A stretch of 64,000 bases of DNA from a virus, in IMG/VR virus record IMGVR_UViG_3300030202_000274, positions 2,594 to 66,593 of that record. One strand, written 5' to 3'. A program made the position numbers and the translations under genes. Positions within the stretch are counted from its first letter, which is position 1. Each line of letters starts with the position of its first letter. This document shows positions 1-64,000 of this stretch, piece after piece. The notes under the pieces are model-generated. The model ran no database searches. It was not told where the DNA came from and saw only the letters and a list, made by a program, of their open reading frames with translations.

Positions 1-3000
1 CTAAAATATATGGTATACCTTGATTTCTTAAAGATGCGTAAGGAATAGCATTACCAAAAACACCACCTGCAAATCTAGCTAATTTAGCTTCTGTTCCATC
101 ACCAATAAGATCCATTGCATCTGCAATACCTCTTAAATAAGTTTTGTTAGTTGCATTTTTAAAAACTGACATTGCTGCAGAAGTAAACATATCTTGCTTT
201 TGTTGATCATTAATGTTTTGTGCGTTTTCTTTTAAGTCTGCAATAATTCCTAAAATATAAAATCGAGGATCCATTCTATTGTATTGTTTATATCCTATTG
301 ATCCATCTTTTTTTATATAACCTATTGAATAAGGTTGCCAACCAAGAGCCATCCACGCTTTTTTAATTTGAAAATTAGATGGTCCAGCACCAGTTAATTT
401 TGGAAAACCATTTCCATTTTTATCTACAAGTGATTCTGTAGCTAAATGATAACCATACATAGCAGCAGACATTCCTAACATTTGTCTACCCAAAACTTCA
501 GCTCTTGCTCTTCTATCTCCAGATTTCCAAAGATCCATATTTTGTTTTGTAAGTAATCCTAATCCTGGAATACGATTACTAAAGTGTCTCCAAAGATTAG
601 TTGGTGTTCTAATGAAAGGTGCTAAGAATCTAAATTCTGGATTTTTGTTTAACATATCTTGTAAAGCACTACCCCAATTCAAATGAGATCCACCTCTTAA
701 ATCATTTGTATAAGTTGATTCTCTCGCATATTCTAATGCTTCTTTATTAAAAGGATTATCTTTAACATTTGCTGCACCATTAGCATCAAATCCTTCTTTA
801 AAAATTTTATCTATATTTTCTTTACCTTCTTTAGATGAAAGTTTTAAACCTCTTTCCATAGTGTTATCAAGAGCATTTTGAAATAATCTTCCACGATAGT
901 TTGCTTGTTTTAAAAACTCATCACCTGTCATTAATAGCCTTGATGGAAATTCAAATATATTACCAATCCAATCAATTCCTTTTCCTGCTATACCACTAAA
1001 TCCTAAATTTTCTCCACTAATAGCTCTTTGTGCTTTGCCACCAACAATATTTAAGTTATCTTGAGTTCTTGATAAAGGATCAAGAATAGCATCACCCTGT
1101 CTTATTGCTAAACCTGTTGCTCTAATTGTATCCCCCATAGTCATAATCATTCCTTGGTATTGAGCAAAACCTAAACGAATTGATCTAGTATCAAACCTAA
1201 CAGCACCACCTGCTATTTGTTCTAGTGGTCTAATAATTGCTTCATATAATCCAGACTTCATGTTTAATGCGTTTGTATAAATTCCAGAAAGGAGTGAGTT
1301 AATATATAGTGAGTTAAATACTTCTATTGCTTTATGACCTTTTGTTTTACCAGAAGTTTCAATAACAGTTTGAACATTTCCATCTCTCCATTTTTTAGAA
1401 ATTGTAACAGGATCTCCAGAAAATCTTTTAACTATGTCTGCCATTTTTTCTACTTCTAATACATTTCCTTTTGAAGCTGATACAGGAATATTACCTGCTT
1501 GAGTAACACGAGCTGCTCCTCTAATTTGTTCTTTTAAATAATAAATGGTGTCTCTCAAGATTGCAGATCTTAAAGCTATTTCTGTTTTAGCTTCTTTGCT
1601 CCATTTAGTACCATCTTCACCAAACTCTTTTAAATATTTTTCACCAGAATTTTTTGCATCTAAAGCAATTTCTTGTATTATTTTTTTAGTTGCTAACATT
1701 CTAATAACTGCTTCTTTTGCTCTAGCAGCTTCCTTAGGTAATGCTCTTAATACTTCAGATTTATCTCTAGCCATTATTGTTGCAAGTTCATCAGCAACAT
1801 CATTTCTTAAAACATCATTAGTTAAAAATTCTTTTGCTTGGTCATCAAATAAATCAGATATATCATCAATAGTTTTTAAAACTTGATTAGCATTCTTAAA
1901 TGATTTTACATTTAATATTTTAGAAATAAAAGATTCTGAATTTGCTTTTGCATTTTTTTTAGATATTTCAATATCTTTTATAGCTTGATCTATATTTATA
2001 ATAGCTGCATTACCTTCTGCTATTTTCTTTTTAACAATAGGATCTAATTTTAATGGAGTTTTATCTATTGATTTTAGTTCTGATTTTTTAAATGTTTTAA
2101 CTGCTCTTGCTCCATCTTTAGATATAAACTCAACTTCTATGGCTCCTCTCTTCATACTTATTACAGTACCAACATTACCCCTATCATCTGGTGTAACTCT
2201 AACACCAACATCGATAGGTTTTAATTTTTGTTTCTTTTTAGCTTCTTGTAAACTTTTAATAGCAGCACCATACTCTTTATGAATTTTATTTTTATCTGAA
2301 ATATTTTGAGTTGCTTTCTGTCTTTTAAATGCCTTAATACCCATTAATATTTCTAGTGGTCCACCAATGGCAATACCTTCTAAAACATTTTTTAATCTTC
2401 CTTCCATTTCGGTATCATCTTCATCTGTTGCAAGATATTGGGTAACAGCATTGTTTAATAGTGGAGAATCAAATTCAATCAACATATCTGATAATCTTCC
2501 TTCATCTGGATCAAACACAGTAAGATCAGCAACAGCTCCTGCTGTCATTCCTCTTAATCCTGTTTTAACAACACCACCTGTTAAACCTGCTCCTTTTAAA
2601 AATTTGTTTGGTCCATAAAAGCCTGTAAGAAATCTTGACACACCTTCTGTGATATTTCCTGCCATGGTTTCTGGTTTTGCAAAGGTAGCTATATTTCTAT
2701 CTTTTGATTTCCATTTTGAAGGTGGAACATATCTAGGTATAAAATCTCTAAAAGTTGTTCTGCCATCATTATCGCCAAACTCTAGACCACCAAGATTTAC
2801 AATATTTTCATCTAAAAAATCACCTTGTTCTTCAACAGCATTAACAACACCTTTAGGTACAGCTAAAGCCATATCTTGAAGTGTTAGAAAAAAATTAAAA
2901 TCATCTTCATTTGGTTCTTTGACTAAACCAGAATTAACAGGTTTAATTGCTTCGTTAGATTCTCTTATTGATGAGAGAATATCTTTTGCTTCTTGACTAA

Positions 3001-3010
3001 GCTCTGTCAT
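1..3010 (-). CDS. Large internal virion (ejection) protein, >1000 aa, truncated by window edge
   Basis: ATG at 3010 (MTELSQEAKDILSSIRES...) just after the stop of 3013..4422; missing from the ORF track, consistent with running off the edge; position equivalent to T7 gp16. Confidence 0.7.
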   Translation of the reverse strand, partial: MTELSQEAKDILSSIRESNEAIKPVNSGLVKEPNEDDFNFFLTLQDMALAVPKGVVNAVEEQGDFLDENIVNLGGLEFGDNDGRTTFRDFIPRYVPPSKWKSKDRNIATFAKPETMAGNITEGVSRFLTGFYGPNKFLKGAGLTGGVVKTGLRGMTAGAVADLTVFDPDEGRLSDMLIEFDSPLLNNAVTQYLATDEDDTEMEGRLKNVLEGIAIGGPLEILMGIKAFKRQKATQNISDKNKIHKEYGAAIKSLQEAKKKQKLKPIDVGVRVTPDDRGNVGTVISMKRGAIEVEFISKDGARAVKTFKKSELKSIDKTPLKLDPIVKKKIAEGNAAIINIDQAIKDIEISKKNAKANSESFISKILNVKSFKNANQVLKTIDDISDLFDDQAKEFLTNDVLRNDVADELATIMARDKSEVLRALPKEAARAKEAVIRMLATKKIIQEIALDAKNSGEKYLKEFGEDGTKWSKEAKTEIALRSAILRDTIYYLKEQIRGAARVTQAGNIPVSASKGNVLEVEKMADIVKRFSGDPVTISKKWRDGNVQTVIETSGKTKGHKAIEVFNSLYINSLLSGIYTNALNMKSGLYEAIIRPLEQIAGGAVRFDTRSIRLGFAQYQGMIMTMGDTIRATGLAIRQGDAILDPLSRTQDNLNIVGGKAQRAISGENLGFSGIAGKGIDWIGNIFEFPSRLLMTGDEFLKQANYRGRLFQNALDNTMERGLKLSSKEGKENIDKIFKEGFDANGAANVKDNPFNKEALEYARESTYTNDLRGGSHLNWGSALQDMLNKNPEFRFLAPFIRTPTNLWRHFSNRIPGLGLLTKQNMDLWKSGDRRARAEVLGRQMLGMSAAMYGYHLATESLVDKNGNGFPKLTGAGPSNFQIKKAWMALGWQPYSIGYIKKDGSIGYKQYNRMDPRFYILGIIADLKENAQNINDQQKQDMFTSAAMSVFKNATNKTYLRGIADAMDLIGDGTEAKLARFAGGVFGNAIPYASLRNQGIPYIL

Positions 3011-3012
3011 AA

Positions 3013-4422
3013 TTAACTATCTTGTCTAGATTTAATTAAAGGTAAATAAAAATTTAAAAAAGCATTAACATCTGGATTACCTTCTTTATCAACATAACCA
3101 TTTAATTTTGATAAAGATTTTAATAGATTAGGATTTTCTGGATTTTCATAATACAAAGAAGCAGCAAGTTCAACTTGATTTAATTCTCTTTGAACATTAA
3201 ATTTATTTTTTTCTAAACTGAATGTAGTTAATTGTGGTAATTCAATTTCAGTATATTTGTCTACTAACATTAAATTTAATTCTTGAGCATATTGTTTTTT
3301 TTCAAAAGCTGTAGCATCACTATTAGCACCCAACCATGTTTCGTATCTTTTATCATATTCTGATTGAGCTTCATTAGCTAATGCTTTTGCAGTAGCACCA
3401 CTTTTTTCTAATACTAAAGAATTATAAAAAGAAGAACCAAGAGCTGATCTTTGAGCTTTAGAATAATCAGCAACTTCTGCACCTTGTTCAATTTGAAATA
3501 CTAAATCATCATGACCAATAGATTCAGTTAATATTTTTTGTTTTAAATCAGCAAATGTTTTTTCTCTTGCACCATCAACAACTTTATGACCATTCGATCT
3601 TTCAAATTTTTCTAATTCAACTAATAGTTCTTGAGCTTGTTCAAAGTCTGCATCGGGATCACCTTTAATAGTTAATGATTCAATTTTATCTTTATAAACA
3701 TTAAACATTGCCTTACTAAAAGTTTCATTATTTAATTTTGAATCACCTGGATCTATTGTTTTAATTAAATTAACACCTTCATTAGTACCAATAAAACCTT
3801 CAGCATCTGTAATAAATAAAGCATTATCTATAACTTCTTTTCTTTTTTTTAAATCATTCTCACCAAGATTGTGAGCATCGTTATATATTTCTGCAGCTCT
3901 ATATAGTTCAGATTTATATTTTTCTTTTAACTTAGGATCATCCGAGGTTTTATATTTACCAATGTTTGCTGATTGAGTGTCATTATAAACTTTAACACTT
4001 TCTTTTTCAAATGCTTCAAAAGATTGTTTCTTTAATGTGTAAACATTTTCAGCATTTTCTAAAAGCATTTGATCAGTAACTAATTTTTTAACTCTTTTGT
4101 TTTTTAAATTTCCTACAGTTTTTTGTACCAAAGGATCAAACTCTCTTTTAAAAATATCAATAGCTTCTGATTCATTTATGTTATCTTTTTGAGAATGTTT
4201 AATTTTATCTGATTCAGCTTTTAATTCTAAAACAATTTTTTGTGCTTCAAGTTTTTCTGTAGCATCTCTTTTTTTTACAGCATAATTAGTAACTGCATCT
4301 GCAGCAGGTAATAATGCAGCAGCTATGGTTGAGTTTGGAGATATTTGAATATTACTGGTGACACCACTAGCTTGTGTGGTCATTTCTGTTCTTCCTGCTG
4401 TAAATGTAGGTATCTTAGGCAT
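3013..4422 (-). CDS. Internal virion protein (gp15-like position)
   Basis: 469-aa helical protein starting MPKIPTF, between small and large internal proteins. Confidence 0.6.
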   Translation of the reverse strand: MPKIPTFTAGRTEMTTQASGVTSNIQISPNSTIAAALLPAADAVTNYAVKKRDATEKLEAQKIVLELKAESDKIKHSQKDNINESEAIDIFKREFDPLVQKTVGNLKNKRVKKLVTDQMLLENAENVYTLKKQSFEAFEKESVKVYNDTQSANIGKYKTSDDPKLKEKYKSELYRAAEIYNDAHNLGENDLKKRKEVIDNALFITDAEGFIGTNEGVNLIKTIDPGDSKLNNETFSKAMFNVYKDKIESLTIKGDPDADFEQAQELLVELEKFERSNGHKVVDGAREKTFADLKQKILTESIGHDDLVFQIEQGAEVADYSKAQRSALGSSFYNSLVLEKSGATAKALANEAQSEYDKRYETWLGANSDATAFEKKQYAQELNLMLVDKYTEIELPQLTTFSLEKNKFNVQRELNQVELAASLYYENPENPNLLKSLSKLNGYVDKEGNPDVNAFLNFYLPLIKSRQDS

Positions 4423-4427
4423 AATAT

Positions 4428-4886
4428 TTATCCGTAGGCTTTAAGTAAAGATTCTCCTGCTTTTGAATAATAAGAAATTTCTGTCATTTTAGCATTCTGT
4501 CTAGCAATATCACCTTGTATTCTAGCAAAGTTAGCTTCTTCAAATTTTCTAGATTTATTAATTTCAGCATTGTAAGCTATCATATCTTTTTCTAGTTCTG
4601 CTTGTTCAGCATTATATCTCATTACCCTCATTCCAGATCCAGAAAGTTCTGCACCAGATGTAGATATTTTTGTGATTACCTCTCCTTCAAGAACTTGAAA
4701 CTGTTTATCAAATTTAGCAAGATCTAATTCTTTCTTAGCTTCAATAGCTTCTGCTTCTTGCTCTTTGATTAAAGCATTTCTATTTGCAACACTTTGATTA
4801 AATTTACCATTTGCAGATGCTTGTCTACCAGCTATTATTGCTGTACCTGCTGAAACTACTGGTGCTGCTGCTGCTACCCAACCCAT
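4428..4886 (-). CDS. Internal virion protein (gp14-like)
   Basis: Ala/Gly-rich N-terminus, coiled coil, SGAELSGS motif, synteny. Confidence 0.65.
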   Translation of the reverse strand: MGWVAAAAPVVSAGTAIIAGRQASANGKFNQSVANRNALIKEQEAEAIEAKKELDLAKFDKQFQVLEGEVITKISTSGAELSGSGMRVMRYNAEQAELEKDMIAYNAEINKSRKFEEANFARIQGDIARQNAKMTEISYYSKAGESLLKAYG

Positions 4887-5338
4887 TAGAATAACCTCGC
4901 ATACATATATTGATCTGAACCATCAAAGCCAAATTTTTTCATTAATCCTTCTTCCTCTAAACCTAACCATTTAGCAAATTTTAAACCAGTTGTATAGTTT
5001 GCTCTTACAGCAGTTTGAACTCGATTGATATTATTTTCTTTAGCAATCCTTGCAAAATCTTTTCTGATTGCTTTTGCGACTAGCAAAGGATGATCTAAAG
5101 CATCTTTAGTAGCTAGTACCCAACCTTCTGCAACACCATCCCAAATAATTTTCATACCTGCAGCAAAGATGGGTTTACCATCAATCATACCTGTAAATGC
5201 TAAGTTATCTTGTTCTAAGTTCTTTGCGTTACCATCAAACTCCATATCCTTATCCATTAATGTATGATTCATCTGTTGCTTCATAATGTATGCTCCATGT
5301 TCTCCTTTGTATGATACTATGTTTAATATTCTATCCAT
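4886..5338 (-). CDS. GNAT-fold acetyltransferase-like protein (T7 gp13-like)
   Basis: GVAEGW...KFAKWLGLEEEG motif; directly after tail tube B. Confidence 0.7.
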   Translation of the reverse strand: MDRILNIVSYKGEHGAYIMKQQMNHTLMDKDMEFDGNAKNLEQDNLAFTGMIDGKPIFAAGMKIIWDGVAEGWVLATKDALDHPLLVAKAIRKDFARIAKENNINRVQTAVRANYTTGLKFAKWLGLEEEGLMKKFGFDGSDQYMYARLF

Positions 5339-7358
5339 CGTTAGTTTGAAGTTTAGGATATAAAGATAGTATCGTCAAAGGTAAAGGTTGGTTTTGTCTT
5401 ACAAATATAAAACCATCTGTCTCATAGTTTCCTCTAAACTCTATTTCTTTATCACCTGTAAATACATTGATCCCACTATCCATTGCGTTAGCTGAAGATC
5501 TAAATGGTATTCGTTCCATGTTATCTAAATCTGGACCAATCTCCACACCAATACTTTCATAAAGTCTAGCAGTAATTTCATAGATTCTTTTAGTTTTACT
5601 TTGTGATGTACCATTCTGCGCACCAGCATCTATTCTCATTGTTTGTAATAAAGATGTGTAGCTTAATCCAACTTTAACTTTAGTTGCAGATCTTTCTAAT
5701 GTGATCTCTCCAGAACTTACAACTTTGTTTGGATGCGTTGCGCCATCAGCTAATATTGAAACTGTTTGACCCTCAAGATGAGAAAGACCAGATATAGTTG
5801 TAACTGCAGATCCACTATAAGATAATTGTGAATCTAAAAAATTAAATGAAGTATCATCTGTTTCATCAAAATCATATTGATGAATAAATTCTACATATCT
5901 TTTTGTTGCACCATTAATTGTTCTTTTTACAATTACCCATGTTTGATATTCAGAATCATCTGTAGGTATTGTTGCAACACTTTCACAAACTGAATTACCA
6001 CTTCCAAATGCTCCACCAAATATATGTCTATGAAAAGCAACTACCTGTTGTTCTCTCTGATAAGTTAAACCAACTAACTGACCATCGTTTCTTGCGCACC
6101 ATATAACTTGATTAGGTTCTTGTTGATATGATAATTGTTTAAATCCAGTTTCTGAAATATGTTCGGCAAGGATAGTTAAGTCTGGAGCAACATAACCATC
6201 TACATCAAAGTTATAAGCTAGTTCTCTTAGTTTTCTTTTTGCTCTTTGTAAAAATATAGTTGCGTTACCAACAGCTAAAGCATCTACATTTGCAGCTCCA
6301 TTGTTAGATTGTTTTTTAATTAATATGTTTGTAGGTGTAATAGCATTATCAGTTCCACCCCCACTAACTGCAAACTCACCACCAGCTGTTCCAATAATTA
6401 AAGTTCTTGTTGCTGTCATAAAACGAATTGCGTTTACTTGGTTAGAAGCAATCGTATAAATAATAGCATCATCATCTGCTATAGTACCACCTCTATTCTC
6501 ATTCATGTTTTCATAATCACCAGACTTTGAAAAAAATATTGTTTGTGGTTGAGATAATGTTGCAGCAAAAACAAGTCTTTGTTCAAAGAAGGTTACGCAA
6601 GAAGGATGACCTGTAGTATCTGAAAATGAACCTAGCGACCAATCAGTTGAAGAAGTTGATGAACCTGTATCTTCTATAACTTGCCAAGTAACAACTGTTG
6701 TAGATGTTCTTCCAGTTATCTTTCCATAACCATCTCTAAATCTAACTAGCCTTCCAATGTCTGTTGTTTGAAAACCAGTATTACTATTAATACCTGTTGT
6801 TGATGAAGCAGTTAAAGTTCTACCAGTTCCAACTGTATGATGAGTTGTTGTTAATGTTGTTGATGTAATATTATCATCCATATATGGTCCATCAGTAAAA
6901 TCAACTTCTGTTAAACTCCAAGATGTATGACCTGTTCTAGCTAACTTTCTAGCAGCATGATTAGGATGGCAAAGATACATAACATCAGCAGATTGTGCGA
7001 ACTTAATATCAAATAATTCTGCTTCTAAATAAGGTGATGATATTTCATAAGCTGAACCACTAGATAATATTTGACCATCATCTTTATAAAATCTTATGTA
7101 CTGATTACCAAACTCAAGTATGTAAGTTTGTGTTGTACTAAACTCAAAAGGAATTAATCTTGTTTCTTTTGTAGAATCTTTTACTTCTGCTACAAACTGT
7201 GTACCACTTCTTCTTGCTGCGCTTCCATGAGGAAACACAATCATGTTTTCTAAAGTCTTACATCCTGTAGAATATTTTTGTAAATCGTTTCTTCCATCTA
7301 GTCTTGGAGATAATTCACCACCTGTAAAGTTCGTTAATTGAACAGCAACTCTAGCCAT
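5331..7358 (-). CDS. Tail tubular protein B / nozzle (phage A)
   Basis: NFTGGELSP N-terminus, FFEQRLVFA and QPLPLTILS motifs; 675 aa. Confidence 0.85.
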   Translation of the reverse strand: MARVAVQLTNFTGGELSPRLDGRNDLQKYSTGCKTLENMIVFPHGSAARRSGTQFVAEVKDSTKETRLIPFEFSTTQTYILEFGNQYIRFYKDDGQILSSGSAYEISSPYLEAELFDIKFAQSADVMYLCHPNHAARKLARTGHTSWSLTEVDFTDGPYMDDNITSTTLTTTHHTVGTGRTLTASSTTGINSNTGFQTTDIGRLVRFRDGYGKITGRTSTTVVTWQVIEDTGSSTSSTDWSLGSFSDTTGHPSCVTFFEQRLVFAATLSQPQTIFFSKSGDYENMNENRGGTIADDDAIIYTIASNQVNAIRFMTATRTLIIGTAGGEFAVSGGGTDNAITPTNILIKKQSNNGAANVDALAVGNATIFLQRAKRKLRELAYNFDVDGYVAPDLTILAEHISETGFKQLSYQQEPNQVIWCARNDGQLVGLTYQREQQVVAFHRHIFGGAFGSGNSVCESVATIPTDDSEYQTWVIVKRTINGATKRYVEFIHQYDFDETDDTSFNFLDSQLSYSGSAVTTISGLSHLEGQTVSILADGATHPNKVVSSGEITLERSATKVKVGLSYTSLLQTMRIDAGAQNGTSQSKTKRIYEITARLYESIGVEIGPDLDNMERIPFRSSANAMDSGINVFTGDKEIEFRGNYETDGFIFVRQNQPLPLTILSLYPKLQTNDG

Positions 7359-7361
7359 AGG

Positions 7362-7943
7362 TTAGTACCTTGAGTTTATAAATGTAGAGGCTCCCATTAC
7401 ATCTGCTTGACCATTATCTGGATTAGTATTGTAGCCTTCAGTAGCATCTACAAATCTAGCTTCTTTTAATTTGTCTTGAAACAAATTGTACATATTAGAA
7501 GCAACAGGATTAGAAGATGTAACTGCGTATGCAATATCAGCAGCCAATGCAGCAGAAATTGTTTCTCTTAATAACTCATCATATTGATTAGGATCTGTAA
7601 TTCTTGCTACATATTGTATCTTAACTGTTCCATGATTTGCTACAATCTTTCTACCTTCAATTTTATAATCATAATCATAATTTAAAATTGTAAGAACTCT
7701 CAAGCAATCTGCAGGTAAAGTAAACTGATAACTGAAACCCCATGATGGAGTTTCTGTATCTTTTGCAAGTTCAACTCTTTTGATTAAACAATTCCAGGGA
7801 TGAGATCTAAATAAACTATCTCTAACTTGTGTGTATCTTGCGTTGCAAAGTCTTGCGTTTTTTGAATCTTCTGTAAGTGTTAAGATTGTTGATGCACCAA
7901 GTTGATTTAATGCTCCATTACAAATGTCTACTACTGATGCCAT
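7362..7943 (-). CDS. Tail tubular protein A / adaptor (phage A)
   Basis: VDICNGALNQLG...HPWNC...LPADCLR motif. Confidence 0.85.
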   Translation of the reverse strand: MASVVDICNGALNQLGASTILTLTEDSKNARLCNARYTQVRDSLFRSHPWNCLIKRVELAKDTETPSWGFSYQFTLPADCLRVLTILNYDYDYKIEGRKIVANHGTVKIQYVARITDPNQYDELLRETISAALAADIAYAVTSSNPVASNMYNLFQDKLKEARFVDATEGYNTNPDNGQADVMGASTFINSRY

Positions 7944-7944
7944 A

Positions 7945-8145
7945 CTACTTCCTTAATATATACTTTCGCCTTATCTGTCTATCTTTTTCTAATCCCCAAA
8001 TTTCATGCTCAGTTCTTTCAAGTTTTGCATCAAAACCATGATGCACCTTACTTGTATTTTTAAACCTGTCTACCAATACATATCGATAAACATAATTATC
8101 TTTTTTAAAATGTAGTACAGGTTTTAATTCTTGTATTTTCTTCAT
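7945..8145 (-). CDS. Hypothetical protein
   Basis: Tightly packed in the late operon. Confidence 0.55.
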   Translation of the reverse strand: MKKIQELKPVLHFKKDNYVYRYVLVDRFKNTSKVHHGFDAKLERTEHEIWGLEKDRQIRRKYILRK

Positions 8146-8149
8146 GCAC

Positions 8150-8185
8150 TTTAGGGGGTTTCCACTCTCGCTTTCACCCCCTAAA
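8150..8185 (-). terminator. Stable hairpin after capsid gene (terminator or mRNA-stabilising stem)
   Basis: TTTAGGGGGT...ACCCCCTAAA inverted repeat; no clear U-tract. Confidence 0.5.
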
Positions 8186-8195
8186 ATTCTATTTA

Positions 8196-9059
8196 TTATG
8201 CTTCGTGAGCAAGTATTTCTACAACTTTTTCTTCTTCCATTCTAGTAGAACCGAATGCAGCAGAATAGTAAACTTGAGTAGCATAACCTTTGTCAGCTCT
8301 TTCGTCTATTCTTGCAGTTGAGTCTTTACCTACAGCAAGAGCAACACCATCTTGTGCAAAAGCAAAACATTTTCTTTTGCTTGAAGCGATTGACAATCTG
8401 TTAGATACACAAAAGTTGAATCCTAAGAATGTACTTAAATCACCTTGAGCCAATGCTTTTACGGTGTTAAAATCACTTGAAGTTACTTCAGTAGTTCCTA
8501 ATAGATCTGTGATCTGTTTAGGAGATACTACGATGTATCTTGGAATTGAAGGATCAACACTAGCTAAGTCAAGAATTTCTTTTGCTTGTCTTAATTTAGC
8601 GATAGTTAAACCAGCAGTTCCAGTTTCAGCTATTTTTTGACTAGAAGGTAATGCAACAGCAGTACCACCAGCAACACCTGTGTCAGCAGATCCAGTTGCA
8701 GCAGCAATAATAGCATCATCCATTGCTCTACCCATTGCAAAAGCAGCAGCTTGTGCATAGCTAGAAGTAGGATCTACTAACATTCTTACTTTATCTAGAT
8801 CATCAACCAAGTCTGCGAACTCGTAGTCAACAAGTGATACACGTCTTCTACTGTGTGGTGTATCTGCTTGAGGAGTGTTCGAGTGTCTAGTTGATCTTAC
8901 AGTTGCAGTAACGCTTCCGATTTGATCGAAGAAAGCATTCTTCCCTGTAACAGATTCTAATCTTACTTTATCTCTAAGAAGAGAACCTTTTTGTTGTGAT
9001 AACATTTGTATATTTGAACTGTATTGTTCTACAAATGCTTTTGTTATTTCAGTTGACAT
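8196..9059 (-). CDS. Major capsid protein (phage A)
   Basis: AFVEQYSSN...DDLDKVRML...FLGFNF...TRMEEEKVV; strong AGGAG RBS; follows scaffold. Confidence 0.9.
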   Translation of the reverse strand: MSTEITKAFVEQYSSNIQMLSQQKGSLLRDKVRLESVTGKNAFFDQIGSVTATVRSTRHSNTPQADTPHSRRRVSLVDYEFADLVDDLDKVRMLVDPTSSYAQAAAFAMGRAMDDAIIAAATGSADTGVAGGTAVALPSSQKIAETGTAGLTIAKLRQAKEILDLASVDPSIPRYIVVSPKQITDLLGTTEVTSSDFNTVKALAQGDLSTFLGFNFCVSNRLSIASSKRKCFAFAQDGVALAVGKDSTARIDERADKGYATQVYYSAAFGSTRMEEEKVVEILAHEA

Positions 9060-9158
9060 ATTATGTCTCCTTAAATGTTAAGTTAATGTTAAAACAAAAC
9101 AGAGACGTTATCAGAAATTCTGGCTTCTCTTGGATTTAAAGTCTTTTAGACTACAAGT

Positions 9159-9341
9159 CTATTCCTTATTGTCAGAAAGGTTCTTACGAATTGTCTTTCT
9201 TTTGTTAGGCGAACTTTCATTCGCCTTACAAACCCATGTATAATATTCTTCGCAGATTGGCAAGGGATTAGATTTTTGATTCTCTGATCCATTCTCTACA
9301 ACAATACGAAGTATTTCTAATCTTAGTTCTTCTTTATCCAT
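9159..9341 (-). CDS. Hypothetical protein
   Basis: Overlaps scaffold stop. Confidence 0.55.
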   Translation of the reverse strand: MDKEELRLEILRIVVENGSENQKSNPLPICEEYYTWVCKANESSPNKRKTIRKNLSDNKE

Positions 9342-10206
9342 TTTGCATTGTTCTTAAAGTAAATACTTGTTGAACTACTTTGTCATGATCTGGATGTGCT
9401 TTATTCCAATATGGACCATCTCGATCATTAACAATTTTACTAATCTCAGCTTCATAGTCTGTACCTCTGTCAACACTTTCGCTTTCAGTACCAACTAATT
9501 TATCTTCAGATAATATGTTTGCAATGTTTGCAAAACCTTTGATAATTTCTGGATGATCTCCTAATCGTGTACCATCTTTTAGTTCCATATCTAAGATTTG
9601 TGGATTCATATTTGCTTTAGCAACTGATCCAGCTTTTTTAATATTAGCATCATAGTTACCACCCCACTCCTTACGAAGTTCGGCTTCTGCATTTGCTTGT
9701 GCAGTTTCAGTATCTATTCTTGCTTGTTGTGCAGAACCTTCCATAGAGTTTTTGTAATACTCCAATATACCTTGAGCCTGTTTATTATTTAAACCTAGCT
9801 TGTGAGCATTCTCTGCAAAAGATTTTATTGCACCATCATCTAATGGAACAGTATCTGATTTAACTTCTAGTTTATATTTATCTGGTGATTCTGGTCTACC
9901 AAGTTTTCCATAAACTTCTTGCCATTGATCGTCTGTTGAGTTTTCGTTTGGTACTGCAACTTTGTCTTGACCAATCATTCTAGTTGCGTTGATATAGCTT
10001 TTAGCTAACGCATCTATTTCTGTAAACTTAGAAATGTTTGGATCGTTTCTAAATTCTTCTGAGATTGTATCTTTCCAAGACTTAGCAACAGTTGGTTGTT
10101 CTGTTGTTGTAGAACTAATTGTTTGTTCTGTTTGTTGAGGAGTGTCTGTAGTAGTTGTTGTCTCTTCTACAGGCACATTAGTTTGTGTTATCTGTTCACT
10201 TGACAT
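9334..10206 (-). CDS. Capsid scaffolding protein (phage A)
   Basis: Acidic/Thr-rich N-terminus, LGRPESPDKY, LRKEWG, HPDHDKVV; between portal and MCP. Confidence 0.8.
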   Translation of the reverse strand: MSSEQITQTNVPVEETTTTTDTPQQTEQTISSTTTEQPTVAKSWKDTISEEFRNDPNISKFTEIDALAKSYINATRMIGQDKVAVPNENSTDDQWQEVYGKLGRPESPDKYKLEVKSDTVPLDDGAIKSFAENAHKLGLNNKQAQGILEYYKNSMEGSAQQARIDTETAQANAEAELRKEWGGNYDANIKKAGSVAKANMNPQILDMELKDGTRLGDHPEIIKGFANIANILSEDKLVGTESESVDRGTDYEAEISKIVNDRDGPYWNKAHPDHDKVVQQVFTLRTMQNG

Positions 10207-10432
10207 TCTTGTTCTCCTTTTGCAGCATTTGTTTTATAAATAGAAGTACGCTGCGTTGACCTTCCATATATGCACTCTCATGACTATCACCTTTTACATT
10301 GGTGGTAGAATGATAATGACATCTTTTTTCTAAGTCAGACAAAACCTCTTTGCCTTCGTCTGTATTAAAAATATATTGATAATTTTCTCTAAGTTTTTTT
10401 ACTAGATTCTCTAGCTGTTTATTTGATTCCAT
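10196..10432 (-). CDS. Small post-portal protein (Bbp19-like)
   Basis: EGKEVLSDL...AYMEGQRSV motif and position. Confidence 0.65.
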   Translation of the reverse strand: MESNKQLENLVKKLRENYQYIFNTDEGKEVLSDLEKRCHYHSTTNVKGDSHESAYMEGQRSVLLFIKQMLQKENKNVK

Positions 10433-10435
10433 AAA

Positions 10436-12061
10436 TTATTCAACATCAGCGTTTGCTACAGCTTTAGCCTCTTCTGGTAATGCTTTTGCTAATGGTGCTA
10501 CTTTTCCCCCTGCTTCTGCTAGTTGTTGTACTTGTTGCATCTGTTGCATTTGTTCTTGTTGTTGTGCTGCTTGTTGTCTTTCAGCATTTAGTTCAGATTG
10601 TGGTTTTAATATTTTTTGTGGAACACCAACAATGTCTGCCAAGTGTCTAACGAGTTTATCCATATTGATATGATCAAATACTGGAGCAACATTTGATAAG
10701 CTACCTAAAATTTCTATTGCTCTCATAATAGAAGATAACTCTGTAGACTTTTGTGCTTTCGCTAATGGTGATACATATTCTATTTCTATATCTTGACCTG
10801 CTAAAAATTCTGGAGCTGGTCTAAATAAATTCTTTCTAAGTATTAATGCGAATGTTCTGTCGATCAATGGTTTTAATAATTCAGACTGAAGTCTACCCAA
10901 AACTGGACCAAGCAATCTCATCTTCTCTTCGTTCCTTTGAATAACTTCTGTTGCTGTCATTTGTGGACCACTCTGCATCATTAATTGATTTACATAAAAA
11001 GCATTTCTAATTGAGTTTCTTCTTTGCTCTTCCATGTTTAAACCTAATGGAGTGTTTGCTCCAATGTTTAATGGTTCAATTCTATCTCTAGTTCCTGCTC
11101 TGTAAAAATTTAAACCACCAGGTATAGTTCTTACTGGTAACATGAAGCCATCATCTGGAACTAACAATGGTGGATCAACTTGTTTTTGTGCAGACTTAAT
11201 TGTAGTCTTTGACATTTCATTTAGCATCTTAACATCTGGCAAAGCTGTCATTGCTGGAGATCTACCATAGATTTCGTGTGATGCTTTTAAGTATCTAGGT
11301 ACTACAAAAGGAAACTCTCTAAATCCAGATACAGATAATTCATCACCAGATTCTGCATCTAGGTATACAGATTCAAATGGCATATTTTGTTTATCTTGTT
11401 TCTTAGGATCAAAGTCTGATCTAGGATAAACTGCATGAAGTATTTCTACTTCTTCGTATGGATCTTTCTGTGCTTTAGTTGCGATGTTCATTGATACATC
11501 ACCAAACTTTTGCATTACTGCTCTTGCAGACAAACTAAACTTTCTAAATACTGTATCGATTCTTCCTTTATCATTTTCTGCAATAAAGATTTCGTTAATG
11601 TGTCTTGTAGAAAATTTTAAAATATCTTCATCATCTTCTTCGATAAACATTGCAGCAGTTCCAAATGTAATTAGATCATGATACAACTCAAATATTTCTT
11701 GTTGGAAGTTAGACTTGTTAAATGCAGAGTACATAACTTCTGTTGCATCTTCTAACCATTCCTTTGCTTCATCCTCATTCTCCATATCGTTTTGTTTGAA
11801 TCTTAAAGAGAACCAAGGAGTAGATGGGTTTGTCAACATACCATGTAGCGATGCTGCTAATAGTTCTACTGATTGTAATGGTGAACCATCAAAAATAAGT
11901 TCTGTTCTTTTGTCACCTTTAGATCTTGTCTTAGTAACATCTGCTTTTCTTGGTTGCATATAGTCTGCAACTTCTTGCCAATGACTTTCCCAGTTTTGTC
12001 TTTGTGCTTTTAAACGATCATATCGTTTTAATAAATTTTTTGCTTTATCTGTTTGTGCCAT
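10436..12061 (-). CDS. Portal / head-tail connector (phage A)
   Basis: YGRSPAM, MTATEV, GRLQSELL, IEYVSPLA motifs; 541 aa. Confidence 0.92.
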   Translation of the reverse strand: MAQTDKAKNLLKRYDRLKAQRQNWESHWQEVADYMQPRKADVTKTRSKGDKRTELIFDGSPLQSVELLAASLHGMLTNPSTPWFSLRFKQNDMENEDEAKEWLEDATEVMYSAFNKSNFQQEIFELYHDLITFGTAAMFIEEDDEDILKFSTRHINEIFIAENDKGRIDTVFRKFSLSARAVMQKFGDVSMNIATKAQKDPYEEVEILHAVYPRSDFDPKKQDKQNMPFESVYLDAESGDELSVSGFREFPFVVPRYLKASHEIYGRSPAMTALPDVKMLNEMSKTTIKSAQKQVDPPLLVPDDGFMLPVRTIPGGLNFYRAGTRDRIEPLNIGANTPLGLNMEEQRRNSIRNAFYVNQLMMQSGPQMTATEVIQRNEEKMRLLGPVLGRLQSELLKPLIDRTFALILRKNLFRPAPEFLAGQDIEIEYVSPLAKAQKSTELSSIMRAIEILGSLSNVAPVFDHINMDKLVRHLADIVGVPQKILKPQSELNAERQQAAQQQEQMQQMQQVQQLAEAGGKVAPLAKALPEEAKAVANADVE

Positions 12062-12483
12062 TATCTACCTAATAAACTTGGTTTACCTAAAGTCAAGCCA
12101 CCAGTTACTCCAGTAACTCCTGTTAGGATTGTTGGTGATCTTCCTCTAGCTTTTGCTTTTCTTTTTCTTATAGTAATATCATCTTCTTTTGGTGTATCTA
12201 TTTCTGGTGTAGTTACTTCTGTTTGTGTAACTTGTGAAACTTCTGATGCAGTTGGTGATTGAACAACTTGATTACCACCTCTGTTTTCTCTCATCATTCT
12301 TTCGTGTTCTGCTAAGTTTTGTTGATTTTTAGTTTTAGTTTTATTTTTTTTAATTGGGTTTAAATCTCCTTGATAATCTGTAGCATATCCAGATTCATTA
12401 GCTTTTCTTTTTTTTTCTTCTTCTGAAATAAAAAATCCTGCATCTGCTCCTGTGTTTCCATTCCTTGGTCCAGTAGCACTCAT
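12061..12483 (-). CDS. Pre-portal virion protein
   Basis: C-terminal RGRSPTILTG paralogous to 12661..12882. Confidence 0.55.
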   Translation of the reverse strand: MSATGPRNGNTGADAGFFISEEEKKRKANESGYATDYQGDLNPIKKNKTKTKNQQNLAEHERMMRENRGGNQVVQSPTASEVSQVTQTEVTTPEIDTPKEDDITIRKRKAKARGRSPTILTGVTGVTGGLTLGKPSLLGR

Positions 12484-12485
12484 AA

Positions 12486-12659
12486 TTATTTTCCGAATGT
12501 CAAAGATGATTTAGTTTCAGATTTAGTTTCAGATTTAACTTCTCTATTTACTGCTACACCATTTTGTAAATCATTCATGTTATTAAATTTAGGTTCTACT
12601 TTTTTCTTTTTAGTTGCAGGTTTCATTTTTTTAATTGCAGCTTTTACTTTATCCAACAT
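12486..12659 (-). CDS. Small basic hypothetical protein (57 aa, not in ORF track)
   Basis: MLDKVKAAIKKMKPATKKKK...TFGK fills the gap between neighbours exactly. Confidence 0.6.
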   Translation of the reverse strand: MLDKVKAAIKKMKPATKKKKVEPKFNNMNDLQNGVAVNREVKSETKSETKSSLTFGK

Positions 12660-12660
12660 A

Positions 12661-12882
12661 TTATTCTCCTAACAAAGTTTTAAGTTTATCTTCTTCAGTT
12701 TTTTGCAAACCAAGTGGTCCAGTAAGGATTGTAGACTTTCTACCTCTTCTTCTTCTCTCAATCGCATCTTGTTCTTTTTTAATTTTTTCTTTTTCTTCTG
12801 CTGATAGTTCTGCTTTGGGAGCTTCTGGCAAAGGTTGCACAGGTGGTAGTGGTGGTGTTTTTGGTTTGAATATTGATCCCAT
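12661..12882 (-). CDS. Small pre-portal virion protein (gp7.3-like)
   Basis: MGSIFKPKTPP...RRRGRKSTILTG; homologous to 48264..48461. Confidence 0.65.
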   Translation of the reverse strand: MGSIFKPKTPPLPPVQPLPEAPKAELSAEEKEKIKKEQDAIERRRRGRKSTILTGPLGLQKTEEDKLKTLLGE

Positions 12883-12884
12883 AA

Positions 12885-14156
12885 TTATATAATCCTGTAA
12901 TCATTATCTGCTACACTTTGTGGCGCAGTTTGTCTAGTATTAATTTCTTGAAGACCAACTGCAAGGTAGCGCATTGCATCACAAGCGTGTGAACTCCAAT
13001 CGTGTACAGGTTTCGATCTGAACATTCTATTTTTGTCGATGTACTTCCTATGGTAATGTCTTAACGCATCTATTAAGTTTTTGCAATGGTCTGTGTCTAT
13101 CCAACATCTAGGCAACAACATTGATACTGCGTGTATACCTTCTTCTACTGGTAGCTTCGGTACTACCTTAAACCTAACTCCTAACTGATATGCTATCTCT
13201 CTTCTGGTCTTTCCATTGCCAAACTCCTGCACATCAATATCGTGTGGAGCAAAGTGATCTTTGTAGATGTATGGTTTTTCTTCTAGCATCTGGATGTAGT
13301 GTGGTAATCCATGACCTCGTTCCTCATGGTAATCTATTATCTGTACTCCTGTTCCTTTCTGTTGAAAGAATATAATACTACTGTGGTCTGCGACACCGAG
13401 ATCCCATGCAGTCGAGACAGGCAAAGTGGGATCGTAGGGAACTCTAGCTATCTGGTTCTTATCTTCTATCTTGGCGATCTCTTCTCCGTATATAGCACCT
13501 TCTATGTTTGCTATCCAATCACACTCAAACTCTTGCATATACTTTTTCTCACCCATAACTTCTTTTGCTTTCTCTAATTCTTCTGGGTCTACAATCTTAG
13601 TATCACTTGCTTTAGCTTTGTAGTTAAACCAATCTTCTGCACCATTTGCGTGTTGGTATAGATCATAGAAGTTGTTGTTCATTCCAGCAGGTGTACCAAT
13701 AAATACACAATAACCTTTACGATCTGATAGAGCTGGTCTAATTATTTCTGCAAAAAGTTTACCATCAATATTAGCATATTCATCTATGACACATCCATCT
13801 AGGTATATACCTCTTAACCCATCTGAGTTTTCTGCTCCAAGTAATGTTATTCTTGAGCCATTAGGTAGATCAACTCTTAGTTCTGTTTCGTTAAACTTAG
13901 TGTTTGGTATTTTTGATGTAAACTGCTTCATGTAATCCCAGGCAATAGACTTTGCTTGTTTGAAGGTTGGTGCAATATATGCAAATCTAGGATTCTTCAA
14001 CTTGCTCATCAATGCTGATCTAATCAAATGATTGATCATACATACTGTTTTGCCAAACCTTCTGTGGCACACGAGAACACTCCATCTGTATCTATTGATC
14101 TGTTGATGTAAATAAGATTGATGTTTTCTCGGAGTATAAGGGATTTTGATATTCAT
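12885..14156 (-). CDS. terL: Terminase large subunit (phage A)
   Basis: HRRFGKT Walker A, VIDE Walker B, IGTP, WDLG nuclease, HDWSSHACDA. Confidence 0.93.
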   Translation of the reverse strand: MNIKIPYTPRKHQSYLHQQINRYRWSVLVCHRRFGKTVCMINHLIRSALMSKLKNPRFAYIAPTFKQAKSIAWDYMKQFTSKIPNTKFNETELRVDLPNGSRITLLGAENSDGLRGIYLDGCVIDEYANIDGKLFAEIIRPALSDRKGYCVFIGTPAGMNNNFYDLYQHANGAEDWFNYKAKASDTKIVDPEELEKAKEVMGEKKYMQEFECDWIANIEGAIYGEEIAKIEDKNQIARVPYDPTLPVSTAWDLGVADHSSIIFFQQKGTGVQIIDYHEERGHGLPHYIQMLEEKPYIYKDHFAPHDIDVQEFGNGKTRREIAYQLGVRFKVVPKLPVEEGIHAVSMLLPRCWIDTDHCKNLIDALRHYHRKYIDKNRMFRSKPVHDWSSHACDAMRYLAVGLQEINTRQTAPQSVADNDYRII

Positions 14157-14347
14157 TAGTGTATCATCTTAGATCTTTCAATACTACTTAATGGATTATA
14201 TTCTACACCTAGTGTCATCATAACATAATCTGTAAACAGCTCTGCTGCTATCGCATTAGGGAAACCAACAAATCTAATAATTACATTATTTGTTTTCTTA
14301 TCAATATAAGCAATACAATCTAAATCTTCGGTATTAAGATAATCCAT
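14156..14347 (-). CDS. Hypothetical protein
   Basis: Stop overlaps terL start. Confidence 0.55.
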   Translation of the reverse strand: MDYLNTEDLDCIAYIDKKTNNVIIRFVGFPNAIAAELFTDYVMMTLGVEYNPLSSIERSKMIH

Positions 14348-14581
14348 ATACTACATCTAGTGTATTTAAGTTTTGAAACAATAAAAAAAATAAAATTTGC
14401 AAAAGTGTTAATAAATGGGTGCAGGGTTGTTTGTGGGGGTGTCTGTGTATGGGTGTGGAAATGGATGTGTGTGGGTGTTGGAAAATCCCATGTATAATGA
14501 TATGTATATCGCACACGCAAATTTTGGGTGTACCCTACCTTTAAAAATCAAAAAATATATTTTCTGTCTGTTATTTAATAA

Positions 14582-14622
14582 ATTATTACTAGTGATAATT
14601 AAACGATAGCACTAGTAATAAT
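14582..14622. promoter_or_regulatory. 13-bp inverted repeat in the divergent late/early intergenic region
   Basis: ATTATTACTAGTG-N15-CACTAGTAATAAT. Confidence 0.5.
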
Positions 14623-14744
14623 AAAAAACCTTTAAATATTCTTATCCGATAGCCTTGATGTGAGAATAGAAACTGGCGCGTCAATATAAGAATAGCATTG
14701 TTTAAACCTTCTCTACTACTTCAACCTTCTCTAATCTCTAAACC

Positions 14745-14759
14745 TTAGAACTATTCTAA
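14745..14759. promoter_or_regulatory. Palindromic operator-like site
   Basis: TTAGAA-CTA-TTCTAA upstream of the first early gene. Confidence 0.4.
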
Positions 14760-14768
14760 TCTATAAAC

Positions 14769-14786
14769 TGCGTCAATATGTCAACT
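14769..14786 (+). promoter_or_regulatory. Repeated early promoter/operator box, copy 1
   Basis: TGCGTCAATATGTCAACT, 16/18 identical to 15193..15210. Confidence 0.55.
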
Positions 14787-14811
14787 TATATTAATCAACC
14801 AATATATTAAA

Positions 14812-15054
14812 TTGAACCAAACAAACAAAACAAAGGAAATAAAAATGAATATATTAAACTCAAAAAAAGTTACTTTTACTTTTGATATGGTAGAGGTTGA
14901 CTGGAATTTCAGCAACACTTTTAATTTATATTTTATTGATGAGATTGGTCAAAGAGATCATAGAGAAGCTGATTGTTTTAGTGCTATGAATATCAAAACA
15001 ATAGATGAAGCTGAAAAAATAGCAACTAATTTTGTTTTAGAAAATTACAATTAA
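14812..15054 (+). CDS. Early hypothetical protein (likely start MNILNS)
   Basis: AAGGA RBS before the internal ATG. Confidence 0.55.
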   Translation: MNQTNKTKEIKMNILNSKKVTFTFDMVEVDWNFSNTFNLYFIDEIGQRDHREADCFSAMNIKTIDEAEKIATNFVLENYN

Positions 15055-15192
15055 TAAAAAATTGGTTCAATTATGTTTAGTAAATTATTTAAAAAAATAG
15101 AGGGTTTAATGCAAAATTTAACGCTTATTACTATTTATTTAATTTTTGCTTATTTTATGGCTCAAGTATTAAGATATATTATATCTTTTTAA

Positions 15193-15210
15193 TGCGACAA
15201 TTTGTCAACT
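15193..15210 (+). promoter_or_regulatory. Repeated early promoter/operator box, copy 2
   Basis: TGCGACAATTTGTCAACT. Confidence 0.55.
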
Positions 15211-15263
15211 ATAAAAATAAATCAAGATTTAATAAAACAATAGAAAACAGAAGGGAATAAAAA

Positions 15264-15488
15264 ATGATTGATGACATAAAAATAAATTTAAAAGAATATA
15301 AAATGCTTTTAAATATTGTCAAAACTGTTGCTGATAATTGCAATTATTATTGGTCAAGTGAAGATGATATAGATCAAGATAAAAAAGAATATGATCTAAA
15401 TTACCATAAATTAATCAAAGATTTAAAACATAATATGGTTGATACAGATAATGAAGATTATATGAAATTTTTATATAAATTTAAATAA
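15264..15488 (+). CDS. Early hypothetical protein
   Basis: AGAAGGGA RBS. Confidence 0.6.
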   Translation: MIDDIKINLKEYKMLLNIVKTVADNCNYYWSSEDDIDQDKKEYDLNYHKLIKDLKHNMVDTDNEDYMKFLYKFK

Positions 15489-15506
15489 AACAGAAGGGAA
15501 TAAAAA

Positions 15507-16268
15507 ATGATAGCAAAAACAAAACCAACATACAAAGATTTGACAAAGTTAATGTTTACCAATGGTAACCCTAAAACAGATAAAAACTTAAAGATTGAGA
15601 GCCTTAAAAAATATTGGATCAAACGCCTTAATCTTGCACCTGCCTCAATATCTGGGTTTAATACTTGCGCAAGTGCTTCCGAAGGTTGCAAGAATGCTTG
15701 TTTACATGAAGCAGGAAACCCCGTTTTTATGCCACAAAAAACATTAGGCAGGGTCAATAGAACTTTACTATTGTTTAAAGATCAAGCAAAATTTAAATAC
15801 ATGGCAGCCAAAGAAATAAGAAATCATGAAATTAACTGTAATAAACATGGTTTAAAAGCAGTCATAAGATTAAATACAACTTCGGATATTATGTTTGAGA
15901 AGTCTAAATTTAATTTTATGCAAGACTTTCCGAATGTACAATTTTATGATTATACAAAACATTTTAACAGAATGATTAAATATTTACGGGGGGAATTACC
16001 TGCTAATTATCATTTAACATTTAGCAGGAACGAGGCTAACGACTTCCAAACAACTCAAGTTTTAAAAGCAGGTGGCAATGTTGCAGTAGTTTTTAGAGAT
16101 AAGCTGCCGAAAACTTACAAAGGTTTTAAAGTTATAGACGGGGATCTTCACGACTTACGTTTTTTAGATCAAAAAAATGTGGTTGTAGGTCTTAAAGAGA
16201 AATTAACTTTAAATAAACAAGGTAAACTAGACAGAGATCAATCTGGGTTTGTGGTTGATCTAAAATAA
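15507..16268 (+). CDS. GP88-family (radical-SAM-like) protein
   Basis: C-x6-C-x3-C, RLNTTSD, QFYDYTK, NYHLTFS, DGDLHDLRFLD motifs. Confidence 0.75.
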   Translation: MIAKTKPTYKDLTKLMFTNGNPKTDKNLKIESLKKYWIKRLNLAPASISGFNTCASASEGCKNACLHEAGNPVFMPQKTLGRVNRTLLLFKDQAKFKYMAAKEIRNHEINCNKHGLKAVIRLNTTSDIMFEKSKFNFMQDFPNVQFYDYTKHFNRMIKYLRGELPANYHLTFSRNEANDFQTTQVLKAGGNVAVVFRDKLPKTYKGFKVIDGDLHDLRFLDQKNVVVGLKEKLTLNKQGKLDRDQSGFVVDLK

Positions 16269-16288
16269 ACAATAACAAAAAGGGAAAT

Positions 16289-16480
16289 ATGACAGTACAA
16301 TTATATTATAAAACAAAAAAGGAACTTAAAAATAAGATAGGATCCGAGCTTGACTATTCGGAAACCAATATTTTTAAAAATGAGTACACTTCAAATGGTG
16401 TTGTAATTGGTTGCGATCCAGATCGTAAATGGTTCGCAAAAGTTACAATTAAAAACAACTTAATTCAGAGGGTTCAATAA
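16289..16480 (+). CDS. Early hypothetical protein
   Basis: RBS; RKWFAKV motif common in marine phage proteins. Confidence 0.6.
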   Translation: MTVQLYYKTKKELKNKIGSELDYSETNIFKNEYTSNGVVIGCDPDRKWFAKVTIKNNLIQRVQ

Positions 16481-16743
16481 TGACATTAAATGAAATAGTA
16501 AAAATACAAAGCGTAATTGATAACAGATCGATTGCTTCAGATACTTTAAAGAGTTTAAAAGAAATAAAGTATTATTCAGAAAGTAAAAACAAATTTCTGT
16601 CTATAGGAGATATGCATATTGATCACTATGTCAGATCAACAAATAAAAAATTAAATGAAATATCAAACATAAATATTGAATTAGCATTAGAACTAATTGA
16701 TTTAAGAAATAAAGTGAGGGGTTTAAATGAATTGGAAGGATAA
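16480..16743 (+). CDS. Early hypothetical protein
   Basis: Translationally coupled. Confidence 0.55.
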   Translation: MTLNEIVKIQSVIDNRSIASDTLKSLKEIKYYSESKNKFLSIGDMHIDHYVRSTNKKLNEISNINIELALELIDLRNKVRGLNELEG

Positions 16744-16841
16744 TTTTATTAAGTTTGTTAATAGATTAAGCAAAAAAAAGGGTTGGAAGTGTGACGATAT
16801 GAACCCTTATTTTTATCAAGTTAATTTGTTACATCTTAGCA

Positions 16842-17120
16842 ATGCGAAAACATTACGAGAATATAAACAACAACAAAAACAGAAAGCGAGTAAATAAAAT
16901 GACAAATAAAAACTTTGAATTAGCGTGTGAATTAGCTGATAATTTATACTTTAAATTTATAGACAATTTAAGTGATGATATAGCTAGTGAGTTTGTAATT
17001 GATGACAAAGAAAATATAGGTAGCACAAAGAACACCGAGAAAGGTAGCAATTTATATTGGGAACTAGAAAGCACAATTAAAAACGCATTAGATAAACAAA
17101 CAGAAAGTGAGACAAAATGA
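16842..17120 (+). CDS. Early hypothetical protein (likely start MTNKNF)
   Basis: GAAAGCGAG leader before the internal ATG. Confidence 0.5.
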   Translation: MRKHYENINNNKNRKRVNKMTNKNFELACELADNLYFKFIDNLSDDIASEFVIDDKENIGSTKNTEKGSNLYWELESTIKNALDKQTESETK

Positions 17121-17203
17121 CAGATGTTAATTTTTACTGCTGCGTTGTAGTTTTATTTTTAATTATAGTATCAATAATAACAATATAGAAAGCGAGGAAT
17201 AAC

Positions 17204-17443
17204 ATGGCTATAGATTTTGACGCATTAGATTTAATTAGAGGTAAGAACAAAGCTAAAAGACATGAAGCAATTAAGCAGCAACAAAGAGAACAAAAAGAAA
17301 AGGATATAAAATATTTCATGAACCAATTAAGTGAAATAAAAAGAGATCATGACTTGTGCAATGATCCAGCAGTTAAAAAATTACTGTTGGATAAGTGGCT
17401 CGGAGTGGTTAAGTTATGCGTAAAAAAAATAGAGGATAAATAA
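17204..17443 (+). CDS. Early hypothetical protein
   Basis: GAGGA RBS. Confidence 0.6.
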   Translation: MAIDFDALDLIRGKNKAKRHEAIKQQQREQKEKDIKYFMNQLSEIKRDHDLCNDPAVKKLLLDKWLGVVKLCVKKIEDK

Positions 17444-17573
17444 TTGTATCAAATAAACTTTAAAAAATTTTTTGATGATGATGATTTATTAACTGGTAAA
17501 ATTATGCAGTTAATAGAACTAACTCAAGAAAATATAAACAACAATAACAACAAACAAAAAGAGGTGAATAAAA

Positions 17574-17810
17574 ATGACACTAAGCAAATACGAAGCATGG
17601 GTACAAACGGCTAAGAGTGGGGAATCAATAACCTACTATGACAAAGGTTACCTAGCAAGACAGAGATTCTATGACAATAATCTAAGAGATATTGCTAACT
17701 TTTTTATGAGATTAGCAGAGAATAATGTTGTGGAATTATACCAAAAAAGATTGACGCATGGTAATGTTAATCATGATCCAGTCTTTCAATACATAGCAAG
17801 AAAAATATAA
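17574..17810 (+). CDS. Early hypothetical protein
   Basis: GAGGTG RBS; YY.GYLA.R...LYQKR...YIA.K pattern. Confidence 0.65.
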   Translation: MTLSKYEAWVQTAKSGESITYYDKGYLARQRFYDNNLRDIANFFMRLAENNVVELYQKRLTHGNVNHDPVFQYIARKI

Positions 17811-17894
17811 ATGTTATGGTTAATTCTAGGATATATAGTTTTATCTTGGATGTTTTTAGCACCATATTTTAATTAACAAACAGAAAGGAAAAAA

Positions 17895-18110
17895 ATGTAC
17901 ATAGATAAATACAAAGTAGAAATAAAAGGTAGCAAGTACCATGAAAAAACTGATAAGAGAATGAAAGATCAAGTGTTGGCTACTTATCAAAGCGATGAGG
18001 GTATGAATATTAAATCATTAAAAAATATTCTTGAGGAACTTGCAGATAGCCATAATGCACACCACGATATTACTTTTAATATTGTAATGAAACAATACGA
18101 CCACGATTAA
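17895..18110 (+). CDS. Early hypothetical protein
   Basis: AGAAAGGA RBS; abuts the convergent terS stop. Confidence 0.6.
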   Translation: MYIDKYKVEIKGSKYHEKTDKRMKDQVLATYQSDEGMNIKSLKNILEELADSHNAHHDITFNIVMKQYDHD

Positions 18111-18587
18111 TTACTCTTTATTATCAGAGGGTGTAATATCTGTTACATCCTCTGATACATCAATCAAATCATCTTGAGTATCTTCCCAACTAATAGTCAT
18201 TTTCTGGTCTATGTTTTGCTTAATAGGTTTGTTATCAGAATAAAGATCAGTTAATTTTCCTGCAACCCATTGAACAAACTTAGCCTTCTCTCTTATCCAT
18301 AATATCTCATTGGGAGATTCAACTTCTTGATAATTAAAAACTTGCAGCAATTTATCAATTAAAGTTTGAACACCTAGCTTTCTTGCTTCAACTATTTTAG
18401 TTTCTAACTGTGGATTTTTTTTTAAGTAATGATAAAACTTCATCAAGCTGAAAGGATACTGCTTGTCTTCTAGTATCTCTGTAAGGGTTAACCCTTTTAC
18501 CAATTTTTCTTCTATGGTAAATAGATCTTTCTCTGTTATCAATTCTTGGTTTGGTTTTGGTGTAATAGTATTCTTTGATTTGCTCAT
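18111..18587 (-). CDS. terS: Terminase small subunit, Sf6 gp1-like (phage A)
   Basis: GLTLTEIL HTH, EARKLG, QWVAGKL, C-terminal TISWED. Confidence 0.65.
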   Translation of the reverse strand: MSKSKNTITPKPNQELITEKDLFTIEEKLVKGLTLTEILEDKQYPFSLMKFYHYLKKNPQLETKIVEARKLGVQTLIDKLLQVFNYQEVESPNEILWIREKAKFVQWVAGKLTDLYSDNKPIKQNIDQKMTISWEDTQDDLIDVSEDVTDITPSDNKE

Positions 18588-18819
18588 CTGTATAGTTCCT
18601 AAATTGTATTAGTTTTGATAGTTGTTTTATTCTAGTTTCATCTGTGTAATTAGCTTTGTTAAACTTATTAAAGTTTTGATACCCATGATACTTACATTTA
18701 AAAGTTTTACCATCAGATAGTGGATAACCTTTCATTCTACAAGGTATTTTCTTACCCTCTCTTAACCCAGCACGAGTAAAGCCTTGACAGAATACCTTTC
18801 TCATTGGTCGACCTACCAT
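18397..18819 (-). CDS. HGGxSTG-like Cys/His (Zn-binding) protein
   Basis: CQGFTRAG...PCRM...CKYHG; overlaps terS by 191 nt. Confidence 0.55.
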   Translation of the reverse strand: MVGRPMRKVFCQGFTRAGLREGKKIPCRMKGYPLSDGKTFKCKYHGYQNFNKFNKANYTDETRIKQLSKLIQFRNYTDEQIKEYYYTKTKPRIDNRERSIYHRRKIGKRVNPYRDTRRQAVSFQLDEVLSLLKKKSTVRN

Positions 18820-19520
18820 TATTTTTTATTCTCCCATGGTTTTATTCCATTGCGTTTATTGTATTCAACTTTCTCTCTGTATCTTGGGTTAGCTTGTTTT
18901 TTTATCCTAGATAATGCAGTTAGAATTTTCTCACTATTAACATAGGTTGCTTTACTCTCTCTTTCATTATCTTCCTTTCTTTGAATAGCTAACTTACAGA
19001 GGTAGACATTAGTTTTATCTTCTTTTAATTCGTTGATAGGGAGTTTAGATAATTCATCTAATATCTTCTCCCTATCCCCTGCAAAACTCTTAACTATTTT
19101 ACCTATATTATTTTGTATATTGTCTTCTACTAATGTAGCTAATGTTTGGCTATCTGACGCTAAATGTTTAGCTATCTTAGGTTTTGAGATGGTCGTATTA
19201 TGGCTATCATAAGTGTTCTCAGCTTTTAAAAATGTATCATTAACAATATAAGTTTTACCAGATCTACCTCTAATATCTGATATGATATTTAATTTATTTA
19301 GTTTAGCTAACGCAGTTTTAACAGTAGCTCTACATAATCCTGTATCTTTAGCGATAGTTTCGTGTCTTAATCCTGCCTTATATCCATTCTTTTTCCAGGC
19401 ATATTTCATCACAGATAAGAAAACATTTAAGCAGGTAGATTTTTCTTCCCCATTTAAAATATCTAAGTGATGATAAAGTTTATAAGTTACATGAAGGAAA
19501 CCTCTGGTTGTTATGTTCAT
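18819..19520 (-). CDS. Winged-HTH replication initiator-like protein
   Basis: HETIAKDTGLCRATVKTALAKL...RGRSGKTY, followed by a low-complexity linker. Confidence 0.65.
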   Translation of the reverse strand: MNITTRGFLHVTYKLYHHLDILNGEEKSTCLNVFLSVMKYAWKKNGYKAGLRHETIAKDTGLCRATVKTALAKLNKLNIISDIRGRSGKTYIVNDTFLKAENTYDSHNTTISKPKIAKHLASDSQTLATLVEDNIQNNIGKIVKSFAGDREKILDELSKLPINELKEDKTNVYLCKLAIQRKEDNERESKATYVNSEKILTALSRIKKQANPRYREKVEYNKRNGIKPWENKK

Positions 19521-19909
19521 TATTTATCCTTTCTTTTGGTTGATTTACAATTTAATTTGTGGTGGTCGTGCAAGGATCTTAAAATATTAACCCATTGATC
19601 CTCATTCATTAGCTGAAACTCTGTCTTAGAGGCTCGTATACGCTTAATTCTAAAGGTTAGGCTAGTCTCGGTCAATTCCTTATAGAAAACTAAAAAACAA
19701 GGTATGTTTAGGCGTTCAGCGATGATTTTTGAGAGGGTTGTAGCCTTGTATTTTTGATTCTTGTCGTAGCAAGTCTCAATTATAGCTAAAGGTTCATAAC
19801 AATACTGACAACACTCAACAGAATCAACATCTATCATGGCAATGCCTTCATATTTTCTATGCCAATCATTATAGCTGCCATTACTGAATGCGTAGGTATA
19901 TCTAGCCAT
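19520..19909 (-). CDS. PD-(D/E)XK-like nuclease-fold protein
   Basis: MIDVDSVE-CxxC-PLAIIET...IAERLNIPCFLVFY. Confidence 0.5.
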   Translation of the reverse strand: MARYTYAFSNGSYNDWHRKYEGIAMIDVDSVECCQYCYEPLAIIETCYDKNQKYKATTLSKIIAERLNIPCFLVFYKELTETSLTFRIKRIRASKTEFQLMNEDQWVNILRSLHDHHKLNCKSTKRKDK

Positions 19910-20054
19910 TTTTTAAAACCCTTATCTCGTTTTCTTTCTCTTCAATCTCTTTCTCAAGTGCAAAAATTATATCAGCTTGTTTCTTAATATATTTTTTGGC
20001 TCGTTTTAATTCTTCTTTACAATCAGTCTCATCAAAAATTCCAGAATATGTCAT
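19902..20054 (-). CDS. Small coiled-coil protein (50 aa, not in ORF track)
   Basis: MTYSGIFDETDCKEELKRAKK...VLKNG, coupled to both neighbours. Confidence 0.5.
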   Translation of the reverse strand: MTYSGIFDETDCKEELKRAKKYIKKQADIIFALEKEIEEKENEIRVLKNG

Positions 20055-20299
20055 TCTGGTAAATCAACATGATAATCTTTAATGTTATCATATTCTCTTG
20101 GTGATAATTCTGGATTTAATTTTTCACAAAAAGCAAGTATTAAAGTTCTCATTTCAGAGTTACTTAAAATATCATATCCTGCCATTTGAAAAACTAGATG
20201 ATACTCTTCTGGAGTAAAATTAATCTCATCAAGATCATTTATTTTTTTTCTAATTTTATCAAACTCTTTCATATTAAACTCCACACATTCCCTCATCAC
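20051..20299 (-). CDS. Hypothetical protein
   Basis: In operon; likely start MKEFDK. Confidence 0.5.
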   Translation of the reverse strand: MMRECVEFNMKEFDKIRKKINDLDEINFTPEEYHLVFQMAGYDILSNSEMRTLILAFCEKLNPELSPREYDNIKDYHVDLPE

Positions 20300-21101
20300 A
20301 TAAATGGCTAAACATATCTAATTGCTTATCATCTTCAGCTTTATTAAACTGTACTTCACTCAAAGGTTTACAAGACCTATGAACAAATATCTCTTCATCT
20401 TTTTTTCTTGTAATACTTCTAACTTTTGAATCAAAATCAACAGCTATTGCAAACTCTTTTGGTCTTTCTGTTTTCATAAAATGCCAGTAAGCATCATTGT
20501 GAAATGGACATACAATACAAGCTGACTTCTCAGGCATAGGTACATTTTGTTTTTTTAAATAGTTAATACAATCTTGCCTTGACATATTCATTTCAATCAA
20601 TGGATGTTTGTTTAAAATATATTTATCTCTAGCAGGTTTCATTCTTTGTACTTCATCAGTTGATATGCCTATCCATTGTTCAACATACTTATCTTTAGGA
20701 AAGTGCTTACCTTTTGCAACACCACAAAGCTCTCTTATTTTTTTTCTTATTTCTTGTATTTTATAAACATTTGTGCATTGACGCATGACCATACCTTTCT
20801 TACCAGTTATTTTATTTTGTGTAAAATATGGTGCATCAACAAAGTTAGTTGTATCTTTTGCAGCTAACATATCTTGCATAATATCCCCTTTAGAAACTAC
20901 ATAAACAGGATAAGGTAAAATTGATTTTAAATATTTTAAATATTTATTAACTGTTTCTGGCTCATTTTTTGTGTCTGCGAAGATTGCTGCCTGTGGCATG
21001 GGTAAATCTCCTTTAGCTGCCATTATTGCCATTGTAGAGCTTTGAACTCCTGCTCCTAAACTTATAACTGTTAATGTTTTTTTTCTATCTTTATCAATCA
21101 T
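20274..21101 (-). CDS. PAPS-reductase-like (PP-loop) protein
   Basis: SLGAGVQS loop, IFADT, RQCT, IGISTDE, KSACIVCPFH, terminal CDEGMCGV. Confidence 0.75.
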   Translation of the reverse strand: MIDKDRKKTLTVISLGAGVQSSTMAIMAAKGDLPMPQAAIFADTKNEPETVNKYLKYLKSILPYPVYVVSKGDIMQDMLAAKDTTNFVDAPYFTQNKITGKKGMVMRQCTNVYKIQEIRKKIRELCGVAKGKHFPKDKYVEQWIGISTDEVQRMKPARDKYILNKHPLIEMNMSRQDCINYLKKQNVPMPEKSACIVCPFHNDAYWHFMKTERPKEFAIAVDFDSKVRSITRKKDEEIFVHRSCKPLSEVQFNKAEDDKQLDMFSHLCDEGMCGV

Positions 21102-21379
21102 TATTTTTCCTTTATTATTTTTTTAACTACTGATCTAGGATAAGCAGTTATGTTACCAATAGATAGCTTATCTTCATCATAAAAAAATGAGGTAAATATT
21201 TTAACTACTTTAGAATCTTTATAATATAAATATCCTATATCTTCGCACCAGGTATAGCTAAACTTATCAACATCAGATAAGTCATCATACCATTGAGAAG
21301 ATGAGCAAATATCTTGCCAAATTACACGAACTTTTTTATATGGTAATTTTTTTTTAATCATTTTCTTTCCGTTATACAA
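21101..21379 (-). CDS. Hypothetical protein (homologous to 44736..44999)
   Basis: W.D....W...GY/W.Y.D/E.K pattern shared with 44736..44999. Confidence 0.6.
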   Translation of the reverse strand: MYNGKKMIKKKLPYKKVRVIWQDICSSSQWYDDLSDVDKFSYTWCEDIGYLYYKDSKVVKIFTSFFYDEDKLSIGNITAYPRSVVKKIIKEK

Positions 21380-21392
21380 TTATAATTATCCG

Positions 21393-21421
21393 TTGACAAC
21401 CTGTTAAAATCATTGTAATCG
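21393..21421 (+). promoter_or_regulatory. Sigma70-like promoter at a divergent junction
   Basis: TTGACA-N17-TAATCG. Confidence 0.45.
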
Positions 21422-21448
21422 TTAGCAAAAAAAACAGATTGGAAAAAA

Positions 21449-22366
21449 ATGGAAAACGATAAAATAAAAAAAGCATTCTCAATATTTAATGGTGGTGAAG
21501 GATTAGATCATTGGTCATACTCATCAACTAGTACACCTTTTGCAAAAAATATTATTGGTTACAGTTTCCCTCAAGAAGTTAGAAGGAAGTTTCCATTTAG
21601 ATACAAAGCTAATTTTGGAAACCTAGTTAATAATGTGGTGCAGAAATTAATTGCAGATGTAATTTATAAATCTAAAACAATCAAAGAGACAGAGTGGGAT
21701 CGAGATTATAAAGTTTGTTTTGATCAAGAAAAAGAAATCATAAATGCAAACCCACCAGTAGATGCAAAGGATAAGTTCGGCAGAGAAGCTATGATTAAGT
21801 TTGCAGAAGATTGTATTCCAATCACAAAAAAAGTTGTGCAAAATATTATTGGTAAAGATAAATTAGTTTGCGAAAGATATGTTGAACTAAAAGAATTTGA
21901 CATGATCAAGCCTGTATTGGGTCGTATTGATTATGAAACTAAAACAAAATTTATAGAATTAAAAACTAAGCCACCTAATTTAAGGAAGGTTAAAGGTAAA
22001 GAAGAGTGGAACATGATCACTCAAGAATTACCTTCAGAGCCTACAATTGAAAACCTTACACAAACTTCGTTCTACTACATGGCAACAAAGAAGATACCTT
22101 ACTTGGTATATGTTAATGATAAAGATTATGTCATTTTTGATAAGAGCCATGAGTTAATGAAGGCAGACCATTTGCAACATCTTTACAATATCATGATAGA
22201 TAAAATTTTAACATGGGAGAAGATGATTATGTTTGCCGAAGGTAACATCAATAGATTAGCTAACATGATGGAGCCACCAGATCTTAATCATTTCTTTTAT
22301 TATAAAGATTTAGCAGATGAACAAAAACAACTAATCAATAAACTATGGGGTATTAAATATGAGTAG
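21449..22366 (+). CDS. PD-(D/E)XK exonuclease-like protein
   Basis: ERYV...GRID...IELKTK...QTSFY motifs; upstream of the annealase. Confidence 0.7.
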   Translation: MENDKIKKAFSIFNGGEGLDHWSYSSTSTPFAKNIIGYSFPQEVRRKFPFRYKANFGNLVNNVVQKLIADVIYKSKTIKETEWDRDYKVCFDQEKEIINANPPVDAKDKFGREAMIKFAEDCIPITKKVVQNIIGKDKLVCERYVELKEFDMIKPVLGRIDYETKTKFIELKTKPPNLRKVKGKEEWNMITQELPSEPTIENLTQTSFYYMATKKIPYLVYVNDKDYVIFDKSHELMKADHLQHLYNIMIDKILTWEKMIMFAEGNINRLANMMEPPDLNHFFYYKDLADEQKQLINKLWGIKYE

Positions 22367-23033
22367 TGAAAACAATAATGTATATAGAATGGGAACAAAC
22401 AATATGAGTAACATACATAAGAAGTTACACAATGCGTGTAACCACGCAAAGTCTGTGCAAAAAGCAAACAAGGTTAAGGGTATGCCTTTCAATCCTTTGT
22501 TACATGATGATGTGCAAAGAGTGGCAATGGATGCTTTATTAAAAAATAATTTATATCCAACTTGTAATTACATAACAGATGTTACAGATAGATTTGTAAT
22601 TGTAACTTGCACCATGAGAATAACTGACATCGATGATCCAAAAAGTTTTATTGTGATCGATGGATGTACTGCAATGGGTGGATTAGATAAGTATGGAACA
22701 GGTCAAGCAATGTCATACAGTAAAAAGTATGCGTTCTTGAATGCGTTAAACCTAAAGACAGGAATGGATTTAGAAGATGGTTATAATGCAAAACCATTCC
22801 AACAAAATTCTGTGGAGCAATCCTCAGAACCTACCTACCTTGATGATGAGGTAGATGTAGAAGAGATCATTAACAGGATCGAACAAACTAAAACTGATAA
22901 GCAATTAGATTCAGTTAAAAGTCAAGTGAGATCAGTTGTTAATCATCTTAAAAATAATAACTTCAAAGCATACGAACAAATAAGAGACAAAACTCGTAAG
23001 CATGAAGTCAAACTAACAAATAATCAACAGTAG
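22359..23033 (+). CDS. ERF-family ssDNA annealing protein
   Basis: DKYGTGQAMSYSKKYAFLNALNLKTGMD ERF signature. Confidence 0.8.
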   Translation: MSSENNNVYRMGTNNMSNIHKKLHNACNHAKSVQKANKVKGMPFNPLLHDDVQRVAMDALLKNNLYPTCNYITDVTDRFVIVTCTMRITDIDDPKSFIVIDGCTAMGGLDKYGTGQAMSYSKKYAFLNALNLKTGMDLEDGYNAKPFQQNSVEQSSEPTYLDDEVDVEEIINRIEQTKTDKQLDSVKSQVRSVVNHLKNNNFKAYEQIRDKTRKHEVKLTNNQQ

Positions 23034-23055
23034 TTGATATAACTAAGGAGTAAAC

Positions 23056-23352
23056 ATGGATAATCAATCCGAAAAAATATACATCAACCTAACTAAGAAC
23101 AAAGATTGGAAGTCACCAAGCGATAAACTTCCTGTCTATGTTGGTCCAAAAAATATGAAGCACCCAGATAAGAACTGGACTATTGGTGTAAACATAAATG
23201 GTAAGTGGTATAACCAAGCTGCGTTTCCGTCTAAAGATCAAGACGGCAATGTCAAGGAAGGTGAGTTGACAGTAATTTTAACACCAAGTGGAGCAGGTAA
23301 AAATAGCTTTGCAAAAGCAAATGATGGTGGTAATAACGAATATACCTTTTAA
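23056..23352 (+). CDS. Putative ssDNA-binding protein
   Basis: Follows ERF; beta-rich; ends in EYTF. Confidence 0.45.
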   Translation: MDNQSEKIYINLTKNKDWKSPSDKLPVYVGPKNMKHPDKNWTIGVNINGKWYNQAAFPSKDQDGNVKEGELTVILTPSGAGKNSFAKANDGGNNEYTF

Positions 23353-23419
23353 CTTAGGCTAAAGGGTATCAAGCAGGGTGGGGTTTTTTTTCCCTTTCTA
23401 TCGTTTTCCCCACCTTGCT
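23342..23419 (+). ncRNA. Candidate two-hairpin small RNA with pyrimidine-rich loop
   Basis: ATACCTTT/AAGGGTAT stem plus a 12-bp AGCAGGGTGGGG/CCCCACCTTGCT stem; G-U pairs favour the + strand. Confidence 0.4.
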
Positions 23420-23645
23420 AAAAAAAGGATTTAATATGGCAGACAATATAAAAGAACCAGCACACTACATAGCAAACAAGATTGAACCAATAGATTTTAT
23501 TATCGAAAACAATTTTAATTTTTGTGAGGGTAATGTAATTAAATATATTTCTAGATATAAAAGAAAGAATGGTATCGAAGATCTTAAAAAAGCTAGACAG
23601 TATATAGATTTTTTGATCAAAAAAGAAGTTGAAAAAACTAAATAA
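23415..23645 (+). CDS. DUF3310-family protein (likely start MADNIK)
   Basis: PAHY...IEPIDFI...FCEGNVIKYISR..KNGIEDLKKA..Y. Confidence 0.85.
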   Translation: MLKKGFNMADNIKEPAHYIANKIEPIDFIIENNFNFCEGNVIKYISRYKRKNGIEDLKKARQYIDFLIKKEVEKTK

Positions 23646-23647
23646 GT

Positions 23648-23902
23648 ATGACAAAATTTAAAAGAATTATCAATGGAGAGTGTCATTTTACAATGATCGA
23701 ACTCTTTGATGATGTAGAGAAGGCTACCAACCCTCAAAATAGAGGTGAGTTAGTAGAATGTAATATCGATAATTTAAGAATCGATTTTACAAAAGTAAAA
23801 AAGGAGCATGATGGAACAAATCCGATTGCGTCTGCAGAAGCTAAAGGATCTTCAAGCGAAGAAACACGAGAAGTATCTGGAAGCCAAACTGAAAGTAAAT
23901 AA
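23648..23902 (+). CDS. Hypothetical protein
   Basis: In operon. Confidence 0.5.
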   Translation: MTKFKRIINGECHFTMIELFDDVEKATNPQNRGELVECNIDNLRIDFTKVKKEHDGTNPIASAEAKGSSSEETREVSGSQTESK

Positions 23903-23975
23903 GTATCAACAAGATTCTTATAAATTACTTTGGCAAATAGAGCAGACAAAAGAAGAGTTAATGACGGCTAAATAG
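23808..23975 (+). CDS. Small coiled-coil protein (55 aa, not in ORF track)
   Basis: AAGGAG RBS; MMEQIRLRLQKLKDLQ...MTAK. Confidence 0.55.
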   Translation: MMEQIRLRLQKLKDLQAKKHEKYLEAKLKVNKYQQDSYKLLWQIEQTKEELMTAK

Positions 23976-23990
23976 TTATTAACTTATTAG

Positions 23991-24551
23991 TTGAAAAAAA
24001 AGAAAGGAAAACGTAGGGGATCTATGACTATAAATGTAAGCACACACTATAACAAACACATCAATAACTTAAATCAAAACAACTTTATCTACAAAGTTAA
24101 GAAAGCATTTTACCTTCTTACGAGCCAAGAAGAAAGATTATATGAGGTAGGGTTCTCGGAAGGATTTCTGTACGCAGCAGAACTAATGCAAAGACAACCA
24201 ATCCTAGATAGCAATAACAAAACTAAAATTGCTACTACATTTAAAACAAAGAACGCAAACCTGGAAGTCGTATCTAAACTTGTAGATAAAGTTTGTGAGA
24301 AATATACTGTAAGCAAACATGACATCTTTAGTAAAGGTAGAACTAGAGATGTAGTTCGAGCAAGAAGTATAATCTATAACCTATTGTATGAAGGTTACAA
24401 TGTTAGCTTATCTTCTATGGCTAGAGTATTTAATCAAGATCATACTACGATCATTCACTCTATAAGAAACAAACGAGATAAGAAAAATTATTGGGGTCCA
24501 GAAAATTCTATCTGGGAAGAGTTTGAAGAATTAAAAACAATTACTTTTTAA
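23991..24551 (+). CDS. DnaA C-terminal (domain IV) HTH protein
   Basis: SKGRTRDVVRAR...SLSSMARVFNQDHTTIIHS. Confidence 0.85.
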   Translation: MKKKKGKRRGSMTINVSTHYNKHINNLNQNNFIYKVKKAFYLLTSQEERLYEVGFSEGFLYAAELMQRQPILDSNNKTKIATTFKTKNANLEVVSKLVDKVCEKYTVSKHDIFSKGRTRDVVRARSIIYNLLYEGYNVSLSSMARVFNQDHTTIIHSIRNKRDKKNYWGPENSIWEEFEELKTITF

Positions 24552-24702
24552 ATCCAGACTTCATATTCTTGTAAGCCTTAGAACTAATTGTAGATTTCTT
24601 TTTGCTTCTTGAAGTACCTGCTTTTTTACGTTTGTTAATATTATAGTACAAACCTTTTTTAGCAGTTTTACCAGTAGCTGTTTTGTGATAACCTTTTTTC
24701 AT
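24541..24702 (-). CDS. Tiny Lys-rich protein (53 aa, not in ORF track)
   Basis: MKKGYHKTATGKTAKKGLYYNINKRKKAG...; AAGGAG RBS. Confidence 0.65.
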   Translation of the reverse strand: MKKGYHKTATGKTAKKGLYYNINKRKKAGTSRSKKKSTISSKAYKNMKSGFKK

Positions 24703-24901
24703 GTTGCTCCTTATGTTGTTTGAGTTTTAACTCACAATAGTTGTCAAAGCAAGAACCATCTTTGCCATCATGACAAAAATATTCTCTGTTTGCAGTAACA
24801 ATCCAACCACCATTGTCACTAATTAATTCTTTGTTACATTCCTTGCAGTAACCACAAATAAAAGACTTAGCTTTTTGTTTTTTCCATCCCTTTTTTTTCA
24901 T
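24668..24901 (-). CDS. Zn-ribbon hypothetical protein
   Basis: CGYCKEC...FCH...CF. Confidence 0.55.
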   Translation of the reverse strand: MKKKGWKKQKAKSFICGYCKECNKELISDNGGWIVTANREYFCHDGKDGSCFDNYCELKLKQHKEQHEKRLSQNSYW

Positions 24902-25152
24902 TAACAGTTCCAGGCTCTTAATGCTTTATTAATTCTACTATTAGGATCTCTTGCAGTTTTAGCTGAAGTTAATTTCTTCTTCATCCCTTTCATCCTCGCG
25001 CAGAAGGATGCTCTTCTTTTGTTACCAACTTTTTTACTTGGTGCTTTTAGATTGCCACCAGTAGCACGATTATAACTTCGTCTACCTTTAGCATTCAATC
25101 CACCTTTAGGATTCTTTCCTGCTTTTCTCTGCCATGCTGGTGTTTTTGCCAT
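24901..25152 (-). CDS. DUF6321-like basic protein
   Basis: KNPKGGLNAKGR...RRASFCARM...ALRAWNC. Confidence 0.75.
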   Translation of the reverse strand: MAKTPAWQRKAGKNPKGGLNAKGRRSYNRATGGNLKAPSKKVGNKRRASFCARMKGMKKKLTSAKTARDPNSRINKALRAWNC

Positions 25153-25155
25153 AAC

Positions 25156-25374
25156 TTATTCTACTATCTTTTTGATCGCTTTGCTACCATCAATATTTTT
25201 TTCTAATTCAGCTTTTACTTTACCACATTTATAATCAATATTTTCATTAGCATCTCTTTCAGCGATACGCTTTCCCTTGAGACAATCACTCATTGATCCT
25301 TGAATACGATGTTCTTTTAACTCTCCTGCTATAAACATACAAAGAGCCACAACTGTACTAATGACTGTTTCCAT
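25156..25374 (-). CDS. Small exported Cys protein (lysis-module accessory)
   Basis: Hydrophobic N-terminus, MSDCLKGKRIA; paralogue of 60479..60691. Confidence 0.6.
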   Translation of the reverse strand: METVISTVVALCMFIAGELKEHRIQGSMSDCLKGKRIAERDANENIDYKCGKVKAELEKNIDGSKAIKKIVE

Positions 25375-25720
25375 TTTGTCTTACCTTATCTTTTAAATCT
25401 TCAATATCTTCTAATGCTTTTTTTAACTGTGCTTCTATATGATCTAGCATAACTTGTGTATGGATATTCTTATCTAAAAGTTCTTGATGCTTCTCTACAG
25501 TTTCGTATAGATCTTCAAGAAGTAAGTATTGTTCTTTGTCTGTAGTTGTTTGCTCTGATTTTTTAAGTAGATCAGAGTTCATTAATTCTCTAGAAGTTTC
25601 TAACGAAGTTAGTCTTGCAGTCACTTCTGTGTATGCAAAGATACCCATAGCAACACCAACAATAATACCAACCATATTTTTGATTGGCATAGCAACAGAT
25701 GTATTCTCACTTATCTTCAT
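25358..25720 (-). CDS. TM plus coiled-coil protein (spanin-like)
   Basis: N-terminal TM helix and coiled coil after holin; paralogue of 60691..61062. Confidence 0.55.
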   Translation of the reverse strand: MKISENTSVAMPIKNMVGIIVGVAMGIFAYTEVTARLTSLETSRELMNSDLLKKSEQTTTDKEQYLLLEDLYETVEKHQELLDKNIHTQVMLDHIEAQLKKALEDIEDLKDKVRQNGNSH

Positions 25721-25811
25721 TTCTTTTTCTTTTTCTTAGGAAAAAATATTCTATTTAAATGACTAGCAAACTTATCCAGTAAACCAAAAAATTTATAAAA
25801 AAACTTATCAA

Positions 25812-25949
25812 TCATCTTCCTTGACCCTTGTATCTTGTTAGCTTTTGTTGACGCTTCTCACTTTTGTTCTTAGATTTTTTATGCGCACCTGGTCCACGCT
25901 TCTTAGGTTTCTCTCTAGGTATAAAGTGTGTAAACTTTTGCTTTGCCAT
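25812..25949 (-). CDS. Tiny basic protein (45 aa, not in ORF track)
   Basis: MAKQKFTHFIPREKPKKR...RYKGQGR; homologue at 51326..51460. Confidence 0.7.
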   Translation of the reverse strand: MAKQKFTHFIPREKPKKRGPGAHKKSKNKSEKRQQKLTRYKGQGR

Positions 25950-26065
25950 TACTTTTTCTTTTTATATTTTTTTTTCTTTTTCTTCTTACCTGTTTGCTGA
26001 GCAAGAAGTGATGGTTTCTTTTTACTGTATTGTGATACGAACATTGTAGGTGCTTGTGTTGACAT
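25949..26065 (-). CDS. Tiny basic protein (38 aa, not in ORF track)
   Basis: MSTQAPTMFVSQYSKKKPSLLAQQTGKKK..., coupled on both sides. Confidence 0.55.
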   Translation of the reverse strand: MSTQAPTMFVSQYSKKKPSLLAQQTGKKKKKKKYKKKK

Positions 26066-26442
26066 TACTTTCTCTTAATTAAATCTGTTGCTTTAAGACC
26101 ATACACAGAAGCTATTACTCCCACGAAAATAGTCTGGTACCAAAAAGGAAGATCAGAAAAATACTCAAAGAACAATTTCATTTTCTCCATGTGAGCAGGA
26201 TTGTCAGACCAAACTGCAAATCCTAACATCACGATTGGCACACTTAACAAAATTAAAATGAACTCATCTTTCCAGTCTGAGTTTCTACTCTCTAATAATT
26301 TACCTTGATACTCTGCTTCACCTTTTGCCATCTTAGCAGCATGATTCATTTGAGCATCTGCCATAAGCATTTTAGTTTTCTGTTTGTTTTTATAAATATG
26401 ACTACCTGCTTGTACTGCAAGTTTAATAGCACTTAACCACAT
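26065..26442 (-). CDS. Putative holin
   Basis: WKDEF, two TM helices, P.WYQ; directly after endolysin; paralogue of 61062..61439. Confidence 0.7.
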   Translation of the reverse strand: MWLSAIKLAVQAGSHIYKNKQKTKMLMADAQMNHAAKMAKGEAEYQGKLLESRNSDWKDEFILILLSVPIVMLGFAVWSDNPAHMEKMKLFFEYFSDLPFWYQTIFVGVIASVYGLKATDLIKRK

Positions 26443-26918
26443 TATACTAAATCCTTTGCCTTACCAATTACTGGCTTGTATTTTGTTTTGCCTTCAGATC
26501 TATAAGCATGAAGGAATTGCTTTCTAGGATCCTTATCACAAATACTACAATGTATCCACCCAGAATTAGGCTCACCTACCTTGTAATATTCTAAGATTAA
26601 TTGATCAAACTCTAGGTTTTTATATATCCAGTCTGCAAGTTCAGCATTATCTGTGCCTACTACCTCGAAGTCTGCTGCTTCTGCTTTGGCGTGTTGGCTA
26701 TTTATTGAGCTGCCTATCGCTACACAAAGTTGTTCAGATCTAAATCCACTAGTCACCTTAACTCTACCGAAGTGATCTCGAACTGGTTGCAGGATAGTCT
26801 CGCAAAGAGTTTTAAGTTTTTCTATTTGATCTGCATTAGGATTATTATCAATACCCTTTCTAACTGCAGTATCTGATTTGATTAATTCTTGAAGAGTAAA
26901 GTTTCGTGATAATTTCAT
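26442..26918 (-). CDS. Endolysin, peptidase M15A family
   Basis: LSRNFTL.EL, TSGFRS, SQH...AAD, FDQLILE, WIH. Confidence 0.88.
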   Translation of the reverse strand: MKLSRNFTLQELIKSDTAVRKGIDNNPNADQIEKLKTLCETILQPVRDHFGRVKVTSGFRSEQLCVAIGSSINSQHAKAEAADFEVVGTDNAELADWIYKNLEFDQLILEYYKVGEPNSGWIHCSICDKDPRKQFLHAYRSEGKTKYKPVIGKAKDLV

Positions 26919-27217
26919 TCGTATATAATCCTTACATTAAGTTTCTTTTGTTCTTTAGTTGTACCTCTAGATATAAAGGATCCTTTAAGATTTCTTTTAT
27001 ATCCATCTTTTGCAACATAAACATCTTTCTTTCTATAATTTTTAGACTTAACATCATAAGCAGTATACTCACCTGTTGTCATATTTAAAGTAACAATATC
27101 TACTGGACCAAGACCACCAAGGGGTGTGAATACAAGAAGATTAGGATCTTTGCAAAGTCTAAGTTGTGCTTTTAATTCTGTAGTTAAGCCTGTAATAGCT
27201 TTTACTCTTCTAGCCAT
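26915..27217 (-). CDS. PD-(D/E)XK endonuclease-like protein
   Basis: GPVDIV...YDVKS. Confidence 0.6.
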   Translation of the reverse strand: MARRVKAITGLTTELKAQLRLCKDPNLLVFTPLGGLGPVDIVTLNMTTGEYTAYDVKSKNYRKKDVYVAKDGYKRNLKGSFISRGTTKEQKKLNVRIIYE

Positions 27218-27449
27218 TGTATTTGATAAAGCCTAGCAAGGAAGCTATAGCACCACCAATGAGTAACAATACTCTAAAACCACCTTTGCTTTTATTAACA
27301 TCTTCTTTTAAACCTTTTATATCTTTACGCATCTCATCGATTGCTTTGAATAAAGTTTTCATTCTCTCAGCACAAACCTTCTCATGATAAGATATTCTTA
27401 TAGAGTTGTTATCCTCTACTGCTTCTTTCAAAGTTTTTTTTCTAGGCAT
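27210..27449 (-). CDS. Coiled-coil plus C-terminal TM protein
   Basis: HEKVCAERM; paralogue of 62798..63037. Confidence 0.6.
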   Translation of the reverse strand: MPRKKTLKEAVEDNNSIRISYHEKVCAERMKTLFKAIDEMRKDIKGLKEDVNKSKGGFRVLLLIGGAIASLLGFIKYNG

Positions 27450-27657
27450 CTTCTCTCTCTACCTCGTTACAAAAATAAGTTACATATAATTTTTCTTTAT
27501 TAAACTTGTCTACATATTCATTGGTAACTTTTATGGTAGCTGCTGCACCTGCTTTAGTACAGTCTGTCCAGGAATTAAATTCTATTGGTGATAATGTTGT
27601 GTTGTTACACATCCCAGTTATTGCTGAGCAAATAGTGTAAGCCAATACAAATTTCAT
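27442..27657 (-). CDS. Small Cys-containing protein
   Basis: MKFVL...C...C...NSW.DC; paralogue of 62589..62801. Confidence 0.6.
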   Translation of the reverse strand: MKFVLAYTICSAITGMCNNTTLSPIEFNSWTDCTKAGAAATIKVTNEYVDKFNKEKLYVTYFCNEVEREDA

Positions 27658-27911
27658 TAGCCTTTAGGTATATCTGATTTAACTTTAGCAATAGCATCTA
27701 CCCAGTTAGTAGTACCATTAACCTTATCCCAGTATTGCATATCTAACTGTTCTTGTATTGATGGATAAGCAGTTGCTCTTTCTCTTTGATATTGTTTAGC
27801 ATCATATTCTGCTTTTTCTTCTAATGCTTTTGCTTCTTCAATATCTCTTTGTGCTTCTTCTTCTGCTGTGAATTGAATTTTTTTTCCATCTATTAATTTA
27901 AATCTAGTCAT
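27657..27911 (-). CDS. Fibre-associated chaperone/assembly protein 4
   Basis: YQRERATAYPSIQEQLDMQYWD...W.DAIAKVKSDIPK. Confidence 0.65.
   Translation of the reverse strand: MTRFKLIDGKKIQFTAEEEAQRDIEEAKALEEKAEYDAKQYQRERATAYPSIQEQLDMQYWDKVNGTTNWVDAIAKVKSDIPKG
27662..27825. repeat. Direct repeat R1, copy 1 (164 bp)
   Basis: Matches 63042..63205 with 3 mismatches (offset 35,380). Confidence 0.95.
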
Positions 27912-27913
27912 AA

Positions 27914-28474
27914 TTATTTAGTTCCATATAAAGTATAAAAATAATCTTCAATATTTCCAGAACCAGGTTGAAGTTTTATTTTATTTATTTTTGCTACATA
28001 AGTTGCTTCTAATGTTGCAGTACCTAACATTGTTCTTATAGCATTAGAATTTGACATTCTTGTACCCCACCAAGTTATTCTGTTTGATTGGTTAACTGAA
28101 CCTTCTGTTATAATTGGAGATATATCCATTGTTATACTATTTCCTTCTGCGTTAGCAGTATCATTTCCAACTTCTTTTGAAATTCTGATTGAAGTATTGC
28201 CATCTGAATAATCATTATCAATCTGATTATCTGTATTAGTGAAAATAATACTTGCTCCATATTTATAGTTATTTGAACTTGTATGATAAGATGAACCATT
28301 ATCTGTGCTTAAATAAGCTAATAGTGTGGCATTGTCTGTTTCTGGCTTCCAATTCCAATACAATTTAAATTTACTGTAAGTTTCTGGTAAAGATATTTCA
28401 ATACTTGATAAACCAGATTGTGCTGTTCCAGAAGCAGAAGCTACTTTAACAAAATTAGTAGTAATTAATGCCAT
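27914..28474 (-). CDS. Fibre tip / receptor-binding module 4
   Basis: Ser/Thr/Gly-rich beta protein, LSTDNGSSY; homologue of 63288..63866. Confidence 0.6.
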   Translation of the reverse strand: MALITTNFVKVASASGTAQSGLSSIEISLPETYSKFKLYWNWKPETDNATLLAYLSTDNGSSYHTSSNNYKYGASIIFTNTDNQIDNDYSDGNTSIRISKEVGNDTANAEGNSITMDISPIITEGSVNQSNRITWWGTRMSNSNAIRTMLGTATLEATYVAKINKIKLQPGSGNIEDYFYTLYGTK

Positions 28475-28497
28475 ATTGTTATACTCCTATTAACGCT
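28461..28497. repeat. Direct repeat R2a, copy 1 (37 bp)
   Basis: Identical to 63853..63889; covers the ALIGV-stop, RBS and MALIT start. Confidence 0.9.
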
Positions 28498-28547
28498 ATT
28501 GTTTGTTTCACAAACAACAGAATTTCTTTGATTACTTTTATCCATTA

Positions 28548-28808
28548 TCATACTCCAATCAAAGCTTGGATTTCGTCATCATCTAATCCCAAGTCTTTTA
28601 GTTTTTGTTTGCCAGATGCTTTCTTAGTTTCTTTGTTTGCTTCAGCGTCTTTTAATTCTTGTTCAACTGTTGGTATCATAGCTTTTATATCTTCTTTAGA
28701 AATAGGTGTTGTATTTTCTAACCATTCTATTTCGCAAGTATTAATATCATCACCTCTTAAAACTACTTTTGCATTTGGATTAATTTTTAATATTGCATTT
28801 ATAATCAT
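28548..28808 (-). CDS. Fibre-associated chaperone 3
   Basis: Paralogue of 30828..31082; KQKLKDLGL C-terminus. Confidence 0.65.
   Translation of the reverse strand: MIINAILKINPNAKVVLRGDDINTCEIEWLENTTPISKEDIKAMIPTVEQELKDAEANKETKKASGKQKLKDLGLDDDEIQALIGV
28564..28665. repeat. Direct repeat R2b, copy 1 (102 bp)
   Basis: Identical to 63887..63988 (offset 35,323). Confidence 0.95.
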
Positions 28809-29563
28809 TATCCTTGTATCTCCATTAAAATTAAACTGTAAAATCTACCATCTGTTGATGTTGAAGTTGTAGAACCAGACGCTTTTCTAAAACCTAAAGT
28901 GTACTGTTGTGCAGATGTTGTGTTTGGACTATCTAAATGTATAGCGTTCAAATTTGCTAAATATGCACCAGAGCCACTTCTACCAGTTGCAACACCACCT
29001 AAACCAGTTCCACTTAAAGTACCTCTAAAAACTTGTATTTCTGAATAAGTATTACCATTAGATTGAGCATCTAAATTTGCTGTTCCTATTATAAATATTT
29101 TATTACTTGTGCTTGATGGCGTAATACTTGCGTTTAACATTTCAGATACAGTTGTTGTTGAATTTGTTAAAGTTGTAGTGCTTGAATTTTCAACAACTTG
29201 CAAAACTTTACCTAAAGCAACTCCACTATCTAATTTAGCACTTGTAACAGCACCATCTCCAAGTTTAGCAGTAGTTACAGAGCCATCACTAGGTACTGTC
29301 ATAACTCCTGTTCCATAATGTAAAAAGAAATTACAAGTAGATGTGCTTGGTACTGCAACGCCAAAGTCTATTGTAGAACTTGAAACTGTAAAGTTAGTAG
29401 CTTGAACCACACCATCAATACTAATTAAGCATGATTGAGCAGAGTTTGGTGTAAATGCTACTGAACCTTTTGTAATAGAATAAGAACTAGAACCATCAAA
29501 GGTAATATTATCTAGTACCTCTATGTTTGATATTTTATCTAATCCTCTGCCAAGATAAGCCAT
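28808..29563 (-). CDS. Tail fibre / RBP module 3
   Basis: MAYLGR start, DGSVTTAKL repeats, GKVLQVV...ITPSSTSNKI...LDSP.TTSA tip. Confidence 0.7.
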   Translation of the reverse strand: MAYLGRGLDKISNIEVLDNITFDGSSSYSITKGSVAFTPNSAQSCLISIDGVVQATNFTVSSSTIDFGVAVPSTSTCNFFLHYGTGVMTVPSDGSVTTAKLGDGAVTSAKLDSGVALGKVLQVVENSSTTTLTNSTTTVSEMLNASITPSSTSNKIFIIGTANLDAQSNGNTYSEIQVFRGTLSGTGLGGVATGRSGSGAYLANLNAIHLDSPNTTSAQQYTLGFRKASGSTTSTSTDGRFYSLILMEIQG

Positions 29564-29739
29564 TACTCTGAACCTCCATTATCTATTACTGTTCCACCAT
29601 CTGCTATCCATTCTTGTATTGCTTGGTAATCTTTGTTTGCTTCGTCTAGTGGTACTGACCAAACTTCACCATTAGTTAAAGTTATTTTGTAACTTGCAAA
29701 TTCATTATTTGAATATAATTTTTCTACACTATCAATCAT
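29563..29739 (-). CDS. Fibre-associated small protein 2 (58 aa, not in ORF track)
   Basis: VPLDEANKDYQAIQEWIADG; fills the gap exactly. Confidence 0.7.
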   Translation of the reverse strand: MIDSVEKLYSNNEFASYKITLTNGEVWSVPLDEANKDYQAIQEWIADGGTVIDNGGSE

Positions 29740-29741
29740 AA

Positions 29742-30824
29742 TTATAACTCCGCACTTAATTGAATGTTAGCACCACTAGAAGCATTAGATAATAATAAAA
29801 CACCATCTCCTGTGCTTCCAACAGATGAACTATTTGTTTGTACTAAACCAGATGAAGTACCGAAATATATAGCACCAATACTACTTATGTTTACATAAGA
29901 ACCTGCCGCAGATACACCTATACTTCCACTATATGAAATACTTGGAGATGACCTCATTGTTTGAGGAAACGTTAATGAAATATTTTGATTTGTGCTAGAA
30001 TTATTGGAACCAGAGCCATACGCTTGATAACTAGAAGAACCTTGTGCATCAGCACCTAATTTAGCAAAATATCTTAAACATCTATTTTTATTCACATCAT
30101 AAGGCAAGAACTCAAAATCAGATGCAGTTGTTCCAGCTTCTAATTGTACGCCTGTGATTTGCCAAGTAGCACCATTAGTTGCTATTAAATTTGTTTGTCC
30201 AGTTACACCTTCATAAGTTGCTGTACCCCAACTTCCAGCACTACCAACTTCACCAGAACCAGCACCTAAACTTAAACTTAATCTTATTCCTAAAGTATTA
30301 TTAGTAACCCAAGTTCCAGAAGTATCTCCATCTATTGTTACCGAAACATCTGTCCAAGTATTTGCTGAACTTATAGTGTAAGAAAAATTATAAAATCTAT
30401 TATAATCTCCATTTATAATAGCACCACCAAATGTTCCTGTAAGACTTGATTTAACTTTAAATGAAAGAGTAACATCTTGTGCTTGTGCTGTACCCCAGTT
30501 TAAATTTCTAATCATATTACCTTCTATATGCTGAACAACTCTATAAGTTGCATTACTTGCTATAGAACTATCTGCTGTTGTTACAGTAGCTTTAAAAGAA
30601 TTAACAAAATTAGTAGGTGCGTCAGTAGATTGTTCAATAGTAAAAACTCCAGCAGATGACATTCCTCTAGCACCAAATCTATCAATTCCATATTGAACTG
30701 TTCCACTATTTATTGTAACTGCTGAGGCAGTTCTTTGTGCTATGCTCATATCACCATTGATGACGATGTTTCTGAACTTAACATTGTCTTGAAATCCAGC
30801 ACTTGGTATTTTTGTTATTGCCAT
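29742..30824 (-). CDS. Tail fibre / carbohydrate-binding RBP module 2
   Basis: RNIVINGDMSIAQR...DRF...ITGVQLEAG...C.RYF. Confidence 0.75.
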   Translation of the reverse strand: MAITKIPSAGFQDNVKFRNIVINGDMSIAQRTASAVTINSGTVQYGIDRFGARGMSSAGVFTIEQSTDAPTNFVNSFKATVTTADSSIASNATYRVVQHIEGNMIRNLNWGTAQAQDVTLSFKVKSSLTGTFGGAIINGDYNRFYNFSYTISSANTWTDVSVTIDGDTSGTWVTNNTLGIRLSLSLGAGSGEVGSAGSWGTATYEGVTGQTNLIATNGATWQITGVQLEAGTTASDFEFLPYDVNKNRCLRYFAKLGADAQGSSSYQAYGSGSNNSSTNQNISLTFPQTMRSSPSISYSGSIGVSAAGSYVNISSIGAIYFGTSSGLVQTNSSSVGSTGDGVLLLSNASSGANIQLSAEL

Positions 30825-30827
30825 AAT

Positions 30828-31082
30828 TTATCCTATCAACGCTTTTATTTCAGCGTCAGTTAATCCTAAATCTTTTAATTTTTGTTTTCCATTAGATGCG
30901 TCTGTTTCTTTTTGTGTTTCTGCATCTTTTAATTCTTGTTCTATTGTTGGTATCATAGCTTCAATATCTTCTTTAGTAATATTGTTTGGATTTCCATCAT
31001 GCCAAATTATTTTATTCATATCTTCTGCATCTACAGAAACTTTTGCATTAGCATCAATTTTTAATATTGCATCTATAATCAT
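30828..31082 (-). CDS. Fibre-associated chaperone 1
   Basis: Paralogue of 28548..28808. Confidence 0.65.
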   Translation of the reverse strand: MIIDAILKIDANAKVSVDAEDMNKIIWHDGNPNNITKEDIEAMIPTIEQELKDAETQKETDASNGKQKLKDLGLTDAEIKALIG

Positions 31083-31849
31083 TATGCTGATACCTCCATA
31101 AGTGTTATTATAGAAATTTGTTCAGAATCATTATCGTTTCTATTACCTACAACAAGAGTTCCACCATTACATTTACCTTGAATTTTATAAGTAGTAGCTG
31201 ATGTGGTACTTGGTGAATCTAAAAGTTGTAAATGTACTGTGTCCATATTTCCACTCTCATAAGTGTATTGTGTTCTTGTTGAAGTATATGTTTGACTACT
31301 AGCTGGTTGACCAATAGCTGTAGAACCTCTTAAAAGATTAAACATATTAATTTGTGAATTACTGCCATTTGATGTGCAAAAACTTGCTGTTATAAGAATT
31401 TTGTTAGAAGAACTTGACGGTGTAATTGATGCAGATAATCCTGTTACATCTGTAAATGATGTTGATGTTGTTGAAAATTTTGTATCTTTTACAGTTTGAA
31501 CAACTTGTAAAACTTTTCCAGCACTTAATTTAGCAGAAGTTACAGAACCATCAACTAACTGGCTTGTTCCAACACTAGCGTTTGGTGGATTTACAGTTTG
31601 AACAGCTTTACCTAAATATACACAGTACATATCATCAGAAGATGATGTAGCACTTGTTAGTGTTAATGTAGTACCACTAGCAGAATATGCAGTTGTAGGC
31701 TCTTGTCTTACAAAGTTAATAAATAATGCTAACTCATTTGCATTAGCAACTGGATTATCCAATGTGTAAGATGTAGTCGCACTTGTACTAAAGTCTTGTT
31801 TAGCAAAACTTGTGTAACTTAATGCTGGTTGATTTCCAATAAACGGCAT
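31082..31849 (-). CDS. Tail fibre / RBP module 1
   Basis: MPFIGNQP start, VRQEP, DGSVTSAKL, GKVLQVV tip. Confidence 0.7.
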   Translation of the reverse strand: MPFIGNQPALSYTSFAKQDFSTSATTSYTLDNPVANANELALFINFVRQEPTTAYSASGTTLTLTSATSSSDDMYCVYLGKAVQTVNPPNASVGTSQLVDGSVTSAKLSAGKVLQVVQTVKDTKFSTTSTSFTDVTGLSASITPSSSSNKILITASFCTSNGSNSQINMFNLLRGSTAIGQPASSQTYTSTRTQYTYESGNMDTVHLQLLDSPSTTSATTYKIQGKCNGGTLVVGNRNDNDSEQISIITLMEVSA

Positions 31850-31856
31850 TAATCTC

Positions 31857-32183
31857 CTATGTACTTATTGCATCTACTGTTGATACCCAAACATCTAAAG
31901 ATGAAGCTGTGTCTGATACTACTTTTAAAGCATCACCAGATTGAACTACAAATTTTGCTCCACCATCTAAAACTTGTAATGATGAACCTGCAGGAATAGG
32001 TGCATCTTTAATTAAATAGATGTCATTAGAACTATCATTAATATATACAGATGCTATAACACTAGATGTTGTAACATTTGAAACTGATATACCAACAACA
32101 GTATCATAACTATCTGAAGTAAATAAAGTTGCTGCTCCTGTACCTACGTTGTTGCTTGTGTATCTTCTAAAGTTTTGTGCCAT
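31857..32183 (-). CDS. Small beta-sandwich fibre adaptor protein
   Basis: MAQNFRR...IPAGSSL...K.V..GD.L; follows the AIAMAIAL-ending fibre. Confidence 0.55.
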   Translation of the reverse strand: MAQNFRRYTSNNVGTGAATLFTSDSYDTVVGISVSNVTTSSVIASVYINDSSNDIYLIKDAPIPAGSSLQVLDGGAKFVVQSGDALKVVSDTASSLDVWVSTVDAIST

Positions 32184-32195
32184 ATTACTCCTTTA

Positions 32196-33494
32196 TTATA
32201 ATGCAATCGCCATGGCTATAGCGAATCCATTTGTTGCTAAATTTGAAGTATCAGTAGATTCAATATTTGTCCACGCACTTCCATTATAGTATTTTAATAC
32301 ATTACTTGTAGAATTATAGAATAAATCACCTTCATCTAATGATGAACTTGGATCACTAGATCCTATTCTGTATTTATCTGCAAAGTTATTAACATCAGAT
32401 ATATTGTTGGCTACTGTTGTTACATTAGAACTAATACCAGCAACAGATGTTACATTACTAGATATTCCAGCTACTGTTGTTACATTTGCCGATATACCTG
32501 CTACCGAAGTTACATTAGAAGCAATTCCTGCAACTGTTGTAACATTAGCAGCTATTGGACCAACTTGTCCTACTTCTGTAGATATACCTGCAACAGTTTG
32601 AATATCAGATGAATCTCCTGCCACAGTAGTAACATTACTTGAAATACCTGCAACTGTAGTAACATTTGCTGATATTCCACCTACTGTGTTAACATTACCT
32701 ATATTATTTCCTACAGTATTAACATTAGTTATTGAACCTGCAACTGTATCTATTTCTGGACTTGCTTCTTGTAAGTCAGATGCAACAGTTTCTATTTCAG
32801 AAACAGCTTCGTTAAGATCGTTTGCAACTGTAATAATATCTGCAATATTAGATGCAACTGTATTAACATTTGCAATATTAGATGCTACCGTATTTATATT
32901 AGTTACAGCTCCAGCAACTGCTGTAACATTAGATGCAATACCACTAACTGTAGTTACATCACTAGCTATTGCTGCTATTGTATTTATATTTGTAATATCT
33001 TGAGAAAACTCTAATCCATTACCAGAACTATTTACTGATAAAACTTTATTAGCAACAAGATTTGGAAATGTAATATTAAATGTATTTGCTGTTGTTGCTG
33101 CAGCTTTTGGAGAAAACTTAAGATCTCTCTCAAGCTGTTGACACATAGCAATAATTTTATCTAATTCAGTATTAAGTGATCCTATTTGAAAAGCACCAGA
33201 TGTTGGGAAATCTGTAGATCTTGCTATTGCTAAATCTCTAGATATTGTAATTACATCATTTACTGTTGCACCAGGCGAACCTAATGTAATAGAACCACCA
33301 CCAGTTTGTCCTGCACCAGATACTGAATATTCTGTTGCATCTGCTGGTGATGCAGAAAAAGTTAATAGTGATGTACCATTAAATACTTTTAAATCTGCAT
33401 TATCAAAAAATTCAAATCCTACAGTAAAACTAGTTTGTCCACTCGTTGCTGTATATTGAACTCGTGGTTCTGTATCTGAAATTGTTATACTCAT
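32196..33494 (-). CDS. Main tail fibre with T7 gp17-like N-terminal anchor and decapeptide repeat shaft
   Basis: YTATSGQTSF..FEFF...LNTELD anchor; VTTVAGISSN repeats; EGDLFYN; C-terminal AIAMAIAL. Confidence 0.8.
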   Translation of the reverse strand: MSITISDTEPRVQYTATSGQTSFTVGFEFFDNADLKVFNGTSLLTFSASPADATEYSVSGAGQTGGGSITLGSPGATVNDVITISRDLAIARSTDFPTSGAFQIGSLNTELDKIIAMCQQLERDLKFSPKAAATTANTFNITFPNLVANKVLSVNSSGNGLEFSQDITNINTIAAIASDVTTVSGIASNVTAVAGAVTNINTVASNIANVNTVASNIADIITVANDLNEAVSEIETVASDLQEASPEIDTVAGSITNVNTVGNNIGNVNTVGGISANVTTVAGISSNVTTVAGDSSDIQTVAGISTEVGQVGPIAANVTTVAGIASNVTSVAGISANVTTVAGISSNVTSVAGISSNVTTVANNISDVNNFADKYRIGSSDPSSSLDEGDLFYNSTSNVLKYYNGSAWTNIESTDTSNLATNGFAIAMAIAL

Positions 33495-36400
33495 TATCGA
33501 AGTCCTTTTTCTATATCGTCAAATAACCAATCCAAGTACCATACGTTCTGAAATGGAATTAATCTACGCACATTACGTGCTGTATAGTGATTATATGAAT
33601 TGCCACCTACGTCATACATAATATCAAACACATTATAAATTTGAGATGCACTTGGACCTAATAATCCTACTTTAGATTTCATAGAAGAACCATAAGGTTT
33701 GCCTTCACCCATTAATGGAGCTATACCAATTCTATTATCTGTAAGAGCTTCTATAGATCTATTAACATCTACAAATATACCACCTAATCCAGATCTATCA
33801 AATGCTGCCAATAATTTTGCAGTTAAAGATTTTTTAGAATAATCTTTGTTAAATCTAAACTCACTGTAAACTGCATCTACTAACATACCAGATCCCATTA
33901 ATAACATAGAACCAAATAAAAAATCTAAATCTCTTTCTTGCATACCTCTCATTAACATTCTTTGTGTAGAAGCCATTGCAAATTTTTTAAACTGTACAAT
34001 AGTACTAGCAAGTTCATAGTTCATAAACAAAGGTGTATCTCCTTTGCCTGGCGTTACAATTGTAACATTAATATCTTTATTTAATGCTGCACCAAATCTT
34101 TGTTTAGCTAAATCATCAGTCCATTCTGCTGAATTAGCCATTCTGTTATATAATGTTTTAGTACCATGTTCTTCATACATTTTAGCAATTCTTTTTGCTA
34201 TTTCTTCATCAATACCAGAAGCTGCTAATTTAGTTTTAAATTTATCTGATAAAGTACCTTTACTCCATTTAACAGAGTCTTCTAATATTCTAGAACCAAT
34301 AGTAACAGACGCTGCACTTTTCATAAATTCTGTCCATCTAGACATCATGTTAATATACATAAAGTTAAAGTTAGCTGCTTTACCCATCATACCTTCTACT
34401 TTAGAAGACATACCAAACATATCTCCTATATCAGAAAATAACATAGCTCTTTGTCCAGTAACCATATCTACTGCTTCTGCAAAAGATTGTGCTTCTTTTT
34501 TACCTGCTTTGAAGATACCGAATTTTTTATTTGATAGCATATCTGCCCACATTTCAAATTGTGTTTTAAAACCTCTTTGAATACCAGATGTCATAATAGT
34601 TCTTGGTACATCAGCTACAGCTGCAAAGAAACCTGTAAGCATTGTTAAAGCATTATAATGTTTCATTGTTCTCATTGCTCTAGATGTCCAAGCATGAGGA
34701 TCAGCAGGTAATCCATATGTACCTCTAACCAGCTCAATACCAGCTTCTAAATCTTCCAGAACTTTGTTTCTTTCTGCCATAATCTTGGCTTTTTGTGCCT
34801 TAGTTTTTGCCTTAAATGCCTTAATGTTATATTCTTCAGCTACTTGATATAATCCAGGAAACGTCATTGATTCAGCTTCATCTATGTATTTATATCCTAA
34901 ACCATTTGGATCTCCGTATTTTTTAGTAAATAAAATATCTGGAGTTACTTGTCTGTAGTATGTTTTCATTAATGAAAAAATATCACTAACTATAAAATCA
35001 TTATCTACTAACTTCATTTGTGTTTCTGGTAAAAGATTTAATTCTCTAGCTCTTGTAGCTCTAGCATATCTAGGTCTATTAAAAGCATATCTTTCAAATA
35101 TAAGATCTTTAATATCATCAGTATATTTTGTTTTTTCAAATCTTTGAAATGGAAAATGTCCTGCTAGATCATCTACTAAAGTATTTAACTTTTTTTCATT
35201 AATATACTTTTTTCTTTTAATTAGATCTTCTCTAATGATATTTTTAAATAATTCTTTGTTTTTATCTATATTACTTTTATTATAAATAATATTAACATAA
35301 TCTTTTATTAAACTATCTGACGCTTTTAATCGTTCTTCTAACTTAGCAATTTTATTTTTAATTTCTGTTGCAGAATATTGTGATGTAGTACCATCTACTT
35401 TAGACTTAAATGATTTAGTAGTTTCACCTTTCTTTTTCATTGTGTCCATAGTACCTTTCCAAAAATTTAATTCTCTTTCAATTGGTAATTTACGAATACC
35501 AAGTTCTTGCATTTCTTTACCTATTGGGCCATAGACTTTATCTTGTGTAATTCTTGCAGCTTGTGCTATTTCTGGAATATCATTTTGCATACCTTTTAAT
35601 CTTGTTTTGGTTACTTCTCTACTAAACTCAGCTAAAGACATTTGACTATTCATAATGTTGTGCATATTAATTCCTAGTTCAGTTTTAGGATGCGCACCTT
35701 GTACTCTAGCAATATACTTCATGTATTGCTCTTTAATATCTTTCATAGCCTCTATAGATCCTACTTCTCTCATTCTTAATTGTAGCTCAATAGATGGATC
35801 TGTTGCTTTAAAACCATAGTCTTTAGTATTTTTTAATTTAAGTAATGGTGTATCTAATATATCTGCAATCATAGTTCTTGCATTTTTAGAAGCAGATTTA
35901 GTAACTCTAAATACATTAGTCCAAGGACCATCTTCTCCAAATATACCTAAATAACTTTTTACAAATCTTTCACCTTGAAATTCTTCAGAAGGTGTAGGTT
36001 TTACTTTTTGCTCATTAGCTGCTGCACCTACATTACCAGGTGTTGGAGGTCTTTCATTAGGATTAATAAATTTACCATCTTCATATATTTCTTGTGTCAT
36101 TGTTTTAGGTGGTGCATGAAATGATTTATCTGCATCTATAATTTTTTGTTGTGTAGCTCCACCTATAGTGCCTTTGCCCATTTTATTTATAATATATGGT
36201 AATCCATAACCACCAGCAACAATCCAAGGAACATAATCATCTGGTCTTGTTGGATCTATATTTTGTTTTGCTATTTCTTCAGCAGTAAAAGCTGTACCAA
36301 ATACTTTTGCACTTTGCCCTGCTTTAGTTGCTAATAATAAACTTGAAGGATCTAAAAATGCTCCAGTAATTTTACCTATATGATACCAAGGACTTGCATA

Positions 36401-36700
36401 GTTTTGTTCAGCTTGTTTATTTAACTTTTGTATAATAGCTGTAGATTCTGCAGCACTTTTACTAAACATAAACTGATCATAAAAATCTTGATAGTTTTTT
36501 AATTGTGGATCATTTTTAGGATTATAATTTTCATCTGGTACAAAATCTTGATGATTAACAAGATAATCAACAGCCATTGATGTTAAATTTTCAGAAGCAA
36601 ATCCTTGTTGAAAATCAACATAAGGACTATACTCTATAGGAGTATTTCTTTCTTGCTTTAAACTTTCTGCATCAGAAGGCTTAAATGGAAAAGCCGTCAT
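33494..36700 (-). CDS. Large internal virion protein (phage B)
   Basis: 1068 aa; QFKKF, RLIPFQN.WY C-terminal motifs; synteny. Confidence 0.7.
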   Translation of the reverse strand: MTAFPFKPSDAESLKQERNTPIEYSPYVDFQQGFASENLTSMAVDYLVNHQDFVPDENYNPKNDPQLKNYQDFYDQFMFSKSAAESTAIIQKLNKQAEQNYASPWYHIGKITGAFLDPSSLLLATKAGQSAKVFGTAFTAEEIAKQNIDPTRPDDYVPWIVAGGYGLPYIINKMGKGTIGGATQQKIIDADKSFHAPPKTMTQEIYEDGKFINPNERPPTPGNVGAAANEQKVKPTPSEEFQGERFVKSYLGIFGEDGPWTNVFRVTKSASKNARTMIADILDTPLLKLKNTKDYGFKATDPSIELQLRMREVGSIEAMKDIKEQYMKYIARVQGAHPKTELGINMHNIMNSQMSLAEFSREVTKTRLKGMQNDIPEIAQAARITQDKVYGPIGKEMQELGIRKLPIERELNFWKGTMDTMKKKGETTKSFKSKVDGTTSQYSATEIKNKIAKLEERLKASDSLIKDYVNIIYNKSNIDKNKELFKNIIREDLIKRKKYINEKKLNTLVDDLAGHFPFQRFEKTKYTDDIKDLIFERYAFNRPRYARATRARELNLLPETQMKLVDNDFIVSDIFSLMKTYYRQVTPDILFTKKYGDPNGLGYKYIDEAESMTFPGLYQVAEEYNIKAFKAKTKAQKAKIMAERNKVLEDLEAGIELVRGTYGLPADPHAWTSRAMRTMKHYNALTMLTGFFAAVADVPRTIMTSGIQRGFKTQFEMWADMLSNKKFGIFKAGKKEAQSFAEAVDMVTGQRAMLFSDIGDMFGMSSKVEGMMGKAANFNFMYINMMSRWTEFMKSAASVTIGSRILEDSVKWSKGTLSDKFKTKLAASGIDEEIAKRIAKMYEEHGTKTLYNRMANSAEWTDDLAKQRFGAALNKDINVTIVTPGKGDTPLFMNYELASTIVQFKKFAMASTQRMLMRGMQERDLDFLFGSMLLMGSGMLVDAVYSEFRFNKDYSKKSLTAKLLAAFDRSGLGGIFVDVNRSIEALTDNRIGIAPLMGEGKPYGSSMKSKVGLLGPSASQIYNVFDIMYDVGGNSYNHYTARNVRRLIPFQNVWYLDWLFDDIEKGLR

Positions 36701-39700
36701 TAATTTAATTTACCTAATTTACCACCATAAGAATTTATACCTCTTGTATAACCTTCAAAAATCATTTTATCTAAAAGTGTTTGATTTTGTGGTGGATAAT
36801 ATTCATTAAATGCTTCTGAACCCATTTCGTGTTCAATCATAAATTTAATTAATTGATACATTTGATTTCCATCATAAAAATTAATTGCAGTATCTCTAGT
36901 AAAATTAGTTTTATCTTCTAACGCATTTAAATATGGCTCACTATCAACTGCATAAACTTTTAATATTTGTTCTGCTGTAGGATTATTACCATATCTTTTA
37001 GTAGTTTCATTTTTAATTAAAGTAGAGTTATTAATCATTACTCTCATAGCAGCTCTTATAGAATCTACAGGACTAGCAAATATTGCTGCTTGATTACCTG
37101 TAGTAATATCAGTCATTTCACCATCCCAAGTTTGATCTGTTTTCATAACTGCCATATAATTATTAGTTCTAAATGTTAATGGTAAAGATTTATCTTGATA
37201 GCTATTATATACATGTTGCATATAAGTTTTTTGTAAAGCTGCTTCTGTAGCAGAAGTTTTATGTGGAGGAAATCTAGATTCTAATAATTTTTGTTTATCA
37301 GTAAAATTTCTATTTTTATTTATTTGTGCATCCATTGATATAATTTCATTAACTTCATTATTAATTTCTGCAGCTTCATTGTAATAAGATTCAACATCTA
37401 TATCTTTTCCTAATGCTTTAAATATAAAACCAAATGGTTTTACTTCTTTAGGCACATCATTTATTAAAGGAAAGTCTGGATAAAATCTATAATCAGAAGC
37501 TTCTATCATTGTTTTAGTAGTTCCATAAAAAAACTTTTGTAACCATTTTTCTGTTCCAGAATCTCCATCAATAAATCTACCTAAACCTTTTTTCATAAAT
37601 AAATCAAATTTTTTAGTAGCAATTTCTTGCATAATTTCATTTCTAGTTTCTGGAGCTGATACAGGTTCTATTAAATCTTTTTCTATTAACATATTACTTC
37701 TTAGACCAGTAGGATCAAAAAAGTTATCTCCTTGTGTTAAAGATATTAATTTATCATCATATAAAATTTTAGCATGATAATTAGGCTTACGATCTTTTCC
37801 TTCTCCAGTAAAAGTTCCAGTAGGTTCTATAATAAGATTTTTATAATTTTCATCTATAACTCTTTTCATAACATCAGTAATATTAACTGGTGTTTGTTCT
37901 TTACCACTTGGGCCAACAGGATCAAAACCAAATCTTTCTATTTGTTCTTCTTTAGATAAATTTTCTTTTAAATAATTTGCTTGTGCCATTAATGCAGAAT
38001 CAAAACCTTGACCAGTAAATCCAATTTCTTTTTCAAAACCATGTTTAATCATACTTACTTTACCTGTACCATTTAATCTTGTAGCAGAATAACCTTGTTT
38101 ATTCATTGAATGTAAAGCTTGTATAGAAGCTTTGTAAAATTGTTGTTTACCTTCATCTGTTGTAATATCTATATCACTATTACCATTTATGTAAGCTAAC
38201 TGTGTTTTAATATTATTTAACCAAACTTGTTGTACTTGTGGTGTCATATCAAGTCCTTTATACCAAGCACTTGTACTTTCTGGTATAAACATATGACTAA
38301 ATTTATTTACTTTTTTATTAAATATTTTTTTAAGCCACCAAGTATCTGTATTTATATCTTGCATTTCAATAGTCCATTTCATATTATTAATTGCAACATC
38401 TAAATTATTATCAATATTATCAGATACTTTTTTATAATTTTCTTCTAAATTACCTTTATTACCTACTATTTGATTTAATTTTTCAGCAACTATTTCATTA
38501 GATTCCATAGCACTTAAACCCATTTTATTTGCTGCATTATAAATATGTTCGTTTTCAACTGTTACATAAGGAAACATATCTTGTGATTTAATATAATTAA
38601 ATAAAGATAGATTTTCTTTAAAATCTTCTATCATTCCTGGTGTTTTAAAATTAACATTATAATCTTTATTTATTTTTTTTAATACAGCAGTTGGTTCTAT
38701 ATTTTGATTTTTATATAATTCCATAACTGTTGCTAAATCTGGATTATCAATATCAGTTATATTTTTATCATCTATTCCATATCTTCTAAGTAAAGCAGTT
38801 TTAAATAATTCCATTTGCTCATTATCTTCAAACTTATCAATAACTTCATAATTTGCAGCTTTACTTACTAATTCTTGTACATTAATATTTTTATTAACTA
38901 TTTCTACAGCTCTATCAAAATCTTTATCAATACCTGGCATACTATTTGTTACATAATTAGTAGCATTGCCATTTGCACCATTAGCAAATTTATGAACATC
39001 TAATATTCCACCACTAGCTTGTTGTCCATCAAGATTATATTTTATTTTAGCATTTTTTAATTGATTAATATTTTTACTATTATAATCATCATATAATGAT
39101 TTAACTTTAGTTATTATTTTAGATCTTTTAAATGGATCTGTAATATCTTTAGCATATTTTTGAAATATAGGATTATCAACATTATCTGGTGTTATAGGTA
39201 AATTATCTTTACCTGCTGCATAATTTAAAAAATATTTATTACCATCTACATCTCCTAATTTTTTTATAATACTAAATACTCTTAATGTTTCTAAATCTAT
39301 AATATCATTATCTAAATCTTTTTTTAATTGACTACCACTATATCTATTAGTTTCTACTATTGTAGATTCTGCACCACCATAATTATGATTTAAAGTTTTT
39401 AATAAATCATTTCCAATAAAACTATTTATATCTAATCCTGTTAAATTTGGATTCATATTGATAGTTTCTAAATGTGATCCTGCATCTACCATTGTTTGAT
39501 CTTTAGTTAAATTCCAACCATCTAATGCTTTTTGATCTTCTCTATTATTATAATTAGTTGTAGCATAAGACATATTAGCTAGATTTTTTTGAGCTAATAT
39601 ATTTTGAGCAATATTTTTATAAACGTTTGGCGTACTTGCAATTACTGTTTTAGAATAATTATCAACAGCATTTCTCATTCCATCTGGATCAAATTTAAAC

Positions 39701-39924
39701 TTATCTTTTAATTGTAGATAATGATCTCTTGATTGTTGATTAAATTGAAATTGCCAATTTGCAGAAGCATCAACCTCAGCTTTTTTTCTAAATACATCTA
39801 TAGCTTCACTAATAGGTTTAGATATTTCTGCTGCTATAGTTGTGGTAGGAAATTTTGGAATACCAATATTATCAGCTACACTTGCTTTTAAACCAACTTG
39901 TTTTTTTGCTTGTTTTAATGCCAT
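36700..39924 (-). CDS. Internal virion protein with C-terminal lysozyme-like domain (phage B)
   Basis: 1074 aa; RTNN...FASPVDSIRA...MIEHE near the C-terminus. Confidence 0.6.
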   Translation of the reverse strand: MALKQAKKQVGLKASVADNIGIPKFPTTTIAAEISKPISEAIDVFRKKAEVDASANWQFQFNQQSRDHYLQLKDKFKFDPDGMRNAVDNYSKTVIASTPNVYKNIAQNILAQKNLANMSYATTNYNNREDQKALDGWNLTKDQTMVDAGSHLETINMNPNLTGLDINSFIGNDLLKTLNHNYGGAESTIVETNRYSGSQLKKDLDNDIIDLETLRVFSIIKKLGDVDGNKYFLNYAAGKDNLPITPDNVDNPIFQKYAKDITDPFKRSKIITKVKSLYDDYNSKNINQLKNAKIKYNLDGQQASGGILDVHKFANGANGNATNYVTNSMPGIDKDFDRAVEIVNKNINVQELVSKAANYEVIDKFEDNEQMELFKTALLRRYGIDDKNITDIDNPDLATVMELYKNQNIEPTAVLKKINKDYNVNFKTPGMIEDFKENLSLFNYIKSQDMFPYVTVENEHIYNAANKMGLSAMESNEIVAEKLNQIVGNKGNLEENYKKVSDNIDNNLDVAINNMKWTIEMQDINTDTWWLKKIFNKKVNKFSHMFIPESTSAWYKGLDMTPQVQQVWLNNIKTQLAYINGNSDIDITTDEGKQQFYKASIQALHSMNKQGYSATRLNGTGKVSMIKHGFEKEIGFTGQGFDSALMAQANYLKENLSKEEQIERFGFDPVGPSGKEQTPVNITDVMKRVIDENYKNLIIEPTGTFTGEGKDRKPNYHAKILYDDKLISLTQGDNFFDPTGLRSNMLIEKDLIEPVSAPETRNEIMQEIATKKFDLFMKKGLGRFIDGDSGTEKWLQKFFYGTTKTMIEASDYRFYPDFPLINDVPKEVKPFGFIFKALGKDIDVESYYNEAAEINNEVNEIISMDAQINKNRNFTDKQKLLESRFPPHKTSATEAALQKTYMQHVYNSYQDKSLPLTFRTNNYMAVMKTDQTWDGEMTDITTGNQAAIFASPVDSIRAAMRVMINNSTLIKNETTKRYGNNPTAEQILKVYAVDSEPYLNALEDKTNFTRDTAINFYDGNQMYQLIKFMIEHEMGSEAFNEYYPPQNQTLLDKMIFEGYTRGINSYGGKLGKLN

Positions 39925-40424
39925 TAATATTTATCTCCTGGATCATCTGTAAAATATTGACCTCTAGGTTGTCTTCCTTGATATGAGTCAGCATAAGATT
40001 TTGTTTTTAATGCTGATGCTGCTATACTTGCATAAGCTCCAAACTCTTTAGCTTTACCCATAACTTTTGTTGTATATATTTGACTTTCTATTTTAGATTC
40101 ACCTCTAAGTGTATTAATTTTTATATTGGTTACATCTTTTGTTGCTATTCTATCTATTTCAGATTGAGTAGATAGAAAACTTCTACTATCATCATTGTAA
40201 CCAGAACCTGCAACTATAGCTAAATTTTGTTTACGTTTTCTTCTAGCTTCTTCTAATACATCATTAGAATCTTGTAATCCTTTTAACTGATTGTATTTTT
40301 TTTCTGTTTCATATTCTTTTATAATAGCTTTGTTAGTTGCTTTTTGAGCTTGTATTTGTGAATAAGTTCCAACTGCTTGTACAACAGTACTAGCAATAGC
40401 TAATGTAACAGGATCAGCACTCAT
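39924..40424 (-). CDS. Internal virion protein (gp14-like, phage B)
   Basis: DPVTLAIAS hydrophobic N-terminus, AGSG. Confidence 0.65.
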   Translation of the reverse strand: MSADPVTLAIASTVVQAVGTYSQIQAQKATNKAIIKEYETEKKYNQLKGLQDSNDVLEEARRKRKQNLAIVAGSGYNDDSRSFLSTQSEIDRIATKDVTNIKINTLRGESKIESQIYTTKVMGKAKEFGAYASIAASALKTKSYADSYQGRQPRGQYFTDDPGDKY

Positions 40425-42631
40425 GCAAAAACTACCTCCACACTCATTCCTAATATTTTAATTGGTAACGGATCATCTTGAGATAATGTTACTGTTGGAC
40501 TTTTGCTATAACCTAAAAAGAAAAATTCTTTTTTGTCTGTTACAGGTGTTAAGTCAGAACCACCAGTGAAGTTAACTTGTTGGACTACTAAAGATTTAGA
40601 GGTTGTGTCTGCAGCTTTGACAGTTAAATCTAAAGCAGAATTAATATCAATGATGGCTCTTGAGATTCTTCTTGGTAAACCAGTTAATGGTCCTTCGGGT
40701 AATTCTTTGTCTATTGGCATAGTTTCAATAATAGGTGTATAGTTAAATCCAATTTTTACTCCAGTTCCTCTTGGAGAGTTTAATGTAATAGTATCTGTAC
40801 CACTAACAGTAAACGCACCTAATGAACTATTACCTTCTACTGCATTAACAGACTCATTGGTGTAAATACCATTTACAGAATGAAAATATCCTTTAACAAT
40901 TGTAACAACAGCATTATCTGCTGGAGTTGCTGCTAAGTTTTGATCTAAGTTAAGATCATAAGATCCACCACCATTATTTGTAACAGCTTGTATAGTATAT
41001 TCAGTAGAGTTTCCTGCAATAGTAAATGTTTCATTAATTTGTGGATCAGAAGTAAATCCATCTATTTTTACTACAGCTCCAGATTGACTAGCACCCTGTA
41101 CTAATGGTGTACCTCTTTGACTTACTGTTGATGTTGTTTGCATATCTAATGTAATACTATCATCATCTCCAAATTTTTCTAGTGTATATACTGTAGATCC
41201 ATTTAATTGTCTTTTAACAATACATACTAAAAATTCATTTAATGTAATTACAGATTGATATAAATCATTTTCTTTAGTTGTCCAAAGTCCCCATCCTGCT
41301 ATTTTTTCATCTCTAACAGAATGAAATATAGCCATACTTCCTGGAAGTGTACTTCCGTTATTTAAAAAAAACGCATACTGTTCTGGTCTAGTAAAGTTAC
41401 CTTTTATAATGGCTACTTGTTTTGGATTATCTATTAAATGTTCTGCAAGTATTGATACCGAAGTTGATTTATATCCATCTTCAATATCTGAATAAACAAA
41501 TTCTCTTACAGCTTTACCATTTTTTTGAACAAAACCTGCTGCTTGATCAAACATAACAGGAGCTGTTCTACTAATACCATAAGGTGTTTGTCTTAATACT
41601 GATACATTTCCAGGAGTAATAGTATTATCATTTGCTCTTGGAATATAATATTCACCACCATCTGTAAATACTTGTAAGTCTTTTCCAGACAACATATGTC
41701 TAACTTCATTAACTTCTGAACCTGCAATATCTAAATCAATAGCTTCATCTGCTTGACCTGTTCCTACACTAAAATTAAAATACTCAGATATTCTAGAAGC
41801 TAATATACCAGCAGGTCTAGACTTTAAACCACCTAACCATAGTCTGTTATTATGAAAAGTTACTGCTTGTGGAAATCCTCTTTTGGTAGATATAGATTGT
41901 TCTGCCCAATCAAAATGTGGACCAGCACTACCCATGTCTTCAATAATAGTAATAGTAACTTCTGTAGCAGAAGTAAAACCAGTTATCTTACCTTGTTTTT
42001 TATTTATTTCTATATAATCCCCAACTTGATTACTTGTAAAAGCATCAGCACTTGCAGTTACAGTTCTACCTGTTCCTGTTGCATGAGAAGATAAACTTAC
42101 ACTAATAGAACTAGAAGCATATTTATAAAATGGTCTAGTTGTTTTATTAACACCACTTACAGTTACTGAATCATCATCATCAAATGCAAATACTGATACT
42201 GTAAACGAAGTTGCAGATTCTCTAAATAATCTTCTTGTTTCATTATCTCTATGTGTAATAAAAATAGTATCGCCAAATTGAGCAAAGTTTAATTCAAATA
42301 GTTGAGCTGTAGTCCAATTGCAATTAGTTGTATAGTTAGATACTATTGCACTACCATTAATATTATAAACATCCATTCTTTGATTAGATAAAACAATAAT
42401 AGCTATTTCATCATCAGAAAATACAAATGGAATTAATCTAGACTCAGCAGGTAATGTTGCTAAATATGTAGTTCCTGGTCTTCTCATAAGACCACCTTCT
42501 GCTAATAATGCAAAGTTTCTACATTGTTTAGCTCCATTTGAATAAGCAGGTGTATCTATTCTGGTAGCTAATAATGGATTAAGCTCTCCAGAAGAAAAAT
42601 TGGTTAATACAGTTTTTAATGTTCTTGCCAT
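40421..42631 (-). CDS. Tail tubular protein B / nozzle (phage B)
   Basis: NFSSGELNP, RRPGT, FHNNRLW, DPLPIKIL. Confidence 0.85.
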   Translation of the reverse strand: MARTLKTVLTNFSSGELNPLLATRIDTPAYSNGAKQCRNFALLAEGGLMRRPGTTYLATLPAESRLIPFVFSDDEIAIIVLSNQRMDVYNINGSAIVSNYTTNCNWTTAQLFELNFAQFGDTIFITHRDNETRRLFRESATSFTVSVFAFDDDDSVTVSGVNKTTRPFYKYASSSISVSLSSHATGTGRTVTASADAFTSNQVGDYIEINKKQGKITGFTSATEVTITIIEDMGSAGPHFDWAEQSISTKRGFPQAVTFHNNRLWLGGLKSRPAGILASRISEYFNFSVGTGQADEAIDLDIAGSEVNEVRHMLSGKDLQVFTDGGEYYIPRANDNTITPGNVSVLRQTPYGISRTAPVMFDQAAGFVQKNGKAVREFVYSDIEDGYKSTSVSILAEHLIDNPKQVAIIKGNFTRPEQYAFFLNNGSTLPGSMAIFHSVRDEKIAGWGLWTTKENDLYQSVITLNEFLVCIVKRQLNGSTVYTLEKFGDDDSITLDMQTTSTVSQRGTPLVQGASQSGAVVKIDGFTSDPQINETFTIAGNSTEYTIQAVTNNGGGSYDLNLDQNLAATPADNAVVTIVKGYFHSVNGIYTNESVNAVEGNSSLGAFTVSGTDTITLNSPRGTGVKIGFNYTPIIETMPIDKELPEGPLTGLPRRISRAIIDINSALDLTVKAADTTSKSLVVQQVNFTGGSDLTPVTDKKEFFFLGYSKSPTVTLSQDDPLPIKILGMSVEVVFA

Positions 42632-43230
42632 TATACATCAGTTCTCGTAGAGTTTCTTAAATTAATAAATCTAGAAGTATCTAGTTTTCTAGTAGTTACT
42701 TCTGCTGTATCTATATTTTTAGATATTAAAAATTGTCTATCAGACATTTGTTTAAATTGATTAATCATACCTGCATCTCTAGCAACTGAACCTGCAAATA
42801 AAGAAGCAAGTTCATATTCTAAAGCTAATCTAAAATGAGCTGGAAAATAATCTTCTTCTACTCTGTAAATATAATCCAATACTAAATTATGATTTGCACC
42901 ATAAGTATTAACATAAATCATATTCTTATATCTTGTATAAGGAATAATATAATCGTTAACTGTTAATGTATTAATTTGTAGTACTCCAGGATCAGCAGGT
43001 AACTGATAAGCATATTCATATCTTCCTACTGGAGCTGTAGATAATAGTGATAATGTTTTTTGATTAGTTGCAAACTTCCATCTATGTCTAGTTAGACAAG
43101 CTTGTACAATGTCTTCATAAACATTAGAAGCAACTAAAGCTTCTGTAGATCCATCCTCAAAGGAAGATATAGGTTGTGCGCCTATCATTACTAAAGCTCT
43201 TGCACATATATCTACTTTTGATGTTGCCAT
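42631..43230 (-). CDS. Tail tubular protein A / adaptor (phage B)
   Basis: VDICARALVMIG...HRWKFA...YQLPAD. Confidence 0.85.
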   Translation of the reverse strand: MATSKVDICARALVMIGAQPISSFEDGSTEALVASNVYEDIVQACLTRHRWKFATNQKTLSLLSTAPVGRYEYAYQLPADPGVLQINTLTVNDYIIPYTRYKNMIYVNTYGANHNLVLDYIYRVEEDYFPAHFRLALEYELASLFAGSVARDAGMINQFKQMSDRQFLISKNIDTAEVTTRKLDTSRFINLRNSTRTDV

Positions 43231-43233
43231 TTA

Positions 43234-43425
43234 TTATTTTTTAAAATTTTTATTTCCTCTTAAAATTTTTAATTCAATATCGTTCATAGCTTTAATTTCT
43301 TTATTAGTAGCTTTTGCATTTCCTAAAGTTACCATATTTCTTAATCCATAAGTTTGAACAATTGCTGCATCTTTTGCATCAGAATAAAAATTTTTTAAAA
43401 TATTATTTTTATTTTTTTTAGTCAT
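43234..43425 (-). CDS. Hypothetical protein
   Basis: AAGGA RBS. Confidence 0.45.
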   Translation of the reverse strand: MTKKNKNNILKNFYSDAKDAAIVQTYGLRNMVTLGNAKATNKEIKAMNDIELKILRGNKNFKK

Positions 43426-43446
43426 TATATTTCCTTATTTTAATTT

Positions 43447-43480
43447 ATAAAATTGAGGGCGAAATTAATCGCCCCCAAAA
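43447..43480 (-). terminator. Rho-independent terminator after capsid genes
   Basis: TTGGGGGCGA-loop-TCGCCCTCAA then TTTT on the minus strand. Confidence 0.6.
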
Positions 43481-43493
43481 TATCTTTAAACGA

Positions 43494-43745
43494 TTATGAT
43501 CCGTTTACGACAGTTACTGTAGCAGCACCTGTTGCAGAAGACACTACAAGAATGTCTACTGTTTGAGTACCACCATTTGAACCAACGCAAAGAATAATAT
43601 CATTTTCTTTTAAGTTCTCAGTTGCTGAGTTGAAGTAACCAGAAGCAGCTATTGTAGCAATAGCATCTCCATCTGTATAAAAGAATACAGAGTTACCACC
43701 AGCTTCAGCAATCTTTTTGATTGGGTTTGCAGTTTCGTAAGCCAT
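43494..43745 (-). CDS. Capsid decoration protein (putative)
   Basis: Small Ala/Thr-rich protein after MCP; ASGYFN motif; strong RBS. Confidence 0.6.
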   Translation of the reverse strand: MAYETANPIKKIAEAGGNSVFFYTDGDAIATIAASGYFNSATENLKENDIILCVGSNGGTQTVDILVVSSATGAATVTVVNGS

Positions 43746-43754
43746 ATATTCTCC

Positions 43755-44585
43755 TTATTCAGCACATTTTTGAACTCTAATACCATCAGTATCAATTAAT
43801 GTACCGCCTATGCTTAGCATAGAAGTAATTAAATGAGAAACTTTTTCTGGTATGTAGTTCACTTCAGTTTTAACATCAGAACCAACTCCTAAGCCTAATG
43901 ATGATTTGTGGAAAGCCACAGTATGTCTATCAGTAGAACCAGAAGTTTCTAGTCCACTGTGTACAAACCATAAGAATCCTAACCATCTTTTAGCAGTCAT
44001 TCCTCCAGCATATGGAAGCTCACCTTCGCCTACATATTCAACTCTAGAGAATTGATCTAGGTTAATTAGGTCAGACCATTGTTTTGGTCCTACTACCCAA
44101 TATCTTTGTTGGTCATCTGGTACATCATTAGTATTGAAAAGTTCCATCATAGCTTGAGCTTTTCCTAAGTTCATTCCAGTACCTGTTCCAGATGAGTTGT
44201 TTGCAAGAGTTGTAGCACCATTCATAATCCCAGTTAATACACTGTCAGTTTTTCTACCTAAAGCGTATGCTGCAGATTGTGCAACTACTTGTCTTTCGTC
44301 AATGTTTACCTTTAACTCGTCTAGCTTGTCAACGTAATCAGCTGCATAGTAATCAGTTAAAGTTGCTGACACATTGCTGTGTGATAGATCCATTGCAACT
44401 ACTTCAGCATGTCTTGCTTTAGTGTTTGCAGAACCTTTTGCAACTTTCTGAAACTTAACAGTGTTACCATTAACGCCATTCACAGTTCTTACTAAGTTCT
44501 TTAACTTAGAACCCATTCTTTGATAAGCCATGTGAACTTCTGCTTCAAACTGAGTAATAAAGGCATTTGTTATTGATGTTGCCAT
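43755..44585 (-). CDS. Major capsid protein (phage B)
   Basis: AFITQFEAEV...DKLDELK...ALGRKTD...WLGF; distant homologue of MCP A. Confidence 0.9.
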   Translation of the reverse strand: MATSITNAFITQFEAEVHMAYQRMGSKLKNLVRTVNGVNGNTVKFQKVAKGSANTKARHAEVVAMDLSHSNVSATLTDYYAADYVDKLDELKVNIDERQVVAQSAAYALGRKTDSVLTGIMNGATTLANNSSGTGTGMNLGKAQAMMELFNTNDVPDDQQRYWVVGPKQWSDLINLDQFSRVEYVGEGELPYAGGMTAKRWLGFLWFVHSGLETSGSTDRHTVAFHKSSLGLGVGSDVKTEVNYIPEKVSHLITSMLSIGGTLIDTDGIRVQKCAE

Positions 44586-44735
44586 TTTATTGTCCTTTGT
44601 TTGTTGTTAAGTTACGTTTGTTATCCGATTATCTTACAAATGCAGTGGTTTGTTATCCAATTAAGGGCAAACATTAAACATTTTTAAGGTCTTGATATAG
44701 AAATAGATTTGTTTAATTGTTTAAACAACGCACAA

Positions 44736-44999
44736 TTACATCCATATTTTAGGAATAGTAATTACTTCTCCAAACTCTATATTACCTTTTTTGTCATAAG
44801 AATATGTACCAAATAATGTAATATATTTTTTGGTTTCTTTGTATATCCACATTTGACTAGATACAGCTTTAGCTGGTTCATGATCATCCATATCGGATTT
44901 ATTAATCCAACCTGTTTCACTAACTGCATCTAGCCAATGCAAATCTTTTTTAAGTTTTTTATACTTAAATTTATTTTTTTGTTTCGTATGCTTTTTCAT
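44736..44999 (-). CDS. Hypothetical protein (homologous to 21101..21379)
   Basis: WLDAVSETGW...ITIPK. Confidence 0.55.
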   Translation of the reverse strand: MKKHTKQKNKFKYKKLKKDLHWLDAVSETGWINKSDMDDHEPAKAVSSQMWIYKETKKYITLFGTYSYDKKGNIEFGEVITIPKIWM

Positions 45000-45717
45000 A
45001 CAGTTCTGTTACACGTTTAATATAAGCATCATCCCTTTTATTAGAATCATAATATCTAGGATCATTCATCATAGATTTAAGATCTGCAAAATCTGGAGTA
45101 ACAGATACTTGTGTAGGTGTAGTAGGCATAGGACTATCTTTAGTCATTTTCATTATTTCTTCTATTGCTTTTACACCTTCAGCTGTTGATGCTATACTTG
45201 AAAAAGTATTGTAAGCTTCTGGTGATAAGTTTTTCTTAGACCAAAGCTCTGCAGCTTCAACTCTTTCTTTTGAGTTGTCACCTAACTTTTGCATTTCAGC
45301 ATTAACATCTGGTAAAGTTGCCATTGCATTATCAATAAATACTTTAACACCTTCATCAAATTGTTCTTGAGATAAACCATTTTGTTTAGCTGTTTCTTTC
45401 CACCATTGTACTATTTCCATATCATCTGATACAGATACATCTACATTTTCTGGAAGTTCTGGAACATTAACTTTATATTCTTCTGGTACTTTACCAAGTC
45501 TTTCTTGTTCTAAATCTTGTCTAACTTGTTTAGACAGATCTTCTGTTCTTGAGCCTAATTTTTTTTCAAGAGCATTATAACTAGAAGCTAAGTTTTCTAA
45601 ATTAACTTCTTTTCTATCAGCATCCCAAAATTTATCTTGTACATATTCTGGTTTATCACTGACAGTTTGTTCTTGCGTTTCTGTGGTGATTGGTGCTGTT
45701 GCATTATCATCTACCAT
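44971..45717 (-). CDS. Capsid scaffolding protein (phage B)
   Basis: KPEYVQDKFW, SY..LEKKLG, P.EY, MNDPRY. Confidence 0.8.
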   Translation of the reverse strand: MVDDNATAPITTETQEQTVSDKPEYVQDKFWDADRKEVNLENLASSYNALEKKLGSRTEDLSKQVRQDLEQERLGKVPEEYKVNVPELPENVDVSVSDDMEIVQWWKETAKQNGLSQEQFDEGVKVFIDNAMATLPDVNAEMQKLGDNSKERVEAAELWSKKNLSPEAYNTFSSIASTAEGVKAIEEIMKMTKDSPMPTTPTQVSVTPDFADLKSMMNDPRYYDSNKRDDAYIKRVTELYEKAYETKK

Positions 45718-45988
45718 CTTGTTCTCCTTTTTTTATTCTTGTTTGTATTACAGCTGTTAGGAATCTCATTCCTTCTAAATGAAATAATCCATTGCTATCT
45801 ATATTAGGACCAGCAACTGCTTCAGTTGTAATTGATTTAATATACTCAAGAATTTTTTTTCCATCATCATTCTTAAATACACCTGCAAATAATTTATTAA
45901 GATTACGTTCTTCTTCTTCTGTTCTTACGTAACCATCAATAGATTTTGCAGGAATTGGTCTTTTTTCTTTAAGTCCATCCCAACTCAT
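45707..45988 (-). CDS. Small post-portal protein (Bbp19-like)
   Basis: DGKKILEY...HLEGMR. Confidence 0.65.
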   Translation of the reverse strand: MSWDGLKEKRPIPAKSIDGYVRTEEEERNLNKLFAGVFKNDDGKKILEYIKSITTEAVAGPNIDSNGLFHLEGMRFLTAVIQTRIKKGEQDGR

Positions 45989-47538
45989 TATTGTGGTATT
46001 TCTCCTTCTTTCGGTGCAGTTTGTAACTGACTAATCTGTTGGACTATTTGTCTTTGTTCTTCTTCATCACGAATAAGTTTTTCAGGCAAATTCATTTTTT
46101 GTGCTAGATACTTAGCAGTTTCATTTTGATTAACAATAACATTAATCATTTGTGGGCCAAATGTACCTGCAATAATTTCATTAAATCTATTTATATCAGA
46201 AACATCTTGCATATGTTGTGCTTTAGCTAATGGAGATCTAGCAGCAATCTTTACTTCTCTACCATTAACTTTAGGTAGTTCTATTCTACCTTGTTTAGAT
46301 AATAATCTAATAATTCTTTTTAATAACGGATGTATAAATTCAGATTGTAGTCTTCCAAAAGAAGAACCTATTTGTCTTGATAGATCTGCCATTCTTTCAG
46401 AAACTTCTGTTGCTGTCATTGGAGTTCCTTCTGGTCTTCCAAGAGCTTCCATGTATAAAGCTTTTTTAATATTCTGCCTCATGTCTTGTAATACTAACTG
46501 AGCTACATCAAAATTAGATGCAGACTGTATAGCACTTAATCCTCTTGATCCTGGAGCTACTGGTATTAAAGATCCAGGTACTAATGCAATATTGTCTGGA
46601 TTAATTACACCATCATCTTCATAAGTATAAACTCCAGATACTGACATCTGTGCATTTTGTAATATTAGCTCAACAGTTAAGTTACAAGTTTTAATTGCCC
46701 CCATAGCATTAAATACTGGCCCTCTACCATAAACTTCACCAGATGCTTTATTCCATCTAAATACTAAATATGGATTAGATCCTTCTCCAGAATATTCTTC
46801 TTCAAATATAACTGCTTTAGGATTTTCTAATACAACACAATATTTATATTTTTCTTCATTGTCTTGATGTATTTTATATACAGCTTCTATAATTGTTAAT
46901 TCTTTTTTTTGTTGTAACAAATCAAAATTTTCTGGCATTACAGCTTTAGGATATAAAACTTTAACGTGTTCTGGTTTTACTTTTCTAGTTCTATAGACTG
47001 TATCAATCTTTCCGTCTGGGCCATTTAATAAACATACTTTAGGTAATGGTACAGCTGTAAATTTAACAGGATTAACAGCATCACCTTCTTCTACTAACAT
47101 ACATCCAGTACCAACAGCTAGATCCATAAATGCTTCATGTACTTCTTGATTAAAGTTTGAGTTTTGTAATACTTCAAAAACGTATTCAGTAATTTTATCT
47201 AACTGTAAATTAACTTGTGATTTTTGTTCTTCTGGTATTTCAACACCTGCTTGAAAATCTGCCCATCTTGCAAATGTAGGTACGATACCAGATTGTAATC
47301 TTGATGCAAATTCTTGTACACCAACTACAGCAGTTTCATCAAAAATCTTATCAGTTCTTTTTTGTCCTGGTGATTCTTCATAAAAAGATTCTCTATTAGG
47401 TAAACAATACTCATAGGCTTCTTCAAATTTTTCTCTCCAATGATCTTTTACAGATACAGCTTCTTTGTATTTTTCTAAGATACCTGCTGCTTTGTCTGAT
47501 GTATTTATTATTGGTGTATCGTCTATTGTGTAATCCAT
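45988..47538 (-). CDS. Portal / head-tail connector (phage B)
   Basis: GEVYGRGP, MTATEV, FGRLQSEF, SPLAKAQ. Confidence 0.92.
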   Translation of the reverse strand: MDYTIDDTPIINTSDKAAGILEKYKEAVSVKDHWREKFEEAYEYCLPNRESFYEESPGQKRTDKIFDETAVVGVQEFASRLQSGIVPTFARWADFQAGVEIPEEQKSQVNLQLDKITEYVFEVLQNSNFNQEVHEAFMDLAVGTGCMLVEEGDAVNPVKFTAVPLPKVCLLNGPDGKIDTVYRTRKVKPEHVKVLYPKAVMPENFDLLQQKKELTIIEAVYKIHQDNEEKYKYCVVLENPKAVIFEEEYSGEGSNPYLVFRWNKASGEVYGRGPVFNAMGAIKTCNLTVELILQNAQMSVSGVYTYEDDGVINPDNIALVPGSLIPVAPGSRGLSAIQSASNFDVAQLVLQDMRQNIKKALYMEALGRPEGTPMTATEVSERMADLSRQIGSSFGRLQSEFIHPLLKRIIRLLSKQGRIELPKVNGREVKIAARSPLAKAQHMQDVSDINRFNEIIAGTFGPQMINVIVNQNETAKYLAQKMNLPEKLIRDEEEQRQIVQQISQLQTAPKEGEIPQ

Positions 47539-47614
47539 TATTTTTTACTCCACTTATTTTTAAGTTCTACAATAAAAACTTTTATTTTAAAAATAATTTT
47601 ATTTATATATTTCA

Positions 47615-47989
47615 TCATCTAAATCTTTTAGTTTTCGCTGCGATACTTTTAGGTTGTTTAACGAATTGTTTTCCTTTTTTATTTCCACGTGCTTTAGCTG
47701 CGTTAGTTGCTGACTTTTCTTTAGCCGTAAGAGCTTTCCAAGCTTTCTTAGGTAAATATCTTCGTTTGCCTTCTGATTTTTTACCACTGCTTGTTTGCCA
47801 TTTTTGTTTACCCCATTTGGTAAGTTTGTTTGATGAAGACTTAGATCCTCTATAGCCTCCACCTGCTTTTTTATAAATCTTGACAGCAAGTTGCATAGCC
47901 CTAGCACTGTGTTTTCCTCCCATTCTTGCTTTGGCTTGAGCTTTAGCTCTTGCCCATAAAGCAGGTTTAGTTTTCTTTGCAGTAGCCAT
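47615..47989 (-). CDS. DUF5872-like basic protein
   Basis: SARAMQLA..YKKAGGGY...W..QKW...RYLPKKAW. Confidence 0.7.
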   Translation of the reverse strand: MATAKKTKPALWARAKAQAKARMGGKHSARAMQLAVKIYKKAGGGYRGSKSSSNKLTKWGKQKWQTSSGKKSEGKRRYLPKKAWKALTAKEKSATNAAKARGNKKGKQFVKQPKSIAAKTKRFR

Positions 47990-48264
47990 TAAGCTTTCTT
48001 CTTATGCCTATTTGCAAAGTTTCTTGCAGCAGCTACACTACCGAAACCCCAAGCTTTTAATGCTAAAGCTTTTCTTGTAGGTCTGCCTTTACTATCTTTC
48101 ATTGGTCCTTTCATTCCTGCAAACCTTGCAGCGAATGATACTCTACGAGGATTAGTTCCTTTTTTAACAGGAGCTTTTAAGTTTGCACCTTCTTTACGTT
48201 TAAAGAAAGCTCTACCTCTAGCATTAAGTCCCCCTTTTGGATTTTGATAAACTTTAGCTACCAT
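47989..48264 (-). CDS. DUF6321-like basic protein
   Basis: NPKGGLNARGR...RRVSFAARF; homologue of 24901..25152. Confidence 0.7.
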   Translation of the reverse strand: MVAKVYQNPKGGLNARGRAFFKRKEGANLKAPVKKGTNPRRVSFAARFAGMKGPMKDSKGRPTRKALALKAWGFGSVAAARNFANRHKKKA

Positions 48265-48461
48265 TATCCAAAGAAACCTCTGCCACCTGCTTGACTAAAT
48301 AAAGATCTAGTACCAATAACTCCTCTAGCAACTTTTTTTTCATAAATATCTTGTTCTTTTTTTATTTCTTTAGCTCGTATTTCTTCTTGCTTTCTTGCTT
48401 CTTCAATTGCAGGATCTGCTTTTGATGGTGGTGGTGCTTTTGGTTTAAATACTGAACCCAT
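48264..48461 (-). CDS. Small pre-portal virion protein
   Basis: MGSVFKPKAPPP; homologue of 12661..12882. Confidence 0.65.
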   Translation of the reverse strand: MGSVFKPKAPPPSKADPAIEEARKQEEIRAKEIKKEQDIYEKKVARGVIGTRSLFSQAGGRGFFG

Positions 48462-48619
48462 TATAACTCCTCATCATCCATATCATCAAAATCATAAGAA
48501 GTTAACGAACCCATATTAGCTTCCATTTCTCTTAAAAGATCATCTTCTTGATCATGAAGATCTCTCATCTCGTCAATGATTTCTTGTACAGATTTTTGTT
48601 TTTTTTTAATTTTTGACAT
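48461..48619 (-). CDS. Small acidic protein (52 aa, not in ORF track)
   Basis: MSKIKKKQKSVQEIIDEMRDLHDQEDD...DDEEL. Confidence 0.55.
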   Translation of the reverse strand: MSKIKKKQKSVQEIIDEMRDLHDQEDDLLREMEANMGSLTSYDFDDMDDEEL

Positions 48620-49031
48620 TTGGATCCTTAATTTTTTGATTAAATGACTTATATCCTGCTTTTATCAACGCACAATAAAGCTGATAAGGAGTAAGGATAT
48701 ACCATTTATAAAATCCTATTAAACGCATTATAAATGAAACACAGGTCATATCTTTAATTCTAAAGAGCTGCCATTGTTCTTTTTCTGGACATCTTAATAC
48801 TTCATAGTCTTTCAAATAGAATAACATATCTTCAAGTTCTTCTGGAGATAGTAAACTATGTTTTATTCCTGCATGAGTGTATTCTAAATGAATCCATACA
48901 TTTTTTTCTGGATCAAAGTTTAAAGCACCACAATGTTTAAAACCTTTTTTTAAAAACTGTAACCATTCTGGATAAGGATATTCATCTGCTTCATAAAAAT
49001 ATACTAACCATTCCTTTTGAATATGTCCCAT
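48606..49031 (-). CDS. Permuted papain/NlpC-P60-like protein
   Basis: GFKHC...TCVSF...TPYQLY, His before Cys. Confidence 0.5.
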   Translation of the reverse strand: MGHIQKEWLVYFYEADEYPYPEWLQFLKKGFKHCGALNFDPEKNVWIHLEYTHAGIKHSLLSPEELEDMLFYLKDYEVLRCPEKEQWQLFRIKDMTCVSFIMRLIGFYKWYILTPYQLYCALIKAGYKSFNQKIKDPNVKN

Positions 49032-50536
49032 ACTTTCCTTTTGGTTACACCTGGTTTAGAAAATACATCCCATTGTTTCTTAGCAACAGTTGGTTGTGTT
49101 TGTATTTTACCAGACATCATTGTTCTACCTTCACCAGCTCCCATCATCAAATATTGTAAAGCATCATGAACGTGAGAGTATCTATTCTTTAAAGGTTTTT
49201 CATCATATCTATCTCCAGACACTTGAAGTCTTCTATAATGATAGCCACCATTAAAACCTTTTTTTAAATTTATACATTCTGTACTCATAGTAAATCCTGG
49301 TGATCCATCTATTAATCTTGATAGTGTAGAATCAACAGCTTCTATTCTTAATGCAACATCATTAGATGGTGCAGGAATAGCTTTTAATCCATAATTTCTC
49401 ATTATTTGAAATGGAGTTCTTTCATCTGTTTGTGATCTAAAATCTCCAGCAGGATCTCCATAGATCATAACTTCATATCCTTTGTATAATTTTGCTATTT
49501 CTCCTCTCAGTAATTCTGAGAATCTAATTACACCCATATCAAAACAAACAAGCTCATTTAATATATTCCATTTACCTGTAGTAGTTCTTTGACCAAAGAC
49601 TGCAGCAGGAGTTAATCCAAAGTCAACTCCAATCCATATTGGTTGTCCAGGTATTAAATCTATTTTTTCTTTTGTTATATGTAATTCATCTTTGAAACTG
49701 TGATATACAGGTTTACCTTCTTCAATAGATCCTAGTTTATTTAAAACATAAACATCTATCCATCCTTTTGTTTTACCTCTAATAATATTTTCATAATATT
49801 TTTCGGTTAGGTTTTTTTTATTTTCTGATTTTTTGTTATCTTCATAACCAGTTATTAATCCATCAGATCCTTTGTTTTCTAGCAAAGCAGGGGGTTGGGT
49901 ATAAAAACTCCAGTTGTCTGGTTTGATTAACATTAAAGCTTCTTCTCTAGAGATGTGGTCTGGTACAGGTACATCTGCTGCCATGATTGGCCACCAGTGA
50001 TCTTCTTCTGGTGCGTTGGTATCAGCTATAACTCCATACCAACTAGCTCCACCTTCTCTCATACTAGGAAATCTTCCTACCCTCATAGTACAAGCATCTA
50101 TGATTGATTTGGGTATTTCTCTTGCTTCATTAACCCAAACACCAGTCAATTCTAATGATAGTAATTTCTTAACATCTTCTGGTCTATCAAGAGCTAAGAA
50201 GATAACTTCTACATCAAGTTCACCAACTAAGATTCTATGAGTATAAGGAACACTCCAAGCAAAGTTACCCCAAGTATCTTCTGGAAACCAATCTAACCAT
50301 GTTTTGATTGTTGTAGTTCTAAGCTGTGGATTTGTATTTCTAATTACAGCCCATCTAGATTTTCTTTTACCTTCTGCATTTTTCTGTTGTAATAAAGCTC
50401 GTCTAAATATTTCAATACAACAAGCAACTGACTTACCAGAACCTACTGGCCCACGCAGTCCTCTAAAGAAGTCGTCAGACTTCATAAATTTTTTTAGAGT
50501 ATCGCCTTCTGGTTTGTATTTAAAATTAATCGACAT
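49004..50536 (-). CDS. terL: Terminase large subunit (phage B)
   Basis: GPVGSGKS, RNT.PQL..TT, WVNEARE, DTNAP, GVDFGLTPAA, SHVHDALQY. Confidence 0.93.
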   Translation of the reverse strand: MSINFKYKPEGDTLKKFMKSDDFFRGLRGPVGSGKSVACCIEIFRRALLQQKNAEGKRKSRWAVIRNTNPQLRTTTIKTWLDWFPEDTWGNFAWSVPYTHRILVGELDVEVIFLALDRPEDVKKLLSLELTGVWVNEAREIPKSIIDACTMRVGRFPSMREGGASWYGVIADTNAPEEDHWWPIMAADVPVPDHISREEALMLIKPDNWSFYTQPPALLENKGSDGLITGYEDNKKSENKKNLTEKYYENIIRGKTKGWIDVYVLNKLGSIEEGKPVYHSFKDELHITKEKIDLIPGQPIWIGVDFGLTPAAVFGQRTTTGKWNILNELVCFDMGVIRFSELLRGEIAKLYKGYEVMIYGDPAGDFRSQTDERTPFQIMRNYGLKAIPAPSNDVALRIEAVDSTLSRLIDGSPGFTMSTECINLKKGFNGGYHYRRLQVSGDRYDEKPLKNRYSHVHDALQYLMMGAGEGRTMMSGKIQTQPTVAKKQWDVFSKPGVTKRKVWDIFKRNG

Positions 50537-50714
50537 TTACACCAACATTTGCTTTTAACAGATTGTATATAGTTTCTTCACCAAAAGCTTCTACAAGTTT
50601 ATCAGCTTCATAGTCTGTTATCATGTGTGTTGGATAATGTTTAAGATGTGTATTCTTAACGATAGTTCTTAATCTTTTACGATCTTTTAAACTTAAATTA
50701 TTGAGGAACGACAT
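50526..50714 (-). CDS. Hypothetical protein
   Basis: Coupled in operon. Confidence 0.55.
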   Translation of the reverse strand: MSFLNNLSLKDRKRLRTIVKNTHLKHYPTHMITDYEADKLVEAFGEETIYNLLKANVGVNVD

Positions 50715-50980
50715 TTTAATTGTTCTACCCTTTCTAATACTATTTTCAAGATTTCTTCTTCTTTACCATATTTAGCTTCAAATTCTTTCTTAGCCATGTG
50801 TATAGAGAAGTTTCCTTGATGATGGTCATGACATAACGGAATCACGTGGAAGTGGCTTGTACGTCTTCCTATGCCAGTTCCAGGGGGTCTTATATGATGT
50901 AGGTTAGCTGGTCTTTCGCAAACATAGCAGCCAAGCTCAGCTACCCACCTCATATGTTCTTTTTCTTTTTTTGTCGCCAT
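50693..50980 (-). CDS. Ref/DUF968-like HNH nuclease
   Basis: CxxC...HHIR...IPLC..HH.G...H. Confidence 0.75.
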   Translation of the reverse strand: MATKKEKEHMRWVAELGCYVCERPANLHHIRPPGTGIGRRTSHFHVIPLCHDHHQGNFSIHMAKKEFEAKYGKEEEILKIVLERVEQLKCRSSII

Positions 50981-51111
50981 TACTTCTTTTTCATTTTAGC
51001 AATAATCTTTTTTTTAAGAGCTTCTGGTAATGTTTTCTGTTTTCCTGTTAACTTGCTTTTTGCAGCAGGTCTTCCTCTTTTTGAACCGTAAGTTCCTTTT
51101 CCGTAGGGCAT
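50980..51111 (-). CDS. Tiny basic protein (43 aa, not in ORF track)
   Basis: MPYGKGTYGSKRGRP...QKTLPEALKKKI; GGAGG RBS. Confidence 0.65.
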   Translation of the reverse strand: MPYGKGTYGSKRGRPAAKSKLTGKQKTLPEALKKKIIAKMKKK

Positions 51112-51320
51112 TGTTCCTCCATTTGTTCGTATGTTGATCTGCATCCATCTGGTGTTGCAGCACTTGCCATCTGTATGGCTTGTATATCATTTTCAGCTGA
51201 ATATACAATCTCTCTTTTTAAAGAGTCATCTTTCCATATATTTACTTTGTAATTCATATTCTCTCCTTTGTTTGTTGGAAGGGAGAACCTTATAGAACTA
51301 AAAAAATTTTTAAAACGCAC
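51048..51320 (-). CDS. Hypothetical protein (likely start MNYKVN)
   Basis: AAGGAGAG RBS before the internal ATG. Confidence 0.5.
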   Translation of the reverse strand: MRFKNFFSSIRFSLPTNKGENMNYKVNIWKDDSLKREIVYSAENDIQAIQMASAATPDGCRSTYEQMEEQCPTEKELTVQKEEDLLQKAS

Positions 51321-51325
51321 TTAGG

Positions 51326-51460
51326 CTAACGCCCTTGCCCTTTGTACCTAGTTTGCTTCTTTTGTCTTTTGGAAGATTTGTTTTGGCTCTTAGTATGAAC
51401 CCCTCGTCTTTTCTTAGGTTTATCTCTTGGTATAAAATGTGTAAACTTCTGTTTTGCCAT
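51326..51460 (-). CDS. Tiny basic protein (44 aa, not in ORF track)
   Basis: MAKQKFTHFIPRDKPKKR...RYKGQGR; homologue of 25812..25949. Confidence 0.7.
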   Translation of the reverse strand: MAKQKFTHFIPRDKPKKRRGVHTKSQNKSSKRQKKQTRYKGQGR

Positions 51461-51576
51461 GCGTACCTTTTTGAACCCTGTTGTCTGTGAGAGTTGCCTC
51501 GTCAGCTATGGCTGATGATTTTTGCCCCCACCCTCCGACTCTGCTAGTCGTAGATGTGTGGGTGCATACCAACGCC

Positions 51577-51951
51577 TCACGTTAGATCTATATTAATCTT
51601 AATATCCCCCTGTATATTGTGAGATACCTTATCTGGTGTTCTCAATCCTACTCTATCGAGAATATCTCTACTAGCTTCTAGTTGAACATATTCACTCCTC
51701 GCCCCTGTGGATAGCTCGATAAGTCTTTTACTCGCACTTACTGCGCCAAGTCCAAGAGTTTGTGCAATACGTTGTTGCATATACTGTTGTACCTTTGGTA
51801 AACGTAGTGTGCGAGAAGCACTTACTCTCGCTGAATCTTTGCTAACTTCTGTTGAATATCCTGCCTTTTTAGCAGCTTCTGTTATACTACACCCAGTAGC
51901 TACGATTGTATCTACTAGGTTTCGTTGTTTCTCTGTTAGATCGTCTTTCAT
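51577..51951 (-). CDS. terS: Terminase small subunit (phage B)
   Basis: LTEKQR...TEAAKKAGYS...ASRTL..PKV...A..DILDR.G. Confidence 0.85.
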   Translation of the reverse strand: MKDDLTEKQRNLVDTIVATGCSITEAAKKAGYSTEVSKDSARVSASRTLRLPKVQQYMQQRIAQTLGLGAVSASKRLIELSTGARSEYVQLEASRDILDRVGLRTPDKVSHNIQGDIKINIDLT

Positions 51952-51978
51952 AACGCTTATTTATTCTACCCTTAACTG

Positions 51979-52007
51979 TTCGTAGTTATTTTAATTGTCA
52001 CTGTCAA
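51979..52007 (-). promoter_or_regulatory. Sigma70-like promoter for terS / late operon
   Basis: TTGACA-N17-TACGAA on the minus strand. Confidence 0.45.
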
Positions 52008-52062
52008 GAGAAATAACAGGACTTTAGTGGTATTGGAAACTCACATAACTATATCTTGTATG

Positions 52063-52410
52063 GCGACTTACAGGCTCTAGTTCGCTTTGCTCACCCAAGC
52101 CCTTCGGTCTTGTCCCTAAAGGGTAACGATCCTGGTCGCATTGATCAATCCTCTGGATTGCTCTGAAGGAGTTGCCAAAGGCAACGCTTACAACCCCATA
52201 CGCAATTTTCTAAAGAAACCGTTCGCTGTTGCTCACTATTGCTATGGGTCCCCCCCACACACGTGGATTAATGTGCTTGTATCATGAGTTTGCCTTAATG
52301 AACAGTGCAAGGGACATCAGCGCCTCACCTAAAGGTGATTCCCCTTCGGGTGCGCTGTGTCGCACTGTGTCATTAAGCTTTGCCTCATGATGACTGCACA
52401 CCTTAACCAC
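52063..52410. other. Large multi-domain structured element (ssDNA or RNA)
   Basis: GC-rich, non-coding, many nested inverted repeats (see findings). Confidence 0.75.
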
Positions 52411-52460
52411 ATGCGTTATGCCATGTCGGTTATAAAGTAAACGATAACAGAAAGGTTACA

Positions 52461-52631
52461 ATGGAGTACGTTAAATACTATGAGTTGATAACAGATGAAC
52501 ACGATAAGAAAAGAGTTGTTGAGTTATCAATGTTAAGAGAAGAAGCTATAGTGAAAGCTGACTATGATAAAGTTAGTGAATTAGATAGCGAAATAAATAA
52601 TATAACTAAAGGAGTTAGATATGATGGGTAG
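52461..52631 (+). CDS. Early hypothetical protein (56 aa, not in ORF track)
   Basis: GAAAGG RBS; MEYVKYYELITDEHDKK. Confidence 0.55.
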   Translation: MEYVKYYELITDEHDKKRVVELSMLREEAIVKADYDKVSELDSEINNITKGVRYDG

Positions 52632-53115
52632 TGAATTAAATCAACAAGATTATTCAGATAGTAGATTAGATGATATGCAAGATGTATTAGATTGTGTTGA
52701 TATGAAAGCTGGTGTTACTGGCTTTTTCAATACAGTTATATCACCATTTGCTGATCATCCAGACTGGTCTATGTTAGCTGAATGGAACGCTAATAGTATT
52801 ATTGGTGTATTCCAAAGACATCATGAGCAATGTATCAAAAGTCTAGATAAGACAAAAGATCTTATGCAGACTGCGTTACGAGAAGATGTTGGTAATGAGA
52901 TTACTAAGCTAAATGTTGACAAGTTAATATTTAGACGTGATGCTCAAGAAGTTAATATCAAAAGAGCTAAGTCTATATTGAATGAGTTTCTTCTATGTTA
53001 TGAAACTACCTTTGGTAAGAAGTTTATGCCTCAAAGCAAAGCTCCTGTTAAAGATGTTACTAAACAGATGAAAGAATACAATATGACTAGACTAAAAGAA
53101 GCTCTAGGTAAGTAA
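52621..53115 (+). CDS. Early hypothetical protein
   Basis: 164 aa, AGGAG RBS, followed by a terminator. Confidence 0.7.
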   Translation: MMGSELNQQDYSDSRLDDMQDVLDCVDMKAGVTGFFNTVISPFADHPDWSMLAEWNANSIIGVFQRHHEQCIKSLDKTKDLMQTALREDVGNEITKLNVDKLIFRRDAQEVNIKRAKSILNEFLLCYETTFGKKFMPQSKAPVKDVTKQMKEYNMTRLKEALGK

Positions 53116-53127
53116 TAATAAACAATC

Positions 53128-53164
53128 AAACCCGGTACTCTTAACAGGGTACTGGGTTTTTTTT
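53128..53164 (+). terminator. Rho-independent terminator
   Basis: AAACCCGGTACTC/GGGTACTGGGTTT stem plus T-run. Confidence 0.8.
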
Positions 53165-53256
53165 ATCGTTACAGCCCATTTTCAAAACGTTCGGCGTTGA
53201 AAATCATTGGGCGTTGCTGCCGAAATTCTATAAACTAATAAACAAAGGAGAATACT

Positions 53257-53439
53257 ATGTTAATTAAACTACAAAACTGGCTAATGAATGTTGCTGCCAA
53301 ATGGATTTGGATTGCAATCATGTTGCCAATTAGAATCATTCTAGGTTTGATATTTGCTGTATCAAAGCATATGCCTACTAAGGTTGAATTACCTTATAAA
53401 GTTGTTAAGAATGAACCTAAAGAAAAATGGTATAACTAA
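53257..53439 (+). CDS. Small membrane protein
   Basis: AAGGAG RBS; hydrophobic segment. Confidence 0.6.
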   Translation: MLIKLQNWLMNVAAKWIWIAIMLPIRIILGLIFAVSKHMPTKVELPYKVVKNEPKEKWYN

Positions 53440-53606
53440 TGGAAGTTGTAGGTAAACTTATGATGATACTTACAGGATTTATATTAACAATGTTAGGTAG
53501 TATAACATTTATACATTCTGATCATCAAACATTAGGTATTATAATTTGTTTTGCAGGTATTGTATCAATGTTTGCAGGACTACCAGATAACCAAAGGAAC
53601 AGATGA
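53439..53606 (+). CDS. Small two-TM protein (55 aa, not in ORF track)
   Basis: MEVVGKLMMILTGFILTMLG...LGIIICFAGIVSMFAG. Confidence 0.55.
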   Translation: MEVVGKLMMILTGFILTMLGSITFIHSDHQTLGIIICFAGIVSMFAGLPDNQRNR

Positions 53607-53806
53607 CAAAGTACAAACAACATATAATAGATGAACTAGCCAAGTTGCAATTTGATTATGCAGAGTGCAAAATTGAAATGGATGAATTTATTGCTGGTAT
53701 AACAAGACTAGGTATAGATTCTCCAGGCGACATAGAGGAGCATAGATCTAATGCAGAAGAAGCAAGATACGAGTACAAAGTATCTCAACATCAAAATAAG
53801 TTTTGA
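53603..53806 (+). CDS. Hypothetical protein
   Basis: Coupled in operon. Confidence 0.55.
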   Translation: MTKYKQHIIDELAKLQFDYAECKIEMDEFIAGITRLGIDSPGDIEEHRSNAEEARYEYKVSQHQNKF

Positions 53807-53966
53807 AGAAATATTTGATTTACAAGAAATACTTAAATTATATTTTTTAGAACAAGAAACATTAGCTCATAAAGATACAAAAGATATTAAATGTTACAAA
53901 CTAAATGAAAGATTAAAACATTTAGTTGCTTTGTATGAATTAGAGAATCCTAGCGTAGAAGATTAG
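53751..53966 (+). CDS. Hypothetical protein
   Basis: GAGGAG RBS. Confidence 0.5.
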   Translation: MQKKQDTSTKYLNIKISFEEIFDLQEILKLYFLEQETLAHKDTKDIKCYKLNERLKHLVALYELENPSVED

Positions 53967-53982
53967 TCGGTATCATTACTGC

Positions 53983-54067
53983 TCCCTTATTCTACGATAA
54001 ACACACAGTTGCGTTGCACTGTGGGGATTAAGCAACGCACACAGCTATCCCAAGAAATGAGATAGCT
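53983..54067 (+). ncRNA. Candidate pseudoknot/switch RNA
   Basis: CACAGT-[TGCGTTGC]-ACTGTG hairpin whose loop is complementary to downstream GCAACGCA. Confidence 0.45.
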
Positions 54068-54111
54068 TATATAAACAGAAAGAAAGAAATAACTATGAAA
54101 GGTATAGCTAT

Positions 54112-54327
54112 ATGAAGTCCGTTATCAAAGAAAAAGCTAAAAATCTACGCACAAACATAGAAGGGGTAATACCTAAATTTTTTGGCTTTTTGAAATATAT
54201 TTTAATAGCTGTATTATCTGGATTAAGTTGGTCATTATACTTTATTGGTCAAGCTATAGATCTTTGTAATCAGTATGTAAAATACACTAAACAAAAAATA
54301 ACAAAGGATAAAAATGAAAACAATTGA
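54112..54327 (+). CDS. Small membrane protein
   Basis: One TM segment. Confidence 0.5.
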   Translation: MKSVIKEKAKNLRTNIEGVIPKFFGFLKYILIAVLSGLSWSLYFIGQAIDLCNQYVKYTKQKITKDKNENN

Positions 54328-54526
54328 AATTGGAGATATATTAAACAGCATACCAAAAAAAAGAAGAAGAAATGCTAATACAATTAAGTATGGTATGTTT
54401 GGTTTATCTTTAGGACCAGAAACATACGAAAGATTAAATAAGTATTGTTTTAAACATAATATAGCAAAAGCTACATTAGTTAGAAATTTAGTAATTAAAT
54501 ATTTAGATGAGGTAGATAATGTATAA
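54314..54526 (+). CDS. Ribbon-helix-helix-like DNA-binding protein
   Basis: FGLSLGPETYERLNKYC...KATLVR.L...YL. Confidence 0.55.
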   Translation: MKTIEIGDILNSIPKKRRRNANTIKYGMFGLSLGPETYERLNKYCFKHNIAKATLVRNLVIKYLDEVDNV

Positions 54527-54854
54527 TGTAATATTATGGAAAGATAATGATAATGAAGATATTCATGTATTTAAAAATAAACCAACATTTGCAGATTTAT
54601 ATCCATTATTAGAATGTGATACGATTGAAATATTGCAAGGTTATGATTCAGATATATCTAATCGTACATTTGATATGTTTTGTGATGAAGAATCAAAATT
54701 AAAAAATACAACATATCCAAATAAAAGAGCAACCAAAGCTTGGTACAATTGGCAACAAAGAACTAAAAGACAATGTTTACCAGGAGATCATATTGTAGGA
54801 TCTGTTGCTATTATTAAAAAACAAAAGTTTAAATTAAAGGAGATTGATGGCTAA
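54519..54854 (+). CDS. DUF3846-like protein
   Basis: MFCDEESKLKN...N.RAT...D.IVG. Confidence 0.6.
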   Translation: MYNVILWKDNDNEDIHVFKNKPTFADLYPLLECDTIEILQGYDSDISNRTFDMFCDEESKLKNTTYPNKRATKAWYNWQQRTKRQCLPGDHIVGSVAIIKKQKFKLKEIDG

Positions 54855-55188
54855 TTGTTATTACCATTCTAAATCATCAGTAAAAAAATGGGGTGGTAAA
54901 ACTACAGACTACCAACCTATACATGATTGGTTTGATGAATCAAAAAAGATTGTTGCACACTATACTCATAGAGCATTACGACATCATGCTGAAGGTTGTT
55001 TTGCTGCCGAAAAAGAGTTTGGTACTACTATTACAAATTCTGATGGTAAAGTTGTTCCCGTCAGACTTATTGCCGAGCAACACATTCGTGAAGATCTAGG
55101 TTGGATTCCTAGTTTTCAAGATTGGGCAGTACAAATACGAGCAACACAATGGATGATAAGAGGATATAAAAATGTTGGAAAAGATTGA
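54844..55188 (+). CDS. DUF6915-like His-rich protein
   Basis: H..SS..KWGG...DY..IHDWFD.SK...HRALRHHAEG...EQH..EDLG. Confidence 0.7.
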   Translation: MMANCYYHSKSSVKKWGGKTTDYQPIHDWFDESKKIVAHYTHRALRHHAEGCFAAEKEFGTTITNSDGKVVPVRLIAEQHIREDLGWIPSFQDWAVQIRATQWMIRGYKNVGKD

Positions 55189-55561
55189 AGACGTACTTAA
55201 AGCTTTACATAAACATGGTATTACTAAAATTACTATTGATTATGAAGGTGGTCATGACGAAGGTACATTTGATGAATGTGTCTTTTACAAAGGTGAAAAC
55301 AAAGTTGTTGTAGATTGGGACAAAGTCATGAATGAAGAAGCTACTGACTTTGATGATAATAGTTTTTTAGGTTTAATTTATTCAGATTATGGTAGATTAA
55401 ATCAACACTATTCGTTTGCTTCAGAATATTCTTGTCGTGGTACTGTTACTATAAATACAGAAACAGGTGACTTTGATGATGATGGTTATGAACGTACAGA
55501 AACAGAAACAGATACATATCATACAGGTAATGTATTTAAAGAACAGAAAGAGGTATTTTAA
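55172..55561 (+). CDS. DUF6878-like acidic protein
   Basis: L...GI....I.Y.GG.D.G; usual partner of DUF6915 as I recall it. Confidence 0.6.
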   Translation: MLEKIEDVLKALHKHGITKITIDYEGGHDEGTFDECVFYKGENKVVVDWDKVMNEEATDFDDNSFLGLIYSDYGRLNQHYSFASEYSCRGTVTINTETGDFDDDGYERTETETDTYHTGNVFKEQKEVF

Positions 55562-55607
55562 GTGAAACCAAAAGAAAAGAAAGAGTACTTAAAATGGGTT
55601 AATAATT

Positions 55608-56258
55608 TTGCTAATGCAAAAACTGTTACCACAAAAGAAACCAAAACAAAAAAGAAAGGTAAAAATGAAACCAATAAGAAGTAATGAACTAAACTATCTT
55701 GATCACCTTATTGCAGAAAAGTTTAGACACAGAAGACAAAACATTGAGTCAGAAATAGAAGCTGCTACTCAAAAACAAACTGATAAAAATTACAAATCGT
55801 TTGTAGAAAAGTTAGGTATAAAAGCTCAAATTAAAGCTTTTAAAGACGCAGATGATAAACTTAAAAAGTTTCAACAGCAAAAAGAATCTTATGAGTCTAA
55901 ATTATATGCTGCAATGACTAATAAAAAAATAGAGCTTGAACAAAAACTTCAGTCTTGGGCTTCTATTAGAGGATGGAAAGGTAATTATGGTAACATTTTA
56001 GATGTTTCAATTAAAGATTATGATGATGTTACTTCAACATTATCAAGAGCTTGTAAACAAGAAACTAAAACAGCTGTAGAAAAATTACCTAAATTCAAAG
56101 TAAAACATGATTTAGATTTACTTGAAGAACAAGCTAAAAATGTTTTATACTCTGGTAGAGATATAAAAGATGTATGGAGACATTTAGGTTCTACATTCAA
56201 AGCTTCTGGTGTACCAGTAGCTGCACCTAAAGAGTTTCTACAATTAGAAAGTAAATAA
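55608..56258 (+). CDS. Coiled-coil hypothetical protein (likely start MKPIRS)
   Basis: GAAAGG RBS before the internal ATG. Confidence 0.6.
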   Translation: MLMQKLLPQKKPKQKRKVKMKPIRSNELNYLDHLIAEKFRHRRQNIESEIEAATQKQTDKNYKSFVEKLGIKAQIKAFKDADDKLKKFQQQKESYESKLYAAMTNKKIELEQKLQSWASIRGWKGNYGNILDVSIKDYDDVTSTLSRACKQETKTAVEKLPKFKVKHDLDLLEEQAKNVLYSGRDIKDVWRHLGSTFKASGVPVAAPKEFLQLESK

Positions 56259-56259
56259 T

Positions 56260-56568
56260 ATGGATATAGATAATGAAATAAATTATCTAGCTGAAACTGA
56301 TACTACCTTTGCTGAACATATGGCAGAGGTAGAGTATCAGCGAGATATGATTAAACATTACAAAGGTAGTTATGTAAATCAATCTGATGTAGCTGTTTCA
56401 AAAGCTATTGAAAATTATTACGCTTCCGAAAGTTATGTTAATTCAATTAAAACAATTAATGCTCTCAATATAGATCTTCTTAAATTAAAAAACAAAAGAA
56501 GAACTGCCGAAATGAAAATAGAAATATGGAGAACATTAGAAGCATCAAGGAGAAAAGGCAATGTATAA
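56260..56568 (+). CDS. Hypothetical helical protein
   Basis: C-terminal IEIWRTLEASRR. Confidence 0.6.
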   Translation: MDIDNEINYLAETDTTFAEHMAEVEYQRDMIKHYKGSYVNQSDVAVSKAIENYYASESYVNSIKTINALNIDLLKLKNKRRTAEMKIEIWRTLEASRRKGNV

Positions 56569-56821
56569 CGAACAAGAACTTTATACTTATATTGGTAAAC
56601 AAATTAAACATGCTAGACATACTACATTTCAACATAGAGTTATGACTCAAACTGAATTAGCTAAAGCTGCAGGTTGTACCTTTCAACAAATTCAAAAATA
56701 TGAAAGAGCTACCAACAAAGTATCAATAACTAAATTAGGTAAAATAGCAGAATATACAAAAAAACCATTAGGTTATTTTATTCCTAATAGTATAATGGAC
56801 AGCACTACCATATCTAGTTGA
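56561..56821 (+). CDS. XRE-family HTH regulator
   Basis: MTQTELA...GCTFQQIQKYE.ATN.VS, alphaproteobacterial-type. Confidence 0.85.
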   Translation: MYNEQELYTYIGKQIKHARHTTFQHRVMTQTELAKAAGCTFQQIQKYERATNKVSITKLGKIAEYTKKPLGYFIPNSIMDSTTISS

Positions 56822-56853
56822 CAGCTACCAAAATATACATATACCTAGTAATT

Positions 56854-57096
56854 ATGGCAAATAAGGCACTAGGAGAACAATTTCATAATAAGGTAATACC
56901 CCAGTTTGTTAAAATAAGAAAAGACATGGGTATTTCTCAATTAGAAATGGATGAAATATTAGGTGTAGCTAAGGGACTTGTATCAAAATGGGAGTGTGGT
57001 ATAAGAAAACCAAGTGGCTGGTTATTCTGTTGTTGGGCAGAAGCACTAGATGCCGAAATTGTAATTAAAAAAAAAGAGGTAAAACATGACAGTTAA
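56854..57096 (+). CDS. XRE-family HTH regulator
   Basis: GISQLEM...GV...VSKWECG.R.P; start moved to ATG 56854 because the TTG at 56818 is part of TTGACA. Confidence 0.75.
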   Translation: MANKALGEQFHNKVIPQFVKIRKDMGISQLEMDEILGVAKGLVSKWECGIRKPSGWLFCCWAEALDAEIVIKKKEVKHDS

Positions 57097-57397
57097 TCCA
57101 GAGTTTAATCCTGGTGATATAACAGACGATCCTATTGTAAATGATGTAATCAAAAAAACAATTGATAGACACGTTCAAGGTATGGAGAAGTTTGGGAAGA
57201 CTATGTCTGAAAACAAAAGACCTACTTCCGAATGGGTAGATGAAACAATCGAAGAACTATTAGATGCTATACATTATTTAACTAAAATAAAAACTGAGTT
57301 TAAAGAATTAGACGCAGATAAAATTAAAGTTAAAGCAGCTCTAAAAAGTTTAGGAGAAGGAACATCTACTAATGAAAAAACAGAAACCCAAAGTTGA
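57086..57397 (+). CDS. All-alpha NTP pyrophosphohydrolase-like protein
   Basis: R...G..KFG.T...W.....EELLDA..Y. Confidence 0.55.
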   Translation: MTVNPEFNPGDITDDPIVNDVIKKTIDRHVQGMEKFGKTMSENKRPTSEWVDETIEELLDAIHYLTKIKTEFKELDADKIKVKAALKSLGEGTSTNEKTETQS

Positions 57398-57665
57398 AAT
57401 AGATTACACACCTTATCATGTAAGACAACAAGCATGGTATATGTCATTGCTTAAGTTTTACAAAACTATTGAGTTTAATGATAAGATATATACTGACTTC
57501 GCTACTAAATTGTTATCAGGTAAAATGGAAAAAGAAATTTTACAACAATTAGATAGTCTTAGAAGAAAACACAAAAAAATAGAACAAAAGAAATGGGAAG
57601 ATATAAAACGAAAGGGTGCAACTCGTGTAGGTTTAAACTTCCGAAATATATACAGGAGTAAATAA
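57372..57665 (+). CDS. Hypothetical basic protein
   Basis: In operon. Confidence 0.55.
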   Translation: MKKQKPKVEIDYTPYHVRQQAWYMSLLKFYKTIEFNDKIYTDFATKLLSGKMEKEILQQLDSLRRKHKKIEQKKWEDIKRKGATRVGLNFRNIYRSK

Positions 57666-57844
57666 TGGCAGAACAAAATGAAAGTATACAAGAAATTCAT
57701 TCAAGAAATAAACATCAAGCTTTACAAAAAAAAAGAATTGAAGTTATAACTCATCTTGCAGGATTACTTGGTGTAACCGAATTAAAATATATACAGACAG
57801 AATTACATAACATGATCGAAGACATTGAAAGGAAAAATAAATGA
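57665..57844 (+). CDS. Hypothetical protein (59 aa, not in ORF track)
   Basis: AGGAG RBS; coupled on both sides. Confidence 0.55.
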   Translation: MAEQNESIQEIHSRNKHQALQKKRIEVITHLAGLLGVTELKYIQTELHNMIEDIERKNK

Positions 57845-58464
57845 ACAAAGATTTTGATCGTAAAACAGGCATAGGTGGATCAGACGCTACTAGAATCTAC
57901 AATGGTGATTGGCACGATTTGTATTTAGAAAAAATCGGAGAGAAAGAATCAGACGATCTCTCAGATGTTTTACCAGTACAAATGGGAATACATACCGAAG
58001 ATTTTAACATTCGCTGGTTTGAAAAACAAACAGGTATTAAAGTTGTAGGTGAACAAGTCTTTATCAAATCTAAAAAATATCCATTTATGTATTGCAATAT
58101 AGATGGTGTCCTCAATGAAAAAAAAGCATTACTAGAATGTAAACATACTAACGCTTTTACAAATGAAATCAAAACAGCAGAAAAATACAAAGCACAGATA
58201 CAACATTATCTTATGATATATGGTGCAGATAAAATGTATTTGTCTATGTTTTTTGGTAATATGAAATGGGGACTAGCAGAAATACTTCCAGATAAAAAGT
58301 TTCAAAATCAATTAGAATCTGCTGAAATATTGTTTTGGCATTTAGTAGAAAGCAAAACACCACCACCAGATTTTGTTGACTTCAACAATTTTAACGAACA
58401 GATAAAGGAGCATAACAATGGTAGAGAAATCATACCCTTACTCACCAGGCAGTCAGAAAGTTGA
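57841..58464 (+). CDS. YqaJ/lambda-exonuclease family protein
   Basis: R..GIGGSDA...NIDG...LECK...QIQHY. Confidence 0.88.
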   Translation: MNKDFDRKTGIGGSDATRIYNGDWHDLYLEKIGEKESDDLSDVLPVQMGIHTEDFNIRWFEKQTGIKVVGEQVFIKSKKYPFMYCNIDGVLNEKKALLECKHTNAFTNEIKTAEKYKAQIQHYLMIYGADKMYLSMFFGNMKWGLAEILPDKKFQNQLESAEILFWHLVESKTPPPDFVDFNNFNEQIKEHNNGREIIPLLTRQSES

Positions 58465-58750
58465 TACTTCAATAGAAGCTGCCGAACTAATAAAAGAAGG
58501 CGCTGATACTATAAGAACTAAAGTATTTAATGTTATTGCAAACAAAGGTAACTTTGGAGCAACAGCAGATGAAGTAGCTGAATTGTTAGGGTTATCTTCA
58601 TTTACTGTAAGACCAAGAGTAACTGAACTATATAAACAAGATAAAATAGAAAGAAAAGATAAACGTAAAAATAATAGTAAGCGATCTGCATATGTTTATG
58701 TAGTAAGTAAAACTTATATTAATAATCAATACACAAAGAAAGGTATATAA
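58418..58750 (+). CDS. Winged-HTH protein
   Basis: TS..AA...GATADEVA..LG.....VRPRVTEL. Confidence 0.7.
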   Translation: MVEKSYPYSPGSQKVDTSIEAAELIKEGADTIRTKVFNVIANKGNFGATADEVAELLGLSSFTVRPRVTELYKQDKIERKDKRKNNSKRSAYVYVVSKTYINNQYTKKGI

Positions 58751-59307
58751 TGAGAACAGGAAAAGAAGAACATTTTTGGTTATGGGATCAAGTTAAAAAT
58801 ACTAATCCTAAATATACAAAACCATTTACTAAGTTTGGTGGTAAAGAACTAACTACTATAGATCCAATGTATCAGATACAAGTTATGACTGGTATGTTTG
58901 GTCCAGTAGGTTTAGGTTGGTCGTATCATGTTGACTACACATACACAGATAAAAATGTGTTTGCTGAAGTAACAGTTAGATACAGAAAAGAACCTAGCCT
59001 AGAATGGAATCAATTTGGCCCAGTATCTTCAGTACAAGCATTGTACAAAAAGAATGGTGGACTAGATGATGAAGCACCAAAGAAAGCAATGACAGATGCT
59101 ATGACAAAAGCATTTAGTCATCTTGGTATAAGTGCTGATGTGTTTCTTGGTTTATTTGACAACAACAAATATGTTCAAGAAATGAAAGCTAAGTTTGATG
59201 CTAAACCAACTAATATAACTGTAATCAATACAAAGGAGTTAAACAATGTTAAACAAAGTAATGTTGATAGGAAGACTGGGAGCAGACCCAGAAATAAAAC
59301 AAACTAA
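58750..59307 (+). CDS. Rad52/Sak-like ssDNA annealing protein
   Basis: FGPVGLGW...EAPKKAMTDAMTKA.S.LG..ADV. Confidence 0.75.
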   Translation: MRTGKEEHFWLWDQVKNTNPKYTKPFTKFGGKELTTIDPMYQIQVMTGMFGPVGLGWSYHVDYTYTDKNVFAEVTVRYRKEPSLEWNQFGPVSSVQALYKKNGGLDDEAPKKAMTDAMTKAFSHLGISADVFLGLFDNNKYVQEMKAKFDAKPTNITVINTKELNNVKQSNVDRKTGSRPRNKTN

Positions 59308-59653
59308 GAAAGGTGAGTCTTTTGCTAACCTGTCTTTAGCTACTAATAAAAAATACAAAACTAAAGATGGTGAATGGCAAGAAAAAACTACATGGCATAA
59401 AATTGTAGTATGGGATCCAAGACTTGCAGACAATATGCAAAAGTATGCAAAGAGTGGAACTCAATTGTTTGTTGAAGGTGAATTAGAAACTAGACAATTT
59501 AAAGATTCTAATGATCAAAACAGAATTGTAACTGAGGTTGTAATACCTCGATTTACAGGAAGCATTAAAATGGTTGGCGACAAACCATCTAATACTAAGA
59601 CAGCAGGGAATATCCCAGCATCTAGTAATGATGATTTTGATGACCAGTTTTAA
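59246..59653 (+). CDS. ssb: Single-stranded DNA-binding protein
   Basis: NKVMLIGRLGADPE...TTWH.IV...VEGELETR; acidic DDFDDQF tail. Confidence 0.93.
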   Translation: MLNKVMLIGRLGADPEIKQTKKGESFANLSLATNKKYKTKDGEWQEKTTWHKIVVWDPRLADNMQKYAKSGTQLFVEGELETRQFKDSNDQNRIVTEVVIPRFTGSIKMVGDKPSNTKTAGNIPASSNDDFDDQF

Positions 59654-59859
59654 TAGGTTAAGATAATCTACCTATATGGGCAAGTCCCAAGTAAATGTTT
59701 ATCAACTGTAGTATGTAACTACATCTGTTGTGAACTGTAGGCGTATGAATAAATTTTGGATTGAGTACGCCTACAGATATAAAATTTGTGACGACAAATA
59801 GGTAAGCTAGAACCTGTATGTAACTAGATACTAGTCCTCGTTACAGCTAAAGTCCTGCT

Positions 59860-59893
59860 AAGTAAGCATCTTTTTAGGTGCTTACTTTTTTTT
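59860..59893 (+). terminator. Rho-independent terminator
   Basis: AAGTAAGCATCT/AGGTGCTTACTT stem plus T-run. Confidence 0.75.
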
Positions 59894-59935
59894 ATGTGAG
59901 GTGTGAGCTTCCGAATTTCATAATAGTCTTAATGT

Positions 59936-60208
59936 ATGAACACAATAATATGCTTAAGAGATATATTTAAAAAACGTAAAGTATCTAATAAAGAAGTAGT
60001 AACTTTATTTGATAACATTGCTGATACTGTAACTATTGATTTACTTAAAGGTAATACTATAGATGCAGCACAAGTTGCTTTGGTATCTAATGTAATGCAG
60101 ATAGCATCTAACTATAATAACAAGAAATTTGCTATAGATCTATTGCAAGGAGCTTTAGCTGAGCTAGAATCAGATCATTTTATTGAAACAGGCAATAAAC
60201 TGTCATAG
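59936..60208 (+). CDS. Hypothetical protein
   Basis: 90-aa ORF after the terminator. Confidence 0.55.
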   Translation: MNTIICLRDIFKKRKVSNKEVVTLFDNIADTVTIDLLKGNTIDAAQVALVSNVMQIASNYNNKKFAIDLLQGALAELESDHFIETGNKLS

Positions 60209-60264
60209 AGCTACGTACAGAGCTTTTATATATATTGTACCCAATGATACCGAATTAGGTCTAT

Positions 60265-60486
60265 TTAGCTATCCTGTGGCTTCTCAGAGCCATTTAAATG
60301 GTCTAAATTGCTTACTCCATCAAAATAATCATGTATATATGGTACAGCTCTACAATCATGAGCTTTTCTCATAGATTTCTGTTTATTTTTAAATTCAACA
60401 GCTTTTTGTTCTGATTCAAATATTTGATTACTAAAAATTTTATACAAATTATTTTGTTTCCAAATAACACACCACATATTATTCAA
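60265..60486 (-). CDS. Hypothetical protein
   Basis: Last gene of the late operon. Confidence 0.5.
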   Translation of the reverse strand: MNNMWCVIWKQNNLYKIFSNQIFESEQKAVEFKNKQKSMRKAHDCRAVPYIHDYFDGVSNLDHLNGSEKPQDS

Positions 60487-60691
60487 TAATAAGTTTTTTA
60501 ATTGATTTACTTCCGTCTATATTTGACTCAAGCTCAGCCATTGATTTTATACATTGGTATTTAATAGAATCTTTTGCATTACGCATTGCAATTCTTTTAC
60601 CTTTTAAACAATCAGACATTGAGATTTGAATACGTGCTTCTTTAATCTCTCCGTTTATTATCATTAATAATGCTATTACTAACTCTGTCAT
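60479..60691 (-). CDS. Small exported Cys protein
   Basis: Paralogue of 25156..25374. Confidence 0.6.
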   Translation of the reverse strand: MTELVIALLMIINGEIKEARIQISMSDCLKGKRIAMRNAKDSIKYQCIKSMAELESNIDGSKSIKKLIIE

Positions 60692-61062
60692 TAATGACCT
60701 CCATTTGCTCTAACTTTATCTTTTAATTCTTCAATATCAGCTAACGCTTGATCTAATTGTTCTCTTAAAAATTCTATATTAACTTTGTTAGTCATGTTCA
60801 TTTCTTGAGTCTGTTCCATTTTCTCTACAGATTTATAAAGATCCTCAATTAAAAATATTTGCTCTTGGTCTACGGGGACTTGTTCAGATTTTTTAAGTAA
60901 ATCATTTTGAAATAATTCTCTTGATGTTTCCAGAGATACTAATCTAGAAGTTAGTTCTGTATATGCAAACACTCCTGCTGCAACTAAAATTATTAACGAA
61001 GCTACTGTTTTCATAGGCATTTGAACAGCTGCCGAATCTGAAATATTTAGTGGCTTAGACAT
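60691..61062 (-). CDS. TM plus coiled-coil protein (spanin-like)
   Basis: Paralogue of 25358..25720. Confidence 0.55.
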   Translation of the reverse strand: MSKPLNISDSAAVQMPMKTVASLIILVAAGVFAYTELTSRLVSLETSRELFQNDLLKKSEQVPVDQEQIFLIEDLYKSVEKMEQTQEMNMTNKVNIEFLREQLDQALADIEELKDKVRANGGH

Positions 61063-61439
61063 TATTTTTTTCTCATGATGTCAGCACCCTTGAGTCCATA
61101 AATCGCCGATACTACACCGATAAAAATTGCTTGATACCAATAAGGTAAATTTTTGAAATACTCAAAAAATAAATCTAATTTATTACGTATTTCTGGATCG
61201 TCAGAAAAAACAGACCAACCCAATAAAAGAATAGGCAAAGATACAAGGATAAGTACAAATTCGTCTTTCCAACCATTATCATTACTTTCAATAACTTTCG
61301 CTTTATATTCAAGTTCACCTTTACTCATTTGCTCTGCATGACGCATTTGTGCATCTGCCATAAGCATTTGTGTTTGTTTTTTTTTCTTGTATATATGCGA
61401 TCCTGCTTGGACTGCAAGTTTTATTCCACTAAGCCACAT
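61062..61439 (-). CDS. Putative holin
   Basis: Paralogue of 26065..26442. Confidence 0.7.
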   Translation of the reverse strand: MWLSGIKLAVQAGSHIYKKKKQTQMLMADAQMRHAEQMSKGELEYKAKVIESNDNGWKDEFVLILVSLPILLLGWSVFSDDPEIRNKLDLFFEYFKNLPYWYQAIFIGVVSAIYGLKGADIMRKK

Positions 61440-61440
61440 A

Positions 61441-61842
61441 TTAATATTTCCATACGTTAGGTCTTACTACATACTTTTGATCAACATCTACAGTTAACCA
61501 ATCAAGATGAGTAAAAGTTTTAGCTATACCAATACCTGTAGGTTTTGGATCCCAGTGCAAAGCAAAGTCTAATAACTGATATTGTTTTTGTGGTGATGTT
61601 GCTATGTCAACAGCAAACCCAGTAGTATGAGGGCCACTGTCACCAGTAGAACTTACTTTACTATTGTGTTCTGGACATCTATAAGCTGAAGTAATTGTAA
61701 CACCTTCTTGAATGTAATCACGCCATGCCTGGCAAAAGTCTAAAACTATTTCGGAAATTTTTAATTCTCCACAACATTTACATTTAAACTCGTTGCTGCT
61801 AAAATTATTATATTTAGCAAAATTTGTACCATCAGTTATCAT
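61441..61842 (-). CDS. Endolysin, peptidase M15 family
   Basis: NFSSNEFKCKCCG, TSAYRCPEHN, H..G.AVD, GIG...F.HLD; start set at MITDG after GGAG. Confidence 0.85.
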   Translation of the reverse strand: MITDGTNFAKYNNFSSNEFKCKCCGELKISEIVLDFCQAWRDYIQEGVTITSAYRCPEHNSKVSSTGDSGPHTTGFAVDIATSPQKQYQLLDFALHWDPKPTGIGIAKTFTHLDWLTVDVDQKYVVRPNVWKY

Positions 61843-62596
61843 ATTGTTTCTCCAGTCTATCCATAGATATAAATTGACTTTCTTGTATATGGTTATCCCA
61901 GATACCGAGTTCAACTATACCCCAAGACCATCCAGTTAAATTCATCTTAGCATAGTCTTCTACATGCCCATGTGGCAACGCACATCCAACATTAACTATT
62001 CTAACATAATTTTTGTCACCAATTTTAGGAGCTTTCCAATCTCTAAATTTATGAGTATGTCCAAATACAATATCATTAGTAGCATCATTAGCTACTTGGA
62101 CTTCACAGTTTTTACCACCATACTCTTTGCCCATTATATTTAAAGGACAATGAGTAAATGATACACCACCTATATTTTTAAAAGCTCCATATGGAGATCG
62201 TTTCCATTTACGATTATCAAAAGAATCATGCAGTTCTTTTTTCATCATACCTGCTATTTCTGGTATACCTTCTTCAAACTTATAAACTCTTTGTTCATGA
62301 TTACCAAAAGTAATATGTCGTGGTATTAAATCATTATCAATATGTTTATCTAATATATCTATTGAAGATCTTAAAGAATCTATATCTACCATAAAAGCAT
62401 CTTTAAGTTTACCAGCTTGTGTATGATTTTTTTGAAAATAACTTAAACTATCAAAAGATGCCCAGTCACCTATTTGAACAATATAATCTGGTTTAACAGA
62501 TTTAATATATTTACCTATCCATTTAAATCTATCTTGTTTTATATGTGGACAATCATGGGCATCCCCAATAACTATTATTCTATGACCTTTAAACAT
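61832..62596 (-). CDS. Calcineurin-like metallophosphoesterase
   Basis: DAH, GD..., GNHE, H, GHTH motifs. Confidence 0.85.
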   Translation of the reverse strand: MFKGHRIIVIGDAHDCPHIKQDRFKWIGKYIKSVKPDYIVQIGDWASFDSLSYFQKNHTQAGKLKDAFMVDIDSLRSSIDILDKHIDNDLIPRHITFGNHEQRVYKFEEGIPEIAGMMKKELHDSFDNRKWKRSPYGAFKNIGGVSFTHCPLNIMGKEYGGKNCEVQVANDATNDIVFGHTHKFRDWKAPKIGDKNYVRIVNVGCALPHGHVEDYAKMNLTGWSWGIVELGIWDNHIQESQFISMDRLEKQYDN

Positions 62597-62801
62597 TTTG
62601 TATTTCCTTACACAAAAATTTAGTTGCTAATCTAAATTCATTAACATCTTCATCTTTCTGTTGTGCAAGAAAATTAATACTATAATCAAGTGCTTCAACA
62701 ACGCACTCATTCCATGAGTTATATATTATATTACTTTGTACTGGTGGACTACATTGATTACTAGTAAAGGTACAAACCCATACTATTAATACAAATTTCA
62801 T
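62589..62801 (-). CDS. Small Cys-containing protein
   Basis: Paralogue of 27442..27657. Confidence 0.6.
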   Translation of the reverse strand: MKFVLIVWVCTFTSNQCSPPVQSNIIYNSWNECVVEALDYSINFLAQQKDEDVNEFRLATKFLCKEIQNV

Positions 62802-63037
62802 TTAAAATTAAAATAACCAATAATACCTGCAGCAAGACTACCAAGAACAACAAGTACTTTAACTATTCCTTTTCCAGTAGAAACATTATCACTTAATTGT
62901 TCTACTTTTTTTTCAAGTCTTTCAATAGATTTTAAAATATTATTCATTCTTTCAGCACAAAGTTTTTCATGTGATGAAAGTCTAACTCCAGTAGTTACTT
63001 CGCTATATTCTCTTGGAGTTATTTTTTTTCTAGCCAT
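62798..63037 (-). CDS. Coiled-coil plus C-terminal TM protein
   Basis: HEKLCAERM; paralogue of 27210..27449. Confidence 0.6.
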   Translation of the reverse strand: MARKKITPREYSEVTTGVRLSSHEKLCAERMNNILKSIERLEKKVEQLSDNVSTGKGIVKVLVVLGSLAAGIIGYFNFK

Positions 63038-63285
63038 TATGCTTTAGGTATATCTGATTTAACTTTAGCAATAGCATCTTCCCAGTTAGTAGTACCATTA
63101 ACCTTATCCCAGTATTGCATATCTAACTGTTCTTGTATTGATGGATAAGCAGTTGCTCTTTCTCTTTGATATTGGTTAGCATCATACTCTGCTTTTTCTT
63201 CTAATCCTTGTGCTTCTTCTGATTGTCTTACAGCAATTTCTTCTGCTGTCATATCTACAAGTATTCCATTTTTTAATTTTTTCAT
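63037..63285 (-). CDS. Fibre-associated chaperone
   Basis: C-terminal two thirds nearly identical to 27657..27911. Confidence 0.65.
   Translation of the reverse strand: MKKLKNGILVDMTAEEIAVRQSEEAQGLEEKAEYDANQYQRERATAYPSIQEQLDMQYWDKVNGTTNWEDAIAKVKSDIPKA
63042..63205. repeat. Direct repeat R1, copy 2
   Basis: Matches 27662..27825. Confidence 0.95.
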
Positions 63286-63287
63286 AA

Positions 63288-63866
63288 TTATCCTTTTATT
63301 CCGTAATGATAGTAAGATGAGTAAGTTATATTACCTGTTCCAAAATAAAATTGAACAGCATCAGCAGTTACATCACTTGAATTATATAAATGTCCAACTC
63401 CTAATAATGTTCTATACAATGTGTTATCATCATATCTGTAACCAGATATATGTACTGTATTTCCATGATGACCATTTGAAGTAGATTGTCTTGGATATAT
63501 TAAAACATTTAGACTAATTCCTTCATTTACAGTTCCACTACCAGCACCACCACCACACTCTATATAAGAAAAATCTCTACTTGCATGACCTGTGTCAATA
63601 CCAGAAGTACCATCGGTAAAATAATTTCCAACAGCAAAAGAATAATCTCCAGAACCACTTTTAAAACTAGAGCCACCATCTGTGCTTAATCTAACTCTTA
63701 AACCTTGTCCATCTGTAGCTGGTGCTATGCTTTCTAAATAAATTTGATGAATTTTATAACTTGTAGATAAATCTAATTCTAAGGTTGCTACATCTGTAGT
63801 AGTACTTGCACTATTTAATAAAACTTTACTTTTACCAGAGTTTGCTCCTAATGTAATTAATGCCAT
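63288..63866 (-). CDS. Fibre tip / receptor-binding module
   Basis: MALIT start, LSTDGGSSF; divergent homologue of 27914..28474. Confidence 0.6.
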   Translation of the reverse strand: MALITLGANSGKSKVLLNSASTTTDVATLELDLSTSYKIHQIYLESIAPATDGQGLRVRLSTDGGSSFKSGSGDYSFAVGNYFTDGTSGIDTGHASRDFSYIECGGGAGSGTVNEGISLNVLIYPRQSTSNGHHGNTVHISGYRYDDNTLYRTLLGVGHLYNSSDVTADAVQFYFGTGNITYSSYYHYGIKG

Positions 63867-63988
63867 ATTGTTATACTCCTATTAACGCTTGGATTTCGTC
63901 ATCATCTAATCCCAAGTCTTTTAGTTTTTGTTTGCCAGATGCTTTCTTAGTTTCTTTGTTTGCTTCAGCGTCTTTTAATTCTTGTTCA
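63853..63988. repeat. Direct repeat R2 (a+b contiguous), copy 2
   Basis: Equals 28461..28497 plus 28564..28665 without the 69-bp insert. Confidence 0.95.
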
Positions 63989-64000
63989 TAAGCGTTTGCT
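63871..64000 (-). CDS. Fibre-associated chaperone, 3-prime part (truncated)
   Basis: ...EQELKDAEANKETKKASGKQKLKDLGLDDDEIQALIGV identical to the end of 28548..28808. Confidence 0.7.
   Translation of the reverse strand, partial: ANAYEQELKDAEANKETKKASGKQKLKDLGLDDDEIQALIGV

Follow-up and report, generated by a model that had tools for sequence, protein, structure and literature searches.

What is the strongly folded element that separates the terminase gene from the early operon of this podovirus, from which strand and in which form, DNA or RNA, does it fold, and what could it do for a phage with no recognisable replication gene? The DNA analysed here (the window, 64 kb long) is part of a 66.6-kb IMG/VR virus record which carries two podovirus structural sets, each with portal, capsid, tail tube, terminase and internal virion proteins, and which therefore consists of two genomes of ~33 kb joined together. 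The element sits in genome B of this record, with terS on its left and, on its right, a 7-kb plus-strand operon of ~25 small genes, annotated with Pfam and PHROG as coding for two HTH_3 proteins, a YqaJ exonuclease and an SSB, among others. The portal of phage B has its closest cultured relative in Pelagibacter phage EXVC031P Hodr (57.6% identity). Among the annotated ORFs of phage B no polymerase, primase, helicase or initiator family was recognised (Pfam/PHROG); the preliminary description of this DNA had already remarked on the missing initiator, primase and helicase, and our own annotation agrees and adds the polymerase. Likewise, neither an RNA polymerase family nor a GIY-YIG family (ssnA) was found in the ORFs searched, no Rep/HUH gene was recognised, and the 1074-aa virion protein has no sequence match in Pfam or PDB. 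The proteins of 56 aa (orf56) and 164 aa encoded by the first two early genes belong to no Pfam or PHROG family. The predicted model of the latter is a helical bundle (pLDDT 84.5) without a fold match at E <= 0.001, and an ESM Atlas search gave nothing. The equivalent intergenic region of phage A (14300-14700) is unstructured (z -1.06). The locus is organised as follows.

51577..51951, minus strand: terS, small terminase subunit, left neighbour of the element (phrog_51, E 2.5e-14; Pfam Terminase_2, E 8.6e-14)
51952..52062, no strand assigned: AT-rich conserved control region, outside the fold, containing CACTTTAGTG (a small palindrome), the block AACTCACA and, 8 nt ahead of D1, CTATAT (nhmmer alignment of 57 sequences, 42 distinct)
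52063..52139, minus strand: D1, a four-way junction with closing helix P1 (GCGAC/GTCGC + AGG/CCT) and hairpins P2, P3 and P4
52146..52185, minus strand: two short hairpins, a replaceable middle module (from sequence and folds)
52195..52248, minus strand: D3, with CCCATA/TATGGG and GCAAT/ATTGC as closing helices (39 sequences, 18 of them distinct, aligned by nhmmer)
52242..52263, no strand assigned: linear motif CTATGGG-Y-CCC..ACACACG, the most conserved part in the family, joining D3 to the rod
52257..52416, minus strand: rod of ~160 nt, in which the arms are conserved, the internal loops match and the Y-shaped cap (52326-52352) varies
52417..52460, plus strand: short AT-rich spacer, where TATAAA (52431-52436) resembles a -10 box and the first early gene has its ribosome-binding site
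52461..53115, plus strand: first two early genes (56 aa, orf56, and 164 aa), conserved beside the element

When the sequence from 51700 to 52800 was read again, every helix of the preliminary description was found, with unchanged coordinates. In D1, GCGAC (52063-52067) pairs with GTCGC (52135-52139) and CAGG with CCTG; the middle module consists of the hairpins CAATCC-TCT-GGATTG (52146-52160) and GTTGCC-AAA-GGCAAC (52171-52185), and the outer helix of D3 joins CCCATA (52195-52200) to TATGGG (52243-52248). The D3 hairpin GTTCGC-TGTT-GCTCAC reads GT-GA-GC-AACA-GC-GA-AC on the minus strand, with a tandem G.A pair. When the rod is aligned arm against arm, i.e. the region against its own reverse complement, 63 of 69 pairs of 52257-52416 are Watson-Crick. 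Its conserved arms are GCTTGTATCATGAG-TTTGCC on one side and TTTGCCTCATGATGACTGC on the other, an invariant duplex ATCATGAG/CTCATGAT is flanked by identical loops, and the Y-shaped cap is made of TCACC-TAAA-GGTGA and CCC-TTC-GGG. The lowest helix of the rod contains two A.C mismatches on the plus strand, which are G.T pairs on the minus strand. Two repetitions reported earlier, C-TAAA-G three times and GTTCGC-N3/4-GCTCAC twice, are indeed present in the sequence.

The element is a member of a large mosaic family in marine podovirus contigs. The search for relatives of terS gave 514 viral-contig stretches (80 were retained), and that for relatives of the gene for the 164-aa protein gave 32 loci; the matches of the 461-nt region to these loci are patchy, with identities from 72 to 99%. 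The comparison set used below comprises the window and 90 non-identical upstream regions (91 sources). Profile searches of these 91 regions showed that the control region is widespread, that D1 occurs in 43 and the rod in ~45, and that the middle part is swapped for other sequence, some relatives carrying a ~190-nt insert there. Besides the window itself, nhmmer recovered the full middle module in 16 near-identical regions and matched part of it in 8 further ones, and the modules that replace it elsewhere are unrelated in sequence yet equally hairpin-rich. The linear motif CTATGGG-Y-CCC..ACACACG occurs in at least 118 viral-contig stretches (pattern scan). A scan of 185,579 bacterial genomes for the motif gave 9 matches; the taxa are GC-rich and unrelated, the similarity does not go beyond the motif, and the matches are due to chance and therefore give no clue to a host or prophage. 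In Hodr, a single imperfect hairpin of 520 nt (z -14) takes in the entire intergenic region and the first ~50 codons of the first early gene, and no mirrored reading frame was found in it. At this position, then, long hairpins of unrelated sequence are a general feature of the group.

The preliminary description had made the reality of the fold depend on conservation and covariation in relatives. Both were found, the compensatory changes being clear in D1 and less clean in the rod, and because it is conserved and co-varies the element can be considered real and more than a chance fold. A covariance model of D1 (R1) gave 35 matches, 26 of them distinct, in the 91 sources. In the model-fitted alignment 92.3% of cells pair, against 23-46% with slid partners; 10 of 25 pairs have changed on both sides, the covariation score is 0.172 against 0.054 in shuffles, and none of 500 shuffles reaches any of five covariation measures. 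A U6.G72 wobble in D1 (15 of 26 sequences) was not counted for the plus strand, as the Watson-Crick alternatives C9-G72 or A6-T72 explain it. The outer pairs of D3 also co-vary (GT..AC, AT..AT, AC..GT, CC..GG) around an unchanged TCGC..GCTC core. For the rod, a sequence-only alignment of a curated set of 42 distinct rods was used: 80.0% of cells pair (27.8-43.9% with the partner slid), the covariation score is 0.124 against 0.071 in shuffles, and 127 cells have changed on both sides against 63.5, neither value being reached in 500 shuffles. By contrast with these measures, the number of rod pairs changed on both sides (17) was reached in 252 of the 500 shuffles, and there were 32 further pair types where shuffles gave 42.7, so that neither measure shows an excess. 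RNAalifold returned no structure from the raw MAFFT alignment of the rod, because the variable caps misalign. Gene conversion from arm to arm could keep the long rod arms alike; it could not account for the 4-6 bp helices of D1.

The folding energies of the element are exceptional for either kind of nucleic acid. The segment 52055-52420 was compared with 100 dinucleotide-preserving shuffles, using RNA and DNA parameters on each strand, and beat all 100 in each of the four settings. As RNA, the minimum free energy (MFE) is -124.5 kcal/mol (z -5.32) on the plus and -139.6 kcal/mol (z -6.28) on the minus strand; as DNA, it is -67.8 kcal/mol (z -6.08) and -77.1 kcal/mol (z -7.19), respectively, and the DNA folds recover both the four-way junction D1 and the Y-shaped cap. 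Over 12 homologs the mean z is -5.02 (RNA) and -7.12 (DNA) on the plus strand, and -5.57 and -7.38 on the minus strand, so that the stronger z comes from the DNA parameters in all 12 homologs for the minus strand and in 11 of the 12 for the plus strand. In this respect the element resembles the single-stranded DNA control, the viral strand of the M13 intergenic region (RNA z -5.82, DNA z -6.5), and differs from the sense strands of rnpB (RNA -4.07, DNA -2.48) and ssrA (RNA -1.2, DNA +0.68), which show the opposite, three controls being few. The comparison of energies per strand envisaged at the outset hardly separates the strands: the gap between them as DNA is small, the minus strand being the stronger in 8 of 12 homologs, which we count against a DNA reading, and the M13 control is clearly one-sided in z-score whereas the element is nearly equal on both strands.

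Four tests, based on mismatches, GNA triloops, the sequence GCGNAGC and tandem G.A pairs, point to the minus strand as the one that folds, i.e. the terS-sense strand, which is also the template of the early genes. Mismatches were counted in folds with G.U forbidden, where the strands are equal, and only as single mismatches with two Watson-Crick pairs on each side. The family yields 56 distinct contexts of A.C on the plus strand and 18 of G.T (binomial p 1e-5); like the counts of loops below, which are taken from predicted folds, these counts of contexts lack phylogenetic independence. As a control, 69 other 460-nt segments of the window yield 20 and 27 (Fisher p 4e-4 for the element against the control). 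When 18 clusters without mutual similarity are considered, the cluster-averaged sums are 28.4 and 9.8, with more A.C in 13, more G.T in 2 and a tie in 3 (sign test p 0.007), and a second set of 101 cores gives 27 and 7. The commonest 2x2 loop is T.C/C.T on the plus strand, a tandem G.A on the minus strand (10 contexts, against 1 of the mirror type). On the minus strand these tandem pairs stand mostly in the contexts C-GA-A/T-GA-G (16 sequences) and C-GA-G/C-GA-G (7), both of the form Y-GA-R, the rule that sheared G.A pairs follow. Wobble and purine-purine pairs are tolerated on the minus strand, which therefore appears to be the folding strand. A test that requires no fold gives the same indication: GCGNAGC is found on the minus strand in 22 contexts and 29 of 91 elements, on the plus strand in 1 context, and once in all in the other 63 kb of the window.

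The loops are of types known from DNA. Triloops (89 contexts) are about as frequent as tetraloops (92) among the predicted hairpins. GNA triloops closed by 5'-C..G-3', as in DNA mini-hairpins, account for 23 contexts on the minus and 1 on the plus strand, and TTTA loops, which contain a T-A pair, for 14 and 1. GNRA and UNCG together make up 5 of the 92 tetraloop contexts, either strand considered, so that RNA-type loops are nearly absent. Among relatives, the minus strand of D1 hairpin P2 reads GC-GAA-GC, GC-GCA-GC, GC-GTA-GC, GC-AAA-GC or GC-TTTA-GC, the middle base of the GNA loops varying while G and A are kept. Of the 26 distinct sequences, 16 carry a GAA loop at P3, while at P4 GAA is found in 13 and TTTA in 9; CCGAAGG is present on the minus strand in P3 and at the rod cap. 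These comparative counts uphold the earlier view that the minus strand carries T-rich loops, GAA triloops and tandem G.A pairs, and strengthen the structural half of the inference drawn from it, a structured single-strand origin, priming or packaging signal, whose functional half stays a prediction. A 2026 review describes GCGNAGC and GCGNNAGC as extraordinarily stable DNA mini-hairpins that bind SSB poorly and have much weaker RNA counterparts (PMC13037366); d(GNA) loops are reported to depend on the closing pair (PMC3201870). According to the same review of mini-hairpins, those of the GCGNAGC type are found at the complementary-strand origins of G4, St-1 and alpha3, IncQ ssiA carries CCGAAGG, and the hairpin promoters of N4 carry GGA or GAA loops (PMC13037366). 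Two loops are counted against a DNA reading: on the plus strand CCCTTCGGG also allows the reading cUUCGg, a tetraloop, and the single apex loop of the Hodr hairpin reads UUCG on the minus strand.

The element thus looks more like folded single-stranded DNA than like RNA, and our best explanation, to which we give slightly less than an even chance, is that it is a minus-strand-specific initiation signal on single-stranded DNA, with priming or a hairpin promoter as its predicted function. Such a signal would work at the DNA level when the minus strand is single-stranded. The fold with its conservation and covariation, the strand and the DNA-type motifs are observed; that the strand reaches this state in vivo, and what would bind it there, we infer. 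The strand might be exposed as a displaced or lagging-strand template, as an exonuclease-resected end, or in a bubble opened by supercoiling between divergent promoters. It would then fold into the four-way junction, the small hairpins and the long rod, a compact and very stable structure in which many hairpins would end in C-GNA-G or TTTA loops and gain stiffness from tandem G.A pairs, and the mini-hairpins would resist being coated by SSB. In known systems, mini-hairpins mark where a host or plasmid enzyme begins an RNA primer or a transcript on single-stranded DNA. A phage with an SSB and a YqaJ-type exonuclease, and without polymerase, primase, helicase or initiator, may recruit the priming or transcription machinery of its host through such a fold. 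Against this explanation, we know of no single-stranded stage in tailed double-stranded DNA podoviruses, and multiple branches with a conserved four-way junction are more characteristic of RNAs than of the single-stranded DNA signals known so far. Weinberg et al. note, moreover, that single-stranded DNA and RNA motifs are not reliably separable by computation (PMC5737381), and it is for this reason that the DNA reading is kept tentative, just short of even.

Several described systems resemble the element in part. The origins of G4, St-1 and alpha3 and the ssiA and ssiB sites of IncQ plasmids are likewise strand-specific sets of single-stranded DNA hairpins with motifs of the GCGNAGC/CCGAAGG type (PMC13037366), and they work with priming enzymes of the host or plasmid without an initiator gene of their own. 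However, they belong to single-stranded DNA phages or to a plasmid oriV and span ~40-140 nt with one to three hairpins, whereas the present element measures 350-550 nt, includes a four-way junction and a 160-nt rod, and is found in a double-stranded DNA tailed phage. The Frpo/ssi promoters of plasmid leading regions share with it a long imperfect hairpin directly upstream of small early genes, and an SSB in the same operon, which is reported to stimulate Frpo (PMC11541004). As in Frpo, the folded strand (minus) is the template of the genes from orf56 onward (plus). Frpo differs in having -35 and -10 boxes in its stem, and in DNA that enters single-stranded, whereas the DNA of this phage enters double-stranded; the best match to such a promoter in the stem is TTGCAC-18-CATGAT, at 7 of 12 positions, the -35 part of which differs among relatives as judged by eye. 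The single-strand origins (sso) of rolling-circle plasmids and the M13/f1 intergenic region are also orientation-specific and highly folded; they measure 150-500 nt, require host factors and pass as cassettes among relatives, and the M13 region shares the stronger z as DNA than as RNA but is strongly one-sided, which the element is not. The CS-6 hexamer TAGCG(T/A) in a terminal loop, a feature of ssoA of rolling-circle plasmids, is absent from both strands of 52063-52420. The early hairpin promoters of N4 consist of 5-7 bp hairpins with purine-rich 3-nt loops (GGA/GAA) on the template strand, upstream of the early genes, and SSB assists their extrusion from double-stranded DNA (PMC13037366); N4, however, requires an injected virion RNA polymerase, and no polymerase-like protein was found in the searched ORFs of this phage. 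Lastly, ARRPOF, GEBRO and PAGEV are plasmid-associated covarying motifs of 223-349 nt near replication regions, which may be single-stranded DNA according to their authors (Weinberg et al. 2017, PMC5737381). The element differs from them in host context and is matched by no Rfam model.

Searches for other described signals were negative. There is no DnaA-box cluster: with the E. coli consensus, 27 one-mismatch boxes occur in the window against 23.6 expected, and the one DnaA-like box within the element (52403-52411) is not conserved. The SRM pattern (PMC11893778) has 0 matches on either strand of the window, and ARAGORN found no tRNA or tmRNA. The large noncoding RNA raised as an alternative in the preliminary description gained no identity from Rfam 15, whose covariance models gave 0 matches at gathering scores in the 64-kb window and, at E <= 10, only noise, from HTH-XRE (15.4 bits, against a gathering score of 49.8) and tpke11 (14 bits). 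Comparison of the region with 50,697 phage records by blastn gave no match, and we found no paper on pelagiphage Hodr or on pelagiphage intergenic hairpins. The element may figure among the 10,000 candidate phage RNAs announced in PMC10690425.

The alternative that survives best, which we nevertheless consider unlikely, is a noncoding RNA in the minus (terS) sense, acting as an antisense regulator of the early leader or as a primer RNA of the ColE1 RNA II type; the minus-strand G-run and (GU)n tract at 52250-52263 recall R-loop-forming primer RNAs. The strand tests fit such an RNA equally well, with G.U in place of A.C and tandem G.A pairs, and in 9 of 12 homologs the RNA z is stronger on the minus than on the plus strand. 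The stretch is also found in RNA libraries: contigs of four runs from four studies could be placed on 51400-53200, where their coverage of parts of terS, of the element and of orf56 is low and about the same, and the element may therefore be transcribed. As to metatranscriptome coverage, proposed earlier as a check, the stretch is thus present at about the depth of its neighbours; the contigs give no strand, start or level, and DNA carry-over may be involved. Single runs show stretches without cover within 51400-53200. A transcript in the minus sense would need a promoter to the right of the fold, and no conserved leftward promoter was found in the spacer or the 5' end of orf56, nor any -35/-10 pair on the minus strand of that 5' end; the segment 51800-52700 also contains no terminator-like site. 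The loops speak against this RNA as well, triloops being about as frequent as tetraloops and GNRA/UNCG nearly absent, as does the lack of an Rfam match, and GCGNAGC mini-hairpins reportedly have far lower stability when made of RNA (PMC13037366).

A structured 5' leader of the early operon in the plus sense, starting from a promoter that ends in the CTATAT before D1 and regulating the first early genes through stability, RNase III processing or translation, appears to us quite improbable. The early RNA of T7 has a long leader to which it could be likened. The conserved CTATAT 8 nt before D1 and the end of the fold 25-45 nt before the ribosome-binding site agree with a leader, as do, in Hodr, the pairing between the base of the hairpin and the ribosome-binding site of the first early gene, the reading of CCCTTCGGG as cUUCGg and a 151-nt RNA-library contig that runs from the rod into orf56. 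Nevertheless, no conserved -35 precedes CTATAT, and a promoter consensus scan of 51800-52700 found no 9-of-12 site in the control region or spacer. Two weak promoter-like sites inside orf56, given by the same scan, were rejected as no more than shuffles contain. The plus strand, moreover, tolerates A.C and tandem U.C/C.U instead of G.U (56 A.C to 18 G.U, the reverse of what a plus-strand leader or noncoding RNA should show), and in place of RNA-type loops it has c(UNC)g triloops, which at P2 cannot be read as UNCG and for which we know of no stability in RNA. GCGNAGC lies on the opposite strand, and the z-scores of the plus strand are the weakest. In the control region, CTTGACA is invariant on the minus strand (52002-52008), 39-92 nt upstream of the terS start in most of the 91 regions, and is likely the -35 box of the terS promoter, pointing away from the fold. 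Its place to the left of the fold, and the lack of a conserved leftward promoter to the right, count among the points in favour of the DNA reading. On the other side, only 25-45 nt lie between the fold and the orf56 start codon in relatives, most with a -10-like hexamer (by eye), and the spacer (52417..52460) is possibly the early promoter. If so, the fold would lie between divergent promoters and be transcribed by neither.

A function in duplex DNA, as protein sites (terminase pac, regulator operators) or as a supercoil-driven cruciform between the divergent promoters, with the long repeats then kept alike by arm-to-arm gene conversion, would suit the almost purely Watson-Crick pairing, the about equal folding of the strands, the position beside terS between two divergent operons, the invariant ATCATGAG/CTCATGAT duplex with its identical flanking loops and the Hodr palindrome, which at 520 nt is near-perfect, extends into the coding region and resembles an inverted duplication at the DNA level, but it is scarcely probable, since neither gene conversion nor dimer binding explains the compensatory changes in the 4-6 bp helices of D1, the strand bias of mismatches, loops and GCGNAGC is left unexplained, and so is the replacement of middle modules by unrelated yet equally hairpin-rich sequence.

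Returning to the signal on single-stranded DNA, its interest lies in the phages that carry it, which have no recognisable replication gene, occur commonly in marine viromes and are related to cultured Pelagibacter phages: a conserved, strand-specific DNA fold at the operon junction is a concrete candidate for the site where host enzymes are recruited. Mismatch asymmetry, loop types, the strand bias of GCGNAGC and a controlled comparison of z-scores as DNA and as RNA could, in combination, also be used to re-sort other "candidate RNAs". If the element is an RNA instead, it would represent a new large family of phage noncoding RNAs. Natural single-stranded DNA structures that go beyond a hairpin are, to our knowledge, very rare, and screens for RNAs by comparative methods do not distinguish them from RNAs. 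In general terms, widespread marine double-stranded DNA phages that lack replication genes may carry a large multi-branched single-stranded DNA fold, formed by one strand, which recruits host priming or transcription where the early and late operons meet and whose modules are swapped like cassettes, a proposal that we advance tentatively and think somewhat less likely to be right than wrong; if true, this would be the most complex natural single-stranded DNA signal known in a tailed phage.

In the 66.6-kb record, podovirus genes for structural proteins and terminase occur as two complete sets that share one divergent layout. The record is either an assembly-joined pair of ~33-kb genomes or a true tandem:

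1-25000 and 60700-64000: phage A
25300-60000: phage B

The folded element lies in phage B, between terS and the early genes, and two features of its gene neighbourhood are as follows:

50693-50980, minus strand: small nuclease gene of HNH/DUF968 type, between terS and terL
54519-55561: DUF3846-, DUF6915- and DUF6878-like genes, in the early operon

This latter run of small genes resembles the layout of the anti-defence 'leading regions' of plasmids, and the last gene of the operon encodes SSB.

Immediately to the left of the fold, a control region (51952-52062) is more widely conserved than the fold itself. It contains:

minus strand: invariant CTTGACA
10-bp palindrome CACTTTAGTG, which may be an operator
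block AACTCACA
CTATAT

In Pelagibacter phage EXVC031P (Hodr; OQ414635), the closest cultured relative, positions 6016-6560 form a near-perfect single hairpin of 520 nt (fold-energy z-score against shuffled sequences, -14), which takes in the intergenic region between terS and the early genes as well as codons 1 to ~50 of the first early gene; its left arm contains no reading frame. At the corresponding intergenic position, phage A shows no significant fold (z-score, -1.06). A C+A-rich tract of ~90 nt with CCACACCC-like repeats is found there on the minus strand (14400-14500), and is reminiscent of the C-run and (CA)n motif beside the rod of phage B, although in the opposite sense.

Several metagenomic contigs (L004, L029, L033) end in the interior of this rod (52257-52416), two of them at its apex. 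These ends probably reflect an assembly break, due to the palindrome or to strain mosaicism, rather than a genome end. In some close relatives (L002, L007, L099 and others), an unrelated insert of ~190 nt takes the place of both small hairpins together with half of the third domain (52140-52222 in the window), while the first domain, a four-way junction, and the rod are still 93-97% identical. The replacement is a cassette-like exchange inside the element.
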